Source: a virus. Taken from it: a DNA stretch of 64,000 bases. The notes beneath the pieces are model-generated. The model saw only the letters and a program-made list of their open reading frames with translations. It searched no databases and was not told where the DNA came from. The position numbers were made by a program, and so were the translations under genes. Within the stretch, counting starts at the first letter, position 1, and each line of letters opens with the position of its first letter. This document shows positions 1 to 64,000 of the stretch, piece by piece. The stretch is taken from the IMG/VR virus record IMGVR_UViG_3300030102_008089, positions 63,434 through 127,433 of that record; one strand, written 5' to 3'.

Positions 1-107
1 TTTGACAGTTTTTCCACCCAGTGGGTTAATTTAATGACAGATACTTACAATAAACATGGCTCTTGGGACACTAGAAAAAATCATAACAATTTTAGGGTGG
101 AAGAAGT

Positions 108-1406
108 ATGAGCACTAAACCAAAAATTCTAATAACAGGTCCATTTTTTAATGTTTCTGGCTATAGTAACCACTCTAGGGTTTTGTTAGAGTCTTTTGTT
201 GAGTTGGAAGATAAGTATGATATATACATTGACCCAACTCAATGGGCCGCATCCTCTGTTCGAAATGAGTTTTACCAAAAGTACAAGAGGTTGGTTGATA
301 AAAAGAATAATCTCTTAAGCACAAGAGCCCAGCCAGATGGGCAAGTCAACATTGCTGGACTTTTCAAAGCAACCTTTCAAGTTTGTCCTCCAAATGAGTT
401 TAGGCAATTATCTGAATTTGATGTAGGTGTTACAGCGGGACTTGAAACAGATAGCGCTCCTTCTGAATGGGTTTCAAAATGTAACCAAATGAAAGAAATA
501 TTTATTATTTCTAACCATTCGAAAAAAAGCCTTTTGAAAGCCGTTGGTCCGAATGGAGAGAAAATATCAACTAAGATCTCAGTGTTACCACCAGCATACA
601 TTAAGCAGATGCCCGATTGTCTTGAATCTAAGTTTTATGACAAAGATAATATCAAGACAAATTTTAATTTTTTATGTGTAGCTCAATTTGCTCCGAGAAA
701 AAATTTAGAAAATATGCTAGCTTGGTTTGTAGAAGAATTTCACGATGAATCTGATGTGGGATTATTTTTTAAGACACATTATCATAACAGTAGCGTAATG
801 GATTTTTATGCTTGTAAAAGAATGTGTCAAAAGATTTTAGCTCGATGGAAAGATAGAAAATGTAAAATTCATATTATTCATGGAAACCTAAATGATGAAG
901 AAATGTCCTGCTTGTATGATAAAGAAAATATAGATTGTTATGTAACAGCGGCACACGGAGAAGGTTTTGGTATACCTCTTTTAAGTGCAGCTAGTAATGG
1001 GATACCAATAGTAGCAACAAACTGGTCAGGGTATTTAGATTTTTTGAGAGCGCCCCATAAAAAGAAAACAAATAAGATTGAGTTAAAGAGCCATTTTATT
1101 AAGGTAAACTATGACATTAAAAAAGTAGAACAAAGACACTTGATGCCAGGATTAATTACACCTGACTGCGAGTGGGCATACCCTCAAGAAAAATCATTTA
1201 AAAAAGCCATTAGAAGTATAAGGAATAACAAAGATTTATTTTTAAAAGATTCGCAAGCTTTAAAAGAGTTTGTGAATGATAAATATAGCAAATCATCAGT
1301 TATCAAAAACTACAAAGATAATATACTGCGGTGCTTGTCAAATATTGTAGATGAGGAAGATGAGATCCAGAAAATGTTTGCTTCTATGATGGAAGACAAA
1401 AAATGA
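108..1406 (+). CDS. GT-B glycosyltransferase (GT4 / Glycos_transf_1-like)
   Basis: Contains NFLCVAQFAPRKNL, AHGEGFGIPLLSAASNGIPIVATNWSG (E-x7 donor-binding segment, second E replaced by S) and N-terminal SGYSNHSR. Confidence 0.85.
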   Translation: MSTKPKILITGPFFNVSGYSNHSRVLLESFVELEDKYDIYIDPTQWAASSVRNEFYQKYKRLVDKKNNLLSTRAQPDGQVNIAGLFKATFQVCPPNEFRQLSEFDVGVTAGLETDSAPSEWVSKCNQMKEIFIISNHSKKSLLKAVGPNGEKISTKISVLPPAYIKQMPDCLESKFYDKDNIKTNFNFLCVAQFAPRKNLENMLAWFVEEFHDESDVGLFFKTHYHNSSVMDFYACKRMCQKILARWKDRKCKIHIIHGNLNDEEMSCLYDKENIDCYVTAAHGEGFGIPLLSAASNGIPIVATNWSGYLDFLRAPHKKKTNKIELKSHFIKVNYDIKKVEQRHLMPGLITPDCEWAYPQEKSFKKAIRSIRNNKDLFLKDSQALKEFVNDKYSKSSVIKNYKDNILRCLSNIVDEEDEIQKMFASMMEDKK

Positions 1407-3043
1407 TTATTTTTGTGTCCGATCTTTTTGTAAGCGACTATGTTGGCGGCGGCGAGCTTACAACAGAGGCAATAATTGAAGGCACAAATATTCCTGTAAT
1501 CAAGGCCCATTCTGCATCTTTGACCAAAGAGGTTATAGATAATTTTTCCGATAGGTATTGGATTTTTGGAAACTGTGCTAATATTTCAACAGAGTTACTG
1601 TTACACATAACAAAGACTCTAAATTATTCTGTAATCGAATATGATTACAAATTCTGTTCTTACCGATTGAGAGAAAAGCATATTGCAGCCGAAGGGTCTT
1701 GCGAATGTCACACCACTTCAAGATCGAAGATGTTTTCAATATTTTTCTCCCATGCTAAATCTCTTTGGTTTATGTCTGCAAAACAAAGGGACATATACTA
1801 TGAAATGTTTCCGTTCTTGAAAAAACCAACAACCAAAGTGTTGAGTTCGGTGTTCAACAAAGAAACCCTATCTATCTTGAGAAATCTCAGCAAAAACAAA
1901 AAAGATGACAAGTGGCTCATTCAAAGATCGCCTTCTTGGGTAAAGGGTTCGGATGATGCAGTAAAATACGCTAAGGAAAATGGTCTTAAATATGAGGAAT
2001 TTTCTAATGTTTCGTATAAAGAAATGTTGAAAAAGTTTTCAATGTCAAAAGGGTTTTTGTTTTTGCCTCAAGGATCAGATACTTGCCCACGCACTGTAAT
2101 AGAAGCAAAACTTCTTGGCTGTGAATTAATCCTAAATGACAATGTGCAACACAAGGACGAAGAATGGTTTTCTGGATCTGTTGAGAAAACGTTTAATTAC
2201 CTAGAGGACAGAACAAAAATATTTTGGGAATCGATTATGTCAGATATGGGGGATCGGGTGCCCTTAAAGACTGATTCAAAAGAGAGTATACATTTCAAGG
2301 TTATCATTCCTGTTTATAATAGTGAGGAGTGGCTTATCAAGTGCGTTGAAAGTGTAAAAAACCAAACACACAATAATTTTCAATGCTTAGTAGGTGACGA
2401 TATCTCCACAGACAAAACATTTGAAGTCTGTTCAGAATATATTGATTCTATTAAGGACGATAGATTTACAATAATTCAAAATTCAGAGAAAAAATATGCT
2501 TTACAAAACATCTATGATTTAATTGAATCCTCTAAACCATCAGCCGAGGATGTTATTGTTGTTTTGGACGGTGATGATTGGTTTACCAATAATCATGTCT
2601 TAGATAAGCTTAATGAAATTTATCAAGAGGAAAACTGCTGGCTAACATATGGGAGTTTTGTAAATTACCCCCAAGGCTTCATAGGGACAGAAGCATCAGA
2701 ATATCCTGCAAGCACGATATCTTCTAATGAGTTTAGGACTGATAATTGGAGAGCATCTCACTTAAAAACCTTTCAATATTTTCTATGGAATAAGATTGAT
2801 ACAGACGATTTAAAAGATGAATCTGGAAAATTTTATGAGGTATCATATGATCAAGCTATGATGTTGCCAATGATGGAGATGAGTGGGAATAGAATAAAAT
2901 ATGTTCCTCAAGTGTTATATGTTTACAATACTTCGAACCCTAATGCTGTAAATAAGACAAGACAACAAAAACAATATAACACAATGCTTGAAATAAGAAA
3001 ACAAAAAAAGTATGAGAAAATAGATAATGAATATTCTATTTGA
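1403..3043 (+). CDS. Fused glycosyltransferase: N-terminal GT-B-like domain plus C-terminal GT2 domain
   Basis: N half has VGGGELT and DTCPRTVIEAKLLGC; C half has VIIPVYNSE, VGDDIS and VVLDGDDW (GT2 DxD). Confidence 0.8.
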   Translation: MIIFVSDLFVSDYVGGGELTTEAIIEGTNIPVIKAHSASLTKEVIDNFSDRYWIFGNCANISTELLLHITKTLNYSVIEYDYKFCSYRLREKHIAAEGSCECHTTSRSKMFSIFFSHAKSLWFMSAKQRDIYYEMFPFLKKPTTKVLSSVFNKETLSILRNLSKNKKDDKWLIQRSPSWVKGSDDAVKYAKENGLKYEEFSNVSYKEMLKKFSMSKGFLFLPQGSDTCPRTVIEAKLLGCELILNDNVQHKDEEWFSGSVEKTFNYLEDRTKIFWESIMSDMGDRVPLKTDSKESIHFKVIIPVYNSEEWLIKCVESVKNQTHNNFQCLVGDDISTDKTFEVCSEYIDSIKDDRFTIIQNSEKKYALQNIYDLIESSKPSAEDVIVVLDGDDWFTNNHVLDKLNEIYQEENCWLTYGSFVNYPQGFIGTEASEYPASTISSNEFRTDNWRASHLKTFQYFLWNKIDTDDLKDESGKFYEVSYDQAMMLPMMEMSGNRIKYVPQVLYVYNTSNPNAVNKTRQQKQYNTMLEIRKQKKYEKIDNEYSI

Positions 3044-3926
3044 CAATGTAAATTTTAACTCTAACTCTGGTCCAAATTCTTTTGGTAAAAGACTGGCAAA
3101 TGAGTTAGTAACTACAGGACACCAGATAAACGGACAAAACCCTGATATACAGCTATCTTTTATTCAAGCAACACATAAAAGTTTTCCGCTAGTTTTAAGA
3201 TTAGATGGCATTTATTTTAACTCCAAGCAAAACTGGGAACAATTAAACCTACCAATTAAGCAAACATTTCAGATAGCTGATGGTGTTATATATCAATCAA
3301 AATTTAATCAAGTGTTGACAGAAAAATATTTTGGTGGCAAAGAAAAATCTTCTGTCATAAATAACGGCACCAACCTAAACTTAATAAATAGTATAGAACC
3401 ATTAGAGCATAAATTTTTTGAAAGTTTTGATAAAATTTGGTGTTGTGCTTCAAACTGGCGTCCCCACAAAAGACTAAAAGAAAATGTAAGATATTTTCTA
3501 GAACATAGTTCAGAGAAAGATTGTTTAATTGTTGCGGGAGATAATCCTGATTACAATATTAAGCACGAACGCATTTTCTACGCTGGTAATTTGCCGTGGG
3601 AGGGCTTAATAGCACTCTATAAGAGATCTGAGTATTTTTTACATCTTGCTCTTCTAGATCATTGTCCAAATGTCGTGGTGGATGCTCGTGCGAGCGGCTG
3701 CAAGATTGTGTGTGCATCCAGCGGAGGAACAAAAGAAGTAATATCAAAGGGAGATATTATTATAGAAGACAAGGAATGGGATTATGAACCGTTTGAACTA
3801 TATAAGCCACCTAGTTTAGATTTTTCTAACTATACTTTATCAGAAAATCAAATTAGCATAGACATCAAAGATGTGGCTACGAAGTATTTAGATTTTTTTA
3901 ACAATGTTTTGGCAGGATTAAAGTGA
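3027..3926 (+). CDS. GT4-family glycosyltransferase
   Basis: Contains CCASNWRPHKRL and LDHCPNVVVDARASGCKIVCASSGGTKE (GT-B C-terminal motif). Confidence 0.8.
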   Translation: MNILFDNVNFNSNSGPNSFGKRLANELVTTGHQINGQNPDIQLSFIQATHKSFPLVLRLDGIYFNSKQNWEQLNLPIKQTFQIADGVIYQSKFNQVLTEKYFGGKEKSSVINNGTNLNLINSIEPLEHKFFESFDKIWCCASNWRPHKRLKENVRYFLEHSSEKDCLIVAGDNPDYNIKHERIFYAGNLPWEGLIALYKRSEYFLHLALLDHCPNVVVDARASGCKIVCASSGGTKEVISKGDIIIEDKEWDYEPFELYKPPSLDFSNYTLSENQISIDIKDVATKYLDFFNNVLAGLK

Positions 3927-4939
3927 ATAAAAGAAAATACAATGTCGGAATAATAGGTTGTGGGAAAATACTTGTTCGTCACGTTGAGGCGATAAATAGT
4001 AATGAAAACTTTACTCTTGTTTCGGTGTGTGATATTGATAAAGAATTACTTAAGATAGAGTCTAGCAAGTTGGGAGTTACTGGGTACGAAGATTATCAGG
4101 AGATGATTCTTAAGGAAAACATAAATTTTGTAATTGTGGCAACTCCAAATTCTCTTCATTTTGCCCAGGCACAATTTTGTTTAGAAAATGGCTGCGACGT
4201 TTTGATAGAAAAACCAGCGTGCCTAAACTATGAACTTATACAAGAAGTAAAAAAAGTTGCAAAAGAAAACAACCAAAAGGCGTATTGTGTTTTACAAGTC
4301 AGACTAAATCCAGTTGTTTCACTCGTTAAAGAAATGCTAGAAAGTAAAGTTTTAGGAGAAGTAAGAGGAATCAGTTTAACTCAAAGGTGGCAGAGACCAA
4401 AAGAATATTTTGATGGATGGCGGGGCATACCTAATGTTGGCGGTGGGACACTTCATGAATGTGGAATTCACTATTTGGATATTTTGTGTTATCTATTTGG
4501 AAAACCTCAAGTTCAGTCATCTTTAATATATAATGCAAAACACAAAGAGTTCCCCGTTGAGGATACCATATATTCGTTAGTCAATTATGGTGATTTTGGC
4601 GGAACCTTAGAAGTTACTATAGCTAGTGAGCCAACTAATATTGAATGCACAATATCAATTCTTACAGAAAATGGCTATATTGAACTCGGTGGTAAAGCAC
4701 TTGATAAAATTGTTAGGGCTGAATTTTTAAATAAAGATTTAGAAAAAGAGTACAAAAAAAGAGTAAAATCTTTAGAAAAACCAAAAGAACAAAATTCTTA
4801 CGGGAACTATACTGGTTCTTGTCCAAACCATCCTGAGTTGTATAAGAAGTTAGAAAAATTTGATATAATAGAATCCGAAAATTGTCTAAGACTTATTTCC
4901 GAGATTTACGATAAATCAGGAGTTAAATACCATGAGTGA
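3923..4939 (+). CDS. Gfo/Idh/MocA oxidoreductase, WlbA/WbpB-like NDP-sugar 3-dehydrogenase
   Basis: GTG start; GIIGCGKI Rossmann motif, VATPNSLH, LIEKP, GGGTLHECGIHYLD. Confidence 0.85.
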   Translation: MNKRKYNVGIIGCGKILVRHVEAINSNENFTLVSVCDIDKELLKIESSKLGVTGYEDYQEMILKENINFVIVATPNSLHFAQAQFCLENGCDVLIEKPACLNYELIQEVKKVAKENNQKAYCVLQVRLNPVVSLVKEMLESKVLGEVRGISLTQRWQRPKEYFDGWRGIPNVGGGTLHECGIHYLDILCYLFGKPQVQSSLIYNAKHKEFPVEDTIYSLVNYGDFGGTLEVTIASEPTNIECTISILTENGYIELGGKALDKIVRAEFLNKDLEKEYKKRVKSLEKPKEQNSYGNYTGSCPNHPELYKKLEKFDIIESENCLRLISEIYDKSGVKYHE

Positions 4940-5834
4940 TAAATTGAATGCTTGCATAACTTACATCTCTTCTAGAAAAGCCTGTATTCCCCAGAGTTTA
5001 AAAGCTCTTTGGGAAAACTATAATCACAAATACAACTACCCAGTTTACGTTTTTTATTTTGATGATATCTATGATTCTGAAGAGTTTAAGCAATCTATAA
5101 AAAACGAAACCCCTCAAAATGTGAATTTTGTTTCGATCCCATATCAAACGCCGTCTCACATTAAAGAAGAAGAACTTTTCTATAATAGAAACGAATTGTG
5201 GTATGTAAGGACCCAGTTTCCTATTGGTAGAAAGGGGTATCTTCATATGTGTCATTTTATGTCAAACTATTATGGATACCCGAACACAGAGTTTGAAAAA
5301 TATGATTATACTATGAGTGTCGATGATGAATCTATGTTTGTTAAAGAGATGCCATACGATCCGTTTGAGGTTATGAGTAATCGCCCTGAACCTATGGGTG
5401 CCTTAAAGGTTTACGATCAAACAAAAAAGGTACCACATCAAGGAAATTTTGATACAAGAGTTAATTTGTGGAATTTTATCAAGGTTTATATCAAACATTA
5501 TAACGTAGAACCAAAATCTCAATTTATAAAAAACTTACTTACTGATCCTGAAGCTGATAAAAATTTTCACTTTTATCCTTGTGCAGATTCATATGTGGTT
5601 AAGATATCAATGTTTGAAACGCCTGAGTGGAAACAGTGGATCGAGGCAGTAAATCAATATGGTGGAATTTATAAATACAGGTGGGGCGACAATGATGTAA
5701 ACAGTTTGTTTTATTTGATTCACCATGGAGACGATATTTATGATTTGAAAACAGTAGATGATGGATATCACAGTCAAGGTGCCCTACGTCATTTGTGCGA
5801 CTACGCACCAGGGGTAAAGGACAATTCTAAATGA
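4932..5834 (+). CDS. GT15 (Kre2/Mnt1-like alpha-1,2-mannosyltransferase family) glycosyltransferase
   Basis: GYLHMCHF, YDYTMSVDDES and GGIYKYRWGDNDV parallel the GT15 motifs YRHMCRF, YxYYWRVEP and GGFFYERWGDAPV. Confidence 0.7.
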   Translation: MSDKLNACITYISSRKACIPQSLKALWENYNHKYNYPVYVFYFDDIYDSEEFKQSIKNETPQNVNFVSIPYQTPSHIKEEELFYNRNELWYVRTQFPIGRKGYLHMCHFMSNYYGYPNTEFEKYDYTMSVDDESMFVKEMPYDPFEVMSNRPEPMGALKVYDQTKKVPHQGNFDTRVNLWNFIKVYIKHYNVEPKSQFIKNLLTDPEADKNFHFYPCADSYVVKISMFETPEWKQWIEAVNQYGGIYKYRWGDNDVNSLFYLIHHGDDIYDLKTVDDGYHSQGALRHLCDYAPGVKDNSK

Positions 5835-6814
5835 ACATAATATATGTTGACGCTGATAATAAAACATCTAGTAATCATATGTATCAATATTATGGCGACC
5901 TTGCGAGGGAGCTTGCAAGAACCGAGACGCTCTTTGTAGTTCAGGGCGTACCTGATCACATAAATGACCTTTTTGCTGCCGTTGGGGATATTTCTGTTGA
6001 TTTGATTATATTTGGACTTGGGTACTTTGCCCTTTCCAACCGAGGGGCATTTCAAAAAATAGAAGGATTAGCGGAGACTGATATTCCTGTATTTTGTTTG
6101 ATTCATAAACCGCAACACTTATTGGAAGAAAAATTAAACTTTTGTAAAATAAACAACGTAGATCTTTTGTTAGAATCACAAGAACACAATTACAAAAAAT
6201 ACGGAGAAATAGCAGGGGTTCCATCTCAAAGGTCTTTCTTTACGGCCACGCCGAATATATACCATCCTCGTGATGTTGAAAAAATATATGACATAGGGTT
6301 TTCAGGAGCACTTCACAGCATTAATGCTGATGGGACTAGGAAAATTGAAGGACCAACATCTAATCTACGTGAGAGGGTTGGCAACCTTATTAACAATAAT
6401 GATAAGTATAAAGTTTTTTGGAACTCTAGCAATTCTTTAGATTATCGAATTACTTCTCTTGAGGAATATGCGACAAAAATTAACGAGTGCAAAATCTGGC
6501 TTTCAACAACGGGACCCTTACTGGATATAGGTCCTAGATATTTTGAAGCAGCCCTTTCGAAAACCTTGATACTTTGCAATAATATGCCAGAACAATATGG
6601 AGATTTTTTTATAGACGGTAAAACTTGTGTTACGTTTGAAAATGATCTTAGTAATTTCGAAGAGAAGTTGGATTTCTATCTTTCTAACGATGATGAAAGA
6701 AATAGAATTATAGATAACGCTTACAATTTAGTTTCTCAAAATTATACTTGGAAACATATGGCTGAGAACATTATTAACAAAGCAAAGGAAATCAAATGTC
6801 TTTCCAATCCATAG
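5831..6814 (+). CDS. CgeB-like glycosyltransferase (Glyco_trans_1_2)
   Basis: Contains YDIGFSG, EYATKINECKIWL, PRYFEAALSKTLIL and FYLSNDDERNRIIDNAYNLV. Confidence 0.8.
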   Translation: MNIIYVDADNKTSSNHMYQYYGDLARELARTETLFVVQGVPDHINDLFAAVGDISVDLIIFGLGYFALSNRGAFQKIEGLAETDIPVFCLIHKPQHLLEEKLNFCKINNVDLLLESQEHNYKKYGEIAGVPSQRSFFTATPNIYHPRDVEKIYDIGFSGALHSINADGTRKIEGPTSNLRERVGNLINNNDKYKVFWNSSNSLDYRITSLEEYATKINECKIWLSTTGPLLDIGPRYFEAALSKTLILCNNMPEQYGDFFIDGKTCVTFENDLSNFEEKLDFYLSNDDERNRIIDNAYNLVSQNYTWKHMAENIINKAKEIKCLSNP

Positions 6815-7389
6815 CAGATTTTGAAAAAGAGGTAGCCCATTTTTTTGGTGCCCCATATGCAGTAGCAGTGGACTGCTGCACTCATGGTCTTGAGCTATGC
6901 TTAAGGATGAAAGGGGCAGAGAAAATTAAAGTACCAAGACACACCTATTTGTCAGTTCCTATGCTAGCAGACAAGTTAAATATAGAGCTTGAGTGGACTG
7001 ACGAAAAATGGGAAGATTATTATTACTTGACTGATGAAATTATTGATGCTGCGGTCCACTGGAAAAAAGACAGCTATATCCCTGGGACCTATATGTGTAT
7101 CAGTTTTCAGTTTCGAAAGCATTTAAGTCTAGGGCGAGGTGGCATTATTTTATTTGATAAAGAAAGTGAATTTGATATCCTAAAAAGGATGTCTTACGAT
7201 GGTAGAAGCCCTGACCTATCTTGGTCTGTCCAGAATATTAAGTCGATTGGTTACCATTATTATATGACACCCGAAACCGCCGAATTAGGGTTGAAAAAGT
7301 TACCCAATGCAATTGCAACTAAACCAAAGCAATGGGTTTATACTGACTGGCCTGACTTATCACAAATGGATGTTTTTAAAGATGGCTGA
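6796..7389 (+). CDS. Short DegT/DnrJ/EryC1/StrS-family PLP sugar aminotransferase
   Basis: AVAVDCCTHGLELCL, IIDAA, SFQFRKHLSLGRGGII (PLP Lys) and GYHYYMT; only 197 aa. Confidence 0.8.
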   Translation: MSFQSIADFEKEVAHFFGAPYAVAVDCCTHGLELCLRMKGAEKIKVPRHTYLSVPMLADKLNIELEWTDEKWEDYYYLTDEIIDAAVHWKKDSYIPGTYMCISFQFRKHLSLGRGGIILFDKESEFDILKRMSYDGRSPDLSWSVQNIKSIGYHYYMTPETAELGLKKLPNAIATKPKQWVYTDWPDLSQMDVFKDG

Positions 7390-8065
7390 TAAAGCTTTAT
7401 TCATAGGCTTTGAAGATTGTCAATATAGCAATAATGCTGTAGATCTTTTGATATCGAAAGGGTTTGATACTACTTTTTGGAAAGCTTCTAAAAAAAGAGG
7501 CAGTAAAATTCCTGAAAATATTCAAGATTGGAACGGCGAATATATATTTCATTTTAAATCTTACTGTATTCTTCCAAAAGATTTTATTGAAAGAGCCAGT
7601 ATCGCAGCAATAAATTTTCACCCATCTCATCCAAGATACCCAGGATCTGGAGGAATTAACTGGGCCCTGTACAACGAAGATGATGAAACTGGTGTAACTG
7701 TTCATTATCTTAATGAAAAAGTTGACAATGGACCTATTATAAATGTCTACAGGGTGACAATAGAAGAGAGTGATGACGTGGCAAGTCTGATTGATAAAGT
7801 ACACAGATGTCAATTTGATTCTTTTGCTAACATAATACACACTATCACAATCCAAGGATCTAGTGAACTATCAAGAATAGCTTCAGAAAACACAAACAAG
7901 TGGGGCAAGAAAACAGGTCGTATAAGAGATATTGACAAGTTAGAAAATATTGATATAAATATCTCTAAGGAAAAACTAGACAAAATTATAAAATCAACTT
8001 ATTATAACGGCTATGGACCAAAGTTAAAAATCCATGGTTATACATTTAGATACTCAGGAGAGTAA
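7382..8065 (+). CDS. Formyltransferase (sugar N-formyltransferase / FMT family)
   Basis: INFHPSHPRYPGSGGINWAL and TGVTVHYLNEKVDNGPII. Start moved from 7307 to ATG 7382, which overlaps the upstream stop. Confidence 0.85.
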   Translation: MADKALFIGFEDCQYSNNAVDLLISKGFDTTFWKASKKRGSKIPENIQDWNGEYIFHFKSYCILPKDFIERASIAAINFHPSHPRYPGSGGINWALYNEDDETGVTVHYLNEKVDNGPIINVYRVTIEESDDVASLIDKVHRCQFDSFANIIHTITIQGSSELSRIASENTNKWGKKTGRIRDIDKLENIDINISKEKLDKIIKSTYYNGYGPKLKIHGYTFRYSGE

Positions 8066-8066
8066 A

Positions 8067-8984
8067 ATGAAAATTTTAGTTTTAGGAGGTACTGGATTTA
8101 TCGGAGGAAAGATTTTCGATCGTCTAGTAGCAGATGGCCACGAAGTGAGTCGAACATCAAGATCACTAGGGACTGATTTGTTGGAATACAAATCTTTTCG
8201 TAGCTTGTTGGAAAAAGAAAATCCTGATCTGATTTATAATCTTGCATCACATGGCGGCAGTATGATGTATGTAAGAAAGTATGCGGCAGATGTTTATGCT
8301 GACAATGTTCAGATGTGTCTTAACGTTTATAGAGCCGTTTTGGACTTTAATCCTAATATAAAAATAATACAACCTTTTTCCAACTGTTCATATCCAGGCG
8401 ACAGTGCCGTGCAAGAAGAAAAAAATTGGCTAAACGGAGGAGTTCATCAGTCTGTGTTTTCTTTTGGAAATTCTAAAAGAGCCATTTATTATCTTTCGCA
8501 ATGTTACTATAATCAGTATGGTGTTAGAACAGTTAATCTACTTCTTCCAAATACATATGGACCAGGTGATTCCCTAGACCCCACCAAAACCCACGCTTTA
8601 AATGGCATGGTTATAAGAATGCTGAAAGCTCAACAGAACAAAGAGGATAATTTTGTTGTGTGGGGCACAGGAAGTCCAGTCAGAGAGTGGGCATATGTGG
8701 ATGACTTTGTAGAGGTTATGGTACGTGCTATGAAGATTGACCATCTAGAATACCCTGTCAATGTCGGACAAGAGAAGGGATATTCAATTAAGGAGTCGGC
8801 ACTACTAATCAAAGAGGCTTGCGGCTTTACTGGCGATCTGGTGTTTGATACAAGCTATCAAGATGGAGACCCAGTTAAAATATTATCAACAGACTTGTTT
8901 AAGCAGAATTTTCCTGACTTTAAATTCTTTGATCACAAAGAAGGTATCAAAAATACTGTCAAATATTACACAGAGAATCTTTAA
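8067..8984 (+). CDS. GDP-L-fucose synthase-like extended SDR
   Basis: GGTGFIG, NTYGPGD, HALNGMVIRM and VWGTGSPVREWAYVDD. Start ATG 8067 follows AGGAG; the catalytic YxxxK is FGNSK. Confidence 0.8.
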   Translation: MKILVLGGTGFIGGKIFDRLVADGHEVSRTSRSLGTDLLEYKSFRSLLEKENPDLIYNLASHGGSMMYVRKYAADVYADNVQMCLNVYRAVLDFNPNIKIIQPFSNCSYPGDSAVQEEKNWLNGGVHQSVFSFGNSKRAIYYLSQCYYNQYGVRTVNLLLPNTYGPGDSLDPTKTHALNGMVIRMLKAQQNKEDNFVVWGTGSPVREWAYVDDFVEVMVRAMKIDHLEYPVNVGQEKGYSIKESALLIKEACGFTGDLVFDTSYQDGDPVKILSTDLFKQNFPDFKFFDHKEGIKNTVKYYTENL

Positions 8985-9028
8985 AAGTTTAAACCATTTA
9001 GTGTATACTAACCTGGGAGGCATTTTAA

Positions 9029-9955
9029 ATGAAAAAAATACTTGTTACTGGCGGCGCAGGGTATGTTGGGACAGCCCTGGTTCCGCTTCTATTAAAGAAC
9101 GGACATCAGGTTACTGTTTATGACAATTTAAGTGCTGATGGTACTGGTCTTATTCATAATTTTGGAAACCCTAATTTTACATTTATAAAAGGTGATATTC
9201 TAGATCTTGAAAATTTAAAAGAAGCGGTGAAGGGAAAAGATGTTATTGTTCATCTTGCTGCTATAGTTGGATATGCTGCTTGTAGAAGGGACGAGGATCT
9301 CGCATATCAAGTAAACCACCAAGGAACAAAAAATATTATATCCTGTTTGGATGGAAAGCAGTTTTTGATTTATGGTTCTACGGGTTCCAATTATGGCGCA
9401 GTGAAAGATGTTTGCACAGAAGAGACTCCACTAAACCCTCTCAGTATTTATGGAACCAGTAAAACTCTTGGAGAACAGGAGGTTTTAAAATATGCACATA
9501 GTACAGCATTTAGGTTTGCTACAGCTTTCGGAGCAAGTCCACGTTTAAGACTTGATCTTTTGGTGAATGACTTGTCTTACCTAGCATCGACTCAAAAATA
9601 TATTGTTATATACGAGTCTCATTTTATGAGAACCTTTATTCACGTTAAGGATATGGCAAGGGTGTTTGATTTTGCTATTAATAATTCTGATCAGATGAGT
9701 GGTGAGGTTTACAATGTAGGCTCTAACTCAATGAATTATTCAAAGAGGGATGTTTGTAACATTATAAAAGAAAAAACAGAATGTTATGTTCATTATGCCG
9801 ATTTTGATGGGGATGTTGATAAGAGGAACTACGTTGTCTCTTATGACAAACTTAATGCTTTAGGGTTTGAGACAACCATAACAGTCGAAGAGGGTATAGA
9901 CGAACTACTACAGGTTTTCCCTCTTGTTAAAATAGATAACAAATATCAAAATTAA
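9029..9955 (+). CDS. NAD-dependent epimerase/dehydratase (extended SDR)
   Basis: VTGGAGYVG, HLAAIVG, YGTSK, FRFATAFGASPRLRLDLLVN; GGGAGG SD upstream. Confidence 0.9.
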   Translation: MKKILVTGGAGYVGTALVPLLLKNGHQVTVYDNLSADGTGLIHNFGNPNFTFIKGDILDLENLKEAVKGKDVIVHLAAIVGYAACRRDEDLAYQVNHQGTKNIISCLDGKQFLIYGSTGSNYGAVKDVCTEETPLNPLSIYGTSKTLGEQEVLKYAHSTAFRFATAFGASPRLRLDLLVNDLSYLASTQKYIVIYESHFMRTFIHVKDMARVFDFAINNSDQMSGEVYNVGSNSMNYSKRDVCNIIKEKTECYVHYADFDGDVDKRNYVVSYDKLNALGFETTITVEEGIDELLQVFPLVKIDNKYQN

Positions 9956-9964
9956 GAAAACAAA

Positions 9965-10273
9965 ATGAAAGAGTACTATAAATTTTACCTAACGTTACAC
10001 CAACATCCTAAGTGTAAATTACTACACTTCTTAGGTCAATGGTTTACAATATTCTTTGCCTCTTATGTAATATATAACTGGTATTGGTTTTTGTTCCCAG
10101 CGATACCTTTAGTAGTATATCCTTTTGCGTGGGTTGCCCACGGAGTATTTGAAAAAAACAAACCTCTAGCCTGGGAAGGTAAAAAAGATTACGGTTGGAC
10201 CACCCTTAAGGCAAAAGCTTGTGACTGGATTATGTTCTATGAAATCATTAGAGGTAGGCATCGGATATGGTAG
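9965..10273 (+). CDS. DUF962 / Mpo1-like small membrane protein
   Basis: FYLTLHQHPKCKLLHFLG ... YPFAWVAHGVFEKNKP matches the DUF962 His pattern; two hydrophobic segments. Confidence 0.75.
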   Translation: MKEYYKFYLTLHQHPKCKLLHFLGQWFTIFFASYVIYNWYWFLFPAIPLVVYPFAWVAHGVFEKNKPLAWEGKKDYGWTTLKAKACDWIMFYEIIRGRHRIW

Positions 10274-11205
10274 ATAAAAAAGTTTTAATCATAGGTGGGT
10301 GTGGTTATATTGGTACAAGATTACGACCGCACTTAGAGGAGAAATTTACTGTTTCTACTTTAGACACTGAGTGGTATGGTAATTTTTCTTCCAAAGAAAA
10401 TATTAAAAGAGATATGATGTATCTCACGGCAGAACAATTATCAAAGCATGATGTTATCATTTTGTTGGCAGGACACTCTAGTGTTAAGATGTGCGAAGAC
10501 AATTTACAGGGTACTTTTAAAAATAATGTAGCTAATTTTGTCAGACTGTTGGATAATATCCACAAAGATCAAATATTCATATATGCTAGTAGTTCTTCGG
10601 TCTATGGGGACACAGGCTCAAGAGTTGTTGATGAGTCTTATTCAATGTTTAAGCCAAACAACTACTATGATCTGTCAAAGCATGAGATTGATTCTTATGC
10701 TGAATTGTCCGATAAGGTTTACTTTGGTCTTCGGTTCGGTACTGTAAATGGATACTCACCGAACTTACGCAATGATATTATGATCAATGCTATGACATAT
10801 AATGCCATAGAAAACAAAAAGATATTTTGCTTCAATCCAGAAGTTAATAGACCTATTTTAGGGATTTCTGATTTATGTCGAGCGATTGAAACCATAATAG
10901 AAAAAGGCACAAGAGAAAACAAAGGCGTTTATAACCTAGCTTCTTTTAATTCTAATGCGAAAGATATAGCGACTGGTGTTTCTAAAATTACAGGTGCCGA
11001 ATTGGTCATCTCGGATAAACCCCCAGAAAAAATAACAAATGTAAAACTTCAGGCAAAAGCTTATGATTTCTTGATAAAGTCAGAAAAATTTGAAAAAGAG
11101 TTTGACTTTCAATTTTCAGAAACTGTAGAATCAATAACACAGTCGATAGTTGATAACTATGAAAATATGAACAAAGGAAATAGATCAAATGTTAGACTTT
11201 ACTAA
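10267..11205 (+). CDS. NAD-dependent epimerase/dehydratase (extended SDR)
   Basis: IIGGCGYIG, YASSSSVYG, YDLSK, GLRFGTVNGYSPNLRND. Confidence 0.9.
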   Translation: MVDKKVLIIGGCGYIGTRLRPHLEEKFTVSTLDTEWYGNFSSKENIKRDMMYLTAEQLSKHDVIILLAGHSSVKMCEDNLQGTFKNNVANFVRLLDNIHKDQIFIYASSSSVYGDTGSRVVDESYSMFKPNNYYDLSKHEIDSYAELSDKVYFGLRFGTVNGYSPNLRNDIMINAMTYNAIENKKIFCFNPEVNRPILGISDLCRAIETIIEKGTRENKGVYNLASFNSNAKDIATGVSKITGAELVISDKPPEKITNVKLQAKAYDFLIKSEKFEKEFDFQFSETVESITQSIVDNYENMNKGNRSNVRLY

Positions 11206-12388
11206 GTTAGAAAAATGTCGTGTTTGTGGCTCAAAAGAACTGCTTAGTGTGTTGGATCTAAATGAACAACCTTTGGCAAACAGTTATCACAAAGGGGAAG
11301 AACAAAAAAATTTTCCACTTAAGATTAATACCTGTCAAAAATGCTTCCACACACAATTGAGTGTAGTTGTCAACCCAGACCTTATGTTTAAGGATTATTT
11401 GTATGTGAGCGGTACAAGCAAGACTTTGCATAAATATTTTGAGGACTTTGTTGGTTTTTGCGAGAAATATACAAAGCTCAAAGGAAACGTATTAGATATT
11501 GCCTGTAATGATGGAACACAGTTGGACAAGTTTAAAGACAAGGGTTGGCAAACTTTCGGCGTGGACCCAGCAGAAAATCTTTATCAACTAAGTAAAGACA
11601 ACCACAACGTTGAGTGTGACTATTGGAGTGGCTCTACTGCTTTGAAGTTTGGTGTTAAATTTGATCTTATTACAGCACAAAATGTCTTTGCCCACGTTAA
11701 TGATGTACATGGTTTTCTACAATCTTGCTCGCTATGTTTAAACCCTAATGGGGTTCTTGTAATTCAAACATCCCAGGCAGATATGATTTTAGATAATCAG
11801 TTTGATACGGTTTATCATGAACATCTATCCTTTTTTAGTTCTTCCTCAATGAAGAAGTGTGCAAATATAAACGGCTTTTCTCTGGTTGACATTCAAAAAA
11901 CAGATGTACACGGCGGAAGTTATGTTTTTGTGTTGCGTTATGGAGTCCATAATGAAAGTTTGGCTCAAGACCAAATCGATAATGAGCGAGATAGGGGACT
12001 ATATGACCTTGGAACCTACGAAGAGTATGCTAAGAATTGTTTGAATGTTGTAAACGATTTTCGAAATGCAGTTGAGTCTTTTCGAGAAAATGGGTACAAA
12101 ATTATTGGTTATGGAGCAGCAGCAAAAGGAAACACATTTTTAAACTTTGCAAGTATTAATCTCGACTATATTGTTGATGATAATGAATTGAAGTGGGACC
12201 TTTATACTCCTGGCAGAAATATAAAGATAAAAAACCCACAACAACTCAAAGAAGAGAATAGTGACAAAATTGTAGTTGTTCCACTTGCTTGGAACTTCTT
12301 TAAGGAAATAAGCAACAGGGCAAACGAGATTACAGGCACTAAATTAAAGTTTATCAAATACTTTCCTAAATTAGAGGTCATATCGTGA
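11189..12388 (+). CDS. NDP-hexose C3-methyltransferase (class I SAM, Zn-binding N-terminus)
   Basis: CRVCGS...LDLNEQPLAN...C..C zinc domain, LDIACNDG, YHEHLSFF, HGGSY, C-terminal GYGAAAKGNT. Confidence 0.9.
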   Translation: MLDFTKLEKCRVCGSKELLSVLDLNEQPLANSYHKGEEQKNFPLKINTCQKCFHTQLSVVVNPDLMFKDYLYVSGTSKTLHKYFEDFVGFCEKYTKLKGNVLDIACNDGTQLDKFKDKGWQTFGVDPAENLYQLSKDNHNVECDYWSGSTALKFGVKFDLITAQNVFAHVNDVHGFLQSCSLCLNPNGVLVIQTSQADMILDNQFDTVYHEHLSFFSSSSMKKCANINGFSLVDIQKTDVHGGSYVFVLRYGVHNESLAQDQIDNERDRGLYDLGTYEEYAKNCLNVVNDFRNAVESFRENGYKIIGYGAAAKGNTFLNFASINLDYIVDDNELKWDLYTPGRNIKIKNPQQLKEENSDKIVVVPLAWNFFKEISNRANEITGTKLKFIKYFPKLEVIS

Positions 12389-13191
12389 GAGTGGCAATAC
12401 TAATAACAGGGCAGATGCGAGACTATCAAGTAAATCTTGAGAATCATTTGAAACAAATAATACATCCTAATAATGCGGATGTTTTTGTGTATGCTTGTAA
12501 TAAAAATACAATTCACACGATAGGGTCTAGTACGAATCAAAAATACAATATAACCTCAACAGAAGATTCTGATGCTTTAGAACAACAGATTAGAGAGTCT
12601 TATGGCACTAACTTGAAAGAGGTTGTAATAGAAGAAAATGAAAATCTTGACGACAGTGATTTTGGAACGTTAGGGTACTTTAAGAAAAGAATGAATAACC
12701 AGATGTCCAATATAAGAAAAGGATATCTTATGGCTGTAGAACATTCACAGAAAAACGGTTTCCAATACGATGTAATTGTAAGGTGTAGACCAGATAATTC
12801 AATGTTTTTAAAGCCCGTGTTACTGAAAGATTACAAAATAGAGGATGGAGTTATCCACTCTACAGTATATCCGAGCGGACATAGGGATCCTTGGTTTTTT
12901 TCGTTTTCAAACCCTTCTACTTTTAATGAGTACTGTTCTTTTGTGTATATGGATGGAGAAGACGAAACTCGAACAGATGATAACTTTGACTGCCCAGAAG
13001 TAGCACTGGAGAAGTATCTTTCGAAGATTGGGAAAAAAACAATTTTGGTTCCAAGTATATGCAGGCCGTTTTATGCGTATGATAAAACACAGCCAATTAC
13101 AGAATTTCCTTTTGTCCGATGGAGCGAAAAGCTTTTAGACTCCGAGGGTAACTGGGTGGATATACCTAACTCTAGAACGGATAGCGAATGA
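12385..13191 (+). CDS. Hypothetical protein, possible glycosyltransferase or glycan-modifying enzyme
   Basis: GTG start; RVAILITGQMR and YDVIVRCRPD pattern typical of uncharacterised GT-like proteins in glycan clusters. Confidence 0.5.
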   Translation: MRVAILITGQMRDYQVNLENHLKQIIHPNNADVFVYACNKNTIHTIGSSTNQKYNITSTEDSDALEQQIRESYGTNLKEVVIEENENLDDSDFGTLGYFKKRMNNQMSNIRKGYLMAVEHSQKNGFQYDVIVRCRPDNSMFLKPVLLKDYKIEDGVIHSTVYPSGHRDPWFFSFSNPSTFNEYCSFVYMDGEDETRTDDNFDCPEVALEKYLSKIGKKTILVPSICRPFYAYDKTQPITEFPFVRWSEKLLDSEGNWVDIPNSRTDSE

Positions 13192-14102
13192 CTTCTAAGA
13201 AAGAAAACTTGCTGGACTTTGTTGGGTATCACGAAAAGTGGCATGGAGAGCCACAATCATATAGAAAGAAATATCAGTTTAACCAAAACGACTTTTTAAT
13301 TGAAGAAATTTTTAAAAGGATTGGAGTTGAGGGTGGTACATTTGTCGAGTTCGGTGCCTGGAACGGTATAAAGGGGTCCAATACTAGAAAGCTGTTTTTG
13401 AGCGGCTGGGGTGGTATCTTAATAGAGCCCGAAGAGAGCAGGTTCGATGAGTTACAAAAAAATTACTCAAATAATCCAAATGTTGTAACAATTAATTCTT
13501 TTGTAACCCCAGACGGTAGTACAACATTTGATAATCTTGTAAATGATTATGTGACAGACGGTATAGATTTTTGCTCTATAGACATAGACGGTCTTGATTT
13601 GGATGTTTTTGAAGCTATTGAGAAGCATCTTCCAACAGTTGTTTGCATAGAGGGTGGACAAATGCTCTCCCCTGTGCATCAAGAGAGGTTGCCGACTGAA
13701 ATTTCTAGCGAAAATATGCAACAAGGTTTGTTCATAATGAACAAGTCGTTTGAAGAAAAAGGGTATAAGATTCTCTGCTCTTATCAAGATACTTTCTTCA
13801 TCAAAAAGGAATACTATCATTTATTTAACACAACAGGTGATTTGGTAGAACTTTACCTTGATGGTATTTTAGCTTATCCAAGAATTCCATGGATTTTGCA
13901 AAAAATATCAGAGGTTAATTATAGGTTTGGTATCAATTTGTCTAATGACTTCTTATTATATGCTATAAGAGATGTTCCCTATTGCCACCCACAGGCACCC
14001 ACAGAACATAAGATTTCTTGGGTAAATGAAAATTATTCAAACATTGTTAAAAATATAGAAACTATTAGACAGAAATATGTAGAAAGCATAAAGGAGAAAT
14101 AA
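13188..14102 (+). CDS. FkbM-like SAM methyltransferase
   Basis: FVEFGAWNGIKGSNT, GWGGILIEP, DFCSIDIDGLD. Confidence 0.8.
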   Translation: MTSKKENLLDFVGYHEKWHGEPQSYRKKYQFNQNDFLIEEIFKRIGVEGGTFVEFGAWNGIKGSNTRKLFLSGWGGILIEPEESRFDELQKNYSNNPNVVTINSFVTPDGSTTFDNLVNDYVTDGIDFCSIDIDGLDLDVFEAIEKHLPTVVCIEGGQMLSPVHQERLPTEISSENMQQGLFIMNKSFEEKGYKILCSYQDTFFIKKEYYHLFNTTGDLVELYLDGILAYPRIPWILQKISEVNYRFGINLSNDFLLYAIRDVPYCHPQAPTEHKISWVNENYSNIVKNIETIRQKYVESIKEK

Positions 14103-14797
14103 TGTCTTATCTAGGTTACACAAAAATGATTTCGGAATATTGCGCTTCAGTATATTTTGAGACTAGACGACCCGTTAGGATTTTAGAGATTGGAGTCAGC
14201 AAGGGACAAACAGCACTTCCATTATTGAGCAACCTAACGACGGAAAGAGTTGATTTTATGTTTGTGGGTGTAGATGTATTAAAAGATGAAACATTTGAAA
14301 CTCAGATACAATATATGGATGGTGTCAGACCCGCACTCTGGACAAATGAGGGAACAATATCAGAACACAAACGTCCTAATTATTTTTACACAATTAGAAA
14401 TAGCTTAGAGTTTCTTCCTGAACTAGTACAAAACAATGTAAAATTTGATTGCATCTTATTAGATGGAGACCATAACTATGCCACAGTCTCAGAAGAACTA
14501 AAATATTTTAATAGTTTAACAGAACATCATGCTGTTTGTTTTGCTGACGATTATAATGGCAAGCACGCTGGAAAAGATTCTTTTTATAGCGAAAACGATG
14601 AGCATCAACAAGTGAAAGATATGTTTATTGAATTAAAAAATGATATCAATAAACAAGGGGTAGATACTGCTATAGATGAATTTCTTGAAAAAAATAATGA
14701 GTGGGATATGTTTAATCCAATGCCCCAATTTGAACCAGTGGTTATGTTTAAGAATATGACACTTGATGAAAAAAATATGAGCCTAACAAAGGTATGA
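14102..14797 (+). CDS. Class I SAM methyltransferase (Methyltransf_24-like)
   Basis: ILEIGVSKGQT, NSLEFLP, FDCILLDGDHNYATV, ADDY. Confidence 0.8.
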   Translation: MSYLGYTKMISEYCASVYFETRRPVRILEIGVSKGQTALPLLSNLTTERVDFMFVGVDVLKDETFETQIQYMDGVRPALWTNEGTISEHKRPNYFYTIRNSLEFLPELVQNNVKFDCILLDGDHNYATVSEELKYFNSLTEHHAVCFADDYNGKHAGKDSFYSENDEHQQVKDMFIELKNDINKQGVDTAIDEFLEKNNEWDMFNPMPQFEPVVMFKNMTLDEKNMSLTKV

Positions 14798-14807
14798 GAA
14801 CACGAAC

Positions 14808-15638
14808 TTGATAGTTATACAGTTAACAAATGGATTTGGAAATAATTTATTCCAATATAATGCAGCAAAATTATTGGCAGAGTTCCTTGGACAAGAGGTA
14901 TACTGTGTGCCGCCATTTCAAGATTACTATGCAATAAGTTCACTCAAATCGTTAGGTTTCAAGTTCCTAGAAAACAATCACACGGTTTCTGGAGTTGTTG
15001 TCCCAGAGAATTCTTATAACCTGTGTTTCGATAAAAAATACGAAAACGAAACATTTATTTTGTCTGGGTACTTTGAAGATTATCGATACTTTGACAAAGA
15101 CATAAATAAGATAAAATCTTGGTACCCAAAGGCAGAAAAAAGAAAAGACAAAGATCTTGTTATACACTTTAGGGCTGGAGATAGGTTATTTTACAAAAAT
15201 GAGTTTTATACCAAACCACAAGTGCAGAATTATAAGAGAGCAATAGAAAAATTTAATTTTGATAAACTTCATATTGTAACTGATATGCCAAAGTGGGACT
15301 TTATCACCAAGAGTGATCTAAAGTCCATGAGTTTTCATTATAATGTGCCAGAGAAAGATAGGGTCTCAGCACAGGAGTCGGTTGATTACTTTAATTCGTT
15401 CATTGACGGGTTTTCAGAATATAATCCAATTATGGAAAAAAGATCGATCGTAGATGACTTTAACTTCATAAGAACCTTTGATAATATATTGTTCCAACAT
15501 GGGACATTAGGATGGTGGGCTTCGGCTTTGAGTGAAGCATCCAAAGTTGGTGTTTATGGACCTTGGCGGACTTGGAAGGCAGACTCTAATAAAAACTTAA
15601 GTCAAGTTGGCCTAGAAGGTTGGTTTAAATGGGAATAA
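14808..15638 (+). CDS. GT11 alpha-1,2-fucosyltransferase-like protein
   Basis: TTG start; GFGNNLFQY, VIHFRAGD (HxRxGD) and GTLGWWASAL. Confidence 0.85.
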   Translation: MIVIQLTNGFGNNLFQYNAAKLLAEFLGQEVYCVPPFQDYYAISSLKSLGFKFLENNHTVSGVVVPENSYNLCFDKKYENETFILSGYFEDYRYFDKDINKIKSWYPKAEKRKDKDLVIHFRAGDRLFYKNEFYTKPQVQNYKRAIEKFNFDKLHIVTDMPKWDFITKSDLKSMSFHYNVPEKDRVSAQESVDYFNSFIDGFSEYNPIMEKRSIVDDFNFIRTFDNILFQHGTLGWWASALSEASKVGVYGPWRTWKADSNKNLSQVGLEGWFKWE

Positions 15639-15641
15639 AAA

Positions 15642-16496
15642 ATGAGTAAAATAGGAATAATTGGTTGCGGTTTTGTTGGTTCATCTATAAAATCTGGACT
15701 GTGTGAAAAGAACAATGTCAATTCATATGACAAATACAACACTGACTTATCCACGGTTGATAATCTTCAAGCACTTGTGGAAAAATCTGATATACTTTTT
15801 GTATGTGTGCCAACACCTATGAACAAGGATGGTTCCTGTGATACAAGAATAGTGGAATCTACTGTTCTTGAAGTGGATAAAATCACAAATCCTTTAAGTA
15901 AAAAAATAGTAGTAATAAAATCAACAGTTCCGCCAGGAACAACCAGTAAGCTACAGAGCGAAACTGCTAATGTAGATGTGGTTTTTAATCCTGAGTTTTT
16001 AACGGAGGCAAATCACATTGAAGATTTTAAAAACCAAAAAAGAATTGTATTAGGAGGAGACGGGTGTACTCCCGCTCTGGAAAAGCTCAAAGCAATGTAT
16101 ATGAAACAGTTCCCAGAGGTTCCGTATGTTTTGTGTGGCTCTTTAGAGGCGGAAATTACGAAATATTTTTGCAACTGCTACTTGGCTACTAAAGTTTCAT
16201 TTGCTAATGAAATGAGACAACTATGTGACTCTCTAAATGCAGATTACAACAGAGTGGTTGAGGCTTCCGTGTACGATACGAGAATTGGAAAAAGCCACCT
16301 TGCAGTCCCAGGACCTGATGGTAAAAAAGGCTTTGGTGGATCTTGTTTTCCAAAAGACATTAATGCTATTATGGACGTAATGAAAAAAAACAACATAGAG
16401 TCAAAAGTTCTTAGGGCTGTGTGGGACAAAAATCTAGAAGTTAGACCAGAAAAAGATTGGGAACAATTAAAAGGAAGGGCAGTAAGTTATGAATAA
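15642..16496 (+). CDS. UDP-glucose/GDP-mannose dehydrogenase family protein (short form)
   Basis: IGIIGCGFVG, VCVPTP, KSTVPPGTT, FNPEFL, catalytic GFGGSCFPKD; ends without the usual C-terminal UDP-binding domain. Confidence 0.9.
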   Translation: MSKIGIIGCGFVGSSIKSGLCEKNNVNSYDKYNTDLSTVDNLQALVEKSDILFVCVPTPMNKDGSCDTRIVESTVLEVDKITNPLSKKIVVIKSTVPPGTTSKLQSETANVDVVFNPEFLTEANHIEDFKNQKRIVLGGDGCTPALEKLKAMYMKQFPEVPYVLCGSLEAEITKYFCNCYLATKVSFANEMRQLCDSLNADYNRVVEASVYDTRIGKSHLAVPGPDGKKGFGGSCFPKDINAIMDVMKKNNIESKVLRAVWDKNLEVRPEKDWEQLKGRAVSYE

Positions 16497-17424
16497 AATA
16501 CTTGTAACTGGCGGCTCGGGAATGGTTGGTCACGCTGTCAAGCAAGTATGCCCCAGTGCAGACTATCCTACACGAAAAGAGTTAGACCTACTTGATGAAG
16601 AAGCTGTTAAAGATTTTGTAAAAGATGGTCATTATAATTTTGTGATACATTTAGCAGCAAAAGTTGGCGGTGTCAAGGCCAATACTGATTATGTGGCAGG
16701 TTTTTATACAGACAATTGTAAGATAAATTCAAATGTCCTGCATGCTAGTATGCTGGCGGGCGTAGAGAAAGTAGTTTCGCTTCTGTCTACTTGCGTATAT
16801 CCAGATAAGGTTACATATCCTATTACAGAAGAGCAGCTTCATTTGGGGCCTCCGCATCCCTCTAACTTTGGATACGCATATTCCAAAAGAATGGTGGATG
16901 TTCAAAGTAGAGCATATCGCCAACAGCATGGTTGTAACTTTATTTGTGCTATTCCAAATAATCTTTATGGAGAAAATGACAACTATCATTTGACAGATGG
17001 TCACGTTATTCCTGCCCTTATGAGAAGAATATATGAGGCTAAGCTAAACGGTGATTCAGAAGTCGAGGTGTGGGGAGATGGATCTCCTCGCCGAGAATTT
17101 ACTTACTCTCCCGATATTGCGGAAATTTTACTGTATTTGTTGAAAAGCTATGATAGTGCAGATCCGATAAATATAGGACACACAGCAGAATTGTCTATCA
17201 AGGAGGTGGCTGAATCTCTTTGCGAAAATTTAGGTTTTAGCGGAAAGATTTCTTGGAACACTAGTATGCCAAACGGACAGTTTAGAAAGCCAAGTAGTAA
17301 TAGAAAATTTCTAGATTTTGGCTGGGATGAAAATAAATATACTAGCTTTGACGTTGGTATAAAGAAATCTTGTGAATGGTTTGTAAATAATTACCCAAAT
17401 ATTAGAGGCAAAGTATATGACTAG
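16489..17424 (+). CDS. fcl: GDP-L-fucose synthase
   Basis: TGGSGMVG, HLAAKVGG, LSTCVYP, YAYSK, PNNLYGENDNY, HVIPAL, WGDGSPRREF. Confidence 0.9.
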   Translation: MNKILVTGGSGMVGHAVKQVCPSADYPTRKELDLLDEEAVKDFVKDGHYNFVIHLAAKVGGVKANTDYVAGFYTDNCKINSNVLHASMLAGVEKVVSLLSTCVYPDKVTYPITEEQLHLGPPHPSNFGYAYSKRMVDVQSRAYRQQHGCNFICAIPNNLYGENDNYHLTDGHVIPALMRRIYEAKLNGDSEVEVWGDGSPRREFTYSPDIAEILLYLLKSYDSADPINIGHTAELSIKEVAESLCENLGFSGKISWNTSMPNGQFRKPSSNRKFLDFGWDENKYTSFDVGIKKSCEWFVNNYPNIRGKVYD

Positions 17425-18283
17425 ATGTTTGGTAACGGGACACAAAGGTTACATTGGGGCGCACTTATTTAATAAGCTAAAAGAGTTGGGTCACGATGTT
17501 AGAGGTATTGATTATAAAGATAATCCTTCGGAAGATCTGTTGGTAGTTTTGGACAATGACCCATCTTATGCCGAATTTAAACCAGAAGTAATCTTTCACA
17601 TGGCTTGTATTCCTCGTGTTGGTTATAGTATGGAATACCCTGTTGAGACTATGACAAACAATGTTCTAGCCACAACTAAGATTTTAAACTTTGCTAATAA
17701 AGTAAAAGCCAAAAGAGTAATTTACTCAGGATCCTCTTCGGTTGTTGGTGACGGTAATGGTCCCAATAGTCCTTATGGTCTACAGAAACTTATTTCGGAG
17801 ATGGAGTGTAAGCTATACGCAAAAGTTTTCGATATCGATACAGTCACTCTCAGGTATTTTAATGTTTACTCGCCTGATCAATCTGCTAGTGGTCCGTATG
17901 CCACAGCAATTTCAAACTATATGCAATATATTCGAGATGGTCGAACACCCTTTATTACTGGTGACGGTAATCAGCGTAGAGATATGGTTAATGTTAAGGA
18001 TGTTGTTGGTGCTAATATATTTGCTATGAATCACAATAAGAATTTTAATGGAAAACATTATGATGTTGGTACAGGAAGTAATATTTCTCTCAATGAAGTA
18101 AAAGATATTGTTCAAAAACACTTCCCAGGTTTAGATTTTGAATATGTAGAAGACAGGCCTGGCGACATTTTATTTACACAAGCTGATGTTAAACCATTAA
18201 AGAAACTTGGCTGGAGTGCTAAGATAGATATACGAAACGGAATTAATGAATGTTTCCAGAAAACAAAAGGAGAAATAAAATGA
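17417..18283 (+). CDS. NAD-dependent epimerase/dehydratase (GalE/WbpP-like SDR)
   Basis: VTGHKGYIG, SPYGLQK, LRYFNVY, ITGDGNQRRDMVNVKDV. Confidence 0.9.
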   Translation: MTRCLVTGHKGYIGAHLFNKLKELGHDVRGIDYKDNPSEDLLVVLDNDPSYAEFKPEVIFHMACIPRVGYSMEYPVETMTNNVLATTKILNFANKVKAKRVIYSGSSSVVGDGNGPNSPYGLQKLISEMECKLYAKVFDIDTVTLRYFNVYSPDQSASGPYATAISNYMQYIRDGRTPFITGDGNQRRDMVNVKDVVGANIFAMNHNKNFNGKHYDVGTGSNISLNEVKDIVQKHFPGLDFEYVEDRPGDILFTQADVKPLKKLGWSAKIDIRNGINECFQKTKGEIK

Positions 18284-18447
18284 AATTTTCTAACCAAGCA
18301 ATTGGCTCTCTATTGATGACTTTACAAAAATGTCTGTCAGAGCAGACGGATATTACTGAATTGTTGGCAGATTGGGACCTAGAAATTAAAAACGACGAAA
18401 TTGTAGTAACTAATCCTCCGTCTTTTAAGTCAGATGTTATTGAGTAA
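18280..18447 (+). CDS. Small hypothetical protein (55 aa)
   Basis: AGGAG SD then ATG 18280 (MKFSNQAIG...), which overlaps the upstream stop. Confidence 0.7.
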   Translation: MKFSNQAIGSLLMTLQKCLSEQTDITELLADWDLEIKNDEIVVTNPPSFKSDVIE

Positions 18448-18710
18448 TGCCACTTTATAACTACGATTGTTTGGAGTGTGATAGTAGTTTTGAACTTAGG
18501 CACTCTTACAAAGAAAAGAATGTCGAGTGTATTGTGTGTAAGTCAAAGAACATTAAAAAGAACTTATCACAACGATCGCAAGTAACAAAAAAAATATCTT
18601 TTGTGGATAAAAAACTTGGATCTGAAGTAGAGAATGCAATTCAAGAAGGAAGACAAGATTTAAACAAACAAAAGTCAAAAATAAAGAACCGAACCTACAT
18701 CAAAAAATGA
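18447..18710 (+). CDS. FmdB-like zinc-ribbon protein
   Basis: MPLYNYDCLECDSSFE...CIVCKS (CxxC...CxxC). Confidence 0.8.
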   Translation: MPLYNYDCLECDSSFELRHSYKEKNVECIVCKSKNIKKNLSQRSQVTKKISFVDKKLGSEVENAIQEGRQDLNKQKSKIKNRTYIKK

Positions 18711-19003
18711 CAAATACTTTATTATCAATATTTTTGTTCTTATCTGTATCGATAAACATATTGTTTTTCTGGTACATTCGAAATCTTTTGCAGTATTTAA
18801 AAACAACAAATGAGGAAACAAAAGAAGTCTTGATAAAGATATCCGATTTTAGTGAGCATTTAACAACTGTTTATAACAGGGATATTTTTTATGGTGATGC
18901 TACTCTTGAGGCTTTACTTCTGCACACTCAAGAAATGTCAGAGGAAATGGAAGCTTTTGTTAAGACAAACAATAATATTATGTTAGAGACTGAAGATGCC
19001 TAG
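18707..19003 (+). CDS. Small membrane-anchored hypothetical protein
   Basis: N-terminal hydrophobic helix LLSIFLFLSVSINILFFWY followed by an acidic helical region. Confidence 0.65.
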   Translation: MTNTLLSIFLFLSVSINILFFWYIRNLLQYLKTTNEETKEVLIKISDFSEHLTTVYNRDIFYGDATLEALLLHTQEMSEEMEAFVKTNNNIMLETEDA

Positions 19004-19685
19004 AAAAAAGAACAGCAAAAAGTATTATTTTACAGAAATAACAGAAAAGGCAATAATTGATTACTGTAATACCGATAGCCTCTCGGAGAGGTCAGATTTA
19101 TATATACAGCATATTCAGCCTGCCTTTGATGAATTAGTTGATAAAATTGTTTACACCTATAAATTTACTTCTCTTGAGAACATAGATTATCATAAAGATG
19201 ATTGTAAAATTTGGCTGACAACTATTTTAGGAAAGTTTGATCCATCAAAAAATAAAAAAGCTTTTTCGTATTTTTCAGTAGTCACTAAAAATTGGTTTAC
19301 ACATAAGGCAAAAAAACAAACAAAAAGAAATAGACGTGAAGTCAATTACGACGAAATGATCAGAGAGATAGAGATTGTTTCTACAGACCCATCAAACAAT
19401 CTTCTAGAAGAGGTTGAGGAAAGACAATTTTGGATGACACTTTTAAATGAAGTGAATACCTGGCAAAAACTTCCTTTAAAACCTAACGAGCAGAAAGTTC
19501 TTGATGCTGTTTTGACATTGATGGAGAATATTGATAAAATAGAAATCTTTAACAAAAAAGCAATTTATCTCTATATGAGAGAGATAACAGGACTTAACAC
19601 AAAGCAGATAGTCAGTTGTTTAAACAAAATGAGAGAAAGATATAGGATCTTTAAAAAGAAGTGGGATGATGGAGAAATTTATTAG
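18996..19685 (+). CDS. Phage sigma-factor-like protein (gp55-like region 2)
   Basis: KFDPSKNKKAFSYFSVVTKNWF resembles the FDPxK...F.Y segment of T4-like late sigma factors; sits directly before the structural block. Confidence 0.5.
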   Translation: MPRKKNSKKYYFTEITEKAIIDYCNTDSLSERSDLYIQHIQPAFDELVDKIVYTYKFTSLENIDYHKDDCKIWLTTILGKFDPSKNKKAFSYFSVVTKNWFTHKAKKQTKRNRREVNYDEMIREIEIVSTDPSNNLLEEVEERQFWMTLLNEVNTWQKLPLKPNEQKVLDAVLTLMENIDKIEIFNKKAIYLYMREITGLNTKQIVSCLNKMRERYRIFKKKWDDGEIY

Positions 19686-19689
19686 CTTT

Positions 19690-19696
19690 CTATTTA
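19690..19696 (+). promoter_or_regulatory. Putative phage late-promoter motif CTATTTA, 4 nt before ATG
   Basis: Recurrent motif at fixed spacing (see findings). Confidence 0.6.
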
Positions 19697-19700
19697 TTGT

Positions 19701-19991
19701 ATGAAAAAAGATCTAAATTCACTAATAGAACAAGCCCTTGAAAATATCAACAAGGACAGACAGGAAACAGAAGTACTCTTAGATAATTTAAAAGAGTACA
19801 TGAATGTTTCAAATGAGCGGTACTCAGATTCAGGTGCGACTGCTGCCAAATTTGTGGAAACCCTGCAAAGAAGTAACGAACAACTAGTTAAACTTGCAAC
19901 CTTAGTTTATAAAAAGGAACAGTCGTCAGGTAGCACTGGGTTGACAGATGACGACAAGGATCAGTTATTTGATATCCTGAAGGAGGAATAG
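19701..19991 (+). CDS. Hypothetical helical/coiled-coil protein
   Basis: Clean ORF preceded by the CTATTTA-N4-ATG motif. Confidence 0.7.
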   Translation: MKKDLNSLIEQALENINKDRQETEVLLDNLKEYMNVSNERYSDSGATAAKFVETLQRSNEQLVKLATLVYKKEQSSGSTGLTDDDKDQLFDILKEE

Positions 19992-19992
19992 A

Positions 19993-21333
19993 ATGGCTGA
20001 TGTTAGCTACTTAGCAAAAAGTATTGGAACTGGTGGAGATTTTCAAAAAAAACTTGAAGCCATCCTAAAAGATCAAAATACAGCAGAGATACCAACTAAC
20101 AAAGCTTATGACCTAGAGCGCTCAAGTCCAACGGGTATCCTTAAGCAAATGATAAGAGAGCGGCACACGCCGCAAACTATAAATCAAAAGCCTGTGGCAA
20201 CAGCGCAAATTTTGAGAATAGAAAATGACTTACAATCATACTACGATGCAACAAATCCTGATCAGGATACGGAAACAAAATATGTTTTAGCAAGATTTAG
20301 GGTCTTATCTGACAGAAGACATCATTGGCTTCCTGAGCCCAAAAGCTTTAATGAAGATGATATTATATCTCTTTATCCTCTGGCAAAATATGCAGTCGTT
20401 GCAGGTATGGACCAAATGTTAAACCCAGGTGACATTGTTCAGGTTACATTTGAAAACCATGCTGATCAGTATTCTTCCTACTACGAAACAGCCACAATTA
20501 GTACTAATATAGGAAATATTGGACAAGTCGATTCTTTGACTGCTAATAAAAAGTGTGCCAATGTAAAATTGCCACCACTACCAGCAGATGCAAATCCAGA
20601 TAATTTAGCTACTGATCCTTGTTTGGCTATTGGAAATGTTGCAGGACAAAACGTATATAATGCCAAAAAAGAAGCCCAACAAAATAAGAAGCAAATTATT
20701 ATTCCAAGATTTCCTGTAACATCAGGGTATTCTAAAATGTCTAATTGGGGACAAATTAGAAGAAGAAGTGATGGATCAACTAGGCGTCACTGGGGAGTTG
20801 ACTACGATCTAAAAATGAACGATGTAGTTCAGGCTGCTTTAGATGGCGTAGTGATAAGAGCAACGACACAATATGGAAAGGATGATCAAGGGCAACGAAC
20901 AGATAGAATTGTAGGATATGGAAATTATGTTGTACTTAAACACTCAATATATTCCAAAACTTTAAATGGGCCACCTGTAATATTTTACACTCTTTACGCA
21001 CACTTTGGCGATAATAGTGGGAGCAACAATGGATTTATGGTTAGAAAAGGACAAAAAGTCAAAAGAGGACAACCTATAGGGAAAGGTGGAAACAGCGGAA
21101 CCAGTAGATCTGGACCTGGCGGCGATGGCTCACATTTGCATTTTGAATTTTTAGATAATCCCAACTTTGGTGCTGCTATCACACCCGCTCTAAAAAAGAA
21201 AAACTCAAAGGATCCCGAGACAGAATTTTTTAGAAGAGGGTTTTATATTGATACACCACAAGCAGCAAAAGAAAAGCGTGATAAAACTACTAAAGAACAG
21301 GCCCACGATGCATACGACGGAGCAGGACCATAA
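19993..21333 (+). CDS. Putative baseplate hub protein with M23 (LytM) peptidase domain
   Basis: M23 motifs HWGVD (HxxxD), YGNYVVLKH, TLYAHF, VKRGQPIG and HLHFE at 20788-21147; N-terminal PGDIVQVTF resembles a gp5 OB-fold. Confidence 0.75.
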   Translation: MADVSYLAKSIGTGGDFQKKLEAILKDQNTAEIPTNKAYDLERSSPTGILKQMIRERHTPQTINQKPVATAQILRIENDLQSYYDATNPDQDTETKYVLARFRVLSDRRHHWLPEPKSFNEDDIISLYPLAKYAVVAGMDQMLNPGDIVQVTFENHADQYSSYYETATISTNIGNIGQVDSLTANKKCANVKLPPLPADANPDNLATDPCLAIGNVAGQNVYNAKKEAQQNKKQIIIPRFPVTSGYSKMSNWGQIRRRSDGSTRRHWGVDYDLKMNDVVQAALDGVVIRATTQYGKDDQGQRTDRIVGYGNYVVLKHSIYSKTLNGPPVIFYTLYAHFGDNSGSNNGFMVRKGQKVKRGQPIGKGGNSGTSRSGPGGDGSHLHFEFLDNPNFGAAITPALKKKNSKDPETEFFRRGFYIDTPQAAKEKRDKTTKEQAHDAYDGAGP

Positions 21334-22245
21334 ATGACTAAAGCACCAAATGACGCTCCTGCAAGAGTTGGGGATAATAAAGATCAAACTAAATCTGGAG
21401 GCACAGCATCTGTCGTAGAAAAGGGCAGAACAGGGCTCTTTCACAATTTGAGTCTTGGTGCAAACCCAACCCTGAATATGCAGCCAGCAGAAAATCATAT
21501 TTCAGGTAAAGAAAATACTTTTATAATCATGGGCAGAGATCGTCCTGGCAGCGAAACTTCGGGAACAGGAGCAGAAGCCACAACAAATGTTGGCTGTATA
21601 CAATTGATAGCAGGACTATCAGGAGTATTAGCTAGAGAAGTTAATGAAAAGAATGAAAGAGTTGTAACTAATCCAAGTACAGAGTTAGATTCTGCTAAAA
21701 TTTATATTTCACAAAGAGCAAAAGACATTGACTCAAAAGAGTATTTTCATTTAGCTGAGGGTAATGTTGGATACTTAACAAACCGTTCTGCTATTGCTAT
21801 TAAGGCAGACTCTGTAAGAATTATCGGAAGAGAAGGAATAAAAATCGTAACAAGCGGTGACACCCGCAGTGGGTCTTCTGGGAAATTTATTGGGGGCACT
21901 GTGCAGGGAGTTGATATAATCGCTGGTAATGATGACACTGACCTACAGCCCATGGTGAAAGGTGATGACTTAGCAAAGGTTCTCGATAGTTTATTAGAAA
22001 TAATACAAGACATTCACTCTTCAGTAGCGTTCCAGCTAGAATTTACTTTAGCCTCTGCGGGTGCCCTAACAGATCCCACAGGTACATCCGCAGCAAAATT
22101 AACAACTATGTTAACAAGAATGCCCATGGAACTAAGTAATTTAGCTTGTCAAGAAAGAAACTTTGCCTTCCATAAAATGAACTATAGCGATAAAAACCCT
22201 TTTGCAAAATTTAACTTTCGAAGCAAACATAATAATGTAAACTAA
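21334..22245 (+). CDS. Putative baseplate spike/hub-associated protein
   Basis: Beta-rich segment SAIAIKADSVRIIGREGIKIVT plus position between the M23 hub gene and gp25; function inferred from context. Confidence 0.4.
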   Translation: MTKAPNDAPARVGDNKDQTKSGGTASVVEKGRTGLFHNLSLGANPTLNMQPAENHISGKENTFIIMGRDRPGSETSGTGAEATTNVGCIQLIAGLSGVLAREVNEKNERVVTNPSTELDSAKIYISQRAKDIDSKEYFHLAEGNVGYLTNRSAIAIKADSVRIIGREGIKIVTSGDTRSGSSGKFIGGTVQGVDIIAGNDDTDLQPMVKGDDLAKVLDSLLEIIQDIHSSVAFQLEFTLASAGALTDPTGTSAAKLTTMLTRMPMELSNLACQERNFAFHKMNYSDKNPFAKFNFRSKHNNVN

Positions 22246-22248
22246 GTA
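22241..22248 (+). promoter_or_regulatory. Variant late motif ACTAAGTA, 4 nt before ATG 22253
   Basis: One mismatch to ACTAATTA, same spacing. Confidence 0.45.
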
Positions 22249-22252
22249 TTTT

Positions 22253-25200
22253 ATGTCAATAACAGATAGACAAAGAAAAATTGTAAATCCTTACGCTGAT
22301 TCTCTTTTGACAGAAGAGAGGTCAGGTGCTGGGTACGACTATGAAAGCGTCAGGAATCGCTTTGTTCTGGATGCGATCCACGAGAGATATATTTACTTTT
22401 TTCAGTTTCCTAAAGTTGGTGATGCGCTCAATGTTGATGAGGAGCAAGGAATACAAAACCCTCAAGTAAGTCAACAAGATCTTTTGGCTTATTTTGCACT
22501 ATATCCGCAGAATGGAAAATTAGTCGATGGACAAGTGGTCGAACTAAGTGTTGAAGAGGCATACGAACAATTACAAACAATAATAGATCTTCTTTCTCAA
22601 AATAATGTTCTAGATAGATATTTATCAAAAACAAGTGAATTGTCATACGAAGAGGCTTTTCAAAATAGGCAAAATTTAGCCAACTTAATTGCCATACCGC
22701 CAGCACATTCTAATTCCTATAGAAGAAGTTTGAGATCTGCTTTTTCTTTGCCAAACGATCAGTATAGCAGTGAAGTAAACCTAAGCGGCATTGATCTATC
22801 TGCGAGAGCAAGCACATATGTTATTGCAAATACTAATGTAGATCTATATGACTGGAGAAAAAACTGCGAACCAGGGCAACGACAGAATGTTTATTACAAT
22901 TCTGTTGATAGGAACTATTATTTTACAAACAGAACAGACATTGTATCTGTTCAGGAAGCGCCAGGTTATGTATTGAATATCTTAAGAGGTGTTCCCGATG
23001 GACAGGCAGAGTGGGAAAGATCTTCACGCCTAGCAAAAGAACAATATTCTGATGCTGTAGCAAAAGGAATAAGTGAGATTTTATTGGCAACAGGGAAAAA
23101 TTCTGAAGAAAACTTAGCAAGCATAAGTGATATATTTTTACCACCAAATACATTTAGGTTGTATACATATCTCGATCCTCGACCTGGATCTCGATGGACA
23201 TATGCGGTTAAAATCCCATCAGAATCTATCAATATTTTGCCCGAACCATCAGGCACAGAAACCTCTAGAGAAGAAACAGAAATATCACCCTTACAAAAAG
23301 CAAAAAGAATTATTGGAGAACAAAACAAAAGTAGTCAAAGTGTCAGATTTCAAGTCGAGGATATGATAAGATACGTTTACTATGGCAAAAAGCTTCTAAA
23401 AAAATACGACAAAAACTTATTTGAATTATCGCTTCGTTCGAATATGTTGTCGGGGATTGATCTTGACAGGGAGGCGTTCCGTATAAACAATTTTTTCGAC
23501 CTGCTAGAATTGTTTTATAGCTTCAATAAGATAACACTCCAAGACACTGATTTTATTGAGATGTATTTTACCAGTGATTATTCTTTGGAATATATTGTTG
23601 TAAACGGATCATTTTATTATCAGGGGACAGGAACAACAACATTTTTAAACCAAGAGGAAAAGCCAAGAGTTTTAGACGCTTTTTCAATTTTTACGCCAAC
23701 TACTTTTTCTATAATAAAAAATAGCGAACAAATCTACAATGAAGCAAAGATAACCTCGCCAGACAACAGAAAAAATGTCTTAACTTTTATGACTGAGTAT
23801 TTGTATCCGCTGTTGGATCTTGATAATATCAAAAGAACAGAAGCAGCAAAACAAGAGATAGAAAAAAGAAAGCGACAAAAAAGAAAAAAACTATTTGAAA
23901 CCTATAAGCGTGTAACGGGCGGGAGACCCGAAGATTTTGAGTTTTTATATTCTAATCGACCACTATCTTATACTCTTACAAATACTTTGAAAAATATGGA
24001 TTGTGATACTGGACAATCTTTTGTTCTTGGTCAAGCTTTACTTCTATGGAAAAATTTAGAGAGCAAAACACCACTACAATCAGTAATAAGACAAGTGATA
24101 ATTCTTCTTCGTGACGAGGTTATCGAAGATGAGGTAGCAAAAAGACTCCTTACAGAATCAGACCAGTTTATTAGGGATCCTTCTCTTTTTAGGAGAGATA
24201 TCAAAAAATTTATTGACGATCAAATATTTTGTTCTTTGGATGTCATTGGTGATTTTATAGAAGATCAATTTTTAGATCCGCTTGGGCTACCGCCAGAAGC
24301 AAATCGTCTAACAAGACAAGTTATTAACGGAACGCCTAAAATAGAATTCAAAAAGTGCTCAATGGTGTCTCTAAAGGCAAACCAGTCGGCAATATACCAA
24401 AAGATGCTAGAATCTATTTTATTGAATTTTTTGAAATCAATTCTGGCTGGACTAGCCAAAGATTTACTAAAAGCAGTCTTAGGTTGTGGGCCAGATGACC
24501 AGAATACAGATTTAAAAAATTCTATTCGTAAACAAGATTTTGGCGTTATAAACTTAATGAACTTTCTAGACAATGTTGATATTGTTGCTGCCGCCAATAT
24601 GGTAGGTTTAAAGCAAAGAATAGACGGGCAAAGCGAAGATGTAACCTTGGAGCAAATGTCTAATTTTATAGAAGACGTCTCTTTGATGTCAACGCCAATA
24701 GAAATACAACAACTTCTAAATGGCGACGCAACTAATGATCTTCTTCGTCACTTAATAGAAACTGTTAAGGGCACAAAAGATATTAATCAAATGAGAGGAC
24801 AAGACCCAATTCAGATAATTGTTTCTGACTATTCCACGGTTAATTTTACCACTGAAAGAATCTCTGAATTTTTCTTTACAATTGGAGAGGCTCTTGACGG
24901 TCGATTTGGAGACCTCGGAGAAACAGGGTTAACATCTCCTTTAGAAGCATATTGTAATTCAAGAGATGGACTATTAGACCCTTTATCGTTACAGTTCACA
25001 GAACCTGAGTTTGAAGCCCAGTACAATGACATAATTAATAGCAAAATAGCAAAAATTAATACTTACTGTAATTTTTTAAGAGATTTTACGAATATTGAAT
25101 TAGAGATTCAAAGGTTAGTAGAATCATTACCAGGGTTGCAGTGGTATGATGATTTATTGAAAGAAATTGCTGGAATTTCTAATAGATTTGCTGAGTGGGT

Positions 25201-28057
25201 TGCAAGTTTGTTTTCAGATCTGTTTGAGAAAGAACAGATTACAAGACAACAACCTGTGTATAACCTCTATAATTCAAAAATGGGAACAGAGTTATTTTAT
25301 CAAATATTCTTCGCACTAAGAGAGGTGCTAATAAATCAGTTGTACTTTAGTAATTCGGGTACTTTTTTTCAAACCCCAGCAGGTTTTTCTTATAATAGGC
25401 TTGGGTATAGAGCGACATTGGAAGATGATTTTTTTGGACAAGATGACGTACAAATCAGGGGAAACTTTGGGGGCAGATATAACCAGTATACACAAAGAAA
25501 TGTATATAAATATATTTGGTCTGACCCACGCCATGGCGCCACTATAGCCCCGAAGAGACTTAACATCCCTCAGTATCGAAACCCTATAGTACCACCATAT
25601 GATCATATGGATGCAGCTTACTATAGTGTAAGAAATTCTCCAGCTAGATTAATAAAAACTTTGGGTCGTTTGCTGTCTCCAGCAAATATTGAAAAAATAA
25701 ATTATGGAGGACCTCGGCGTGCCGATAATATTGTTGAAGCCTTCAGAGATATCGGCGAAGATGGTAACCAAGAGTTTAGATATTTATCCTCAGTATCTAA
25801 TACAGTCTATGATTATTTGGCAAGAGTAGAACAAGCTCCTGTAGGCGGCGGCTGGACAGGTGCCACATATTTAAGATGTTCTCCATCCTCAAGGGGAGAT
25901 ATACAAATATTTTTTAACTCAAAACCAACAGGACAATTTGATGAACAGAGTCGGTACACTCCAACAGAAATATTTAACGAGTTGTCTAACAACTCTTCAG
26001 AGGCACCTGTAGGCATACAGGGGGATTATAATCTAATTGATTATCGAATTTTTGAAGGGACAGAATTTGATGGATCCCAAATATCTGTCAATAATTCATA
26101 TAGGTTACAGATAAATGGAGTAGAACTACCAACGTTAGATAGTGGAGCAACTATAGATTATATGGGAAGTTTGTCTATTGGCATTAATAACACTGAAACC
26201 GTAGACAGTCGATCAGGGGTGTATAGCCGATTTAAAAATATTCTTATTATGCAAAATTATACACAAAGAATTGACGACCTGATAAACAATTCTGTTATTA
26301 ATGATATTGGAAGAAGAAGAATGCCGAAATATGTGGTAGCTTTGAATAAACCAGCGCTACAAAAAACAGACGATATCTGTGTTACAACCGAAGATATTGT
26401 TCGTGGCGATGCTGGATTAAAAAAAGTTCAAGCAAATATGTTCTCTTTCTTTATGAATATTATGCCAATGGCTTCTCCCTATCCCAACTGGAGAAGCGAG
26501 GGAACTGTTCAAGTCATTAAACAGTATCTAACAAACAAATTAATCGAAGACTTAAAAGACAAAGATATTCTTGGGTCTTTTTATGAGTTAATACCATTTA
26601 TTCGCCTTGTATATCCGAGAGTTGAGGGGGATGATCAATTTCGTAAGAATCCAATTATTTTGGATAGCCTAACACCTCTTGAGAACACAAGAAACATTGT
26701 AGAAGCAGTTTATGTGGGGATGCTAGACAATATCTCAAAAACGTCAGAATATAGCTCTGTAAATAAATCGATGTTTGACCCATCAACCCAGTTAAATAGA
26801 TACAAAGAATTATTAGGTAGATTTTATCTTGAGATACACAGGTCTAATAATTTTGCTAATTTCTTACCAAGCAACGTTCGAAATGATCAAAATGCTGTAA
26901 ATCAATCCAGAGACCTTCTTGGTAGTTTTTATGAAATACTTGAAAATGAAGATTTTAAACCAGTAGCAACAGATCTAGGAGTAGTTGCTGGAACTTATTA
27001 TTTTCCAGCAGCATTTCAAATAGCGTCGTATATGATTTATCTTGACAAAGGAATTAAATATAGCGAAAGATATTCAGATATGAACTATAGAATGCTGTTA
27101 GAAGAAGCGGGTGCCGACGACGGACTTCTAACAGCAATCAAGGGTCAATTGGTTCAAAGGTTTACTCCCAGTTTTATTGGGTTTCCAGCGATTCAAGATA
27201 CTTATCTTCAATTTCAAAGAGACCAAGAAGGCATACGACTACCAGCAGACTACTCTAATAATTTAAATGCGTCTGCATATGAGTTTGATTCAGATATGTT
27301 CAGTATTACATATTTTAATTCCCGTCAAATTAAAGGGAGGATAAAGCATCTTGAAAGGATTTTAAAACTTATTGATGATGGTGCTGGTTTTGACATACGG
27401 AAAGCAGAGCAGCTTGGAATTAATGAGGAATTAATTAGTGAGTACAGTGAAGAAGATCAGCCAGGTTTTTTGTTTGCGATGAGAAGAGGGTATAATCAAG
27501 TAAGGTTAAGCAACGATCAACCACCTATTGTTCAACTACAAAATGATGGACCTTATGAAATAAGGACAGACAATAATGCCCCTCATGAAATATTAACTGT
27601 AAGCAACTTTCCATTTTCTGACATCCGAGAGAATGACATATTAAGATCTTTAAATTTTGCGATAAATATCTACGGAGATGAAAACTACTCCTATAGGACA
27701 CCTCAACGAGGAATCCCAGATCGAAATTTTAGACCCAACGATGATGACGAGGAGCCCCCAAGACCATCTGATTTATTTTTAGTAGAAAGATTTAATCTTG
27801 ATACGGTAGATTTAGATGAAAATGGATTATCTCAAAGAGATAGGGTGGTCGCTATTCTGGAATCGATAACACAAAGAATAAGAGCAGGAGAAACACCACT
27901 TCAGGACCTAGTATCAACTAGGGCTGCGGATACAAATAGGTCTCGTCCAGAATATTTCTTGTCCTCGTTATTCTTAGACGTAGCACCTGTTGGAGATCGA
28001 GTTTTCATATTGGAAGAAAAAAACGCACTGGAAAAACTAATTATTCGAGATGAGTAA
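22253..28057 (+). CDS. Very large hypothetical protein (1934 aa), probably virion-associated
   Basis: Uninterrupted 5.8 kb ORF within the baseplate block; no motif recognised. Confidence 0.6.
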   Translation: MSITDRQRKIVNPYADSLLTEERSGAGYDYESVRNRFVLDAIHERYIYFFQFPKVGDALNVDEEQGIQNPQVSQQDLLAYFALYPQNGKLVDGQVVELSVEEAYEQLQTIIDLLSQNNVLDRYLSKTSELSYEEAFQNRQNLANLIAIPPAHSNSYRRSLRSAFSLPNDQYSSEVNLSGIDLSARASTYVIANTNVDLYDWRKNCEPGQRQNVYYNSVDRNYYFTNRTDIVSVQEAPGYVLNILRGVPDGQAEWERSSRLAKEQYSDAVAKGISEILLATGKNSEENLASISDIFLPPNTFRLYTYLDPRPGSRWTYAVKIPSESINILPEPSGTETSREETEISPLQKAKRIIGEQNKSSQSVRFQVEDMIRYVYYGKKLLKKYDKNLFELSLRSNMLSGIDLDREAFRINNFFDLLELFYSFNKITLQDTDFIEMYFTSDYSLEYIVVNGSFYYQGTGTTTFLNQEEKPRVLDAFSIFTPTTFSIIKNSEQIYNEAKITSPDNRKNVLTFMTEYLYPLLDLDNIKRTEAAKQEIEKRKRQKRKKLFETYKRVTGGRPEDFEFLYSNRPLSYTLTNTLKNMDCDTGQSFVLGQALLLWKNLESKTPLQSVIRQVIILLRDEVIEDEVAKRLLTESDQFIRDPSLFRRDIKKFIDDQIFCSLDVIGDFIEDQFLDPLGLPPEANRLTRQVINGTPKIEFKKCSMVSLKANQSAIYQKMLESILLNFLKSILAGLAKDLLKAVLGCGPDDQNTDLKNSIRKQDFGVINLMNFLDNVDIVAAANMVGLKQRIDGQSEDVTLEQMSNFIEDVSLMSTPIEIQQLLNGDATNDLLRHLIETVKGTKDINQMRGQDPIQIIVSDYSTVNFTTERISEFFFTIGEALDGRFGDLGETGLTSPLEAYCNSRDGLLDPLSLQFTEPEFEAQYNDIINSKIAKINTYCNFLRDFTNIELEIQRLVESLPGLQWYDDLLKEIAGISNRFAEWVASLFSDLFEKEQITRQQPVYNLYNSKMGTELFYQIFFALREVLINQLYFSNSGTFFQTPAGFSYNRLGYRATLEDDFFGQDDVQIRGNFGGRYNQYTQRNVYKYIWSDPRHGATIAPKRLNIPQYRNPIVPPYDHMDAAYYSVRNSPARLIKTLGRLLSPANIEKINYGGPRRADNIVEAFRDIGEDGNQEFRYLSSVSNTVYDYLARVEQAPVGGGWTGATYLRCSPSSRGDIQIFFNSKPTGQFDEQSRYTPTEIFNELSNNSSEAPVGIQGDYNLIDYRIFEGTEFDGSQISVNNSYRLQINGVELPTLDSGATIDYMGSLSIGINNTETVDSRSGVYSRFKNILIMQNYTQRIDDLINNSVINDIGRRRMPKYVVALNKPALQKTDDICVTTEDIVRGDAGLKKVQANMFSFFMNIMPMASPYPNWRSEGTVQVIKQYLTNKLIEDLKDKDILGSFYELIPFIRLVYPRVEGDDQFRKNPIILDSLTPLENTRNIVEAVYVGMLDNISKTSEYSSVNKSMFDPSTQLNRYKELLGRFYLEIHRSNNFANFLPSNVRNDQNAVNQSRDLLGSFYEILENEDFKPVATDLGVVAGTYYFPAAFQIASYMIYLDKGIKYSERYSDMNYRMLLEEAGADDGLLTAIKGQLVQRFTPSFIGFPAIQDTYLQFQRDQEGIRLPADYSNNLNASAYEFDSDMFSITYFNSRQIKGRIKHLERILKLIDDGAGFDIRKAEQLGINEELISEYSEEDQPGFLFAMRRGYNQVRLSNDQPPIVQLQNDGPYEIRTDNNAPHEILTVSNFPFSDIRENDILRSLNFAINIYGDENYSYRTPQRGIPDRNFRPNDDDEEPPRPSDLFLVERFNLDTVDLDENGLSQRDRVVAILESITQRIRAGETPLQDLVSTRAADTNRSRPEYFLSSLFLDVAPVGDRVFILEEKNALEKLIIRDE
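28036..28043 (+). promoter_or_regulatory. Late motif ACTAATTA upstream of gp25
   Basis: 6 nt before ATG 28050. Confidence 0.5.
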
Positions 28058-28454
28058 CTTACAAGGCATATCACCAAGGATTCCATTAGTGTACGACAGT
28101 ACAGATGGGCCTTACCAACTTAATAAAACCTTAAAGCAAACCTTTAGGCAAAATTTAAAAATGCTTGTCTTGACTATGCCTGGTGAAAGAATAATGGAAC
28201 CAGACTTTGGTGTTGGTTTATATGGGTTTTTGTTTGATTCCATTACAGAGGACACTTTCACTAATATTTCTGAGAAAATAAAAGAGCAAATAGACATCTA
28301 CATACCAGCGATAAATCTTACAGAAATAGCTTTTGTTACCAGTGATGAGGATTCTACTTTGAGTTTTAATGAGGTAAGAATAAGTATAAAATATAATATT
28401 TTACCCTTTAACGGAAGTGATGAACTAATAATAACCTCGACGATGACTAATTAA
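28050..28454 (+). CDS. Baseplate wedge protein gp25 / GPW-gp25 family
   Basis: QNLKMLVLTMPGERIMEPDFGVGLYGFLF is the canonical gp25 motif. Confidence 0.9.
   Translation: MSNLQGISPRIPLVYDSTDGPYQLNKTLKQTFRQNLKMLVLTMPGERIMEPDFGVGLYGFLFDSITEDTFTNISEKIKEQIDIYIPAINLTEIAFVTSDEDSTLSFNEVRISIKYNILPFNGSDELIITSTMTN
28446..28453 (+). promoter_or_regulatory. Late motif ACTAATTA upstream of gp6/J
   Basis: 17 nt before ATG 28471. Confidence 0.55.
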
Positions 28455-28470
28455 TATCGGGAAAAACAAA

Positions 28471-30267
28471 ATGGCAAAAAGACCGATAAATTATACAAGC
28501 AGAGATTTTGAGTCCATTAAGAATGACTTAGAAAATTATGCTAAACGTTACTATCCTACTACATTCAAAGATTTTAGTGAAGCTTCTTTTGGTGCTTTAA
28601 TGTTGGATTTAGTTGCATATGTGGGAGATCAGCTTTCCTTTTATGCAGATTTCCAAACAAATGAAAGTTTTCTTGACAGCGCAATTAGATATGATAGTGT
28701 TGTTAGGTTATCCGAGACCCTCGGATATAAAAATCAGGGCGCTGCTAAGTCAACTGGACAAGTAGCTATATTTATGCTTGTACCAGTATCGTCTAATTCT
28801 AGATCTCCAGATGTAAATTATTTTCCGATTTTACAAAGAGGGACAATCATCTCAGGGGAGAATGGTGCCGCCTATACTTTAACAAATGATGTTGATTTTA
28901 CAGATCCCAATAATCAAATAACGGTAGCCAGAACTGACACAACAACAGGTAACCCAACATTTTTTGCTGTAAAAGCATTCGGTCAGGTTGTTTCTGGTCG
29001 TCAATTTGAGGATCAAATAACAGTGGGTGATTATCAAAGATTTTTAACCCTGGATCTTGGTAGGAATAATGTAACAGAAGTTTTATCTGTAAAGGACTCT
29101 CAGGGTAACGAATATTTTGAGGTTGAAAACCTATCTCAGGATGTTGTCCTGAAGCAGGTTAAGAATGTAGATAGTTCAACAAGAGATGATGTTGCTTACT
29201 CTATGCGAGTTATGCCTGTGCCCAGAAGATTTACAACAAGGTTCAATGTAGATGGATCAACAACACTTCAGTTTGGTTATGGGTCTGAGGATAATCTAAC
29301 TGGTGATCTTGTCGCTGACCCCGCAGACGTTGTACTTAACGTAAACAGTAAGCCTTATGTTTCCGAGACGACTTTTGACCCTACAAACTTAATAAAGACC
29401 GACAAGTTCGGAGTTGTCCCAACAAATACAACTCTTACAGTAATTTATACAGCAAATACTTCAAATGTATCAAATGCCTCTGTTGGCAGTATTAACAATA
29501 TTTCGAGTCCAAAACTTCTTTTTAATGACAGGTCACAATTGTCTGAGGCCGTTATTGATATCATAGTAAGTTCGATTGAGGTAGATAATGAAGAGCCAAT
29601 AACTGGTGATAGTGAGCCCCTCACAGCAGATGAGATAAGGATTAGAGCACTTGGATCCTACGCTACACAAAGTCGTGCAGTGACCAGAGAAGATTATATG
29701 AACTTGGCCTATCGTATGCCTCCAAAATTTGGAAAAATCAAAAGAGCAAATGTGATAAGAGATGAAAATTCTTTTAAAAGAAATCTGAACATGTATGTTT
29801 TGTCTGAGGACTTCCTTGGTAACTTGTCAGTGCCAAACTCTGTATTGAAAGAAAATCTCAAAGTATGGTTAGACAATTATAGAATGATCAATGATACAAT
29901 TGATATTCTTGATGGGAAAGTAATAAACTTTGGTATTAAGTATGAGATAATATCTGACATAGATGCAAATCGTTTTGATTTGTTAGAGCAATGTAACGAA
30001 GCTTTGAAGAGTGATTTCCTGACAATAAAGTTCGGACTAGGAGAGTCTGTATACCTCTCAGAGGTGTATAAAATACTTAATGATGTGCCAGGAGTTACAG
30101 ATACAAGAAATGTTGAATTTTATAATCTTAATGGTGGAGTTTATAGTAACTATATTTACGACATTGATTCAAACATATCTAGAGATGGAAGGTATCTTAT
30201 TGTCCCCCCTGATTCAGCAGCAGAAATTCTTTTCCCAGATACTGATATTTTAGGAGTTATCGTGTAA
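28471..30267 (+). CDS. Baseplate wedge protein, T4 gp6 / baseplate J-like
   Basis: INYTSRDFESIK, LMLDLVAYVGDQLSFY, NESFLDSA, LSETLGY, QSRAVTREDY. Confidence 0.9.
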   Translation: MAKRPINYTSRDFESIKNDLENYAKRYYPTTFKDFSEASFGALMLDLVAYVGDQLSFYADFQTNESFLDSAIRYDSVVRLSETLGYKNQGAAKSTGQVAIFMLVPVSSNSRSPDVNYFPILQRGTIISGENGAAYTLTNDVDFTDPNNQITVARTDTTTGNPTFFAVKAFGQVVSGRQFEDQITVGDYQRFLTLDLGRNNVTEVLSVKDSQGNEYFEVENLSQDVVLKQVKNVDSSTRDDVAYSMRVMPVPRRFTTRFNVDGSTTLQFGYGSEDNLTGDLVADPADVVLNVNSKPYVSETTFDPTNLIKTDKFGVVPTNTTLTVIYTANTSNVSNASVGSINNISSPKLLFNDRSQLSEAVIDIIVSSIEVDNEEPITGDSEPLTADEIRIRALGSYATQSRAVTREDYMNLAYRMPPKFGKIKRANVIRDENSFKRNLNMYVLSEDFLGNLSVPNSVLKENLKVWLDNYRMINDTIDILDGKVINFGIKYEIISDIDANRFDLLEQCNEALKSDFLTIKFGLGESVYLSEVYKILNDVPGVTDTRNVEFYNLNGGVYSNYIYDIDSNISRDGRYLIVPPDSAAEILFPDTDILGVIV

Positions 30268-30268
30268 A

Positions 30269-31762
30269 ATGGCTATAAAAAAATATTACGCTACAAAAGA
30301 TAACACGATATCTAACGCTTTCAAGAGCAATCTTTTAACGAGGGCTACTGGGTCTAATATGGGCGCAGCAGATATCTTAGAGGTTTTTGTAATACACGGA
30401 CAAACTTCCGCATCAGTTAGTACCGAAAACGCTGAACAGAGTAGGGTAATTATTGAGTTTCCAATCGATTCAATTCAGGCGGATATGAATAACGGCGTTT
30501 TGCCAACAAGTACAGGAAGTATTCAGTTTTACCTAAATTTGTACAATGCTCCTCATGGCTCTTCAACGCCTACAGAGTTCAACCTAGACGTGAAGATGTT
30601 AGCCCAGGCTTGGAGTGAGGGTCGTGGACTTGATATGGACAACTATTCAGATTCAGGTGTATCTAATTGGATTTCCGCCTCATCTACCGCAGAGTGGGGA
30701 ACAACAGGAAGCTCATTTATAGGTGGTGTAAATACCTCTGCAAGTGTATCTTTTACTACAGGAATTGAAAACATATCGGTAGATGTGTCTGAGCAAGTTT
30801 ATAAATGGTTAGACGCAACAAACAATTATGGATTCCTTATAAAATTCCCAGACAGTATTGTTTCAGGGTCTGACTCTTATTATACAAAGAAATTTTTTGC
30901 AAGAACTAGTGAATTTTATCATTACCAACCAACAATTGAGGCTCGATGGGATTCTTCAAGAAAAGATAATAGAGGAAACTTTTTTATTAGCAGCAGTTTG
31001 GCAACTTCTGATGACAATAGGAACACCCTATTTCTGTACAATGTGATCAGGGGAGAGTTAAAAAACATACCAGGACTAGATGATAATAAGTTGATGGTTG
31101 AGTTGTATTCTGGAAGCACAGCACCAGAAGGATCTGCTTTGTATGTTGATGATTCTTCAGGAACATCAGTTACCGCAATAACTGGTGGATTACTCATAGA
31201 GAATGGTACCACAGTAACAGGCGTATACACAGCGTCATTCGCTTCAACCAGCAGCCTAACCACCGTGTATGATGTGTGGCACACAGGCTCAGGGGGCTCA
31301 AGAATAGAATTCTATACAGGATCATATGAACCAATTGGAGTTGAGACAAGCGACCTTCAATATGATAAAAAATATTTAACTTCTATAACAAATTTAGACA
31401 GTTCATATGAGAAGGGTCAAAAGCCAAATCTTAGAGTGTTTATTCGTGAAAAAAACTGGAGTCCTACAATATACACCGTGGCATCCTCAAAAGTAGATAC
31501 AACAATAATAGAAGATGCTTATTATAGAATTTTTAGGTCAATTGATAACTTAGAAATAGTGCCTTATGGAACTGGAAGCTCAAACAACAACTTCACTCGT
31601 TTGTCATATGATGTAAGCGGGAACTATTTTGAATTAGACACCTCGTGTTTAGAACAAGGCTACTCATATGGAATTCAGTTTGCCTACTATTTACAGGGTG
31701 AATACCAACAACAGCCAGAGGTATTCAAATTTAAGATAGAAGAAGATAGCCTGTATGAGTAG
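30269..31762 (+). CDS. Virion structural protein with DNRLRE/CBM96-like N-terminal domain
   Basis: Pattern ATKDNTI...SRVIIEF...LNLYNA...AWSEGRG...NW...W...VDVSEQVYKW..NNYGFLIK...QPTIEARWD; rich in [ST]GS. Confidence 0.5.
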   Translation: MAIKKYYATKDNTISNAFKSNLLTRATGSNMGAADILEVFVIHGQTSASVSTENAEQSRVIIEFPIDSIQADMNNGVLPTSTGSIQFYLNLYNAPHGSSTPTEFNLDVKMLAQAWSEGRGLDMDNYSDSGVSNWISASSTAEWGTTGSSFIGGVNTSASVSFTTGIENISVDVSEQVYKWLDATNNYGFLIKFPDSIVSGSDSYYTKKFFARTSEFYHYQPTIEARWDSSRKDNRGNFFISSSLATSDDNRNTLFLYNVIRGELKNIPGLDDNKLMVELYSGSTAPEGSALYVDDSSGTSVTAITGGLLIENGTTVTGVYTASFASTSSLTTVYDVWHTGSGGSRIEFYTGSYEPIGVETSDLQYDKKYLTSITNLDSSYEKGQKPNLRVFIREKNWSPTIYTVASSKVDTTIIEDAYYRIFRSIDNLEIVPYGTGSSNNNFTRLSYDVSGNYFELDTSCLEQGYSYGIQFAYYLQGEYQQQPEVFKFKIEEDSLYE

Positions 31763-34700
31763 ATTAAAGGACTTATATCAAAACAACAAGCAAGGAACAA
31801 CTGTTGGGAAATATCTCAATAGCAGTTCTCCTGATAATTTAGGAGGAGGCATAGAGTCAGAGGCTCATTTAAAATCCCTTGTTAAAAAGAATAATTATTT
31901 TCTACCACCCATAGATTATTCAAAGCCAGAAAACTTTGTTAAGTTTGGTTCGGCATATGAGTATTACAAAAACACATTTGAATATATTTCTAGTTACTAC
32001 CCTTACGATGGTTCTGGTTTGGAAAAAACAAACTTTTTCAATGATATAAATCCCTTAGAAAAATATATGCTAGAGGAAGTATATCCACGATCAACAGGTT
32101 TTGTCACAATAGGCGCAACCTATGGAGCGATATCATCAGATGCTAGTGGATACTTCTCATCTTCTGCTCAATATATTCAAGCAAAAGGTGGTCCTCACCT
32201 TAATACAAAATTTAACGAATCAGAAAATAGAACTTCGAATCTAGAGTTTGGCGGGCCTAGTGGATCTACAGTTGAATTTTTCCTGAAGAAAAACGATTTG
32301 ATAGATGAAAATTCTAGCTCTAGGCGGCAAGTCATCCTCGATGTAACAAATGGTGTTACAGAATCCACACAAGTAGATTACGGCAGGTTCAGGATAGAAT
32401 TAATATCAGGTTCAGAAACACAGTTTAATGTACTGATGCTATCAGGCACTAATGGGTTTAATAATGTCTTAGTTCCTTCTACTCCTAATCAAATAACAAT
32501 CTCTGATGGCTCTTGGAGACATTTTTCGTTTGCCTTCAATACAAAACCAGCGTCAGGATCTCCGTATATAGATTTCTATGTTAATGGTACTTGTGTTGAG
32601 ACAGGTATAGTAGGGTCTTCAAACATCTCAACACCTGTTACGGGTACAATGATAGCAAACATTGGCGCTCTAAAACAGAATCCGACAGGTGCTCTACCAG
32701 CAACTTTTGAGGGCTACGGAAAGCTTTCGGCTTCAATCGATGAGTTTAGATTTTGGAAAACCAGAAGAAACGCAGAGCAGATAGGTAGGAACTGGTTTAT
32801 TAATGTTGCTGGCGGTAGCGACAAATATGATGCCAATGTTTCACTTGGGGTGTATTATAAATTTAATGAAGGGATTACAACAGCAGAAGCTACTGACTCT
32901 GTTGTTCTTGATTATTCTGGCAGACTGTCAAATGGATTATTTACAGGGTATGATACAACTTGCAGAAATACAGGATCTGCTATTGATCAATTGTTGATTG
33001 ATTCTGTTCTCGAAAGAGGTGACCCAATAATACGCACAAATCATCCTGAGTATATATCAACTAAGGATTCATACGAAGTAACCGGCTCGACATATGATCA
33101 AAATAATAGCGCCAGACTTTTAAACCACCTCCCAAATTGGATAATAGAAGAGGAGGAGAATAGTCAAAATGAAATTATTAATTTAACACAAATTATTTCT
33201 GGTTATTTTGACACTTTGTATAACCAACTATCATCCTTGAAAAAAATAAGATACAATGATTATGTTAGCGGAAGTTTAACAAATTCTATTGATGAATTTC
33301 CGCACAATGACAGACTTGTTGAAAACCTTGGTATTAATACTCCTGAGTTGTTCGAGAATGCAGATGTGTTGGCTCAATTTCTAAAAAGAGATGAGCAAAT
33401 TAATTTTGACCAGCAACTTGTGGATGTGAAAAATACAATATATAAAAACATATATAACAACCTAAATTTTATTCTTAAATCAAAAGGCAACGAAAAGTCA
33501 ATAAAAAACTTCATACGCTGTCTTGGGGTTGGGGAAGAAATTTTAGCTTTTAACACTTATTCCGACGACGTGGATTTTGAGCTATCAAGTAGCTATAAAA
33601 CACAAGTCAGTACAAAAAAATATGCTGATTTTACCTCGTTAAATAATCAGGGTGATTCAAGTGCATTAGTATATCAGTATTACGATTCAACAAACACAAA
33701 CTCTGTAGGTCTTATTGCAGGATCAGATCAGCTTGATGAGTATGCTTTCACTTTACAGGCAGAATTTTTATTTCCTAATAAAGATGAGCAAGATAGTTTA
33801 TCTTATGAGCTACCAACAGTTCTTACGTCCTCTCTATTTGGTTTTCACGTCCCAAACGATACAAGTCCAACTTCTACAGATCTAACCTGGGAAGCTCTTA
33901 ATAACGATTACGGATTACAAGTATATGCAATTAAAAGCCCAGGAGCCTTTGCAGAAATAACCTCTCCGCTTTCTAGAGTCAAAGATGCATATTTTGTCGT
34001 GCAAAACCGTGCAGGAGAGAATTTATTAACATCAGACATATATCGTAATGTATACGATAACGAAAAATGGAATATTTCTGTAACTTTAAAACCAAAGAGA
34101 TACCCATTCTCTGATGGTGTATTTGGGTCTGATGTAGGAGATTCCGCTTATGAGTTAGGGTTTGTGGGCATAAACTATGATACAGGAGTTAAACAAAATA
34201 GTTTTAATTTAACCGCTGATGTTGGTTTCACTTCAGGCTCATTAACTGTGGGCTCTACAAAGAGAGTTTATGTCGGAGCACACAGGACAAATTTTTCAGG
34301 CGACCTTTTGACTCGATCTGATGTTCATGCTACAAGTTGTAGGTATTGGACAGATTATTTCTCATCGGAAGCTTTGGACATACAAGCCAGAGACACAGAG
34401 ACCCATGGCTCCCTGCACCCATCTAGAAATGCCTATTTGTTTCAGACGGCAAGTGCTAACGTGTATATACCTGAAGCTCAAACATTAGCGTTAAATTGGG
34501 ACTTTTCAAAGGTTACAAAATCTGACTCTAGTGGCTTCTTTACCGTACAGGATCAATCGTTTGGGCAAAATGATGGAAGTTACACAGCAGACTATCAGGG
34601 CACTGTTTTTAGTCCAATAAACCTAAGACAACACACAGGACGTGGTGAATTTTTTACAGCAAATTCTAAACCTGTTAGGAAACAATATGTTTATTCTGAA

Positions 34701-35459
34701 AGGCTTTTGCCTCCCGAATACATAGCCTCTAGCGAGATGGTTAAGGTTTTGTCTACAGATGATGAAATTTTTGGCATATTCAAAAAACCTGCAAGTAGTT
34801 TTTTTGCGATAGAAAAAAGTATGTATCGTAGTATTTCTAATCGTATGCTACAACTGTTTGCTTCTATAAGAGATTTTAACAATCTTATTGGTGAGCCAGT
34901 CAACAAGTATCGATTGAACTATAAGCGCATGGAGAAGATGCGTGAAATTTTCTTCCGAAAAGTTCAAAATGATATCGTAGATCTGCAAAAATATCTTGAT
35001 TATTACAAGTGGCTTGATACAGCAATGACACAAATGATAGATCAGCTTATGCCAGCTTCTGCTCGTTACGCTTCTAATGTAAGAAATATTGTTGAAAGTC
35101 ACAGTCTAGAAAGAAACAAAATACAATATAAACCACCTTTATTAACAAGCCCAGGCGCACCAAACAGAGTGCGTGTAATAACAGGGGATATAAATGGCGA
35201 TGATACCCCATTAGGAGTGGGAGGCGACGCCGAAGACGACAACCACCCAGAGAATAGACCAGAAGAAGACAACCCCAGGGAACAGGGGGGAAATGCTGTA
35301 CGCACGAGAGATGAAGGTGTTGGGGTCCGCCCACCTAAAGGAATTGATTCTGGTCCAATTGGACAAGAGCCCGAGGCCGTGGAGCCTGACGAAATAAGAA
35401 TAGCTGAAGACCTACATATTAGAGAATTCCCCCCAGTCCCTCCTCCTAAGTTTGGTTGA
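31755..35459 (+). CDS. Virion structural protein with LamG/concanavalin-A-like domain
   Basis: TVEFFLK, DGSWRHFSFAF, FYVNG, SIDEFRFWKTRRNAEQI, YYKFNEG; acidic Pro-rich C-terminal tail. Confidence 0.7.
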   Translation: MSRLKDLYQNNKQGTTVGKYLNSSSPDNLGGGIESEAHLKSLVKKNNYFLPPIDYSKPENFVKFGSAYEYYKNTFEYISSYYPYDGSGLEKTNFFNDINPLEKYMLEEVYPRSTGFVTIGATYGAISSDASGYFSSSAQYIQAKGGPHLNTKFNESENRTSNLEFGGPSGSTVEFFLKKNDLIDENSSSRRQVILDVTNGVTESTQVDYGRFRIELISGSETQFNVLMLSGTNGFNNVLVPSTPNQITISDGSWRHFSFAFNTKPASGSPYIDFYVNGTCVETGIVGSSNISTPVTGTMIANIGALKQNPTGALPATFEGYGKLSASIDEFRFWKTRRNAEQIGRNWFINVAGGSDKYDANVSLGVYYKFNEGITTAEATDSVVLDYSGRLSNGLFTGYDTTCRNTGSAIDQLLIDSVLERGDPIIRTNHPEYISTKDSYEVTGSTYDQNNSARLLNHLPNWIIEEEENSQNEIINLTQIISGYFDTLYNQLSSLKKIRYNDYVSGSLTNSIDEFPHNDRLVENLGINTPELFENADVLAQFLKRDEQINFDQQLVDVKNTIYKNIYNNLNFILKSKGNEKSIKNFIRCLGVGEEILAFNTYSDDVDFELSSSYKTQVSTKKYADFTSLNNQGDSSALVYQYYDSTNTNSVGLIAGSDQLDEYAFTLQAEFLFPNKDEQDSLSYELPTVLTSSLFGFHVPNDTSPTSTDLTWEALNNDYGLQVYAIKSPGAFAEITSPLSRVKDAYFVVQNRAGENLLTSDIYRNVYDNEKWNISVTLKPKRYPFSDGVFGSDVGDSAYELGFVGINYDTGVKQNSFNLTADVGFTSGSLTVGSTKRVYVGAHRTNFSGDLLTRSDVHATSCRYWTDYFSSEALDIQARDTETHGSLHPSRNAYLFQTASANVYIPEAQTLALNWDFSKVTKSDSSGFFTVQDQSFGQNDGSYTADYQGTVFSPINLRQHTGRGEFFTANSKPVRKQYVYSERLLPPEYIASSEMVKVLSTDDEIFGIFKKPASSFFAIEKSMYRSISNRMLQLFASIRDFNNLIGEPVNKYRLNYKRMEKMREIFFRKVQNDIVDLQKYLDYYKWLDTAMTQMIDQLMPASARYASNVRNIVESHSLERNKIQYKPPLLTSPGAPNRVRVITGDINGDDTPLGVGGDAEDDNHPENRPEEDNPREQGGNAVRTRDEGVGVRPPKGIDSGPIGQEPEAVEPDEIRIAEDLHIREFPPVPPPKFG

Positions 35460-35482
35460 ATATTTATAAATACTTGCAAGAG

Positions 35483-35490
35483 ACTAATTA
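35483..35490 (+). promoter_or_regulatory. Late motif ACTAATTA, 4 nt before ATG 35495
   Basis: Intergenic; fixed spacing. Confidence 0.6.
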
Positions 35491-35494
35491 ATAA

Positions 35495-38400
35495 ATGGCG
35501 AAAAGAATAATCATAAATTCGGCTCCCCCAAAGCCATCAAAAAGAATAATTGGCGGCTCGAATCAGAGGAGTCAATCGAGACTAACTTTGCAAGGGTCAT
35601 ATTCTTGGAAGTATAATCATGCCCCAGAAGGTCTAGATGAGAGCAAAAATTTATCTTGGTGGCGTGAAGAGGCAAATCGATACGAGGCACCTCTATCCTC
35701 ATCAGGGGAGATATTATACGGAAGGCAGGCTGTCAAAAGAGAACTAAAAAGAGACACGGATAAAAGAAAATTATATAATTTTGATATACAGCTTGACAAT
35801 TCAATAAAGGGTGGCAGCAATCAACCTATTAACAAAAAATATCACCTTGGCAACAGAACACTCACGGCTTTTGATAGCGAAATAAATGTTTCTGAGGACA
35901 TATACCCTAATACAAAAAAGAGAGTGTCGTTTGGAGTAACTTTAGACGGGAAAACATATACTAGCGAACAAACAACCCCTTTTAGTCTGTTTAGTTCCAG
36001 TGTATCGTCAGGGTACCAGGCAAAGTTGACTGCTGATGGGTTTGGCGGCGTTGATTTTGCTAATTTACATGATGATAAAATACAAACCTACCAAGGAGAG
36101 GTGCCAGCCCAAGGACCTTTTACCGAAAGGTTTGTGGGTGGTATTCTTGCCAGGCATAATGCCCCACTTCGAGCAACTGAGCGCCAAGAATCATTTAATA
36201 TTGTACTGTCCCCATCCTCTGTAGCAGAAGTTAATATAGAGGTTAACAATGGAGCAGATCCTTTCATTGACCTAAATGGAAGAACTTTGACTTTAACTCT
36301 TGGGGGAGTGTCTTATTCGGCAACGTTTAACCCTGGTGTTAATATCGCAGATTCAACAAAAACAGTTTTGGGCATTGCCGACGCAATTGATGCCGACGGT
36401 GCCGCCGAAGCAATATCCAGAAGTTTAAACCTAGCGGCCTCTGGAGACGGGTTGCCAGTTGTGGCAAGTTATGGCTTTACTAATTTTGTTAATGTCAAAG
36501 GCACGTTTGTAGGAACGAGAGACAACGGTACAGCTTTTGGGGGAACCTCTATTGATGCTGGAAGGGTTACACCAACACCAACATTTAGTGGCGGTGCAAA
36601 CTCAGTAAGAGCTATAAATCAAACCGATGTTGGAAGTCCACAAGGAAAATACTTAAGAGGGCTTGGAGCAAAAGCACCAGTAAATATTGAAAATATAAAA
36701 ACATTATTTACTTCCGATAGTGTGCGTGTGGTTGGAAACTATATCAGGAACTATGAAGTGGTCCAAGGTTCTAATCGTGCCGCTACTAATATGGATTTAG
36801 CATATAATCGAAACAATTATAATAATACTGCCCCTTCAGCGTTTATAACAACCCCAGCTATGCGGACTTTATTAGCAACAGGATCAGCAGATTATGCCGC
36901 ACCTCGTCAGATCAGTACAAGAAAAACTAACCAGACAATTATTGTAAATCGTTTTTCTGCCCCAGGCGACAAGGTGGACTCTAAACAACAATTTCGTGAT
37001 GTAACATCAGATCAATCATCTCCAAATAATGCTCTACCATTCCGTAATATACCAGTTCGAAAGCCGTATATTAGCAAGCTGTCTACTCATACAGCTTTTG
37101 GCGGATATGAACTAGGAAGTACAACTGTCGCAGCGGTTTATAAAACACAGAGAAACAGAACCCAAAGAGTTCAGGCTTCTGGTAGTGTATTTATTACGGG
37201 TTCGGTTTTTGACGATTATTTTGTAACAAGGCCAATACCAGCAGGAGATAGCACTCAGTGGTTTTTTTCGCTATCAGGTTCAGACACGGATACATACAGT
37301 GATTATGTTAGGGCAAACTCAAGATATCCAGAACAAATTTCTTTTTCCAAATTAAACATTGGATCATTTAATGCTGGATTGGCGGGACTGACAGGTTCAG
37401 ATGGTAATGCAACTTATATTTGGGCCTCCTCGCCATTTGTTGCTCCCTGGAGCCAGACCAGAAACTCATACAAAAGCTCAGCAATATTTTTAAGAAAAAA
37501 CAATATTTACGAACTTGACCCAGAAATAAAAACAGGGAAAGACACAACTTCTCTTGCAGACTCTACAAAAACAAGACAATTTGTTGATCAAGTTGGTAAT
37601 ACAGTAACAAATTTCTACTCTCAGCAGTTTAGAGAACCACCAATCACATCAAGATATAAGCCACTGGTTCACCAAATAGAAACTTTTATTGGCTCGCCAT
37701 CTGAGACAACTAGTAACAAAATTACTTTAAGTTTAGAATATAGTTATGGAAACACTCTTATGGGGTTTGCCAATCGTGAACTTAACAGGAGAGTTGCAGG
37801 GGATATTAAATTTAATCATAACAAGATCAAACGACCCTATGAAGTATTGCGAGAACAATTAAATAGTGACTCATCACGCTCTCTAAATGGCGTGAACGTG
37901 ATAAAAATGTTTGCGTACAATGAGACTATATGGCCTAAAGAAGTGTACACTTATTTATCTGGAAGCCGTGCGAGATTATCTTTTACTAACTCTTACTGGA
38001 GAGATGACGCTATAATCCAACCAGTAACAACTTTTTATACAAACTATAACACACTGTTTTATGTTACATCTATAGAGACAAGAGATAATAGACAAACTCC
38101 ACGCTTAACCACTCCGTTTACAACATCTCAAGGATATGGGGTTACCTTAGCGGATCAATTACCTTACAACCCATTGGACTCATCAACCCCCGTCCCAGAA
38201 GGCCCAGGTAGGGCGTCAATTTGGCCACTGGACTCATATTTGTGGTCTGATTTATCAGACACTTACGCAGGTTCTACCTACGAGACAGGATCGCTTTCTG
38301 CCTCGGTAATATTGGCAGGACAAGCATCAACGCCTTGTGGCGAACTGATGATGACAAATTTTGGAACAATTGATGATCGAATCACTAGCACAGACGCATC

Positions 38401-41400
38401 AAAAAATACAGGAATAAGCCTACCACAGGTATCAGACTCTGTAACTTCGCAATATGTTTATAGTATAGCTTTCGCTACAGGAACTTTGGTAGGTGGCAAC
38501 TACAATGTTGAGCCAAGAATTCCTGGCGGTGCTTTCTCTAGACCACCTTGGACAGCAGGTACGCAAAGAGTTTATGTTGATGGAGAATTTAAAGGACAAT
38601 CTGCGGAACAAGTATTCCCTTTTTATAACAGTTACGAACAATGGGCACAAGAATTAAGGCTTGCAGGTAAATCAAATTCAATCATACCAGAGTATAGAAT
38701 AAGTGAACACGTAGAAAAGTTTAAAAACAAAGCGTCTGTATTTACAGCTATTTCTTCTTCCTTAGAAATAACAGGGGCAAATTCAAATAATTTTAATGGA
38801 ACCAATACAGATTTTTATACTCGTTATGCTACATCCGATAATATGGAGTTTTTATCAGATTTTATGACATATGACAAGGGGGATGTTAATTACATTTTTA
38901 ATGACTACCCTCGCCACTTTGAAATTAATTCAGATGCAATTATGAAACTTTTGCCGTATGAAGGATTTTACCCTGTTAACAGAACTTTACAAATCTCAAC
39001 ACTATATTCACAATCATATGGACCAAATTCTAGTTATGATGGAGCCACTTCAGGTAACAAGCGATGGAGAAGCCTTCTCAGACCATTCTATGCTCCAGGG
39101 ATTTTATACAACTCAATTAAATCAGGAGTTTCTGTTGACTTTCCAATCAGAAGAAAGACCAGAAACAAAGGAGGGTTCCATAGTTTTAATTCGGTCCTTC
39201 AAGATGGAGTCTACCCAGGATATAATATAGGCTACCCGCTGTTTGGTTCGCTTTTTGAGAATATAACAATATCTGGTGGAAAATTGCCAAGCGGAACCAG
39301 AAGAAGCAATTACTCTCACGACTGGTCGGACCCTGATGTCAACGCTTTGTATTGGGCTGATAGGCTTCCGTTCGAGTCTATTTTAGCTCCCGAAGAATAT
39401 TTAACTGCTGATGTAAATACATTAACTGGCTCACTTGCCACCGTAACATCGGATATTAACAGTTATATTTCTATCGACGTAACAGGGTCGTTTAGAGTTG
39501 GAAGGGTAGATTCTGATAACATTTATAAAAAAGCGATATCTAACTTTCTAGCGAACGTGCCCCAATTCTTTTTGAAGACAAAAGAAAACAAGTTTGGGTC
39601 GCATGGGAAAATGACAAAATTTGTTTCCCAATTTGGCAGTCCATCCAGAGGATCTCAAGAAGTAACCACTTCAGCAAGAACTGTTAATATTGATCCAAAG
39701 CGTGCGTATATGATGGAAATTGGACTAATGAAAACTGAACAATTCAACATGTACAGCAACCCAGCGGCGTTCGGACCAGCTACCAATACAAGTTATATTT
39801 TTCAACCGTGGGAAATTGCTAATGCTTCAGGGTCTTGGACTCCTTCTGGTTCCGATTGGCCAACACATCGTGGTGAATTTGCCCCATTTGCTCCACCCTA
39901 TTATTATGGACCATCCTTGGCTCGCATTACTTTTATGCCAATTGGGGATAAAACAGAATATACGCTAAACGAAATATTGGACAATGATCGTGGTGAGGTT
40001 TTTGTAGACTACATTAACGAAAGTGGTAGTCTTTATGATGCAAGTTCTGGGTCTTTTGTGGATGCAAACGGGAACACATTAACTACAAATACAACTCCTG
40101 CTTATAAGTGGAATAGAGCTTGGTTAAATAGAATGGATATTGATGCATCCATTAATATTGGGAATGAATTTCCTATATCTGCAAATACAACTTATAAATC
40201 ATCTGACCCAAACAAGTGGACCATTATGCCAAAATGGGAATCCCCCGTATTAGATTTCCCAAGTGAGATATCTGCTGTAGCTGCGGCAGCAGCATCAGCG
40301 ACATTAATTGCTATTGATTATGCTTCGGCGGCAAGTGGACAAACAATAGTTGTTCCGACAACTACAACAACAGTAACTTTTGAATTTGACAATAGTTCAT
40401 CATCCCCTGGACGTTCTAGTGCAACAAGCTATACTATTGGAATTAATGGCATAAGCAAAAACTCTGAATTAGCAGAACGAATTCATGCAGCACTTGCCCT
40501 TTGTTTGTCTAATGGCGAAATTGATGTAACATCAAACCAAGCGGATGATACAGTCTCAATTATTTCAAATATATCTGGCGCAGCTATGAACAGTAATACA
40601 ATCTCTGGTACTGCTACAGAAGGAGGTGGTGGTGCTATTGTTTCTGCCTCTGGGTTTTCGGGAGGAGAGTCAGAGGTTGCCGCTTCTAGGTATGGACTTT
40701 CATCATCGGTAACACCAGGAGAATTTACTAAAACAACCCAAGGTATGTGGCACCAATACGGACAATCACCCAGTGATGGCAGGGGAATTTATTTATATAT
40801 AAAAGATATTCCAACGGGAGATCATGAGGAATATGACCTAGTAGCAACACATATCAATTCAACTGGTTCATATAACTATGTTAAAAAGGTTCCAAAATTT
40901 GTATTAGATTCTGGGCGTACAGTTTCGTCTCTTGCAGATCTTTGTGGGTTTGATTCTAGCGAAATTATTCGCAAAGGTTTTGATCCAAGCAAAGCTAAGA
41001 GACTTGGAGAGCTTGCAGAGGATAACGAAAATTCAATTTCTGAGGCAATACTAGCATTGCCGTTTTACTTGGACGAAAGCGGGGAGTCAAAACTAATAAC
41101 TCTCCAGGCATCTCCTACAGAGTTGGGCCCAAAAATAAAAGAATTTAGAAAAAATTTCACAAAGTACTCCTTGCCTCCAGCCTTAGCTCAAAAACTTCTT
41201 GGATTGGTTCCAAAGGGCTTTCCAAATGTTCCCGACACAATTAACCCATTTGGTGACGATGAATATGACGAACTTCTTTCTGGTGAAGATATAAGACAAA
41301 TACCTGTTGTATACTTGATGGAGCACATCGCCACTCTAACAAAACAGGACCTTGCAGATATTTGGCAAGGAATTATGCCAGACTTGTCAAGGAGGTTAAG

Positions 41401-41950
41401 TTTTAGTTTTTCTTCGATTGATCATTACATGCCTGGTGAAAATGTCGAAGACTCGCTAACACAGTTCCCAGAAGTACTAAAAGAGCAGATAAACATCGGT
41501 GCTGTCAGAGATGGTCACCCAAGATATGATCTTTTAGATATTGCTGAAAAAGCTTGCAAACAAGGATTCTTCCCTGAGATTAAGTGGTTAGTTTTTAAGG
41601 TAAAACAAAGGGGTGTCTCAACTTATTCTGAAATGATTATTCAAGAAGTTGATGGACCAAATGCCCTTGGATATGACAACTCTAGAGAATTTCTAACCTT
41701 ACAAGGGCTTCCAAATGATCAGGTAGATAGGATTCTTGGGGATAGAGACGAATTTTCAAAAAATGTTTATGTTTCAAAACATTCGCTTTCAAATCCAACT
41801 TTTAATTGGCCTTACGATTATTGTTCCTTGTTGGAGACAGTTAAAATAGGTGCCAAAGTTGGATTTCGACCAGACTTGGAAAAAGAGTATGCTGAAACAA
41901 GTCAAGCGATGACACAGCAAATTATAGACGAAAAAGCAGGCGGAAAATAA
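35495..41950 (+). CDS. Very large virion structural protein (2151 aa)
   Basis: 6.4 kb ORF in the tail/baseplate block; S/T/G-rich, with two ~125-aa insertion-like domains ending in FSGG. Confidence 0.65.
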   Translation: MAKRIIINSAPPKPSKRIIGGSNQRSQSRLTLQGSYSWKYNHAPEGLDESKNLSWWREEANRYEAPLSSSGEILYGRQAVKRELKRDTDKRKLYNFDIQLDNSIKGGSNQPINKKYHLGNRTLTAFDSEINVSEDIYPNTKKRVSFGVTLDGKTYTSEQTTPFSLFSSSVSSGYQAKLTADGFGGVDFANLHDDKIQTYQGEVPAQGPFTERFVGGILARHNAPLRATERQESFNIVLSPSSVAEVNIEVNNGADPFIDLNGRTLTLTLGGVSYSATFNPGVNIADSTKTVLGIADAIDADGAAEAISRSLNLAASGDGLPVVASYGFTNFVNVKGTFVGTRDNGTAFGGTSIDAGRVTPTPTFSGGANSVRAINQTDVGSPQGKYLRGLGAKAPVNIENIKTLFTSDSVRVVGNYIRNYEVVQGSNRAATNMDLAYNRNNYNNTAPSAFITTPAMRTLLATGSADYAAPRQISTRKTNQTIIVNRFSAPGDKVDSKQQFRDVTSDQSSPNNALPFRNIPVRKPYISKLSTHTAFGGYELGSTTVAAVYKTQRNRTQRVQASGSVFITGSVFDDYFVTRPIPAGDSTQWFFSLSGSDTDTYSDYVRANSRYPEQISFSKLNIGSFNAGLAGLTGSDGNATYIWASSPFVAPWSQTRNSYKSSAIFLRKNNIYELDPEIKTGKDTTSLADSTKTRQFVDQVGNTVTNFYSQQFREPPITSRYKPLVHQIETFIGSPSETTSNKITLSLEYSYGNTLMGFANRELNRRVAGDIKFNHNKIKRPYEVLREQLNSDSSRSLNGVNVIKMFAYNETIWPKEVYTYLSGSRARLSFTNSYWRDDAIIQPVTTFYTNYNTLFYVTSIETRDNRQTPRLTTPFTTSQGYGVTLADQLPYNPLDSSTPVPEGPGRASIWPLDSYLWSDLSDTYAGSTYETGSLSASVILAGQASTPCGELMMTNFGTIDDRITSTDASKNTGISLPQVSDSVTSQYVYSIAFATGTLVGGNYNVEPRIPGGAFSRPPWTAGTQRVYVDGEFKGQSAEQVFPFYNSYEQWAQELRLAGKSNSIIPEYRISEHVEKFKNKASVFTAISSSLEITGANSNNFNGTNTDFYTRYATSDNMEFLSDFMTYDKGDVNYIFNDYPRHFEINSDAIMKLLPYEGFYPVNRTLQISTLYSQSYGPNSSYDGATSGNKRWRSLLRPFYAPGILYNSIKSGVSVDFPIRRKTRNKGGFHSFNSVLQDGVYPGYNIGYPLFGSLFENITISGGKLPSGTRRSNYSHDWSDPDVNALYWADRLPFESILAPEEYLTADVNTLTGSLATVTSDINSYISIDVTGSFRVGRVDSDNIYKKAISNFLANVPQFFLKTKENKFGSHGKMTKFVSQFGSPSRGSQEVTTSARTVNIDPKRAYMMEIGLMKTEQFNMYSNPAAFGPATNTSYIFQPWEIANASGSWTPSGSDWPTHRGEFAPFAPPYYYGPSLARITFMPIGDKTEYTLNEILDNDRGEVFVDYINESGSLYDASSGSFVDANGNTLTTNTTPAYKWNRAWLNRMDIDASINIGNEFPISANTTYKSSDPNKWTIMPKWESPVLDFPSEISAVAAAAASATLIAIDYASAASGQTIVVPTTTTTVTFEFDNSSSSPGRSSATSYTIGINGISKNSELAERIHAALALCLSNGEIDVTSNQADDTVSIISNISGAAMNSNTISGTATEGGGGAIVSASGFSGGESEVAASRYGLSSSVTPGEFTKTTQGMWHQYGQSPSDGRGIYLYIKDIPTGDHEEYDLVATHINSTGSYNYVKKVPKFVLDSGRTVSSLADLCGFDSSEIIRKGFDPSKAKRLGELAEDNENSISEAILALPFYLDESGESKLITLQASPTELGPKIKEFRKNFTKYSLPPALAQKLLGLVPKGFPNVPDTINPFGDDEYDELLSGEDIRQIPVVYLMEHIATLTKQDLADIWQGIMPDLSRRLSFSFSSIDHYMPGENVEDSLTQFPEVLKEQINIGAVRDGHPRYDLLDIAEKACKQGFFPEIKWLVFKVKQRGVSTYSEMIIQEVDGPNALGYDNSREFLTLQGLPNDQVDRILGDRDEFSKNVYVSKHSLSNPTFNWPYDYCSLLETVKIGAKVGFRPDLEKEYAETSQAMTQQIIDEKAGGK

Positions 41951-41962
41951 TCTTGAGTAAGG

Positions 41963-41969
41963 ATACTTA
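41963..41969 (+). promoter_or_regulatory. Variant late motif ATACTTA, 4 nt before ATG 41974
   Basis: Intergenic; fixed spacing. Confidence 0.5.
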
Positions 41970-41973
41970 ATAC

Positions 41974-42891
41974 ATGGTTAGTTTTTTTGACCAAAAAGAA
42001 GAAGTACTAACTGTAGAGTTGACACCCTACGGGAAGCAGCAGTTTGCCGAGGGGCTTTTTGCCCCAGCGTATTATGCTTTTTATGATAGTTCTATCATTT
42101 ATGATTCTGACTATATTAAATTAACAGAGACTCAAAACAGAACTACAACTAGAATAACCACTGAGACACCAAAACTAAAACCAAATGTGAGATTTAACTC
42201 GACACCTGGTTCTGTTTATTCACTGTTGACATCAAATGACTCCAGTGGGTTTGCTCAAGATAAGCCCTACAATGCTAACTACGCACGCACTTTAGGTAGT
42301 AGTGATCCTAATTCATCAAATCTTCCATCGTGGAAAATTCAAACTTTAAACCTTAGTGATGTTGGTTTTAATGAAGGCGTTCGTTATAATTTAGATAATA
42401 CTATTCCACAGATGTCAGCAACGTTGTTTATAGATTATGAAACTCTTGAAGGTACTGGAGTCGAAGGAGAGCCAGCGATTTATACACTTTTGGGGTCAGA
42501 TAGCCTTTTTCTAAATGTAGAAGAGCTTAATACTTTGTTTAAAAATAACGGAAATTTTGATATAGAGGTTTATAAATCTGGCTCGGAAGGAACGATGACA
42601 CCCTTGGGGTTTATAAACAGAGAAGCATCTCAGGGGCAATCTTTACAGTCTCAGACTGACCCATTTGTTCTAGCAAATAATATTAGAGGAAATAACAACA
42701 ATATTGTGAGAGGGTTTCCAATTTTAGATGACAAGTATGTTGAGTTTTATTTAAACTTGTCGGTTGACACAGAAATTTCCTTTATAACAAGTCCAACAAA
42801 CTCGACGCTATATAAGAGAAGTATTGATAGAACACCCGAAGATCCTTGTGATGTTTTAGATACTCTACCAGAAGGATATGATTTAGGGTAA
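41974..42891 (+). CDS. Putative baseplate/tail-fibre-anchor protein (paralog of 49529)
   Basis: N-terminus FFDQKEEVLTVELTPYGKQQFAEGLFAPAYYAFYDSSIIYD aligns by eye with FLDNSGDIILDAVLTDEGRRRLALGDGSFRITKFALGDDEIDY. Confidence 0.5.
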   Translation: MVSFFDQKEEVLTVELTPYGKQQFAEGLFAPAYYAFYDSSIIYDSDYIKLTETQNRTTTRITTETPKLKPNVRFNSTPGSVYSLLTSNDSSGFAQDKPYNANYARTLGSSDPNSSNLPSWKIQTLNLSDVGFNEGVRYNLDNTIPQMSATLFIDYETLEGTGVEGEPAIYTLLGSDSLFLNVEELNTLFKNNGNFDIEVYKSGSEGTMTPLGFINREASQGQSLQSQTDPFVLANNIRGNNNNIVRGFPILDDKYVEFYLNLSVDTEISFITSPTNSTLYKRSIDRTPEDPCDVLDTLPEGYDLG

Positions 42892-42904
42892 AGGTATGTT
42901 TTAA

Positions 42905-45900
42905 ATGGCTAATGTAATATCTTTAAATATAGATTCAATTCTATTAACAACAGATTTAGAAAGAAACACTAGCACAGCTAATATCTCTTTGTCGCACGAC
43001 ACAGGGGACTCTTTTGATGATTTATCTGCTTACCATATTAGGGTTGCTGTAAGTACAACACAAGAGTCTTCTAGGGCTTTGGACTACATTAGTCAAAGAT
43101 ATAATGAATTCCTAATGAACCATGCAGGCAACAAAACAAGCTTTGATTATAATAAATACTTACAATATGCATTAGGGGACCACAGCAGTTACTTGAGTGT
43201 TTCATCTCCTTTTTCTCCGTTTTCTACTAACAACGAAGCAAGAAACTTACTTATAAAAAACAACGTTTCAAAATATGGCACAGGAAAAATTATTCCAGAT
43301 GGTGTTATAATTTATGATGTTGACTTAGTGTCAATTTTGAGCAAAAATTTGGCAGACAAATTACTACAGACCATAAAGATAGAGTTGCCGTTAAGTATTG
43401 AAGAGATGGAGCATTTTTCTTGTTACGCTTATGTGTATAATGATAGAATTTTGTCTTCTTTCCAATATGATTCATCTCTTAATTTTTCTCTAACAACAGG
43501 GATGTTTCCCGTTGAGTACAAAACTTTTTTAGGAAAATACACAGAATATCAAAAAATAAATCCCAATAAACCATTCATTGGTATGCATAGTGTAGACGAG
43601 ATTACAAGCCCAGACAACAGTCTGTTGAGAGTTATAAATATTAACCCCTCAGAGGAGATCGAAGGGAAGTATAAATCATTTATTAAAACGATCAATCAGG
43701 CTTTTAAAACTAACGAAACCAACAAAAATTACCAACTTCAAAAGTCTTTAAATACAAGAAATTACTTTACTGATTTTTGGATTACAAAAGACAATGAAGA
43801 AAATGCTAGGTTTATATTTTCTTTTGACGTTAGGTCGTACCTGCAAGACAATGCTTTATTTCCAATTGTTTACTCAAGCGGGCTTTTTCAAGATAAAAAC
43901 ATTTTAGATATCGATACGCTGCTTCAATATCGTCTAGATGATAGTGTCTCATCTGTAAACATTTTCCGATCGTCCTTGTTAGAAACAGGATTCCAACCTA
44001 AGAACAAACTGGGAACAATAGAAAAAGGTAGCCAAAACAATAGATTAAATGTGAATATAGACACCAGTAAAAAACCCGTTCAAGATGTTAAAGAGGTGAG
44101 CCTGAAACTTTTAAACGGATCCTTTGTCGATGCGGGACAGTCTGTTTCTTTTTTTGAGGGATGCGATAAATTTTCCTCCGAAGATATAAAAGATACACAA
44201 CATAGTGCGTTGTACAAATATTCCGCTGAGCTTGATGTTCTGGATAGTTCTTCTGAAATTATGAGAGTAGTGGCTCATAAGCTTTTAGATTTAAAAAGAA
44301 GAACAGGAGAACTTCATAGTTATATCGCTTCGGATTCAAGTCGTTTATTTGGTAATATACCAGCATATAATTTACAGACAGGAAGACTTAACAAACCAAT
44401 CGGTGGTTTGACCACTTTGGACGGAAAAAACGCAGAACAAGAAATAGTAAATATTTTAAGATCTTATCAGGGAATATTAAATAAGTTGTCTGGTTCAACG
44501 ATTGATTTAGTCAGTTACTATCAGAATAAAATTATGAGTGTAATGGGACTAATTGAAATAAGTTTGCTGAAAGAAATAGAAAGAAGCATAGATTTTGGTA
44601 TAAAATTTGTTTATGATAGGTTGTTAAAAGTATACCCATCAGACCCTTTTGGTAGGAAAATGGATTCAAGTAAAAACCGTTTTGCTCAAAACACCAGCCG
44701 ATCAAGTCAAAATAACATTAACAAGGTCCAACACACATTTTCGGAAGTGTTTGAAAGAGGCAAGTCCAACGGCTTGGGAGTTGATTATATATTTGACGAT
44801 TCAAAGATGGGCAGTTTTAAAAACATATCAAGCTCTGAGTATGATGCAAGGCGGGCTGAAGAATTTGGAAAGTACTTTTTTTCTCTGGGGGGCGAGTCGT
44901 CTTTAGAACCGCCCCCAAGTTACGAAGATTCTTCCTATGCTTATATGACGCCTAAGATAATTAAGACCCCCTCTAGGGATACAATAAATCAAGTTTCCTA
45001 CACTTCCAGAGGGGGAACTTCTATAGATTATGATTTTGATAGGTATGGGCAACTTTACTCTGATTTGGTTACTCTTTACGAAATGACTGAAAAAATGGGA
45101 ATGTCATACCCAAGTTTGCAAGCTGCTGCTTCGGAACAAGGAGTTAACAATAAGATATATTCAACAATCAAGAGGACTCTCCACGAAAGATTTGGGGTAG
45201 CGATAAATGAAGATGTTGTGCCACAATTTAGTTCCCCTAGAATTATGCAGGGTGATTCAAAGCAGTCAATTTACACTTTGAGAGAAAAAGAGAATTGCGG
45301 ACCAAACGGCGGACTTTTGTTAATACAGTCTATAACAGGCGGCGAAAATTCCCAGGATCAGACATTTGATAACTATTTTTCTTCTATTTCATCCAAAATA
45401 AAAAATGAAGACACTGAAACTTTAAAGGGAGAGATTACTAGGAGAGCAACTGAAAATGATCGCAAAGATCGATCTATAAAGCTTCCTTTTGTTTTGTTGG
45501 GCGAATTAACTCTTAATACAAAAATATCTCAAACTGAAAGATCGAATAAAAGCACCTTTAACTCTTTGAGTCAATTAAGAAAAATTTTGTCAATCTCGGA
45601 ACAAAACATACAAGATATGATTGATAGTGACGTTGTGTCTGAATTACCAAATCAACTAAAAAACATGCTTATTGTTAGCTCTACAAGACTTTCTCTGACA
45701 CTTGGTGAGGCTGATGGCAGCTATACTTTTGATGCACGAAGGTTTTCGCTAAACGAGTCAGATGTACAAGATGGCGACGATTTGGTTAGTTTTTATAGCC
45801 CTCAGTCAAAAGATACCACATATTTTCAAACACCAGATCCAATGAAATCATACGCTAAATTTATGGCTTTGTGGATGAACTACAGGCAAATTGCAGTTGT

Positions 45901-46312
45901 GGAATACCTAGATAGTTTTTTAGGGGTTAATCAAAACGATCTTAGTCAAAATGTTAACACAACTAGATATAAATTATCTAACTGGGTTCCGATCAACGCC
46001 ACCACCATACAAAAACTACGACAGTCAGGAGGTTCCATATTGTGCCGAACCAGGCTTATGAATGTCGCTGACTACATTTCTCTTTTTGGTGAAAATATTT
46101 CTGAAAAACAAAAAGAAGACTTAGCAGTTTTGTTTGAGGAAAAACAAGTTTTAAACGTTCCAAGTTATAATAGATACTTCTATATAAGTGAGGAAGTTGT
46201 TGAACCTCCTCCAGTTGAAGAAGTAGTGGAACAACAAGAAGCAGTGGAACAACAAGAAGTAGCGGAACAACAAGAGACTACAGAAGTTCAGGCAGGGTTT
46301 GTGGGATATTAA
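42905..46312 (+). CDS. Large hypothetical protein (1135 aa)
   Basis: Long ORF with no recognised motif; C-terminal EQQE repeat. Confidence 0.6.
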   Translation: MANVISLNIDSILLTTDLERNTSTANISLSHDTGDSFDDLSAYHIRVAVSTTQESSRALDYISQRYNEFLMNHAGNKTSFDYNKYLQYALGDHSSYLSVSSPFSPFSTNNEARNLLIKNNVSKYGTGKIIPDGVIIYDVDLVSILSKNLADKLLQTIKIELPLSIEEMEHFSCYAYVYNDRILSSFQYDSSLNFSLTTGMFPVEYKTFLGKYTEYQKINPNKPFIGMHSVDEITSPDNSLLRVININPSEEIEGKYKSFIKTINQAFKTNETNKNYQLQKSLNTRNYFTDFWITKDNEENARFIFSFDVRSYLQDNALFPIVYSSGLFQDKNILDIDTLLQYRLDDSVSSVNIFRSSLLETGFQPKNKLGTIEKGSQNNRLNVNIDTSKKPVQDVKEVSLKLLNGSFVDAGQSVSFFEGCDKFSSEDIKDTQHSALYKYSAELDVLDSSSEIMRVVAHKLLDLKRRTGELHSYIASDSSRLFGNIPAYNLQTGRLNKPIGGLTTLDGKNAEQEIVNILRSYQGILNKLSGSTIDLVSYYQNKIMSVMGLIEISLLKEIERSIDFGIKFVYDRLLKVYPSDPFGRKMDSSKNRFAQNTSRSSQNNINKVQHTFSEVFERGKSNGLGVDYIFDDSKMGSFKNISSSEYDARRAEEFGKYFFSLGGESSLEPPPSYEDSSYAYMTPKIIKTPSRDTINQVSYTSRGGTSIDYDFDRYGQLYSDLVTLYEMTEKMGMSYPSLQAAASEQGVNNKIYSTIKRTLHERFGVAINEDVVPQFSSPRIMQGDSKQSIYTLREKENCGPNGGLLLIQSITGGENSQDQTFDNYFSSISSKIKNEDTETLKGEITRRATENDRKDRSIKLPFVLLGELTLNTKISQTERSNKSTFNSLSQLRKILSISEQNIQDMIDSDVVSELPNQLKNMLIVSSTRLSLTLGEADGSYTFDARRFSLNESDVQDGDDLVSFYSPQSKDTTYFQTPDPMKSYAKFMALWMNYRQIAVVEYLDSFLGVNQNDLSQNVNTTRYKLSNWVPINATTIQKLRQSGGSILCRTRLMNVADYISLFGENISEKQKEDLAVLFEEKQVLNVPSYNRYFYISEEVVEPPPVEEVVEQQEAVEQQEVAEQQETTEVQAGFVGY
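46223..46276 (+). repeat. 18-bp tandem repeat x3 encoding VVEQQE/AVEQQE/VAEQQE
   Basis: gtagtggaacaacaagaa / gcagtggaacaacaagaa / gtagcggaacaacaagag. Confidence 0.9.
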
Positions 46313-46315
46313 ACA

Positions 46316-49300
46316 ATGGATAACGTAAGAACAATTGTAATTAGCAAAAACGACCTAGATCCACTTGCAGATTGGTCAAGATCAAAAACAGATTATGGCG
46401 ACAGGGTTGGAAACACGACGCCGCCCGAGATTCTTAATTTTCAGGCTCGTAACGAAGACTATCAGGATGGGCTTCGATACTACGTCCAACCCCAAGACGC
46501 AACAGACTTTATTGAGGGAATCTTTAACCCTGAAGGCGATCGGCTCCCAGGCGCCCTTCAGCAGTTTTATAAGGAACTATACAGGGGTAATTTTTGGGGC
46601 GGAAATAGAAATAAATTTATCTACGTTGCCACCCCAGTCGGACCCGATGAACTCATATACAAGAGCTTTTCGGAAAATATCTTACAAAATGTTATTGATA
46701 CTGCATCGACTATTATAAGTGTTACAGAAGATGATGATGATTTTAATTTAAGGCGTCACTTTTACGATGTAAGTCTTGATGGTGAACCATTAAACCCAGA
46801 AAGATATAGAGAATCGATGGCTCGTCGATTTTTAAATGTATTAGATGACTCTGGCGCAGGTAGAGTAGAAATTAGAGAGGACCAAGGTGCTAGAGATTTA
46901 TCGTTATGGTGGACCATGGCCGCCGAGGGAAGGTTTAATATTGGCACAGGCATTAGAAACAACAATGGAGACGTGGTTTACAAAAGAATAACTATGCACG
47001 ATCTGGTGTACGGAGCTATCCACAGGTTAGATCGTCGGTTTCCTCGACCCAACCCTGATTATGTTGTTTCTCTCGCAAAGTATTTAGCTATTTCGGCTCT
47101 AACAAAGACTCAGACGCCTCTTGTTCCAGAGCAGGCAGTCGTAGCCATTTTAGATAAACTAGAGCATCATCAATTTTTTAATTTGGATTTAAAAATTGAA
47201 ACTCCTTATGTAAAAAATTCTGATAATTTTAGATTTTTAAACAGCGTTCCGCCTGGAACTCAGGTTTGCTCTATCGCACCCACATACAGATTTTATAACG
47301 AAAGGTATGAACGAGCCGCAAGTAGTGATATAGTGCCCGAGATAGCGTTACCAAATTTATACACTAGGAGGTTTTATCAGAATGCCAATCCGCAGCAAGT
47401 CGCAGGATCACAGGAAGCAAACCAAAATACAAATGTGGAAAATTACCTGAAGAGTCTTAGTTTAAGCACAACCCCAAATAATATAGCTCAACAGAGAGGA
47501 CAACAGTATTCTGACGATTTACGTTCTTCATTTGAAGGGGGAGAGATTAAAAATTTTTATGAGACCTATTCCCAACTGATAGAAGATGAACCCGCCCTAG
47601 AAGATACAATTACGAGAAAAAATTCTACATCTTTAACGGGCATTAGAGAAATATTCGACAATGGTGATCCTTTTGGGCTTACTTCTGCGCCAATGAGTTT
47701 GAATGTTTCATTTGTAAAGGAGGAGGTCCCACCAAATCCCTCGTTTGAAAACCATTGCATAGTAGGAACCTTGAGAGATCCAAGTGTAGCCCTTTTAAAT
47801 AATTTGTTTTCTGGCGATGTTCAGCCAGATAATGTGGATTTTGCTTATTCAACCGAATATTTTCTAGATGGTATCGAAAGGCAATCTCCACATATGCCTG
47901 TAACTTTACCCGTTTATTTGGTGCTAGGTGACAATACAATATTTAGCACGGCACCTGCCATAGATGAATATGAGATGACACTTTTTCAAACAAGAGCAAG
48001 TATACCAACCGCTACCGACCTTGTAAGTACTAAAGGCTTTCTAATTGGTAATTCTATTCGAAAATCTAGAAAAACACATCGAGAAATAATTGACGGTGTG
48101 ACTTCTCAAAGTGAGGTTTTAGGATACAGACTAGAAAAGTTTAACCCAGCCAATAACCAGCTATTGTCAAATATAATCATAGGCAAATATGGATCAGGAA
48201 AACAAACATATGAAGACGCACAAATAAAATACGGACAAGAATATTCTTATGCTCTTAGGGAGTACAGGTTTGTATACGGAACACCATATAATGCTTTTAC
48301 CCTAACCTACGATATGAGTATTGCACCTTTGTTGGCGTTCTATGGTGTAATGTCAACGGAAGAGGCCAAAGGCATTGTTGGAAATACGGGCTTTAGTTTT
48401 GTGAACTTTATGAATGCCTCAAATGAGGTGGTGTTAATTGATATCCCAATCTATGATGATAGTTGGAATCGATTTAACATATTTAATAACTTACCTACTG
48501 ATGGATTGTTTGCTGGTGATGGTGATATTTTAGCTGTACAGGCAGAGCAAAATATGGGTGCTGGTGGAATAGCATATCCAAAATCAAAAGTTTTAGATTT
48601 TCCTCCTACTGCTCCAACTCTGCAATTTTTTCCCAAAGCAAAAGTGAACAACAAGGTTGATGTTAATATAAACACCCAATCTGGCAAAGTTGGAACCATC
48701 CTTGATGAAGAGGGTAACTGGGATAATGTCTTAAAAATTATTACAATTGGGGACAATGATGAAAAAATCAATAAGGTTAAAGAATTTCAGGACCGATATT
48801 CAGATGGAGATCTTGGTCCTGATGAGATGAGGTTTAAACAGAAGGGGCTAATTCAAACTCGAAATATCATATTGTACAAAACCACAAGTATTAATACGGA
48901 TGTTGAGTCTTATGAAGAAATGTATTCCTCATTTAACCCCGCAGCTAATTCTGATGTTAGTGTGCAAAAATTCACAACAAAGGATGATGTTGAGCTTGAT
49001 GGTATAACTCGAATTTTATCCTATGATATAACAGAGAACATTGATCCTAACAGGATGTATTATTTTACTTGTGTAGTTGAAGATATTCACGGCTCTATTT
49101 CTAACCCGAGTATGATATATCAGGTTCGTCTTATATCAGACAAGGGATTGATAGTGCCAGAAATAAAAACTGTTTACCCAACTGGGTCCAAAAACAAAAA
49201 CAGTCAAAAAAATCTTATTCGCTATATTCAGGTAGAGGCGTCAAATATACAAACATTCCCAGTATCAGAAGGCAGTGGGCAAGACCTTGTTAACTTTAGA

Positions 49301-49453
49301 AGCTTAGGTAAATCACTAAATGTGCCTGGCAAATCTATCGAGGACCAAGGTTATATTTTAAGATTTGTATCTAAAGACACGGGCAGAAAATTTGATTTAA
49401 AACTAAATTTTGTTGTTCGAATAGACGGAGGGGCAATGGGAGATGATACATAA
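46316..49453 (+). CDS. Large hypothetical protein (1045 aa), possible FN3/Ig-like segments
   Basis: TYEDAQIKYGQEYSYALREY and MYYFTCVVEDIHGSISNPS resemble FN3-type strands. Confidence 0.55.
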   Translation: MDNVRTIVISKNDLDPLADWSRSKTDYGDRVGNTTPPEILNFQARNEDYQDGLRYYVQPQDATDFIEGIFNPEGDRLPGALQQFYKELYRGNFWGGNRNKFIYVATPVGPDELIYKSFSENILQNVIDTASTIISVTEDDDDFNLRRHFYDVSLDGEPLNPERYRESMARRFLNVLDDSGAGRVEIREDQGARDLSLWWTMAAEGRFNIGTGIRNNNGDVVYKRITMHDLVYGAIHRLDRRFPRPNPDYVVSLAKYLAISALTKTQTPLVPEQAVVAILDKLEHHQFFNLDLKIETPYVKNSDNFRFLNSVPPGTQVCSIAPTYRFYNERYERAASSDIVPEIALPNLYTRRFYQNANPQQVAGSQEANQNTNVENYLKSLSLSTTPNNIAQQRGQQYSDDLRSSFEGGEIKNFYETYSQLIEDEPALEDTITRKNSTSLTGIREIFDNGDPFGLTSAPMSLNVSFVKEEVPPNPSFENHCIVGTLRDPSVALLNNLFSGDVQPDNVDFAYSTEYFLDGIERQSPHMPVTLPVYLVLGDNTIFSTAPAIDEYEMTLFQTRASIPTATDLVSTKGFLIGNSIRKSRKTHREIIDGVTSQSEVLGYRLEKFNPANNQLLSNIIIGKYGSGKQTYEDAQIKYGQEYSYALREYRFVYGTPYNAFTLTYDMSIAPLLAFYGVMSTEEAKGIVGNTGFSFVNFMNASNEVVLIDIPIYDDSWNRFNIFNNLPTDGLFAGDGDILAVQAEQNMGAGGIAYPKSKVLDFPPTAPTLQFFPKAKVNNKVDVNINTQSGKVGTILDEEGNWDNVLKIITIGDNDEKINKVKEFQDRYSDGDLGPDEMRFKQKGLIQTRNIILYKTTSINTDVESYEEMYSSFNPAANSDVSVQKFTTKDDVELDGITRILSYDITENIDPNRMYYFTCVVEDIHGSISNPSMIYQVRLISDKGLIVPEIKTVYPTGSKNKNSQKNLIRYIQVEASNIQTFPVSEGSGQDLVNFRSLGKSLNVPGKSIEDQGYILRFVSKDTGRKFDLKLNFVVRIDGGAMGDDT

Positions 49454-49476
49454 AAAAACAAATTTAAATAATACGG

Positions 49477-49484
49477 ACTATTTA
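49477..49484 (+). promoter_or_regulatory. Late motif ACTATTTA upstream of 49529
   Basis: In a 75-nt intergenic gap. Confidence 0.6.
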
Positions 49485-49528
49485 TTAAGAACTTATAAAA
49501 TCAAGCGAGTTCAACAAGAGGAAACGTT

Positions 49529-50563
49529 ATGGCTTTTTTAGATAACAGTGGCGACATTATACTTGACGCTGTTCTGACGGATGAAGGACGCCGCCGACTG
49601 GCACTAGGAGACGGCAGTTTTAGAATTACAAAATTTGCTCTCGGAGATGACGAGATAGATTATTCTTTGTATGAAGTCTCACCTGCTAGCGGGTCTGGGT
49701 ATGAAGATACTAGAATTTTGCAATTACCTATTTTTGAGGCTTTCACTAATAACACGACATCACTCAAAAATCGTTTGCTAAGTTATGATGACAATAGTTT
49801 ACTATACTTGCCAGTTGTTAAGCTAAATAGTAAATTGTCTCCAACCGCAACAGATTCAACAGGCCCTGTAGGTGGATATTACGTTTCAGTAGATTCTACA
49901 ACGACAAAACAAATAGAAAGTCTAAACAGTACAGCAGCAACATCTAATGGGTATCGTTTCGCCCAAGCAGGGGCTTCAATTGACCAGTCAAGATTGATTT
50001 TTGACCAAGGCTTAGATACTGCTGATTTATCACTGGGCTATCTTGCTGGGGGCAGCAGTACTTCTCAAGAACAAGCCCTTTTTGAAACAGCTTATTTGAT
50101 TGAGGTTGACAACAGATTAATAGCACTGACAACGCCTGCGGATTTATCCGTAGCCCAGCCATCATTTATTGATGATGATAATGTAGCTACATACTATTTT
50201 GCGCTTGGAAAAGACAGTTCTTATTTTGCAAAACAAAGCGGCACAAAATTCGGTGGTGCGGCAGAGCCAGCTTTTGAAATTACTACAGATGTTAACGGAA
50301 GTAGAATACAAAATTCCCAAATAGTACCAGCCGATAATCAAGGTCGTATTGGGTCTAGATTGATTTTTGGTTTACGATCATCGCTAAACCTACAAACAAG
50401 CCAAAATTTGTTTACAAAACTAGGTGGTACTCAAACAATAACCGTTGGAAGCGAAGTTGGTGGAACTTCTTTTTCTGTAATTAACACAGTGGTTAGAATA
50501 ACTGGCTTTAACACAGGATATAGAGTAGAGGTACCCCTTAAACTACTCAAATATACCTCATAG
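49529..50563 (+). CDS. Putative baseplate/tail structural protein
   Basis: DAVLTDEGRRRLALGDGSFRITKFALGDD resembles the N-terminal half of P2 gpH-type tail-fibre anchor domains; GAGG SD. Confidence 0.55.
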   Translation: MAFLDNSGDIILDAVLTDEGRRRLALGDGSFRITKFALGDDEIDYSLYEVSPASGSGYEDTRILQLPIFEAFTNNTTSLKNRLLSYDDNSLLYLPVVKLNSKLSPTATDSTGPVGGYYVSVDSTTTKQIESLNSTAATSNGYRFAQAGASIDQSRLIFDQGLDTADLSLGYLAGGSSTSQEQALFETAYLIEVDNRLIALTTPADLSVAQPSFIDDDNVATYYFALGKDSSYFAKQSGTKFGGAAEPAFEITTDVNGSRIQNSQIVPADNQGRIGSRLIFGLRSSLNLQTSQNLFTKLGGTQTITVGSEVGGTSFSVINTVVRITGFNTGYRVEVPLKLLKYTS

Positions 50564-50573
50564 GGAATAAAAA

Positions 50574-51644
50574 ATGGCAACCAGCTTTAAAACTTTAAAT
50601 GCTAACGACGCACAGCGAACAACAATAAAACTACACGAGTCAGTTCCAATTACTGGAACTATATTGTCTGGAACATATGGCACTGTTGCTGGTGTAGAGC
50701 ACAACATTAAGAATTATTCACATGGAATGTTTCAAAGTGTTTACGACTATCCTTATTTGAGTTCATCTGCAAACCACATTATTGATTTAACAGCAGGCTG
50801 GGCGACTGATTCGCACTTGTCTTCTTCGCTCGTCATATCGATGAGAAACAAGAAAAATGATATTTATAACGAAATGTCTCAGGTCCTAGCAGGTTATGAT
50901 ACCACTGGTAGTATTAATAAGCTGGATGTAAGTGGTAACTTTGGCAGCACCGTTGATGCAGATAAGATGGAAGAGGCTTTCTTCGTTAACTTTGCTAGAC
51001 TTCTTACTAAAGATGAAATTCAAAAACAATCTAGTGGGTTCACTATGATACTTGGAGTAAGCGGATCTTACACTAATCCCTTCGGTAAAACTCTAACAGT
51101 TTTTGATAGAGATGGAACAAATTCAAAAACAAATTCGCCTGCTGGCGAGTTTAACATCCTTTATGCAACAGGATCAGGATTCCCAGGATCATCTCCAAAA
51201 CCTTGCGGACTATTATTTTACCAGGCAGGCGTTGCGGTCTTGACTGCTTCTGTTTTTGACGCTACATTTGTTGAAAGTTGCGCTATGAACCCTGGTGGCG
51301 ACACAGTTGAAAAGTTACTAGTAAGCGGTTCAATCAGCGGTTCTGCCGATGCGCTCCGACACAGGATACAAAATATTACGTTCAACAATACAACAGAACT
51401 TAATTCGACAATATATTTCTGCCGAGCTAACAATAGCGAGTTTAACTACAGCAGTAACCCAACTTACCTAAGCTCCAGTCAGATTAGAGTGAAAGATATT
51501 AGCACAGATAATCCTGTATCTTATGTCACGACTGTTGGTCTCTATAGTGAGGATAATGCTTTGTTGGCGACTGCCAAGCTAAGCGAGCCGATTAAAAAGA
51601 CACCATCAGAAGAATACACTCTTAGGGTAAGGCTAGACTACTAG
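50574..51644 (+). CDS. Putative baseplate/tail structural protein
   Basis: C-terminal YVTTVGLYSEDNALLATAKLSEPIKK...LRVRLDY resembles the C-terminal half of gpH-type anchor domains. Confidence 0.55.
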   Translation: MATSFKTLNANDAQRTTIKLHESVPITGTILSGTYGTVAGVEHNIKNYSHGMFQSVYDYPYLSSSANHIIDLTAGWATDSHLSSSLVISMRNKKNDIYNEMSQVLAGYDTTGSINKLDVSGNFGSTVDADKMEEAFFVNFARLLTKDEIQKQSSGFTMILGVSGSYTNPFGKTLTVFDRDGTNSKTNSPAGEFNILYATGSGFPGSSPKPCGLLFYQAGVAVLTASVFDATFVESCAMNPGGDTVEKLLVSGSISGSADALRHRIQNITFNNTTELNSTIYFCRANNSEFNYSSNPTYLSSSQIRVKDISTDNPVSYVTTVGLYSEDNALLATAKLSEPIKKTPSEEYTLRVRLDY

Positions 51645-51657
51645 CAAGGGGGTAAAT

Positions 51658-52851
51658 ATGCCTTACCTCTACCCTTTTGGTCCTAACGATATATTACAAA
51701 ACAGGATGGTAACTCGTCCGAAGTTTGACTTCGTGATGTATAGTGGTTCTGCTTATTTGAACAATGATGCTGATGTCTTAGGACAAAACATAACAACGGG
51801 AACAGTTAACTTATTTGAATATAATGTTGATCGTGATGGTACATCACAGCAGCTAATATATCCCTTTGTTAGTAGAAATAGCGAGTATGTGTTTAGAGCA
51901 GAAAAATTATCTAACACAGAATATCGCAATCTAGATAGATCTATTCAAATAATTACTGGCTCTTATCCGCTGACTTCTTCCATAACACGAAAGTATTTTA
52001 GCGCTACTACCTACCCATTCCCTGATGGATCAGATGCAGATAAAGACGCATACGTTGTGGCTCGAAAAGAGTTGATAGCGTTGCAGAATACATTGAATTA
52101 CTACCGCTTTTCAAGTGATAAATTTGCCTATACTGGAAGTTATGTCTCGGGCACTGTAAATATGTTACAAATTCCTTCAATAATGTTTGGAGAACAAATC
52201 AAAAAAGGATCCGTTAGTTTAAAATTTTATTATACTGGATCTTTGATGGATGAAGCAGTTGACTCCCGTCAGAATGGAGAACTGATATCTACTATGGGCG
52301 ATACTAGCGGATCTACGGTAGGGGTTGTCTTGTACAATGAAGGGTTTGTCCTACTGACTTCTTCGTTAGACATCACAATCAATCAAGACAATTATCTAGG
52401 TGCAGGAAGTCTTCAGAATGCTAAGTGGCTGTACTTTGGAGCATATAGTCCAGAGTCTACAGGTACAGCAACATATTCTTCTGCTAGTTTGTTTTCGGTT
52501 AGTTTTCAAGGCACGCAAAAAATACCAACCATGACAATGTTTGCTACTGCACAACCAGGGGAACTAAACAATTCACAAAACCCAACTTGGATATCTTCAT
52601 CTGCGTCTGACTGGAGAGATCGAACATCGGTGGCGGAAACTGGCTATATTGAACCAAAAGACACAGCAATTAAAAATACAATACACAGCCAGTATTGTAA
52701 TTACGAAGATGAATTCCAGAAGCAAACATTTATTACCGAAATTGGAATTTTTGATAAAGACAAAAACCTTATCGGTGTGGCCAAGCTAGCGAACCCTGTA
52801 GAGAAAAAAGAAGTAGACAACTATACATTTAAAATAAAACTAGATATGTGA
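51658..52851 (+). CDS. Putative baseplate/tail structural protein (C-terminal paralog of 50574)
   Basis: C-terminal FITEIGIFDKDKNLIGVAKLANPVEKK...FKIKLDM; GGGGG SD. Confidence 0.55.
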   Translation: MPYLYPFGPNDILQNRMVTRPKFDFVMYSGSAYLNNDADVLGQNITTGTVNLFEYNVDRDGTSQQLIYPFVSRNSEYVFRAEKLSNTEYRNLDRSIQIITGSYPLTSSITRKYFSATTYPFPDGSDADKDAYVVARKELIALQNTLNYYRFSSDKFAYTGSYVSGTVNMLQIPSIMFGEQIKKGSVSLKFYYTGSLMDEAVDSRQNGELISTMGDTSGSTVGVVLYNEGFVLLTSSLDITINQDNYLGAGSLQNAKWLYFGAYSPESTGTATYSSASLFSVSFQGTQKIPTMTMFATAQPGELNNSQNPTWISSSASDWRDRTSVAETGYIEPKDTAIKNTIHSQYCNYEDEFQKQTFITEIGIFDKDKNLIGVAKLANPVEKKEVDNYTFKIKLDM

Positions 52852-52863
52852 TATGCTTAGGGC

Positions 52864-53439
52864 ATGATACTAGGCTTAGATATTTCAACAACAATCGTTG
52901 GCGCTGCTCTCTTAGACAATGATGGAAACCTGATACTTAGCGAACACTGGGACATCTCTAAGGCAGAGTCCTTGTTTGAGAAGGGGGAGATTGTTGGAGC
53001 AGAATTATACTCCATCAGATCAAAATACGATATAGAAGAGGTGTTCGTTGAGACAGCTTTGAAGAAATTTTTACCAGGCAAGTCTCGGGCGGACACCATA
53101 ATAAAATTAGCAAAGTTTAACGGCATTGTGTCGTGGTTATGTTTTGAGTGTTATGAGAAACAGCCAACTTATATTAATGTTAATACAGCCAGAAGCCTTT
53201 ACGGCTTGTCTTTCCCTCGTGGCACAAAAGGACCCCAGCGAAAGAAGATGGTAATAGAGGCCGTGAAAGAGAAAGAAAAAACATCCTTTAGAATAGAAAT
53301 GGCACGGGGCGGAAAGAATTATAAAAAAGGAACCGATGACCGAGCCGACGCTGTTGTTATTGTTAGAGCGGGCGAGTTTTTGCTTAGAAACAAAAACAAT
53401 GAAGGATATTTGACAGAGAAAATAGCATTATTAAATTGA
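52864..53439 (+). CDS. ruvC: RuvC-like Holliday junction resolvase
   Basis: MILGLDISTT (catalytic D), VFVE (E), DDRADAVVI (D..D). Confidence 0.85.
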   Translation: MILGLDISTTIVGAALLDNDGNLILSEHWDISKAESLFEKGEIVGAELYSIRSKYDIEEVFVETALKKFLPGKSRADTIIKLAKFNGIVSWLCFECYEKQPTYINVNTARSLYGLSFPRGTKGPQRKKMVIEAVKEKEKTSFRIEMARGGKNYKKGTDDRADAVVIVRAGEFLLRNKNNEGYLTEKIALLN

Positions 53440-53457
53440 CAAACTATTTACTTTATG
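53440..53457 (+). promoter_or_regulatory. CAAACTATTTACTTTATG (late motif plus start codon), copy 1
   Basis: 18-nt exact match to 59717-59734. Confidence 0.7.
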
Positions 53458-54069
53458 CTTTTAACTCAAGACATAATCCGCAGACTAATCAAGGAACAGA
53501 TACAAGACTCTTTGAATCTTAAAGAAGAGGTTTCCCTTAGTGGGAAGGATTTAGAAGAAAAGATAAATAGCATCGTCAGTTCTTTGGGTAATATCAGACA
53601 ATCTCAGCAGGTTCAAATTCTTCAGAAGGTAGAAGCCAAGATTAAAGAAGCCCCCGCTAATCGTAAAGACATAGACGAAGCGTGCGGTGACATGCAATCA
53701 ATTGATATGGGTGTTGATCATCACGATGATGACCACGAGGGCAGTATGGCAAAGCGGCAAATGTTTAAGACGGCAGAGTATGCTGCCGAAATTTTTGACA
53801 ACATCCACGATGATGATGAGTTCCCAGCGTGGATCCAAAGCAAAATGACGAAGATAGCAGATTACATTGGTGTGGTCAAGCACTACCTTGAGTATGACCA
53901 CGTTATGGGCGAAGCGAAACTTACTAAGAAACAAATTAAAGGTCGTGATGATGATGCTAAAGAAATAATGAAAAGCACCATTAAGCAATATGGAAAAGAG
54001 GAAGGCACAGACGCTGCCTACGCTATTGCTACTAATATACAGAAAGAAAAAGCAAAAAAGAAAAAGTGA
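53455..54069 (+). CDS. Leader-bearing modular protein (leader MLLTQDIIRRLIKE)
   Basis: Leader variant; internal module DHEGSMAKRQM...PAWIQSKMTKIADYIGVVKHYLEY; basic C-terminal module. Confidence 0.75.
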   Translation: MLLTQDIIRRLIKEQIQDSLNLKEEVSLSGKDLEEKINSIVSSLGNIRQSQQVQILQKVEAKIKEAPANRKDIDEACGDMQSIDMGVDHHDDDHEGSMAKRQMFKTAEYAAEIFDNIHDDDEFPAWIQSKMTKIADYIGVVKHYLEYDHVMGEAKLTKKQIKGRDDDAKEIMKSTIKQYGKEEGTDAAYAIATNIQKEKAKKKK

Positions 54070-54656
54070 AAATCACAGTTGAAAAAATCAGGGAACTGAT
54101 TAAAGAAGAAACACAGAGAGTTCTTAACGAACAAGGTGTTTATACAACAACTGGAAAGAGTTTTACTCGCCCGAACTACAGTGCTTCCAAAGAATTTAAG
54201 ATAAAGTATCCAAACGTTGCTTATGATATACCAAACGTTGGGATAGAAAAGCTTAAAAAAGCATATTTAAGCCATTATGTCAATATGGGTGTTCTGGAAA
54301 AAATGTTAGCGATGGCCAAAAAAACAGAGAAACCAGAGGTAATTAAAAGATATCAAGATCTTTATGATGAGGCAGAGATGCACCTTAAAGAATTGCAGGC
54401 TCACCCTCGTTGGGATGACTTAAAAAAGTATTTTGAAGAAAATCCTAAGGAAATGCAAGCCGAAGAAAGCCTAAGAAAGACTTATTACAACCAGACGGGA
54501 TCGTACAGCCTGTGGAAAAAAATGAGCAAGCCTGGAGGATACTACAAGGGGATGTATACAGATATTATTGATATGTCCAAAGTAAGGTCAGCAGGGAATG
54601 CCATTGATGCCGCTGTGCGGAAGTCCAGGCGTGAAGATGGCAAATATTTTAGTTGA
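54066..54656 (+). CDS. Leader-bearing hypothetical protein (MKITVEKIRELIKEE)
   Basis: GTG start overlapping the upstream stop; shared leader. Confidence 0.75.
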   Translation: MKITVEKIRELIKEETQRVLNEQGVYTTTGKSFTRPNYSASKEFKIKYPNVAYDIPNVGIEKLKKAYLSHYVNMGVLEKMLAMAKKTEKPEVIKRYQDLYDEAEMHLKELQAHPRWDDLKKYFEENPKEMQAEESLRKTYYNQTGSYSLWKKMSKPGGYYKGMYTDIIDMSKVRSAGNAIDAAVRKSRREDGKYFS

Positions 54657-54669
54657 TATAAAAAATTAC

Positions 54670-54700
54670 TTGACCCACTAAAAACCTATGGTATTATAAT
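54670..54700 (+). promoter_or_regulatory. Sigma70-type promoter
   Basis: TTGACC (54670-54675), 16 nt, then TG-N-TATTAT extended -10 (54689-54697), overlapping TATAAT (54695-54700); intergenic. Confidence 0.7.
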
Positions 54701-54719
54701 GTTGAAGGGAGGTGCTCCT

Positions 54720-55361
54720 GTGAAGTACCAAGTCTTTAGCGATATGGATGGTGTCCTTGTCAACTTTGAGGGCGGCGTTCTAGAATATATGAACGAGAAG
54801 TTCCAAGAGATTGCAAACAATCAGGAAAAGTACAAAGCCCTGCGTGGCTCTGGTAGCCCTGATTACAAGCTCTACAAGCTTGCCCGAGCCGCAGCCAGAG
54901 AACTTGGCGGCTGGGACGTAGAAATTAACAAGTGGCACATTGCTCGCTCCGACATGGAGGGCAGCCTTGGACGCAACAAGCGGATCCGAGACTTGATGTA
55001 TCGGATGGTTGAGAACAATGCTTCTCTCTGGGCAAACCTCGGCTGGGAGCGTGGCGGAAAAGAACTTTGGGATTACATTAAAGACATCCCAGGGTTGGAG
55101 ATTTTGTCGGCTCCAATGGCTGAAGGGTCTAAACTTGGCAAGAAAATCTGGGTCCAAAGAGAATTAGGTCTGCCGATAGAAAAAGTTAACTTGTCTGACA
55201 GTAAAGAACCCTACGGAGTTTGGAACGGAAAACAAGGACTTCTGATTGACGACCGTGACAAATATGTCAACGAGTTCCGTGAGGGTGGCGGCATCGCTAT
55301 TAAACATAATCCAGATGACGTGGATAATACGATTAGGCAACTCAAAGAACTGGGACTCTGA
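54720..55361 (+). CDS. HAD-family 5'(3')-deoxyribonucleotidase-like protein
   Basis: SDMDGVLVNF (DxDGV), ILSAP, GKKIWV, LLIDDRDKY. Start set to GTG 54720 after AGGGAGGT SD. Confidence 0.85.
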   Translation: MKYQVFSDMDGVLVNFEGGVLEYMNEKFQEIANNQEKYKALRGSGSPDYKLYKLARAAARELGGWDVEINKWHIARSDMEGSLGRNKRIRDLMYRMVENNASLWANLGWERGGKELWDYIKDIPGLEILSAPMAEGSKLGKKIWVQRELGLPIEKVNLSDSKEPYGVWNGKQGLLIDDRDKYVNEFREGGGIAIKHNPDDVDNTIRQLKELGL

Positions 55362-56309
55362 TTGTTCAACGATCCTAACTCTGTAAAGAAAAAGAAAATC
55401 CTTGATGAAATCCTTGGCAGACCATACCGCCAAGGCAAGGAATACCTTTACGACTCACGATGTTGCGGGCACCACAAAAAGAAACTGTCAGTCAACTTTG
55501 ACAAGAATGTTGCCAAGTGTTGGACATGCGACTGGCGTACCAAAAATTTACGACGCCTTGTCAGGCGATGGGGCGATATAAGTCATATCCATAGATGGAA
55601 GGATTTTGACGCCGATATTGAGCTAGGCGACCTAGGCAACCTGTTTGCCAAGGAAGAGGATATAAAACAGCGAATTGACCTTCCAAATGAGTTTCAAACA
55701 CTAACTGGTCGTTCCCACCCTGCCTCGGCAAGAGTTCCCCTAAACTATTTACGCAAACGTGCCGTTGAACAGAAAGACGTCCTTTATTGGAAGATTGGCT
55801 ACTGCGCTTCTGGGGAATACAAAAATAGAATTATTCTCCCATCATTTGACGAAGACGGCTACTGTAACTTTTTCACGTCTCGTACATATGACCCCAACGT
55901 TTGGCCTCCGTATTTGAACGGACCAGGGAACAAAGACATTATCTTCAATGAACTACTGATTGACTGGGAACGAGAGGTCACTCTGGTTGAGGGTGTCTTT
56001 GATGCGATCGTTGCTGGCGAGAATAGTATTCCGCTATTGGGATCGACCCTGCGAGAGGACAGCCGACTTTTCAGGAAGATTGTAAAAAACGATACACCAG
56101 TATTGCTGGGTCTGGATGCTGACGCCCACAAAAAAGCCATGAAACTTGTGAAGGCTTTGCTGGCGTATGACGTAGAAGTTAGACTTATGGATACGTCGGG
56201 CTACAAAGACATTGGAGAGATGCCGCAAGAAGTTTTTGACCAGCGAAAAGAAGATGCGCCTTTTATTGATTCTGATGCCTATTTAATGAGGATTGCTTTA
56301 TTGGCATGA
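55362..56309 (+). CDS. DNA primase (Zn-binding domain plus Toprim)
   Basis: CCGHHKKKLSVN...CWTC zinc domain, RIILPSFD, LVEGVFDA, LGLDADA (Toprim E and DxD). The TTG start is uncertain. Confidence 0.9.
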   Translation: MFNDPNSVKKKKILDEILGRPYRQGKEYLYDSRCCGHHKKKLSVNFDKNVAKCWTCDWRTKNLRRLVRRWGDISHIHRWKDFDADIELGDLGNLFAKEEDIKQRIDLPNEFQTLTGRSHPASARVPLNYLRKRAVEQKDVLYWKIGYCASGEYKNRIILPSFDEDGYCNFFTSRTYDPNVWPPYLNGPGNKDIIFNELLIDWEREVTLVEGVFDAIVAGENSIPLLGSTLREDSRLFRKIVKNDTPVLLGLDADAHKKAMKLVKALLAYDVEVRLMDTSGYKDIGEMPQEVFDQRKEDAPFIDSDAYLMRIALLA

Positions 56310-56318
56310 GGGCTCAGA

Positions 56319-57185
56319 ATGAAAATAACAATTTCTCAACTTCGGGGTATGGTAGAAGAAGCCTTACTTGATGAGAAGAAAAAAAAGCGAAAGAAAAAAA
56401 AGAAGAAGAAAGGCGGCAAAAAAGACGCCTGCTATCATAAGGTAAAAGCTCGTTATGATGTTTGGCCTTCTGCTTACGCTTCTGGTGCCCTCGTAAAATG
56501 CCGAAAGGTCGGCGCTGCCAATTGGGGCAACAAAAGTAAAAAAGAAGGAATCGAGCAAGATCCTCTTCGTGATATGATTCGTGAGACCATATCAGAATTG
56601 ACTGAAAAAAAAAGTAATCCTCGCATCCCAAGAAAAAAGGGACAAAAGAAAAAGTCAAAAAAGCACAGCGACCTCTACACCGATGAGGATCCAAAAGGCA
56701 CAATCCACGGACTGAAGTTTGCCACCGAAGCAGACGCAAAGAAAAGTGTGTCCAAAATCCGCAACTCCAGCCGCTCGCACGCTCATAAGGTTCAAGCCGC
56801 TGTTGCCATGGAGCAACGAGCAAAAGCAGCGGGTAAAGCCTCCGCTGCCGCAGTTTACAGAAAATATATTAACTCCGTAAAAAAAGATGAGAACCTTGAA
56901 GAAGAACCTATTGAGGAAAAGAAAAGAAAACTGACCAAGAAGCCCTCGTCAGAAACGAGCTTACGAGACTGGTTCAAACGCAAAGGAGCTAAAGGTAGCA
57001 AGAGTGGTTGGGTAGATTGTAATACCTGTCGCAAAGATAAAAAGACAGGCAGAAAAAAATGCAGTGCTTGTGGTCGCTCTAGCGGCGAAAAACGAGCAAA
57101 GTATCCGAAGTGCCGACCCACACCAGCGGCGTGTAGTAAGCGAGGCAACTATGGCAAAAAATCAAAGGCAGGTAAAAAAGGATGA
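56319..57185 (+). CDS. Leader-bearing, Lys-rich three-module protein
   Basis: Leader MKITISQLRGMVEE; modules DACYHKVK..WPSAYASGALVKCRK, DLYTDEDPKGTI..HKVQAA and SLRDWF..WVDC..C..C..C..YPKCRP. Confidence 0.8.
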   Translation: MKITISQLRGMVEEALLDEKKKKRKKKKKKKGGKKDACYHKVKARYDVWPSAYASGALVKCRKVGAANWGNKSKKEGIEQDPLRDMIRETISELTEKKSNPRIPRKKGQKKKSKKHSDLYTDEDPKGTIHGLKFATEADAKKSVSKIRNSSRSHAHKVQAAVAMEQRAKAAGKASAAAVYRKYINSVKKDENLEEEPIEEKKRKLTKKPSSETSLRDWFKRKGAKGSKSGWVDCNTCRKDKKTGRKKCSACGRSSGEKRAKYPKCRPTPAACSKRGNYGKKSKAGKKG

Positions 57186-57967
57186 AAAAATTACTAACAG
57201 AATGGCGAAAGTTTCTAAAGGAAGTTGATTATGAGGCAAGCGAACTCGCAATACAGATTCGACAAGAGAACCAAAAGTTGCGAGATAGAATTGAAGCCGC
57301 AATGAAAAGAGAAGGTGTTGACTGGATTTTAGAAGATATACCAGAGTGGTCTTTGATTGCTACCCCTACTTCAGAAGATGGGAGACAGCAGATGATTGAC
57401 GATATGGATGAAATTCTAGCAACCTACGGAAGTCCATCTGTCAAAGAACTTCTTATGACAAATGAGAGTGTAGAAAAAGAGATCTCAAAAACGCTGTCCG
57501 ACGAGGGCGGCGCTTCTGGCTTAGATCCATTACACAAGGCTGCTAAAAAGGTAGAAAAAAACATTTCCAAAAAAGAAGTAGAAGACATTATCAAGAAAAT
57601 GGATAATGTTACTAAACATCGTGATGGTGATTATATCAAAGAAGAGTATTACCACATCAGTGATGCTACCTATGATGATGGCACACTTGTTGAAGATGTA
57701 GAATTCTGGGACGACGTAGTTGTTGAAGCAGAATACCGTGGACGCAAAGTCAAGCTTAACAAGCCAACTCGTGGAGATGTAAAAAAATTTAAGGTCTATG
57801 TCAAAGACCCAAAAACTGGAAACGTCAAGAAGGTAAACTTTGGCGACAAGAATATGAGAATTAAAAAGTCCAACCCAAAGCGTCGCAAGTCTTTCAGGGC
57901 TCGACATAACTGTGATAACCCAGGACCAAAAACAAAGGCTCGCTATTGGTCTTGTAGGAAGTGGTAA
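57182..57967 (+). CDS. Leader-bearing protein with basic C-terminal domain
   Basis: Leader MKKLLTEWRKFLKE; acidic middle; C-terminal KKFKVYV..VNFGD..RRKSFRARHNC..ARYWSCRKW. Confidence 0.8.
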   Translation: MKKLLTEWRKFLKEVDYEASELAIQIRQENQKLRDRIEAAMKREGVDWILEDIPEWSLIATPTSEDGRQQMIDDMDEILATYGSPSVKELLMTNESVEKEISKTLSDEGGASGLDPLHKAAKKVEKNISKKEVEDIIKKMDNVTKHRDGDYIKEEYYHISDATYDDGTLVEDVEFWDDVVVEAEYRGRKVKLNKPTRGDVKKFKVYVKDPKTGNVKKVNFGDKNMRIKKSNPKRRKSFRARHNCDNPGPKTKARYWSCRKW

Positions 57968-58431
57968 TGAAAAAGCTGATGACCGAATGGAGAAAATTTC
58001 TCCAAGAAGAGATGAAGGTTGTCATCAGTGCGGCAAAAGAATTTGTTTGCCCGCCAGCAACCCAAGACCTAAAACTCAACACAAAGAACCGTGATGCCTC
58101 CATCAAGGCAGAACACATTCAGTACGGACCTCTCAACGTTGACGAGCCAGGTGATTACTGGAAAGACATAGCCGAGTACTGGAACACGACCGAGGCAGCC
58201 GCCAAAAAGTCCAACTGCGGAAATTGTACTGCTTTTGATATTTCTCCACGAATGGACGCTTGTATGCCAGGCGTGACCTCTGATAACGATGGCAGACTTG
58301 GTTACTGCTGGATGCATCATTTCAAGTGTCACTCGGCTCGCTCTTGCCGCACTTGGGCAAAAGGCGGACCAATCAAAGAAGACAGCGTATCTTACGAGTG
58401 GCAGGAAAGAAACGACTTTGGGACAACCTAA
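57967..58431 (+). CDS. Leader-bearing Cys-rich protein (HiPIP-like or other metal-binding domain)
   Basis: ATG 57967, leader MKKLMTEWRKFLQEE; CGNCTAF...C...GYC..H.F.C...R.C..W. Confidence 0.7.
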   Translation: MKKLMTEWRKFLQEEMKVVISAAKEFVCPPATQDLKLNTKNRDASIKAEHIQYGPLNVDEPGDYWKDIAEYWNTTEAAAKKSNCGNCTAFDISPRMDACMPGVTSDNDGRLGYCWMHHFKCHSARSCRTWAKGGPIKEDSVSYEWQERNDFGTT

Positions 58432-58880
58432 TGAAAAAGTTGATGACCGAGTGGCGGAAGTACATAAAAGAAGAGAAGATGGCAGACCTTGATGCCGAGC
58501 AAGCATATAGCACAAAAGTAAAAGGTGTCAACGTAATTATTAATCTAAAAGACACAGACCTTCAAGCAACCAAGCACAGCAAGGAACGACAGTTTCGCCA
58601 CGACGAAAAGATTTCCAACCGAGCAATCATCCAAGCGGTTGAGTTAGCCATCGGAAAAATCATTCAGGACTATGCCAACGGCGAACTTGGCAACGACGAG
58701 CCTTTCCATATTCGCATGGTCGGCAGAGGAAAGGTCCCAGCCCTCAACGTCATCGCAGTTTTAGATATGCGAAAAGGACCAGACACAATAAAAGTAATTA
58801 CAGTAATGCGTAAAGACGATTTTAAGACTGACAGTTTTGCTGGCGGACAACAAAAAACTTACACGGTACAATCACGATGA
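58431..58880 (+). CDS. Leader-bearing protein with possible DUF4258/RelE-like (BECR) fold
   Basis: Start moved to ATG 58431 (TAATG overlap), leader MKKLMTEWRKYIKEE; TKHSKERQFRH..I...AI and terminal IKVITVM. Confidence 0.55.
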   Translation: MKKLMTEWRKYIKEEKMADLDAEQAYSTKVKGVNVIINLKDTDLQATKHSKERQFRHDEKISNRAIIQAVELAIGKIIQDYANGELGNDEPFHIRMVGRGKVPALNVIAVLDMRKGPDTIKVITVMRKDDFKTDSFAGGQQKTYTVQSR

Positions 58881-59701
58881 AGTTGATTATGGAAAACTGG
58901 CGAGGCTTTCTCCAAGAGGGAAGATACGAAGCGGCCACAACAGAACTGACCCGCAAGGTAATACCTTATGTCAAATATATTATTGACGAGATACTGCCTG
59001 GGCTCATTGAAAATCCGCCACGCAAGGACTTGACAGTCGTAACACCCAAAAGATATGAAAGGGGTAAAGGACTCCCAAAAGAACTTGAAGAAAAGATGTA
59101 TTCTGTTTCGTTCAAATTTTATATTGATAAAAAACTAGCAGAAGAAACAGGGGACAAATTCCAAATCGGCGGGGCTTTTATGGGAGACCCAGAAATCCCA
59201 AGCGATAGTTATATGGTAGTCAATAGTTATTTGGATACTGGCTTCAGCGAACAAGATCTTAACGCTTATCTTGGCGAACTCAAAGCAGTCACTATCCACG
59301 AGATTCAACACGGCGGCCAAACCGATGATGTGTTGAAAACCTCTGACCCCCGAACTTACAACCCTATGGGCGGAATCAACTGGAACTATAACAACCTTGA
59401 TGGTATTCGTGGATATTATGCTTCGGAATCTGAAACAGATTCTTACACCAAAGAAGTTTATAAAAGAGCAAAGTATTATAAAATACCTTACACAGAAGCG
59501 TTAGATATGCGTATCAAACAATTCTTTGATATGTTTAAGCGCCGCCGAGACAAGATGAACGCCGAAGACAAGAGGGAAACTCCTGGCGAGTTTAGGGTCC
59601 AGTACACAGAAGAAGAACTCAAAGACTTCTTTTACAACGAACTGCGTGATAAATATATTGCGTTTGCTAAAACAAAATATCCAGAGGCTGTGGGAATATA
59701 A
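58877..59701 (+). CDS. Leader-bearing putative zincin metallopeptidase
   Basis: Leader MKLIMENWRGFLQE; TIHEIQHGGQ (HExxH) with downstream YYASESE. Confidence 0.6.
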   Translation: MKLIMENWRGFLQEGRYEAATTELTRKVIPYVKYIIDEILPGLIENPPRKDLTVVTPKRYERGKGLPKELEEKMYSVSFKFYIDKKLAEETGDKFQIGGAFMGDPEIPSDSYMVVNSYLDTGFSEQDLNAYLGELKAVTIHEIQHGGQTDDVLKTSDPRTYNPMGGINWNYNNLDGIRGYYASESETDSYTKEVYKRAKYYKIPYTEALDMRIKQFFDMFKRRRDKMNAEDKRETPGEFRVQYTEEELKDFFYNELRDKYIAFAKTKYPEAVGI

Positions 59702-59716
59702 CAAATACTCCTTTCG

Positions 59717-59734
59717 CAAACTATTTACTTTATG
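59717..59734 (+). promoter_or_regulatory. CAAACTATTTACTTTATG (late motif plus start codon), copy 2
   Basis: 18-nt exact match to 53440-53457. Confidence 0.7.
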
Positions 59735-60202
59735 AGTAGGGAAAGGGATTTCTACAGAAAAATGCAAGAAGACGCTCGTAATTCTATGTACGAGCCAGAG
59801 ATTATTGATGTCTCCCCACCCGCCAAGAAAGTAAAAACCAACTACCTTTCAGCAGTCGTTTGGACTTCGGTTGTCGCAACTGTGGTCTGTACGATTTTTA
59901 TGGGTCTCCTTTTATATGTTGTGAATGAGAGCCAGATTGAAGAGCGACTTGAAACGGCTGCGAGCCACGCTCTTTACAATTTGGAAAGCGTCATCAAGCA
60001 GCAGAACATAGAGATACAGCAATTGAAGGCAGAAAATAAAAAGATATATAATCACATAAAGTTTTGGACTCCGATAGAACACAGGTTTCCACCAGGCGTA
60101 AAAGAAACCTGGGAGATACCGTTCTACGGAACACCAAAATATGAACGCCGCTCTTTCCAATTATCACAGGAACCAGAACTATGCTTACCTTTCTTGGAAT
60201 AA
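59732..60202 (+). CDS. Single-pass membrane protein with coiled coil
   Basis: Hydrophobic AVVWTSVVATVVCTIFMGLLLYVV, then heptad-like LESVIKQQNIEIQQLKAENKKI. Confidence 0.7.
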   Translation: MSRERDFYRKMQEDARNSMYEPEIIDVSPPAKKVKTNYLSAVVWTSVVATVVCTIFMGLLLYVVNESQIEERLETAASHALYNLESVIKQQNIEIQQLKAENKKIYNHIKFWTPIEHRFPPGVKETWEIPFYGTPKYERRSFQLSQEPELCLPFLE

Positions 60203-60984
60203 TCGTTTTAGTAATCTTTATCCACGAACTGGGACATTATGTTGCAGCCCGTGCTATGGGTGTCGCTGTTGATAGTTTTTCAATAGGGTTCGGCAAAGTC
60301 CTTCTTAAAAAGAAGCTGTGGGGAACTGAATGGCGACTATCGCTTCTACCACTCGGGGGATATATCAAACCTCGGGGAGAAGACGATTATTATAATGTAA
60401 AACAAGATCCGCAATCGTTTTGGTCAGCAGGACCGTGGAAGCGTGCCTTTATTGCGGTAATGGGACCAGTATTTAATTTATTGTTACCCTGGCCATTATA
60501 TTTTTTACTCCTGGTAGGACAGCCGTACCCTGATGTTGTGGTTCCCGAAGGGGCACAGGCTCACCGTATTGGTGTAGTAGAGGCGGCAGGCTATGCTCAC
60601 AAGGTGTCGCTAAAAATGTATAGCAGTATTTGGGAAGCCGTGACAATGCCCCGCCAAGAGCCAATGAGTGTCAAAGAAATAGGAGGACCTGTCGCTGTTT
60701 ATGAGTTTACCGAGTCCGCAAGAAAGCGGAGCGTAGAAACAGGAGACTGGGGATTTCTCATCGACTGGATTGCCTTTTTCTCCATCAATCTCGGTGTAAT
60801 CAATCTATTGCCAATCCCAGTGCTTGATGGTGGGCATATTGTAATGTCTACGGTGGAGGGGGTAAGACGTAAAAATTTGGAAGCAAAGACAAGGAACGTA
60901 CTAAATATAGTTGGTGCGGTTCTAGTGCTTGGGCTGATGGTTGTTGCAATAACTTCTGACGTGCTACGCCTTACTGGCATCTAG
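60181..60984 (+). CDS. rseP: RseP/M50 site-2 intramembrane metalloprotease lacking PDZ domains
   Basis: IFIHELGH, FSIGFG, LPLGGY, GPVFN, GGPV, NLGVINLLPIPVLDGGH; only 267 aa. Confidence 0.9.
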   Translation: MLTFLGIIVLVIFIHELGHYVAARAMGVAVDSFSIGFGKVLLKKKLWGTEWRLSLLPLGGYIKPRGEDDYYNVKQDPQSFWSAGPWKRAFIAVMGPVFNLLLPWPLYFLLLVGQPYPDVVVPEGAQAHRIGVVEAAGYAHKVSLKMYSSIWEAVTMPRQEPMSVKEIGGPVAVYEFTESARKRSVETGDWGFLIDWIAFFSINLGVINLLPIPVLDGGHIVMSTVEGVRRKNLEAKTRNVLNIVGAVLVLGLMVVAITSDVLRLTGI

Positions 60985-60986
60985 GA

Positions 60987-60994
60987 ACTATTTA
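60987..60994 (+). promoter_or_regulatory. Late motif ACTATTTA upstream of the Cys-rich peptide
   Basis: Intergenic, 24 nt before ATG 61019. Confidence 0.6.
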
Positions 60995-61018
60995 GATAAA
61001 CCCGTGGGGGAATAAATA

Positions 61019-61105
61019 ATGAAAAACGAAAATAAATGCGAGTGTTGTTGTTGCTGTTCTTGTTGTTGTAGTTGCGAGTGTGGTAAAGACGGCTGCTGCG
61101 GCTAA
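61019..61105 (+). CDS. Metallothionein-like peptide MKNENKCECCCCCSCCCSCECGKDGCCG (28 aa, 13 Cys); not in the ORF track
   Basis: Translated by hand: ATG 61019 to TAA 61105, GGGGGA SD, ACTATTTA motif at 60987, fills an otherwise empty gap, mixed TGT/TGC codons. Confidence 0.7.
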   Translation: MKNENKCECCCCCSCCCSCECGKDGCCG

Positions 61106-61117
61106 AAAGGAAACATT

Positions 61118-62035
61118 ATGAAAATTACTAAATCTGAACTTCAACAAATTATCAAAGAAGCCACCCAAGGTGAAGTGGAGTTTGCCAAGCTAGAAAAAGC
61201 CCGTGAAAACTTCGTGCAAAACCGAGGCGACGACCGAGCCATCGACGACCTTCTGGTAATGGTGGAGAAACTTGTAGAACCTCTTATGGCTGAGATGGGA
61301 CTTTACTTCGATGTCCAGCCGCTTATTATTAGTGGAGAAATTGTCTTCACCAACGACCACAATATGGAAGTCAGGATTGACCCCCGTGGAGCGATGGGAA
61401 AATATGACGTCAAGGTTAACCCGCTCCACGCCGCCCACGATAGTTTTGATCGAGTTGAAATAAGCCTTGACAGTATGAAAGGCGTAGTGCAATATATCAA
61501 GGATGAGTTCAGAGAAGAACTACAACGAGGCGGAACATATAAACAGCCACCAATGGGTATGGTCGGCGAACCAGAAGGTCAAATGGAATTGCCCTTACCC
61601 AGGGAGAATAAAATGAGAGTCACAAAATCAGAACTACAACAAATCATCAAAGAAGAGATGGAAGCAGAACTTAGCGAAGATAAGTATGCCACCGAAGACG
61701 ACCGCCCTTTGGGAACAGGTCGCTCCTTGATGAGTGCTGAAGACGCAAAAAAGGCGTCAAGAATGGCTGACACGCTATATAGGACGCTTGGACCAGACAG
61801 TAGCGTTGACTCAATGGTCAGAATTTTGGTTCGGCAACTCTCTGACCTTTTGAAAAAGGGTGTGACTGGTGGTCGTTCCGACGGACCCGTCGGCAAAGGT
61901 CCTGCTTCTGCGGCAGATATGGAAAGATACGAAAGTGATTACCGTGACCCACCCAGAGAGCCACTCAAAATGGGTACTGGTCGCCGAGGACCAACCAAGG
62001 CAGAACTTGATATGATGAAGGACTATGACATCTAA
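61118..62035 (+). CDS. Double-leader protein (MKITKSELQQIIKE; internal MRVTKSELQQIIKEE at 61613)
   Basis: Two leader copies in frame; the second has its own AGGGAG SD. Confidence 0.8.
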   Translation: MKITKSELQQIIKEATQGEVEFAKLEKARENFVQNRGDDRAIDDLLVMVEKLVEPLMAEMGLYFDVQPLIISGEIVFTNDHNMEVRIDPRGAMGKYDVKVNPLHAAHDSFDRVEISLDSMKGVVQYIKDEFREELQRGGTYKQPPMGMVGEPEGQMELPLPRENKMRVTKSELQQIIKEEMEAELSEDKYATEDDRPLGTGRSLMSAEDAKKASRMADTLYRTLGPDSSVDSMVRILVRQLSDLLKKGVTGGRSDGPVGKGPASAADMERYESDYRDPPREPLKMGTGRRGPTKAELDMMKDYDI

Positions 62036-62036
62036 A

Positions 62037-62291
62037 ATGAAAATCACCAAGTCTGAACTACAAAAGATAATCAAGGAAGAGATGGAAGAGGTGGCGGAAG
62101 GTCTATTGACCGAAACATCTGTTTCTCGGCTACAAACTATGCTTTATAGAATTGAAGATGATTTCGTGCCCTACCTTCAAAATACTCGGAGCGGAAAAGA
62201 ATTTGAGATAGCCAGAGCCACTATGCAGCTTCGCAAACTCTTAAAAGAAGGAATACAAGAACTTTCCGGAGACAATTATGAAGATTACTAA
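62037..62291 (+). CDS. Leader-bearing small protein (MKITKSELQKIIKEE)
   Basis: Start moved to ATG 62037, the start of the leader. Confidence 0.8.
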   Translation: MKITKSELQKIIKEEMEEVAEGLLTETSVSRLQTMLYRIEDDFVPYLQNTRSGKEFEIARATMQLRKLLKEGIQELSGDNYEDY

Positions 62292-62667
62292 AACGGAACT
62301 AAAAAAAATAATCAAAGAAGAACTCCTCAAAGAGTTTGGCTCGGAAGAGTACGGACTTCAAACCAAAGAGTTTGAACCTATCCCAGAATTAGAATTTGAA
62401 ATTGGCGATGAGGTTGATGTGCTTGGGGGTGTGTTAGCTGGTGCCGTTGGTGAAATAGAGGGAATGGGTAAAGTAGATGGTCGCCCCACTGTTGTTTTAC
62501 GCTTGTTGTCTGACGCTGGTGATACAGACTATAAGAGCGGCGCTCAAGTTCTTGTACGTCCTGACTTCCTTGAAAAGCGAACTGACCTTTTTGCCCAGCG
62601 TATGGGACGCAAAGCAGAAAACCCACGCCGAGGACCAATGAAGTACTATGGAGTCAAAGACGTATGA
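62278..62667 (+). CDS. Leader-bearing protein with KOW/SH3-like domain
   Basis: Leader MKITKTELKKIIKEE; FEIGDEVDVLGGVLAGAVGEIEG matches the KOW pattern of NusG/L24. Confidence 0.65.
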   Translation: MKITKTELKKIIKEELLKEFGSEEYGLQTKEFEPIPELEFEIGDEVDVLGGVLAGAVGEIEGMGKVDGRPTVVLRLLSDAGDTDYKSGAQVLVRPDFLEKRTDLFAQRMGRKAENPRRGPMKYYGVKDV

Positions 62668-62921
62668 AAATCACCAAATCACAATTGATAGAAATTATCA
62701 AAGAAGAAATAAATGAGTTAGAAGATCCTCGCAGCCCAAACAAACCGTCATACGAGTACGAAGGGCACGCTGATGATTTCAGAAGACAAGTTATGAACTT
62801 GGTTCTTCGACTTGGACCTCTTACATTAGAACCAACACTGGCCGCCGCCGTAGAAGTAGAGATTAGAGACGTTCTCAATACTCTCGGCATTGGCACTGAC
62901 CCACGGTCAAAGTACGAATAA
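62664..62921 (+). CDS. Leader-bearing small protein (MKITKSQLIEIIKEE)
   Basis: Shared leader; ATGA overlap with the upstream gene. Confidence 0.8.
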   Translation: MKITKSQLIEIIKEEINELEDPRSPNKPSYEYEGHADDFRRQVMNLVLRLGPLTLEPTLAAAVEVEIRDVLNTLGIGTDPRSKYE

Positions 62922-63064
62922 TGAAAATCACCATGAATCAACTTCGTGAAATGATACGGCAACAACTTGAAGAGCGTTGCCAAAAGGGCTATAAAACCCA
63001 CGAAACTCGCAAAACAAAAAAAATGTTTGGTAGAACATACAGAAACTGCGTCAAGGCAGACTAA
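62921..63064 (+). CDS. Leader-bearing 47-aa protein MKITMNQLREMIRQQLEERCQKGYKTHETRKTKKMFGRTYRNCVKAD; not in the ORF track
   Basis: Translated by hand; TAATG overlap with the upstream gene; leader plus a CxKGY...NCVK basic module. Confidence 0.8.
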   Translation: MKITMNQLREMIRQQLEERCQKGYKTHETRKTKKMFGRTYRNCVKAD

Positions 63065-63066
63065 AC

Positions 63067-63095
63067 TAAACACCCTAAAAAACATCTGATACAAT
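63067..63095 (+). promoter_or_regulatory. Possible sigma70-type promoter
   Basis: TAAACA (63067-63072), 17 nt, TACAAT (63090-63095); intergenic and upstream of AAGGAG SD. Confidence 0.45.
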
Positions 63096-63123
63096 AAGAC
63101 ACACTGACAGAAGGAGTGCGCCT

Positions 63124-64000
63124 ATGGTGCGGATAGCACATTTCGGGGATACCCACATCAAAAATCTGAAATATCACTATGAATACCGTAAAGCATTTGA
63201 GGAAATCTACAAGACCCTGCGAGAGCAGAACGTAGACTATATCGTCCACACGGGCGACTTGGCTCACACAAAAACACAACTCTCCCCAGAGTATTTTGAA
63301 CTAGCCACAGACTTCTTGAAGAACTTGGCTGACATTGCCGAGACCCACATCATCCTCGGCAATCACGATGGCAACCTACGGAACGCTAGTCGTCAAGATG
63401 CCATCACTCCGATCGTGGAAGCACTCAACCACCCAAGTCTAATCCTACACAAGTATTCAGGCGAGGTTCAACTGGAAGATGACTTGACCCTAAACGTTTT
63501 GTCAATCTTTGACGAGACTAACTGGCAAGACCCAACTGACCCTAAAGCAATTAACATCGCTCTTTATCACGGAGCAATTAACAATAGTCAGACAGACCTC
63601 GGTTGGGTGATGGATCACGGTGATCACGACATCTCTGTGTTTGACAAGTTTGACTACGCCATGCTGGGTGACATCCACAAAACCAATCAGGTTCTCAACG
63701 AGAGCGGGACTATCCGCTATTGTGGTTCTACTATCCAGCAAAACCACGGCGAGACAAACGACAAAGGCTTTTTGATTTGGGACATCCGTAGTAAGACTGA
63801 CTACGATGTGAGACACCACCTCATCACAAATGTCAAGCCGTTTATGACAATTGAAATGACAGAGAAGGGAAACCTCCCACGCAAGTTAGATATACCAGAA
63901 GGTGCCCGACTGCGTGTGGTGACTCACCATAAAGTATCACTAGACAAAATCCGCCGTGTGATGGATATTGTGAAGAGCAAGTATAAACCTGAAAGTCTAT
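63124..64000 (+). CDS. Mre11/SbcD (gp47-like) metallophosphoesterase nuclease, truncated by window end; not in the ORF track
   Basis: AAGGAG SD, ATG 63124; GDTH, HTGDL, LGNHD, LYHG, LGDIH all in frame; no stop before 64000. Confidence 0.9.
   Translation, partial: MVRIAHFGDTHIKNLKYHYEYRKAFEEIYKTLREQNVDYIVHTGDLAHTKTQLSPEYFELATDFLKNLADIAETHIILGNHDGNLRNASRQDAITPIVEALNHPSLILHKYSGEVQLEDDLTLNVLSIFDETNWQDPTDPKAINIALYHGAINNSQTDLGWVMDHGDHDISVFDKFDYAMLGDIHKTNQVLNESGTIRYCGSTIQQNHGETNDKGFLIWDIRSKTDYDVRHHLITNVKPFMTIEMTEKGNLPRKLDIPEGARLRVVTHHKVSLDKIRRVMDIVKSKYKPESL

Follow-up and report, generated by a model that had tools for sequence, protein, structure and literature searches.

The window analysed here is a 64-kb stretch of a 127-kb viral genome fragment that is 59% complete (G000), and we compared it with a complete 190-kb relative (G001). 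Between positions 53455 and 63064 the window holds 13 short leaders on 12 genes, all on the + strand. We checked the coordinates in the sequence, and every leader was found where the preliminary description, which had counted 12 genes and 13 copies, had placed it. The type A leaders follow the consensus MKITKSxLxxIIKEE and the type B leaders the consensus MKKLxTEWRKFLKEE. They had been labelled amphipathic, and the label holds, since their mean helical hydrophobic moments of 0.52 (A) and 0.62 (B) exceed the value of 0.29 +/- 0.16 for the other N-termini of G001. Between 5 and 8 of 14 leader residues are charged, and the hydrophobicity of the leaders averages about -0.3.

Table. Features of the leader array in the 64-kb window
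Feature	Position	Strand	Details
ACTATTTA motif	53443..53450	+	Candidate (late) promoter-type signal, 4 nt upstream of first leader gene
Leader A gene (MLLTQDIIRRLIKE)	53455..54069	+	204 aa, acidic His-rich body; leader kept in orthologues of 10 related loci (FAM 4)
Leader A gene, GTG start (MKITVEKIRELIKEE)	54066..54656	+	196 aa, basic; singleton payload
Two leaderless interspersed genes	54699..56309	+	220-aa protein; 315-aa primase-like protein (weak DNAG_N match)
Leader A gene (MKITISQLRGMVEE)	56319..57185	+	288 aa, 30% Lys+Arg, multi-module basic protein; phrog_727 match
Leader B gene (MKKLLTEWRKFLKE)	57182..57967	+	261 aa; two modules, junction ...YIKEE/YYHI...; phrog_7595 at C-terminus
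Leader B gene (MKKLMTEWRKFLQEE)	57967..58431	+	154 aa, 7 Cys; FAM 3, 12 members, B leader on all
Leader B gene (MKKLMTEWRKYIKEE)	58431..58880	+	149 aa; nearest named Atlas cluster DUF4258 at 0.82, lead only
Leader B gene (MKLIMENWRGFLQE)	58877..59701	+	274 aa; invariant HEIQH
Leaderless: ACTATTTA motif, 156-aa membrane protein, 267-aa M50 (site-2 type) metalloprotease	59720..60984	+	Between B and A sub-arrays
ACTATTTA motif and 28-aa Cys-rich ORF	60987..61105	+	Head of type A sub-array; same arrangement in G001 at 187209-187239
Leader A gene, two modules	61118..62035	+	305 aa; second, in-frame full A leader (MRVTKSELQQIIKEE) at 61613
Leader A gene (MKITKSELQKIIKEE)	62037..62291	+	84 aa, acidic
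Leader A gene (MKITKTELKKIIKEE)	62278..62667	+	129 aa, acidic; FAM 7
Leader A gene (MKITKSQLIEIIKEE)	62664..62921	+	85 aa, acidic; FAM 13
Leader A variant (MKITMNQLREMIRQQLEE)	62921..63064	+	47 aa, basic Cys module; FAM 8

The sequences downstream of the leaders had been described as unrelated, and by BLASTP (E <= 1e-5, coverage >= 50%) the 12 window genes do fall into 12 different payload families. The proteins starting at 53455 and 54066 had no match in Pfam or PHROG, and the matches of the 57967 protein were viral hypothetical clusters only. The labels "Lys-rich" and "Cys cluster" given earlier to payloads stand by composition. "KOW" found no support in Pfam, and the one lead for "RelE-like" is the Atlas cluster DUF4258 (0.82) near the 58431 protein. 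The HExxH label is borne out to the extent that HEIQH is invariant in the 58877 family, although a fold search with this protein gave no match. Its 51 homologues, of which the full-length ones are at least 57% identical, were found only in this lineage, and the junction LQE/GRYEAATTELTRK is likewise invariant. In an AlphaFold2 model (pLDDT 82) the leader forms a separate helix of residues 2-14 with a break at G15, and the protein is possibly a small zincin-like enzyme. Among the relatives, complete ART-PolyVal, NUDIX and GNAT domains begin at residues 18-20, immediately behind a type B leader. Domains of these types are predicted to be injected with the DNA, and Alt of T4 is a packaged ADP-ribosyltransferase (PMC5512222).

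We used the primase gene as an anchor to fetch 28 syntenic relatives, and scanned G000 and its relatives with leader HMMs, as the preliminary description had proposed. Start-anchored matches of at least 12 bits numbered 35 in G000 and 36 in G001, totals in which several matches are alternative starts of a shared gene; all were on the + strand, and the - strands of both genomes gave none. A loose regular expression run on the 127-kb genome likewise matched 16 times on the + strand and never on the - strand. Strong HMM matches all start at the first Met of their ORF, save two in-frame internal copies. There are at least 19 leader genes in the whole 127-kb fragment and about 26 in the complete 190-kb relative, and 30 related loci together yielded 140 non-redundant leaders, which sit on about 60 families of payload.

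One payload is found with either leader type. It is about 105 aa long, its copies are at least 80% identical, and the leader immediately in front of it is of type A at some loci and of type B at others. The C-terminal module of the 57182 protein directly follows a type A leader in L007 and L012, but a type B leader in L005 and L011. That both types are found on the same payload suggests that they are at least partly interchangeable, and the earlier idea of two docking classes has no support. Junctions between modules repeat the leader end (YIKEE). In the gene at 61118 no stop codon separates the upstream module from the internal leader, be it in the window, in G001 or in L007, and the internal Met at 61613 has its own ribosome-binding context, GGGAG...AAA. 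The corresponding leader in L015 begins with Thr (ACG), and therefore exists only within the fusion protein.

The leaders end in a sharp boundary. Glu14 is present in 122 of the 140 non-redundant leaders from the 30 loci (78/85 of type A, 44/55 of type B), and position 12 (P3) is I, V or L in type A and L in type B. Column entropy in type B rises from about 1.2 to 3.1 bits immediately past E14. The cleavage rule of T4 gp21 is (L/I)-x-E (PMC9026906, which also gives the properties of the T4 capsid-targeting sequence, CTS), and a leader end with I/L at P3 and Glu14 at P1 fits this rule. The 18 leaders that lack Glu14 speak against capsid loading.

Genes for a T4-type head were found in relatives. 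Relatives that are complete or nearly so (primase 53-91% identical) encode a head protease, a portal, an acidic scaffold and a gp23 homologue. A Peptidase_S77 (PF03420) head protease is present in G001, G002 and G003 with scores of 99.8-111.1 bits, and the head maturation protease of the relatives matches phrog_207 (E = 5.9e-54). The capsid protein of G001 matches T4 gp23 structures (E = 2.8e-29), and the gp23 homologue carries a conserved LL(K/R)E site in its N-terminus, close to where the T4 maturation cut falls. The 59%-complete fragment from which the window comes is without the head module, so that the protease is seen in relatives only, which counts against capsid loading. G001 also has a weak leader-like gene between its protease and scaffold genes. 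The motif ACTAYTTA is enriched in intergenic DNA, at 7/16 in G000 (p = 2e-6) and 10/25 in G001 (p = 4e-9); its raw count within the window by itself does not exceed chance, a point against capsid loading. In G001 it also stands ahead of the genes for the scaffold, the gp6-like wedge and other structural proteins. It is a candidate (late) promoter-type signal and heads both structural genes and leader arrays.

A connection to virions comes from a cultured cyanophage. The 56319 protein, which matches 371 phage records, cyanophages for the most part, is a candidate internal head or DNA-associated protein. Two of its modules match T4-GC119 of S-SM1 (SSM1_115, a "structural protein"; PMC3037559) with E = 7e-25 and 6e-5, and the body of the 62921 protein, a module that in relatives forms the start of longer proteins, matches one of its modules with E = 3e-6; shared features are DACYHKVK...NWG, SLRDWF and CxKGY...YxxCVK modules. 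GC119 was represented by 13 peptides in mass spectrometry of purified S-SM1 virions (Sullivan et al. 2010, PMC3037559), so that homologues of modules from two payloads are located in the virion of that phage. Unlike the tagged window proteins, GC119 is a single 495-aa protein without an MKIT or MKKL leader, and we detected no such leaders anywhere in the S-SM1 genome. Because GC119 has none, virion incorporation of the shared modules needs no leader tag.

Several explanations other than capsid targeting have to be weighed. Conserved gene starts could reflect a signal in the nucleic acid, for instance one for translation initiation or a hotspot of recombination through which genes are shuffled; the genes are indeed tightly packed and shuffled between relatives, and some leaders are preceded by a conserved GAGAAUAAA-AUG context. 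Conservation at the DNA level had been set beforehand as a finding that would refute the leader idea, and we examined synonymous codons with this in mind. At positions with the same residue, codons were identical at a frequency of 0.50 against 0.41 expected for type A, and 0.44 against 0.44 for type B. Since synonymous codons are thus close to random, the leader is conserved as protein and not as DNA, the leader idea was not refuted, and the nucleic-acid explanation largely is. The DNA upstream of leader starts differs from gene to gene, hydrophobic periodicity and an invariant Trp are kept out to residue 14, and L015 retains its internal leader without a start codon, all of which make this explanation extremely improbable.

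The M50 metalloprotease encoded within the array offers a different role, in which the leaders would be pro-sequences or membrane-surface helices for the phage's own site-2 type enzyme, setting the time or place of effector activation rather than packaging. SpoIVFB, for instance, removes the amphipathic pro-sequence of pro-sigma-K. The Peptidase_M50 gene (200.7 bits) lies with a membrane protein gene between the B and A sub-arrays and is kept in 4 of 5 related records, among them all three with a completeness of 90% or more, and the leaders are strongly amphipathic; the presence of a second conserved protease here is also a point against capsid loading. However, M50 proteases are known to cut hydrophobic, membrane-embedded segments, whereas these leaders are highly charged and have a negative mean hydrophobicity. 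Their invariant I/L-x-E end is the signature of a gp21-type protease and not of a site-2 enzyme, and G003 has leaders and a gp21-type protease while no M50 gene was found in this 81%-complete record. We regard such a role as quite improbable. The leader could also be a shared N-terminal helix for some other partner (for example a host complex, a chaperone, an oligomerisation partner or a degradation system), remaining uncleaved and loading nothing into the capsid. A modular tag conserved at the protein level would be compatible with this, as would the leaders without Glu14 and the homologous modules that reach S-SM1 virions untagged. It would nevertheless leave unexplained why conservation breaks off precisely at (I/L)-x-E, why this site is repeated at module junctions, why only a lineage with a gp21-type protease has the tag, and why modules of a virion protein have homologues in two payloads. 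We consider a partner of this kind unlikely.

Capsid targeting has a precedent in T4. The CTS of IPI, IPII, IPIII and Alt is, like the leaders here, a short (10-19 aa) N-terminal peptide common to otherwise unrelated proteins, with an MK start, an amphipathic character and an (I/L)-x-E end, and it is removed by the prohead protease gp21 (Mullaney and Black 1996, reviewed in PMC9026906). The T4 system shares with these relatives a gp21-family protease, a scaffold core and a gp23 capsid, and with this lineage cargo sets that vary among relatives, the IP loci of T-even phages being polymorphic (Repoila et al. 1994, cited in PMC9026906), and an ADP-ribosyltransferase cargo, here in relatives. The resemblance is in logic and pattern alone, as our leader HMMs scored about 0-1 bits on the T4 CTS (MKTYQEFIAE); this want of detectable similarity counts against capsid loading. 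The leaders differ from the CTS in length (14-19 aa vs 10) and in forming two distinct classes, and the lineage differs from T4 in having about 20-26 tagged genes per genome rather than 4-5, with at least 60 payload families in 30 loci. Some of the tagged proteins would have internal leaders or multi-module architectures that T4 lacks. About 26 cargo species per genome, some exceeding 300 aa, would lie far above the known T4 load, again a point against capsid loading.

Two other systems invite comparison. The polyvalent proteins of phages and conjugative elements, with 2 to 15 disparate effector domains per polypeptide, have an overlapping repertoire (ART-PolyVal, NUDIX and GNAT domains) and are likewise proposed to arrive together with the DNA as infection begins (Iyer et al. 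2017, PMC5512222). In them a single giant chain carries the domains one after another, whereas here there are separate small genes, each with its own leader. We considered whether the tagged proteins are themselves polyvalent proteins and rejected this, as most consist of a single domain or module and only those at 56319, 57182 and 61118 have 2-3. The propeptide-processed ejection proteins of the giant phages phiKZ and SPN3US resemble our proposal in that a prohead protease related to that of T4 cleaves many proteins of the head interior after Glu. As PMC5694885 and PMC10052503 describe them, they are large jumbo-phage proteins, and a common short leader is not their defining feature.

The leaders constitute a protein-level, N-terminus-specific, modular tag that ends in the T4 protease motif. 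We consider it probable, at roughly 60%, that they are capsid-targeting propeptides in the style of T4, belonging to a distant, uncultured marine T4-like phage in which the system would be greatly expanded and would use new leader sequences. The earlier suggestion of a tag like the T4 CTS is upheld in part: the modular N-terminal tag conserved as protein, its (I/L)-x-E boundary, the gp21-type protease of relatives, the occurrence of either leader on one payload, the GC119 virion modules and the tagged ART-PolyVal, NUDIX and GNAT domains favour it, while neither its division into two docking classes nor the payload functions it named (anti-defence, RelE, KOW) found support. The course that we infer for this lineage runs from docking through cleavage and packaging to ejection. 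Tagged genes would be expressed alongside the structural genes, and the basic amphipathic leader helix would dock each protein on the acidic scaffold core within the assembling prohead. The gp21-type prohead protease would then cut past the conserved E14 (P1, with I/L at P3) and, where modules join, at sites that resemble it, freeing mature proteins inside the head; at infection these would exit together with the DNA. Among the cargo there appear to be Lys-rich DNA-associated modules and small acidic proteins and, in relatives, host-modifying enzymes of the ADP-ribosyltransferase, NUDIX and GNAT types.

All 13 leaders of the preliminary description are present in the window at the positions it lists, and the leader observation itself is solid. 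We built two small profile HMMs from the type A (MKITKSxLxxIIKEE) and type B (MKKLxTEWRKFLKEE) leaders and accepted start-anchored matches at a cut-off of at least 12 bits. In the whole record containing the window (G000) and a related record (G001) this gave 35 and 36 matches respectively on the + strands and 0 on the - strands. Since these raw counts include several alternative starts of one gene, we collapsed them, obtaining at least 19 leader genes in G000, made up of the 13 window copies and six others, and about 26 in G001. A loose regular expression matched the + strand of G000 16 times and the - strand not at all. In a stop-to-stop six-frame scan the strong leader matches all started exactly at the ORF-opening Met, with two exceptions, both in-frame internal leaders (window 61613 and G001 188342). 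The amphipathic character claimed for the leaders was borne out by helical hydrophobic moments of 0.52 (type A) and 0.62 (type B) versus 0.29 +/- 0.16 for other N-termini, as was the unrelatedness of the bodies behind them, the 12 window genes falling into 12 payload families by BLASTP.

Coordinates of the features discussed (window positions unless a record or locus is named)
Feature	Position	Strand	Remark
Leader gene outside the window	G000 7291	+	leader HMMs
Leader gene outside the window	G000 33308	+	leader HMMs
Leader gene outside the window	G000 35044	+	leader HMMs
Leader gene outside the window	G000 35922	+	leader HMMs
Leader gene outside the window	G000 36824	+	leader HMMs
Leader gene outside the window	G000 37913	+	leader HMMs
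ACTA(C/T)TTA	53443	+	ahead of first leader gene, 4 nt from ATG
ACTA(C/T)TTA	59720	+	ahead of membrane-protein and M50 pair, 4 nt from ATG
ACTA(C/T)TTA	60987	+	ahead of Cys-rich mini-ORF heading type A sub-array
ACTA(C/T)TTA, further sites	49477; G001 17923, 151201 and others
Mostly-Cys ORF	61019-61105; G001 187239
Membrane protein and M50 pair	59732-60984
M50 protease gene	60181-60984
Peptidase_S77 protease gene	G001 14940-15536
Scaffold-like protein gene	G001 17965-18945
Basic run of 56319 protein	56364-56400
Fusion with internal type A leader	L015:16469-17164
ART-PolyVal payload	L007:14753-15328		56.6 bits; domain begins at residue 18
NUDIX payload	L003:12624-13028		58.4 bits; domain begins at residue 20
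GNAT payload	L010:16561-16992		Pfam scan
bS21-like protein gene (G001)	L034:17197-17478		phrog_21469, E = 6e-8
Capsid propeptide segment (G001)	L049:5959-6100
Capsid-like ORF (L081)	G008:C1:9343-9540

G000 is a 127,433-bp IMG/VR record, 59% complete, of which the window forms the right-hand half. All window genes lie on the + strand, and their products include a gp6-like baseplate wedge protein (about 31% identical to that of the closest cultured phages), very large tail/fibre proteins, a primase and an Mre11-like nuclease. Megablast of the leader array against 50,697 phage records returned zero matches. Using the primase as anchor we took 28 syntenic relatives from IMG/VR, among them G001, which is 190,528 bp long and rated 100% complete. 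When 2.9 million IMG/VR contigs were searched with a strict DNA pattern for the type B leader, only about 18 large contigs matched, in 24 stretches, which makes the leader sequences specific to this lineage.

The preliminary description had named leader conservation at the DNA level as an outcome that would refute its reading, and a codon comparison did not bear this out. At aligned positions with the same residue, the same codon was used in 158 of 318 type A pairs (0.50; codon usage predicts 0.41) and in 47 of 106 type B pairs (0.44; predicted 0.44), and the DNA upstream of the leaders varies from gene to gene. Since codon identity is near random and the upstream DNA differs, the peptide is the target of selection. 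The codon test thus largely excludes a nucleic-acid signal in place of a peptide function, to which we give hardly any chance.

Leaders and payloads behave as separable parts. The 172 leader genes of 30 related loci reduce to 140 non-redundant leaders (85 type A, 55 type B), which sit on 60 payload families, mostly singletons. One basic module of about 105 amino acids ending in YWSCRKW directly follows a type B leader in two loci (L005, L011) and a type A leader in two others (L007, L012), with body identity of at least 80%. In the window protein starting at 57182 the same module comes after an extra module that itself follows a type B leader, and the two meet at a junction (...YIKEE|YYHI...) repeating the leader end. 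The 61118 protein fuses two modules that are separated by a second, complete leader, and the first of them lacks a stop codon in the window, G001 and L007; separate initiation at this internal leader is also possible, since its Met has its own GGGAG-type ribosome-binding context. In a fusion from locus L015 the internal type A leader opens with Thr (ACG) rather than Met while its remaining residues are intact, and it therefore exists there only within the fusion protein. We also noted a 387-aa metagenomic homologue of the 58877 protein (P0047) in which a 110-aa N-terminal extension takes the place of the type B leader and carries, right before the invariant QEGRYEAATT junction, two type A-like cores (ITKMIQEE and LITQMIKEE).

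At position 14 of the leaders, Glu is found in 78 of the 85 of type A and in 44 of the 55 of type B, and position 12 is I/V/L in type A and mostly L in type B. Column entropy in type B rises from 1.2 to 3.1 bits directly past E14; type A conservation fades across positions 15-19 (E, then L/I, then another Glu), so that a second L-x-E site is on offer. In the 58877 family the leader alternates between two type B sub-variants and the residues after it, G15-R-Y-E-A-A-T-T, are invariant; an AlphaFold2 model (pLDDT 82) places the leader in a separate helix of residues 2-14 with a break at G15. The capsid-targeting sequences (CTS) of phage T4 internal proteins are 10-19 residues long, with N-terminal hydrophobic positions directing targeting and positions 8 and 10 (I-x-E) directing cutting by the prohead protease gp21, and have been suggested as a general route for T4-like phages to load varied proteins (PMC9026906). 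The T4 CTS showed no similarity when scored with our leader HMMs.

PF03420 had no match in G000, which lacks a head module and is hence uninformative on absence of the protease. Three relatives (G001, G002 and G003) do have a gene for a Peptidase_S77 protease (99.8-111.1 bits; phrog_207, E = 5.9e-54), and in G001 this gene lies between those for the portal and a strongly acidic scaffold-like protein, upstream of a homologue of the T4 capsid protein gp23 (E = 2.8e-29 to T4 gp23 structures). The capsid proteins of G001, G006 and G008 share the segment ...LLENQAAQLL(K/R)E... just upstream of the region aligning with the start of mature T4 gp23. This segment offers two conserved L-x-E sites, and from P4 to P1 its LL(K/R)E follows the pattern of the leader ends IIKE and FLKE. 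A 128-aa gene between the G001 protease and scaffold genes has a weak leader-like start, MKKSELKNIIKE (8-13 bits). A gene for a bS21-like ribosomal protein also lies between protease and scaffold in this head module, and in locus L081 a 196-aa ORF matches capsid protein residues 17-85 at 38% identity, possible identities being a vertex-protein paralogue or a different protein with the capsid propeptide region.

The 56319 protein has matches in 371 phage records, mostly T4-like cyanophages, and its match in Synechococcus phage S-SM1 is SSM1_115 of gene cluster T4-GC119, for which 13 peptide counts were recorded from purified S-SM1 virions (Sullivan et al. 2010, Supplementary Table 8, PMC3037559). 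Two modules of 56319 match S-SM1 GC119 (E = 7e-25 and 6e-5), as does the body of the 62921 protein (E = 3e-6); a link between 57182 and GC119 was dropped as not significant. Another 56319 module was found in P-TIM68, encoded immediately after the capsid gene. The S-SM1 genome lacks MKIT/MKKL leaders (best leader HMM score 8 bits, similar on both strands) and the N-terminus of GC119 differs from them; the modules are therefore chained in one protein in cyanophages, whereas in this lineage each carries its own tag. Following its leader, 56319 has 12 basic residues (11 Lys, 1 Arg) at residues 19-31, encoded by an A-rich tract. In orthologues the run may be as short as 4 Lys or reach 13 or more, a wide spread suggestive of a tract prone to change in length by slippage.

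Window payloads matched 0 Pfam families, and PHROGs added matches for 56319 and 57182 only; nine tagged or neighbouring proteins of the upstream cluster of G000 gave nothing in Pfam. For 58877 a search of 5.8 billion proteins returned close relatives only, Foldseek found no PDB match at E <= 0.001, and the VIA wide search gave only helical-bundle matches (Z ~6) in the C-terminal third, so that these searches speak neither for nor against a metalloprotease. In the ESM Atlas 58431 and 57967 matched viral hypothetical clusters, and apart from these there was only a lead to DUF4258, at 0.82. Among 65 tagged proteins of relatives, Pfam identified ART-PolyVal, NUDIX, GNAT, DUF3293 and a weak S-AdoMet-lyase match, and in the ART-PolyVal, NUDIX and GNAT proteins the leader is added ahead of a complete domain. 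Such domains occur in 'polyvalent proteins' predicted to be packaged and injected with the DNA, and T4 packages the ADP-ribosyltransferase Alt (Iyer et al. 2017, PMC5512222).

In G001 we counted 25 copies of ACTA(C/T)TTA on the + strand against two on the - strand, and the motif is strongly enriched in intergenic DNA (p = 4e-9 in G001, 2e-6 in G000), which makes up 3-4% of the DNA. In the window alone its count is not above chance (10 versus 6.9 +/- 2.4 expected); only its bias to one strand and to the DNA between genes is significant. The structural genes that it precedes in G001 include those for the scaffold and the gp6-like wedge protein, and the window sites at 53443 and 59720 share an identical context, caaACTATTTActttATG. 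This placement fits co-expression of leader and structural genes; the motif may, but need not, be a late promoter. A mostly-Cys ORF of 28-33 aa, following a ACTATTTA motif, heads the type A sub-array in both the window and G001, and between the B and A sub-arrays lie genes for a 156-aa membrane protein and a 267-aa Peptidase_M50 of the site-2 protease family (200.7 bits).

On the indirect evidence above, the best-supported explanation is that the leaders are T4-style signals directing payloads into the capsid, to which we assign a probability of about 0.6. The M50 gene, lying within the array and conserved in 4 of 5 related records, raises the alternative that the leaders are substrates of this protease, but their high charge sets them apart from membrane segments and the I/L-x-E conserved at their end is characteristic of gp21, leaving this alternative a slim prospect. 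That the leaders are docking helices with no role at the capsid is somewhat less improbable, although we still think it unlikely. Within the capsid-targeting explanation, types A and B could each dock to a partner of their own. Type B could dock where the propeptide of the capsid protein does, given the loose resemblance of its core, LLxEWRKFLKE, to a conserved propeptide segment, LLxKWxxxGLLE; the type B HMM found nothing at 7 bits or more in the N-terminus of the G001 capsid protein, and we therefore keep the resemblance as an idea only. The G001 propeptide segment ALLGKWERTGLLEG resembles the core written as LLTEWRKFLKE, which may be chance. A bolder reading, which we consider less likely than not and to which the docking ideas belong, is a two-class address system that would load at least 20 different proteins per virion, an unbundled 'polyvalent protein' arsenal.

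Loading of internal proteins is a principle already known from T4. Compared with the T4 CTS, the present system has new leader sequences, two classes of them, far more cargo genes, and shuffling of tags and payloads. If the address system is real, the proteome that uncultured phages inject could be read straight from sequence with two 15-residue profiles, which would also allow new effector families, of which there are at least 60 here, nearly all of unknown function, to be listed and tested. Proteins injected with the DNA are the first molecules to face host defences, and if the leaders are capsid-loading signals these proteins could be listed by sequence alone for an abundant uncultured group of ocean phages. 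Foreign proteins could then also be packaged in T4-like heads by means of these two leaders, as new natural tags. What T4 does with 4-5 internal proteins would be extended to dozens of families, most of them unknown, and phages would be seen to exchange address tags and payloads as separate parts.
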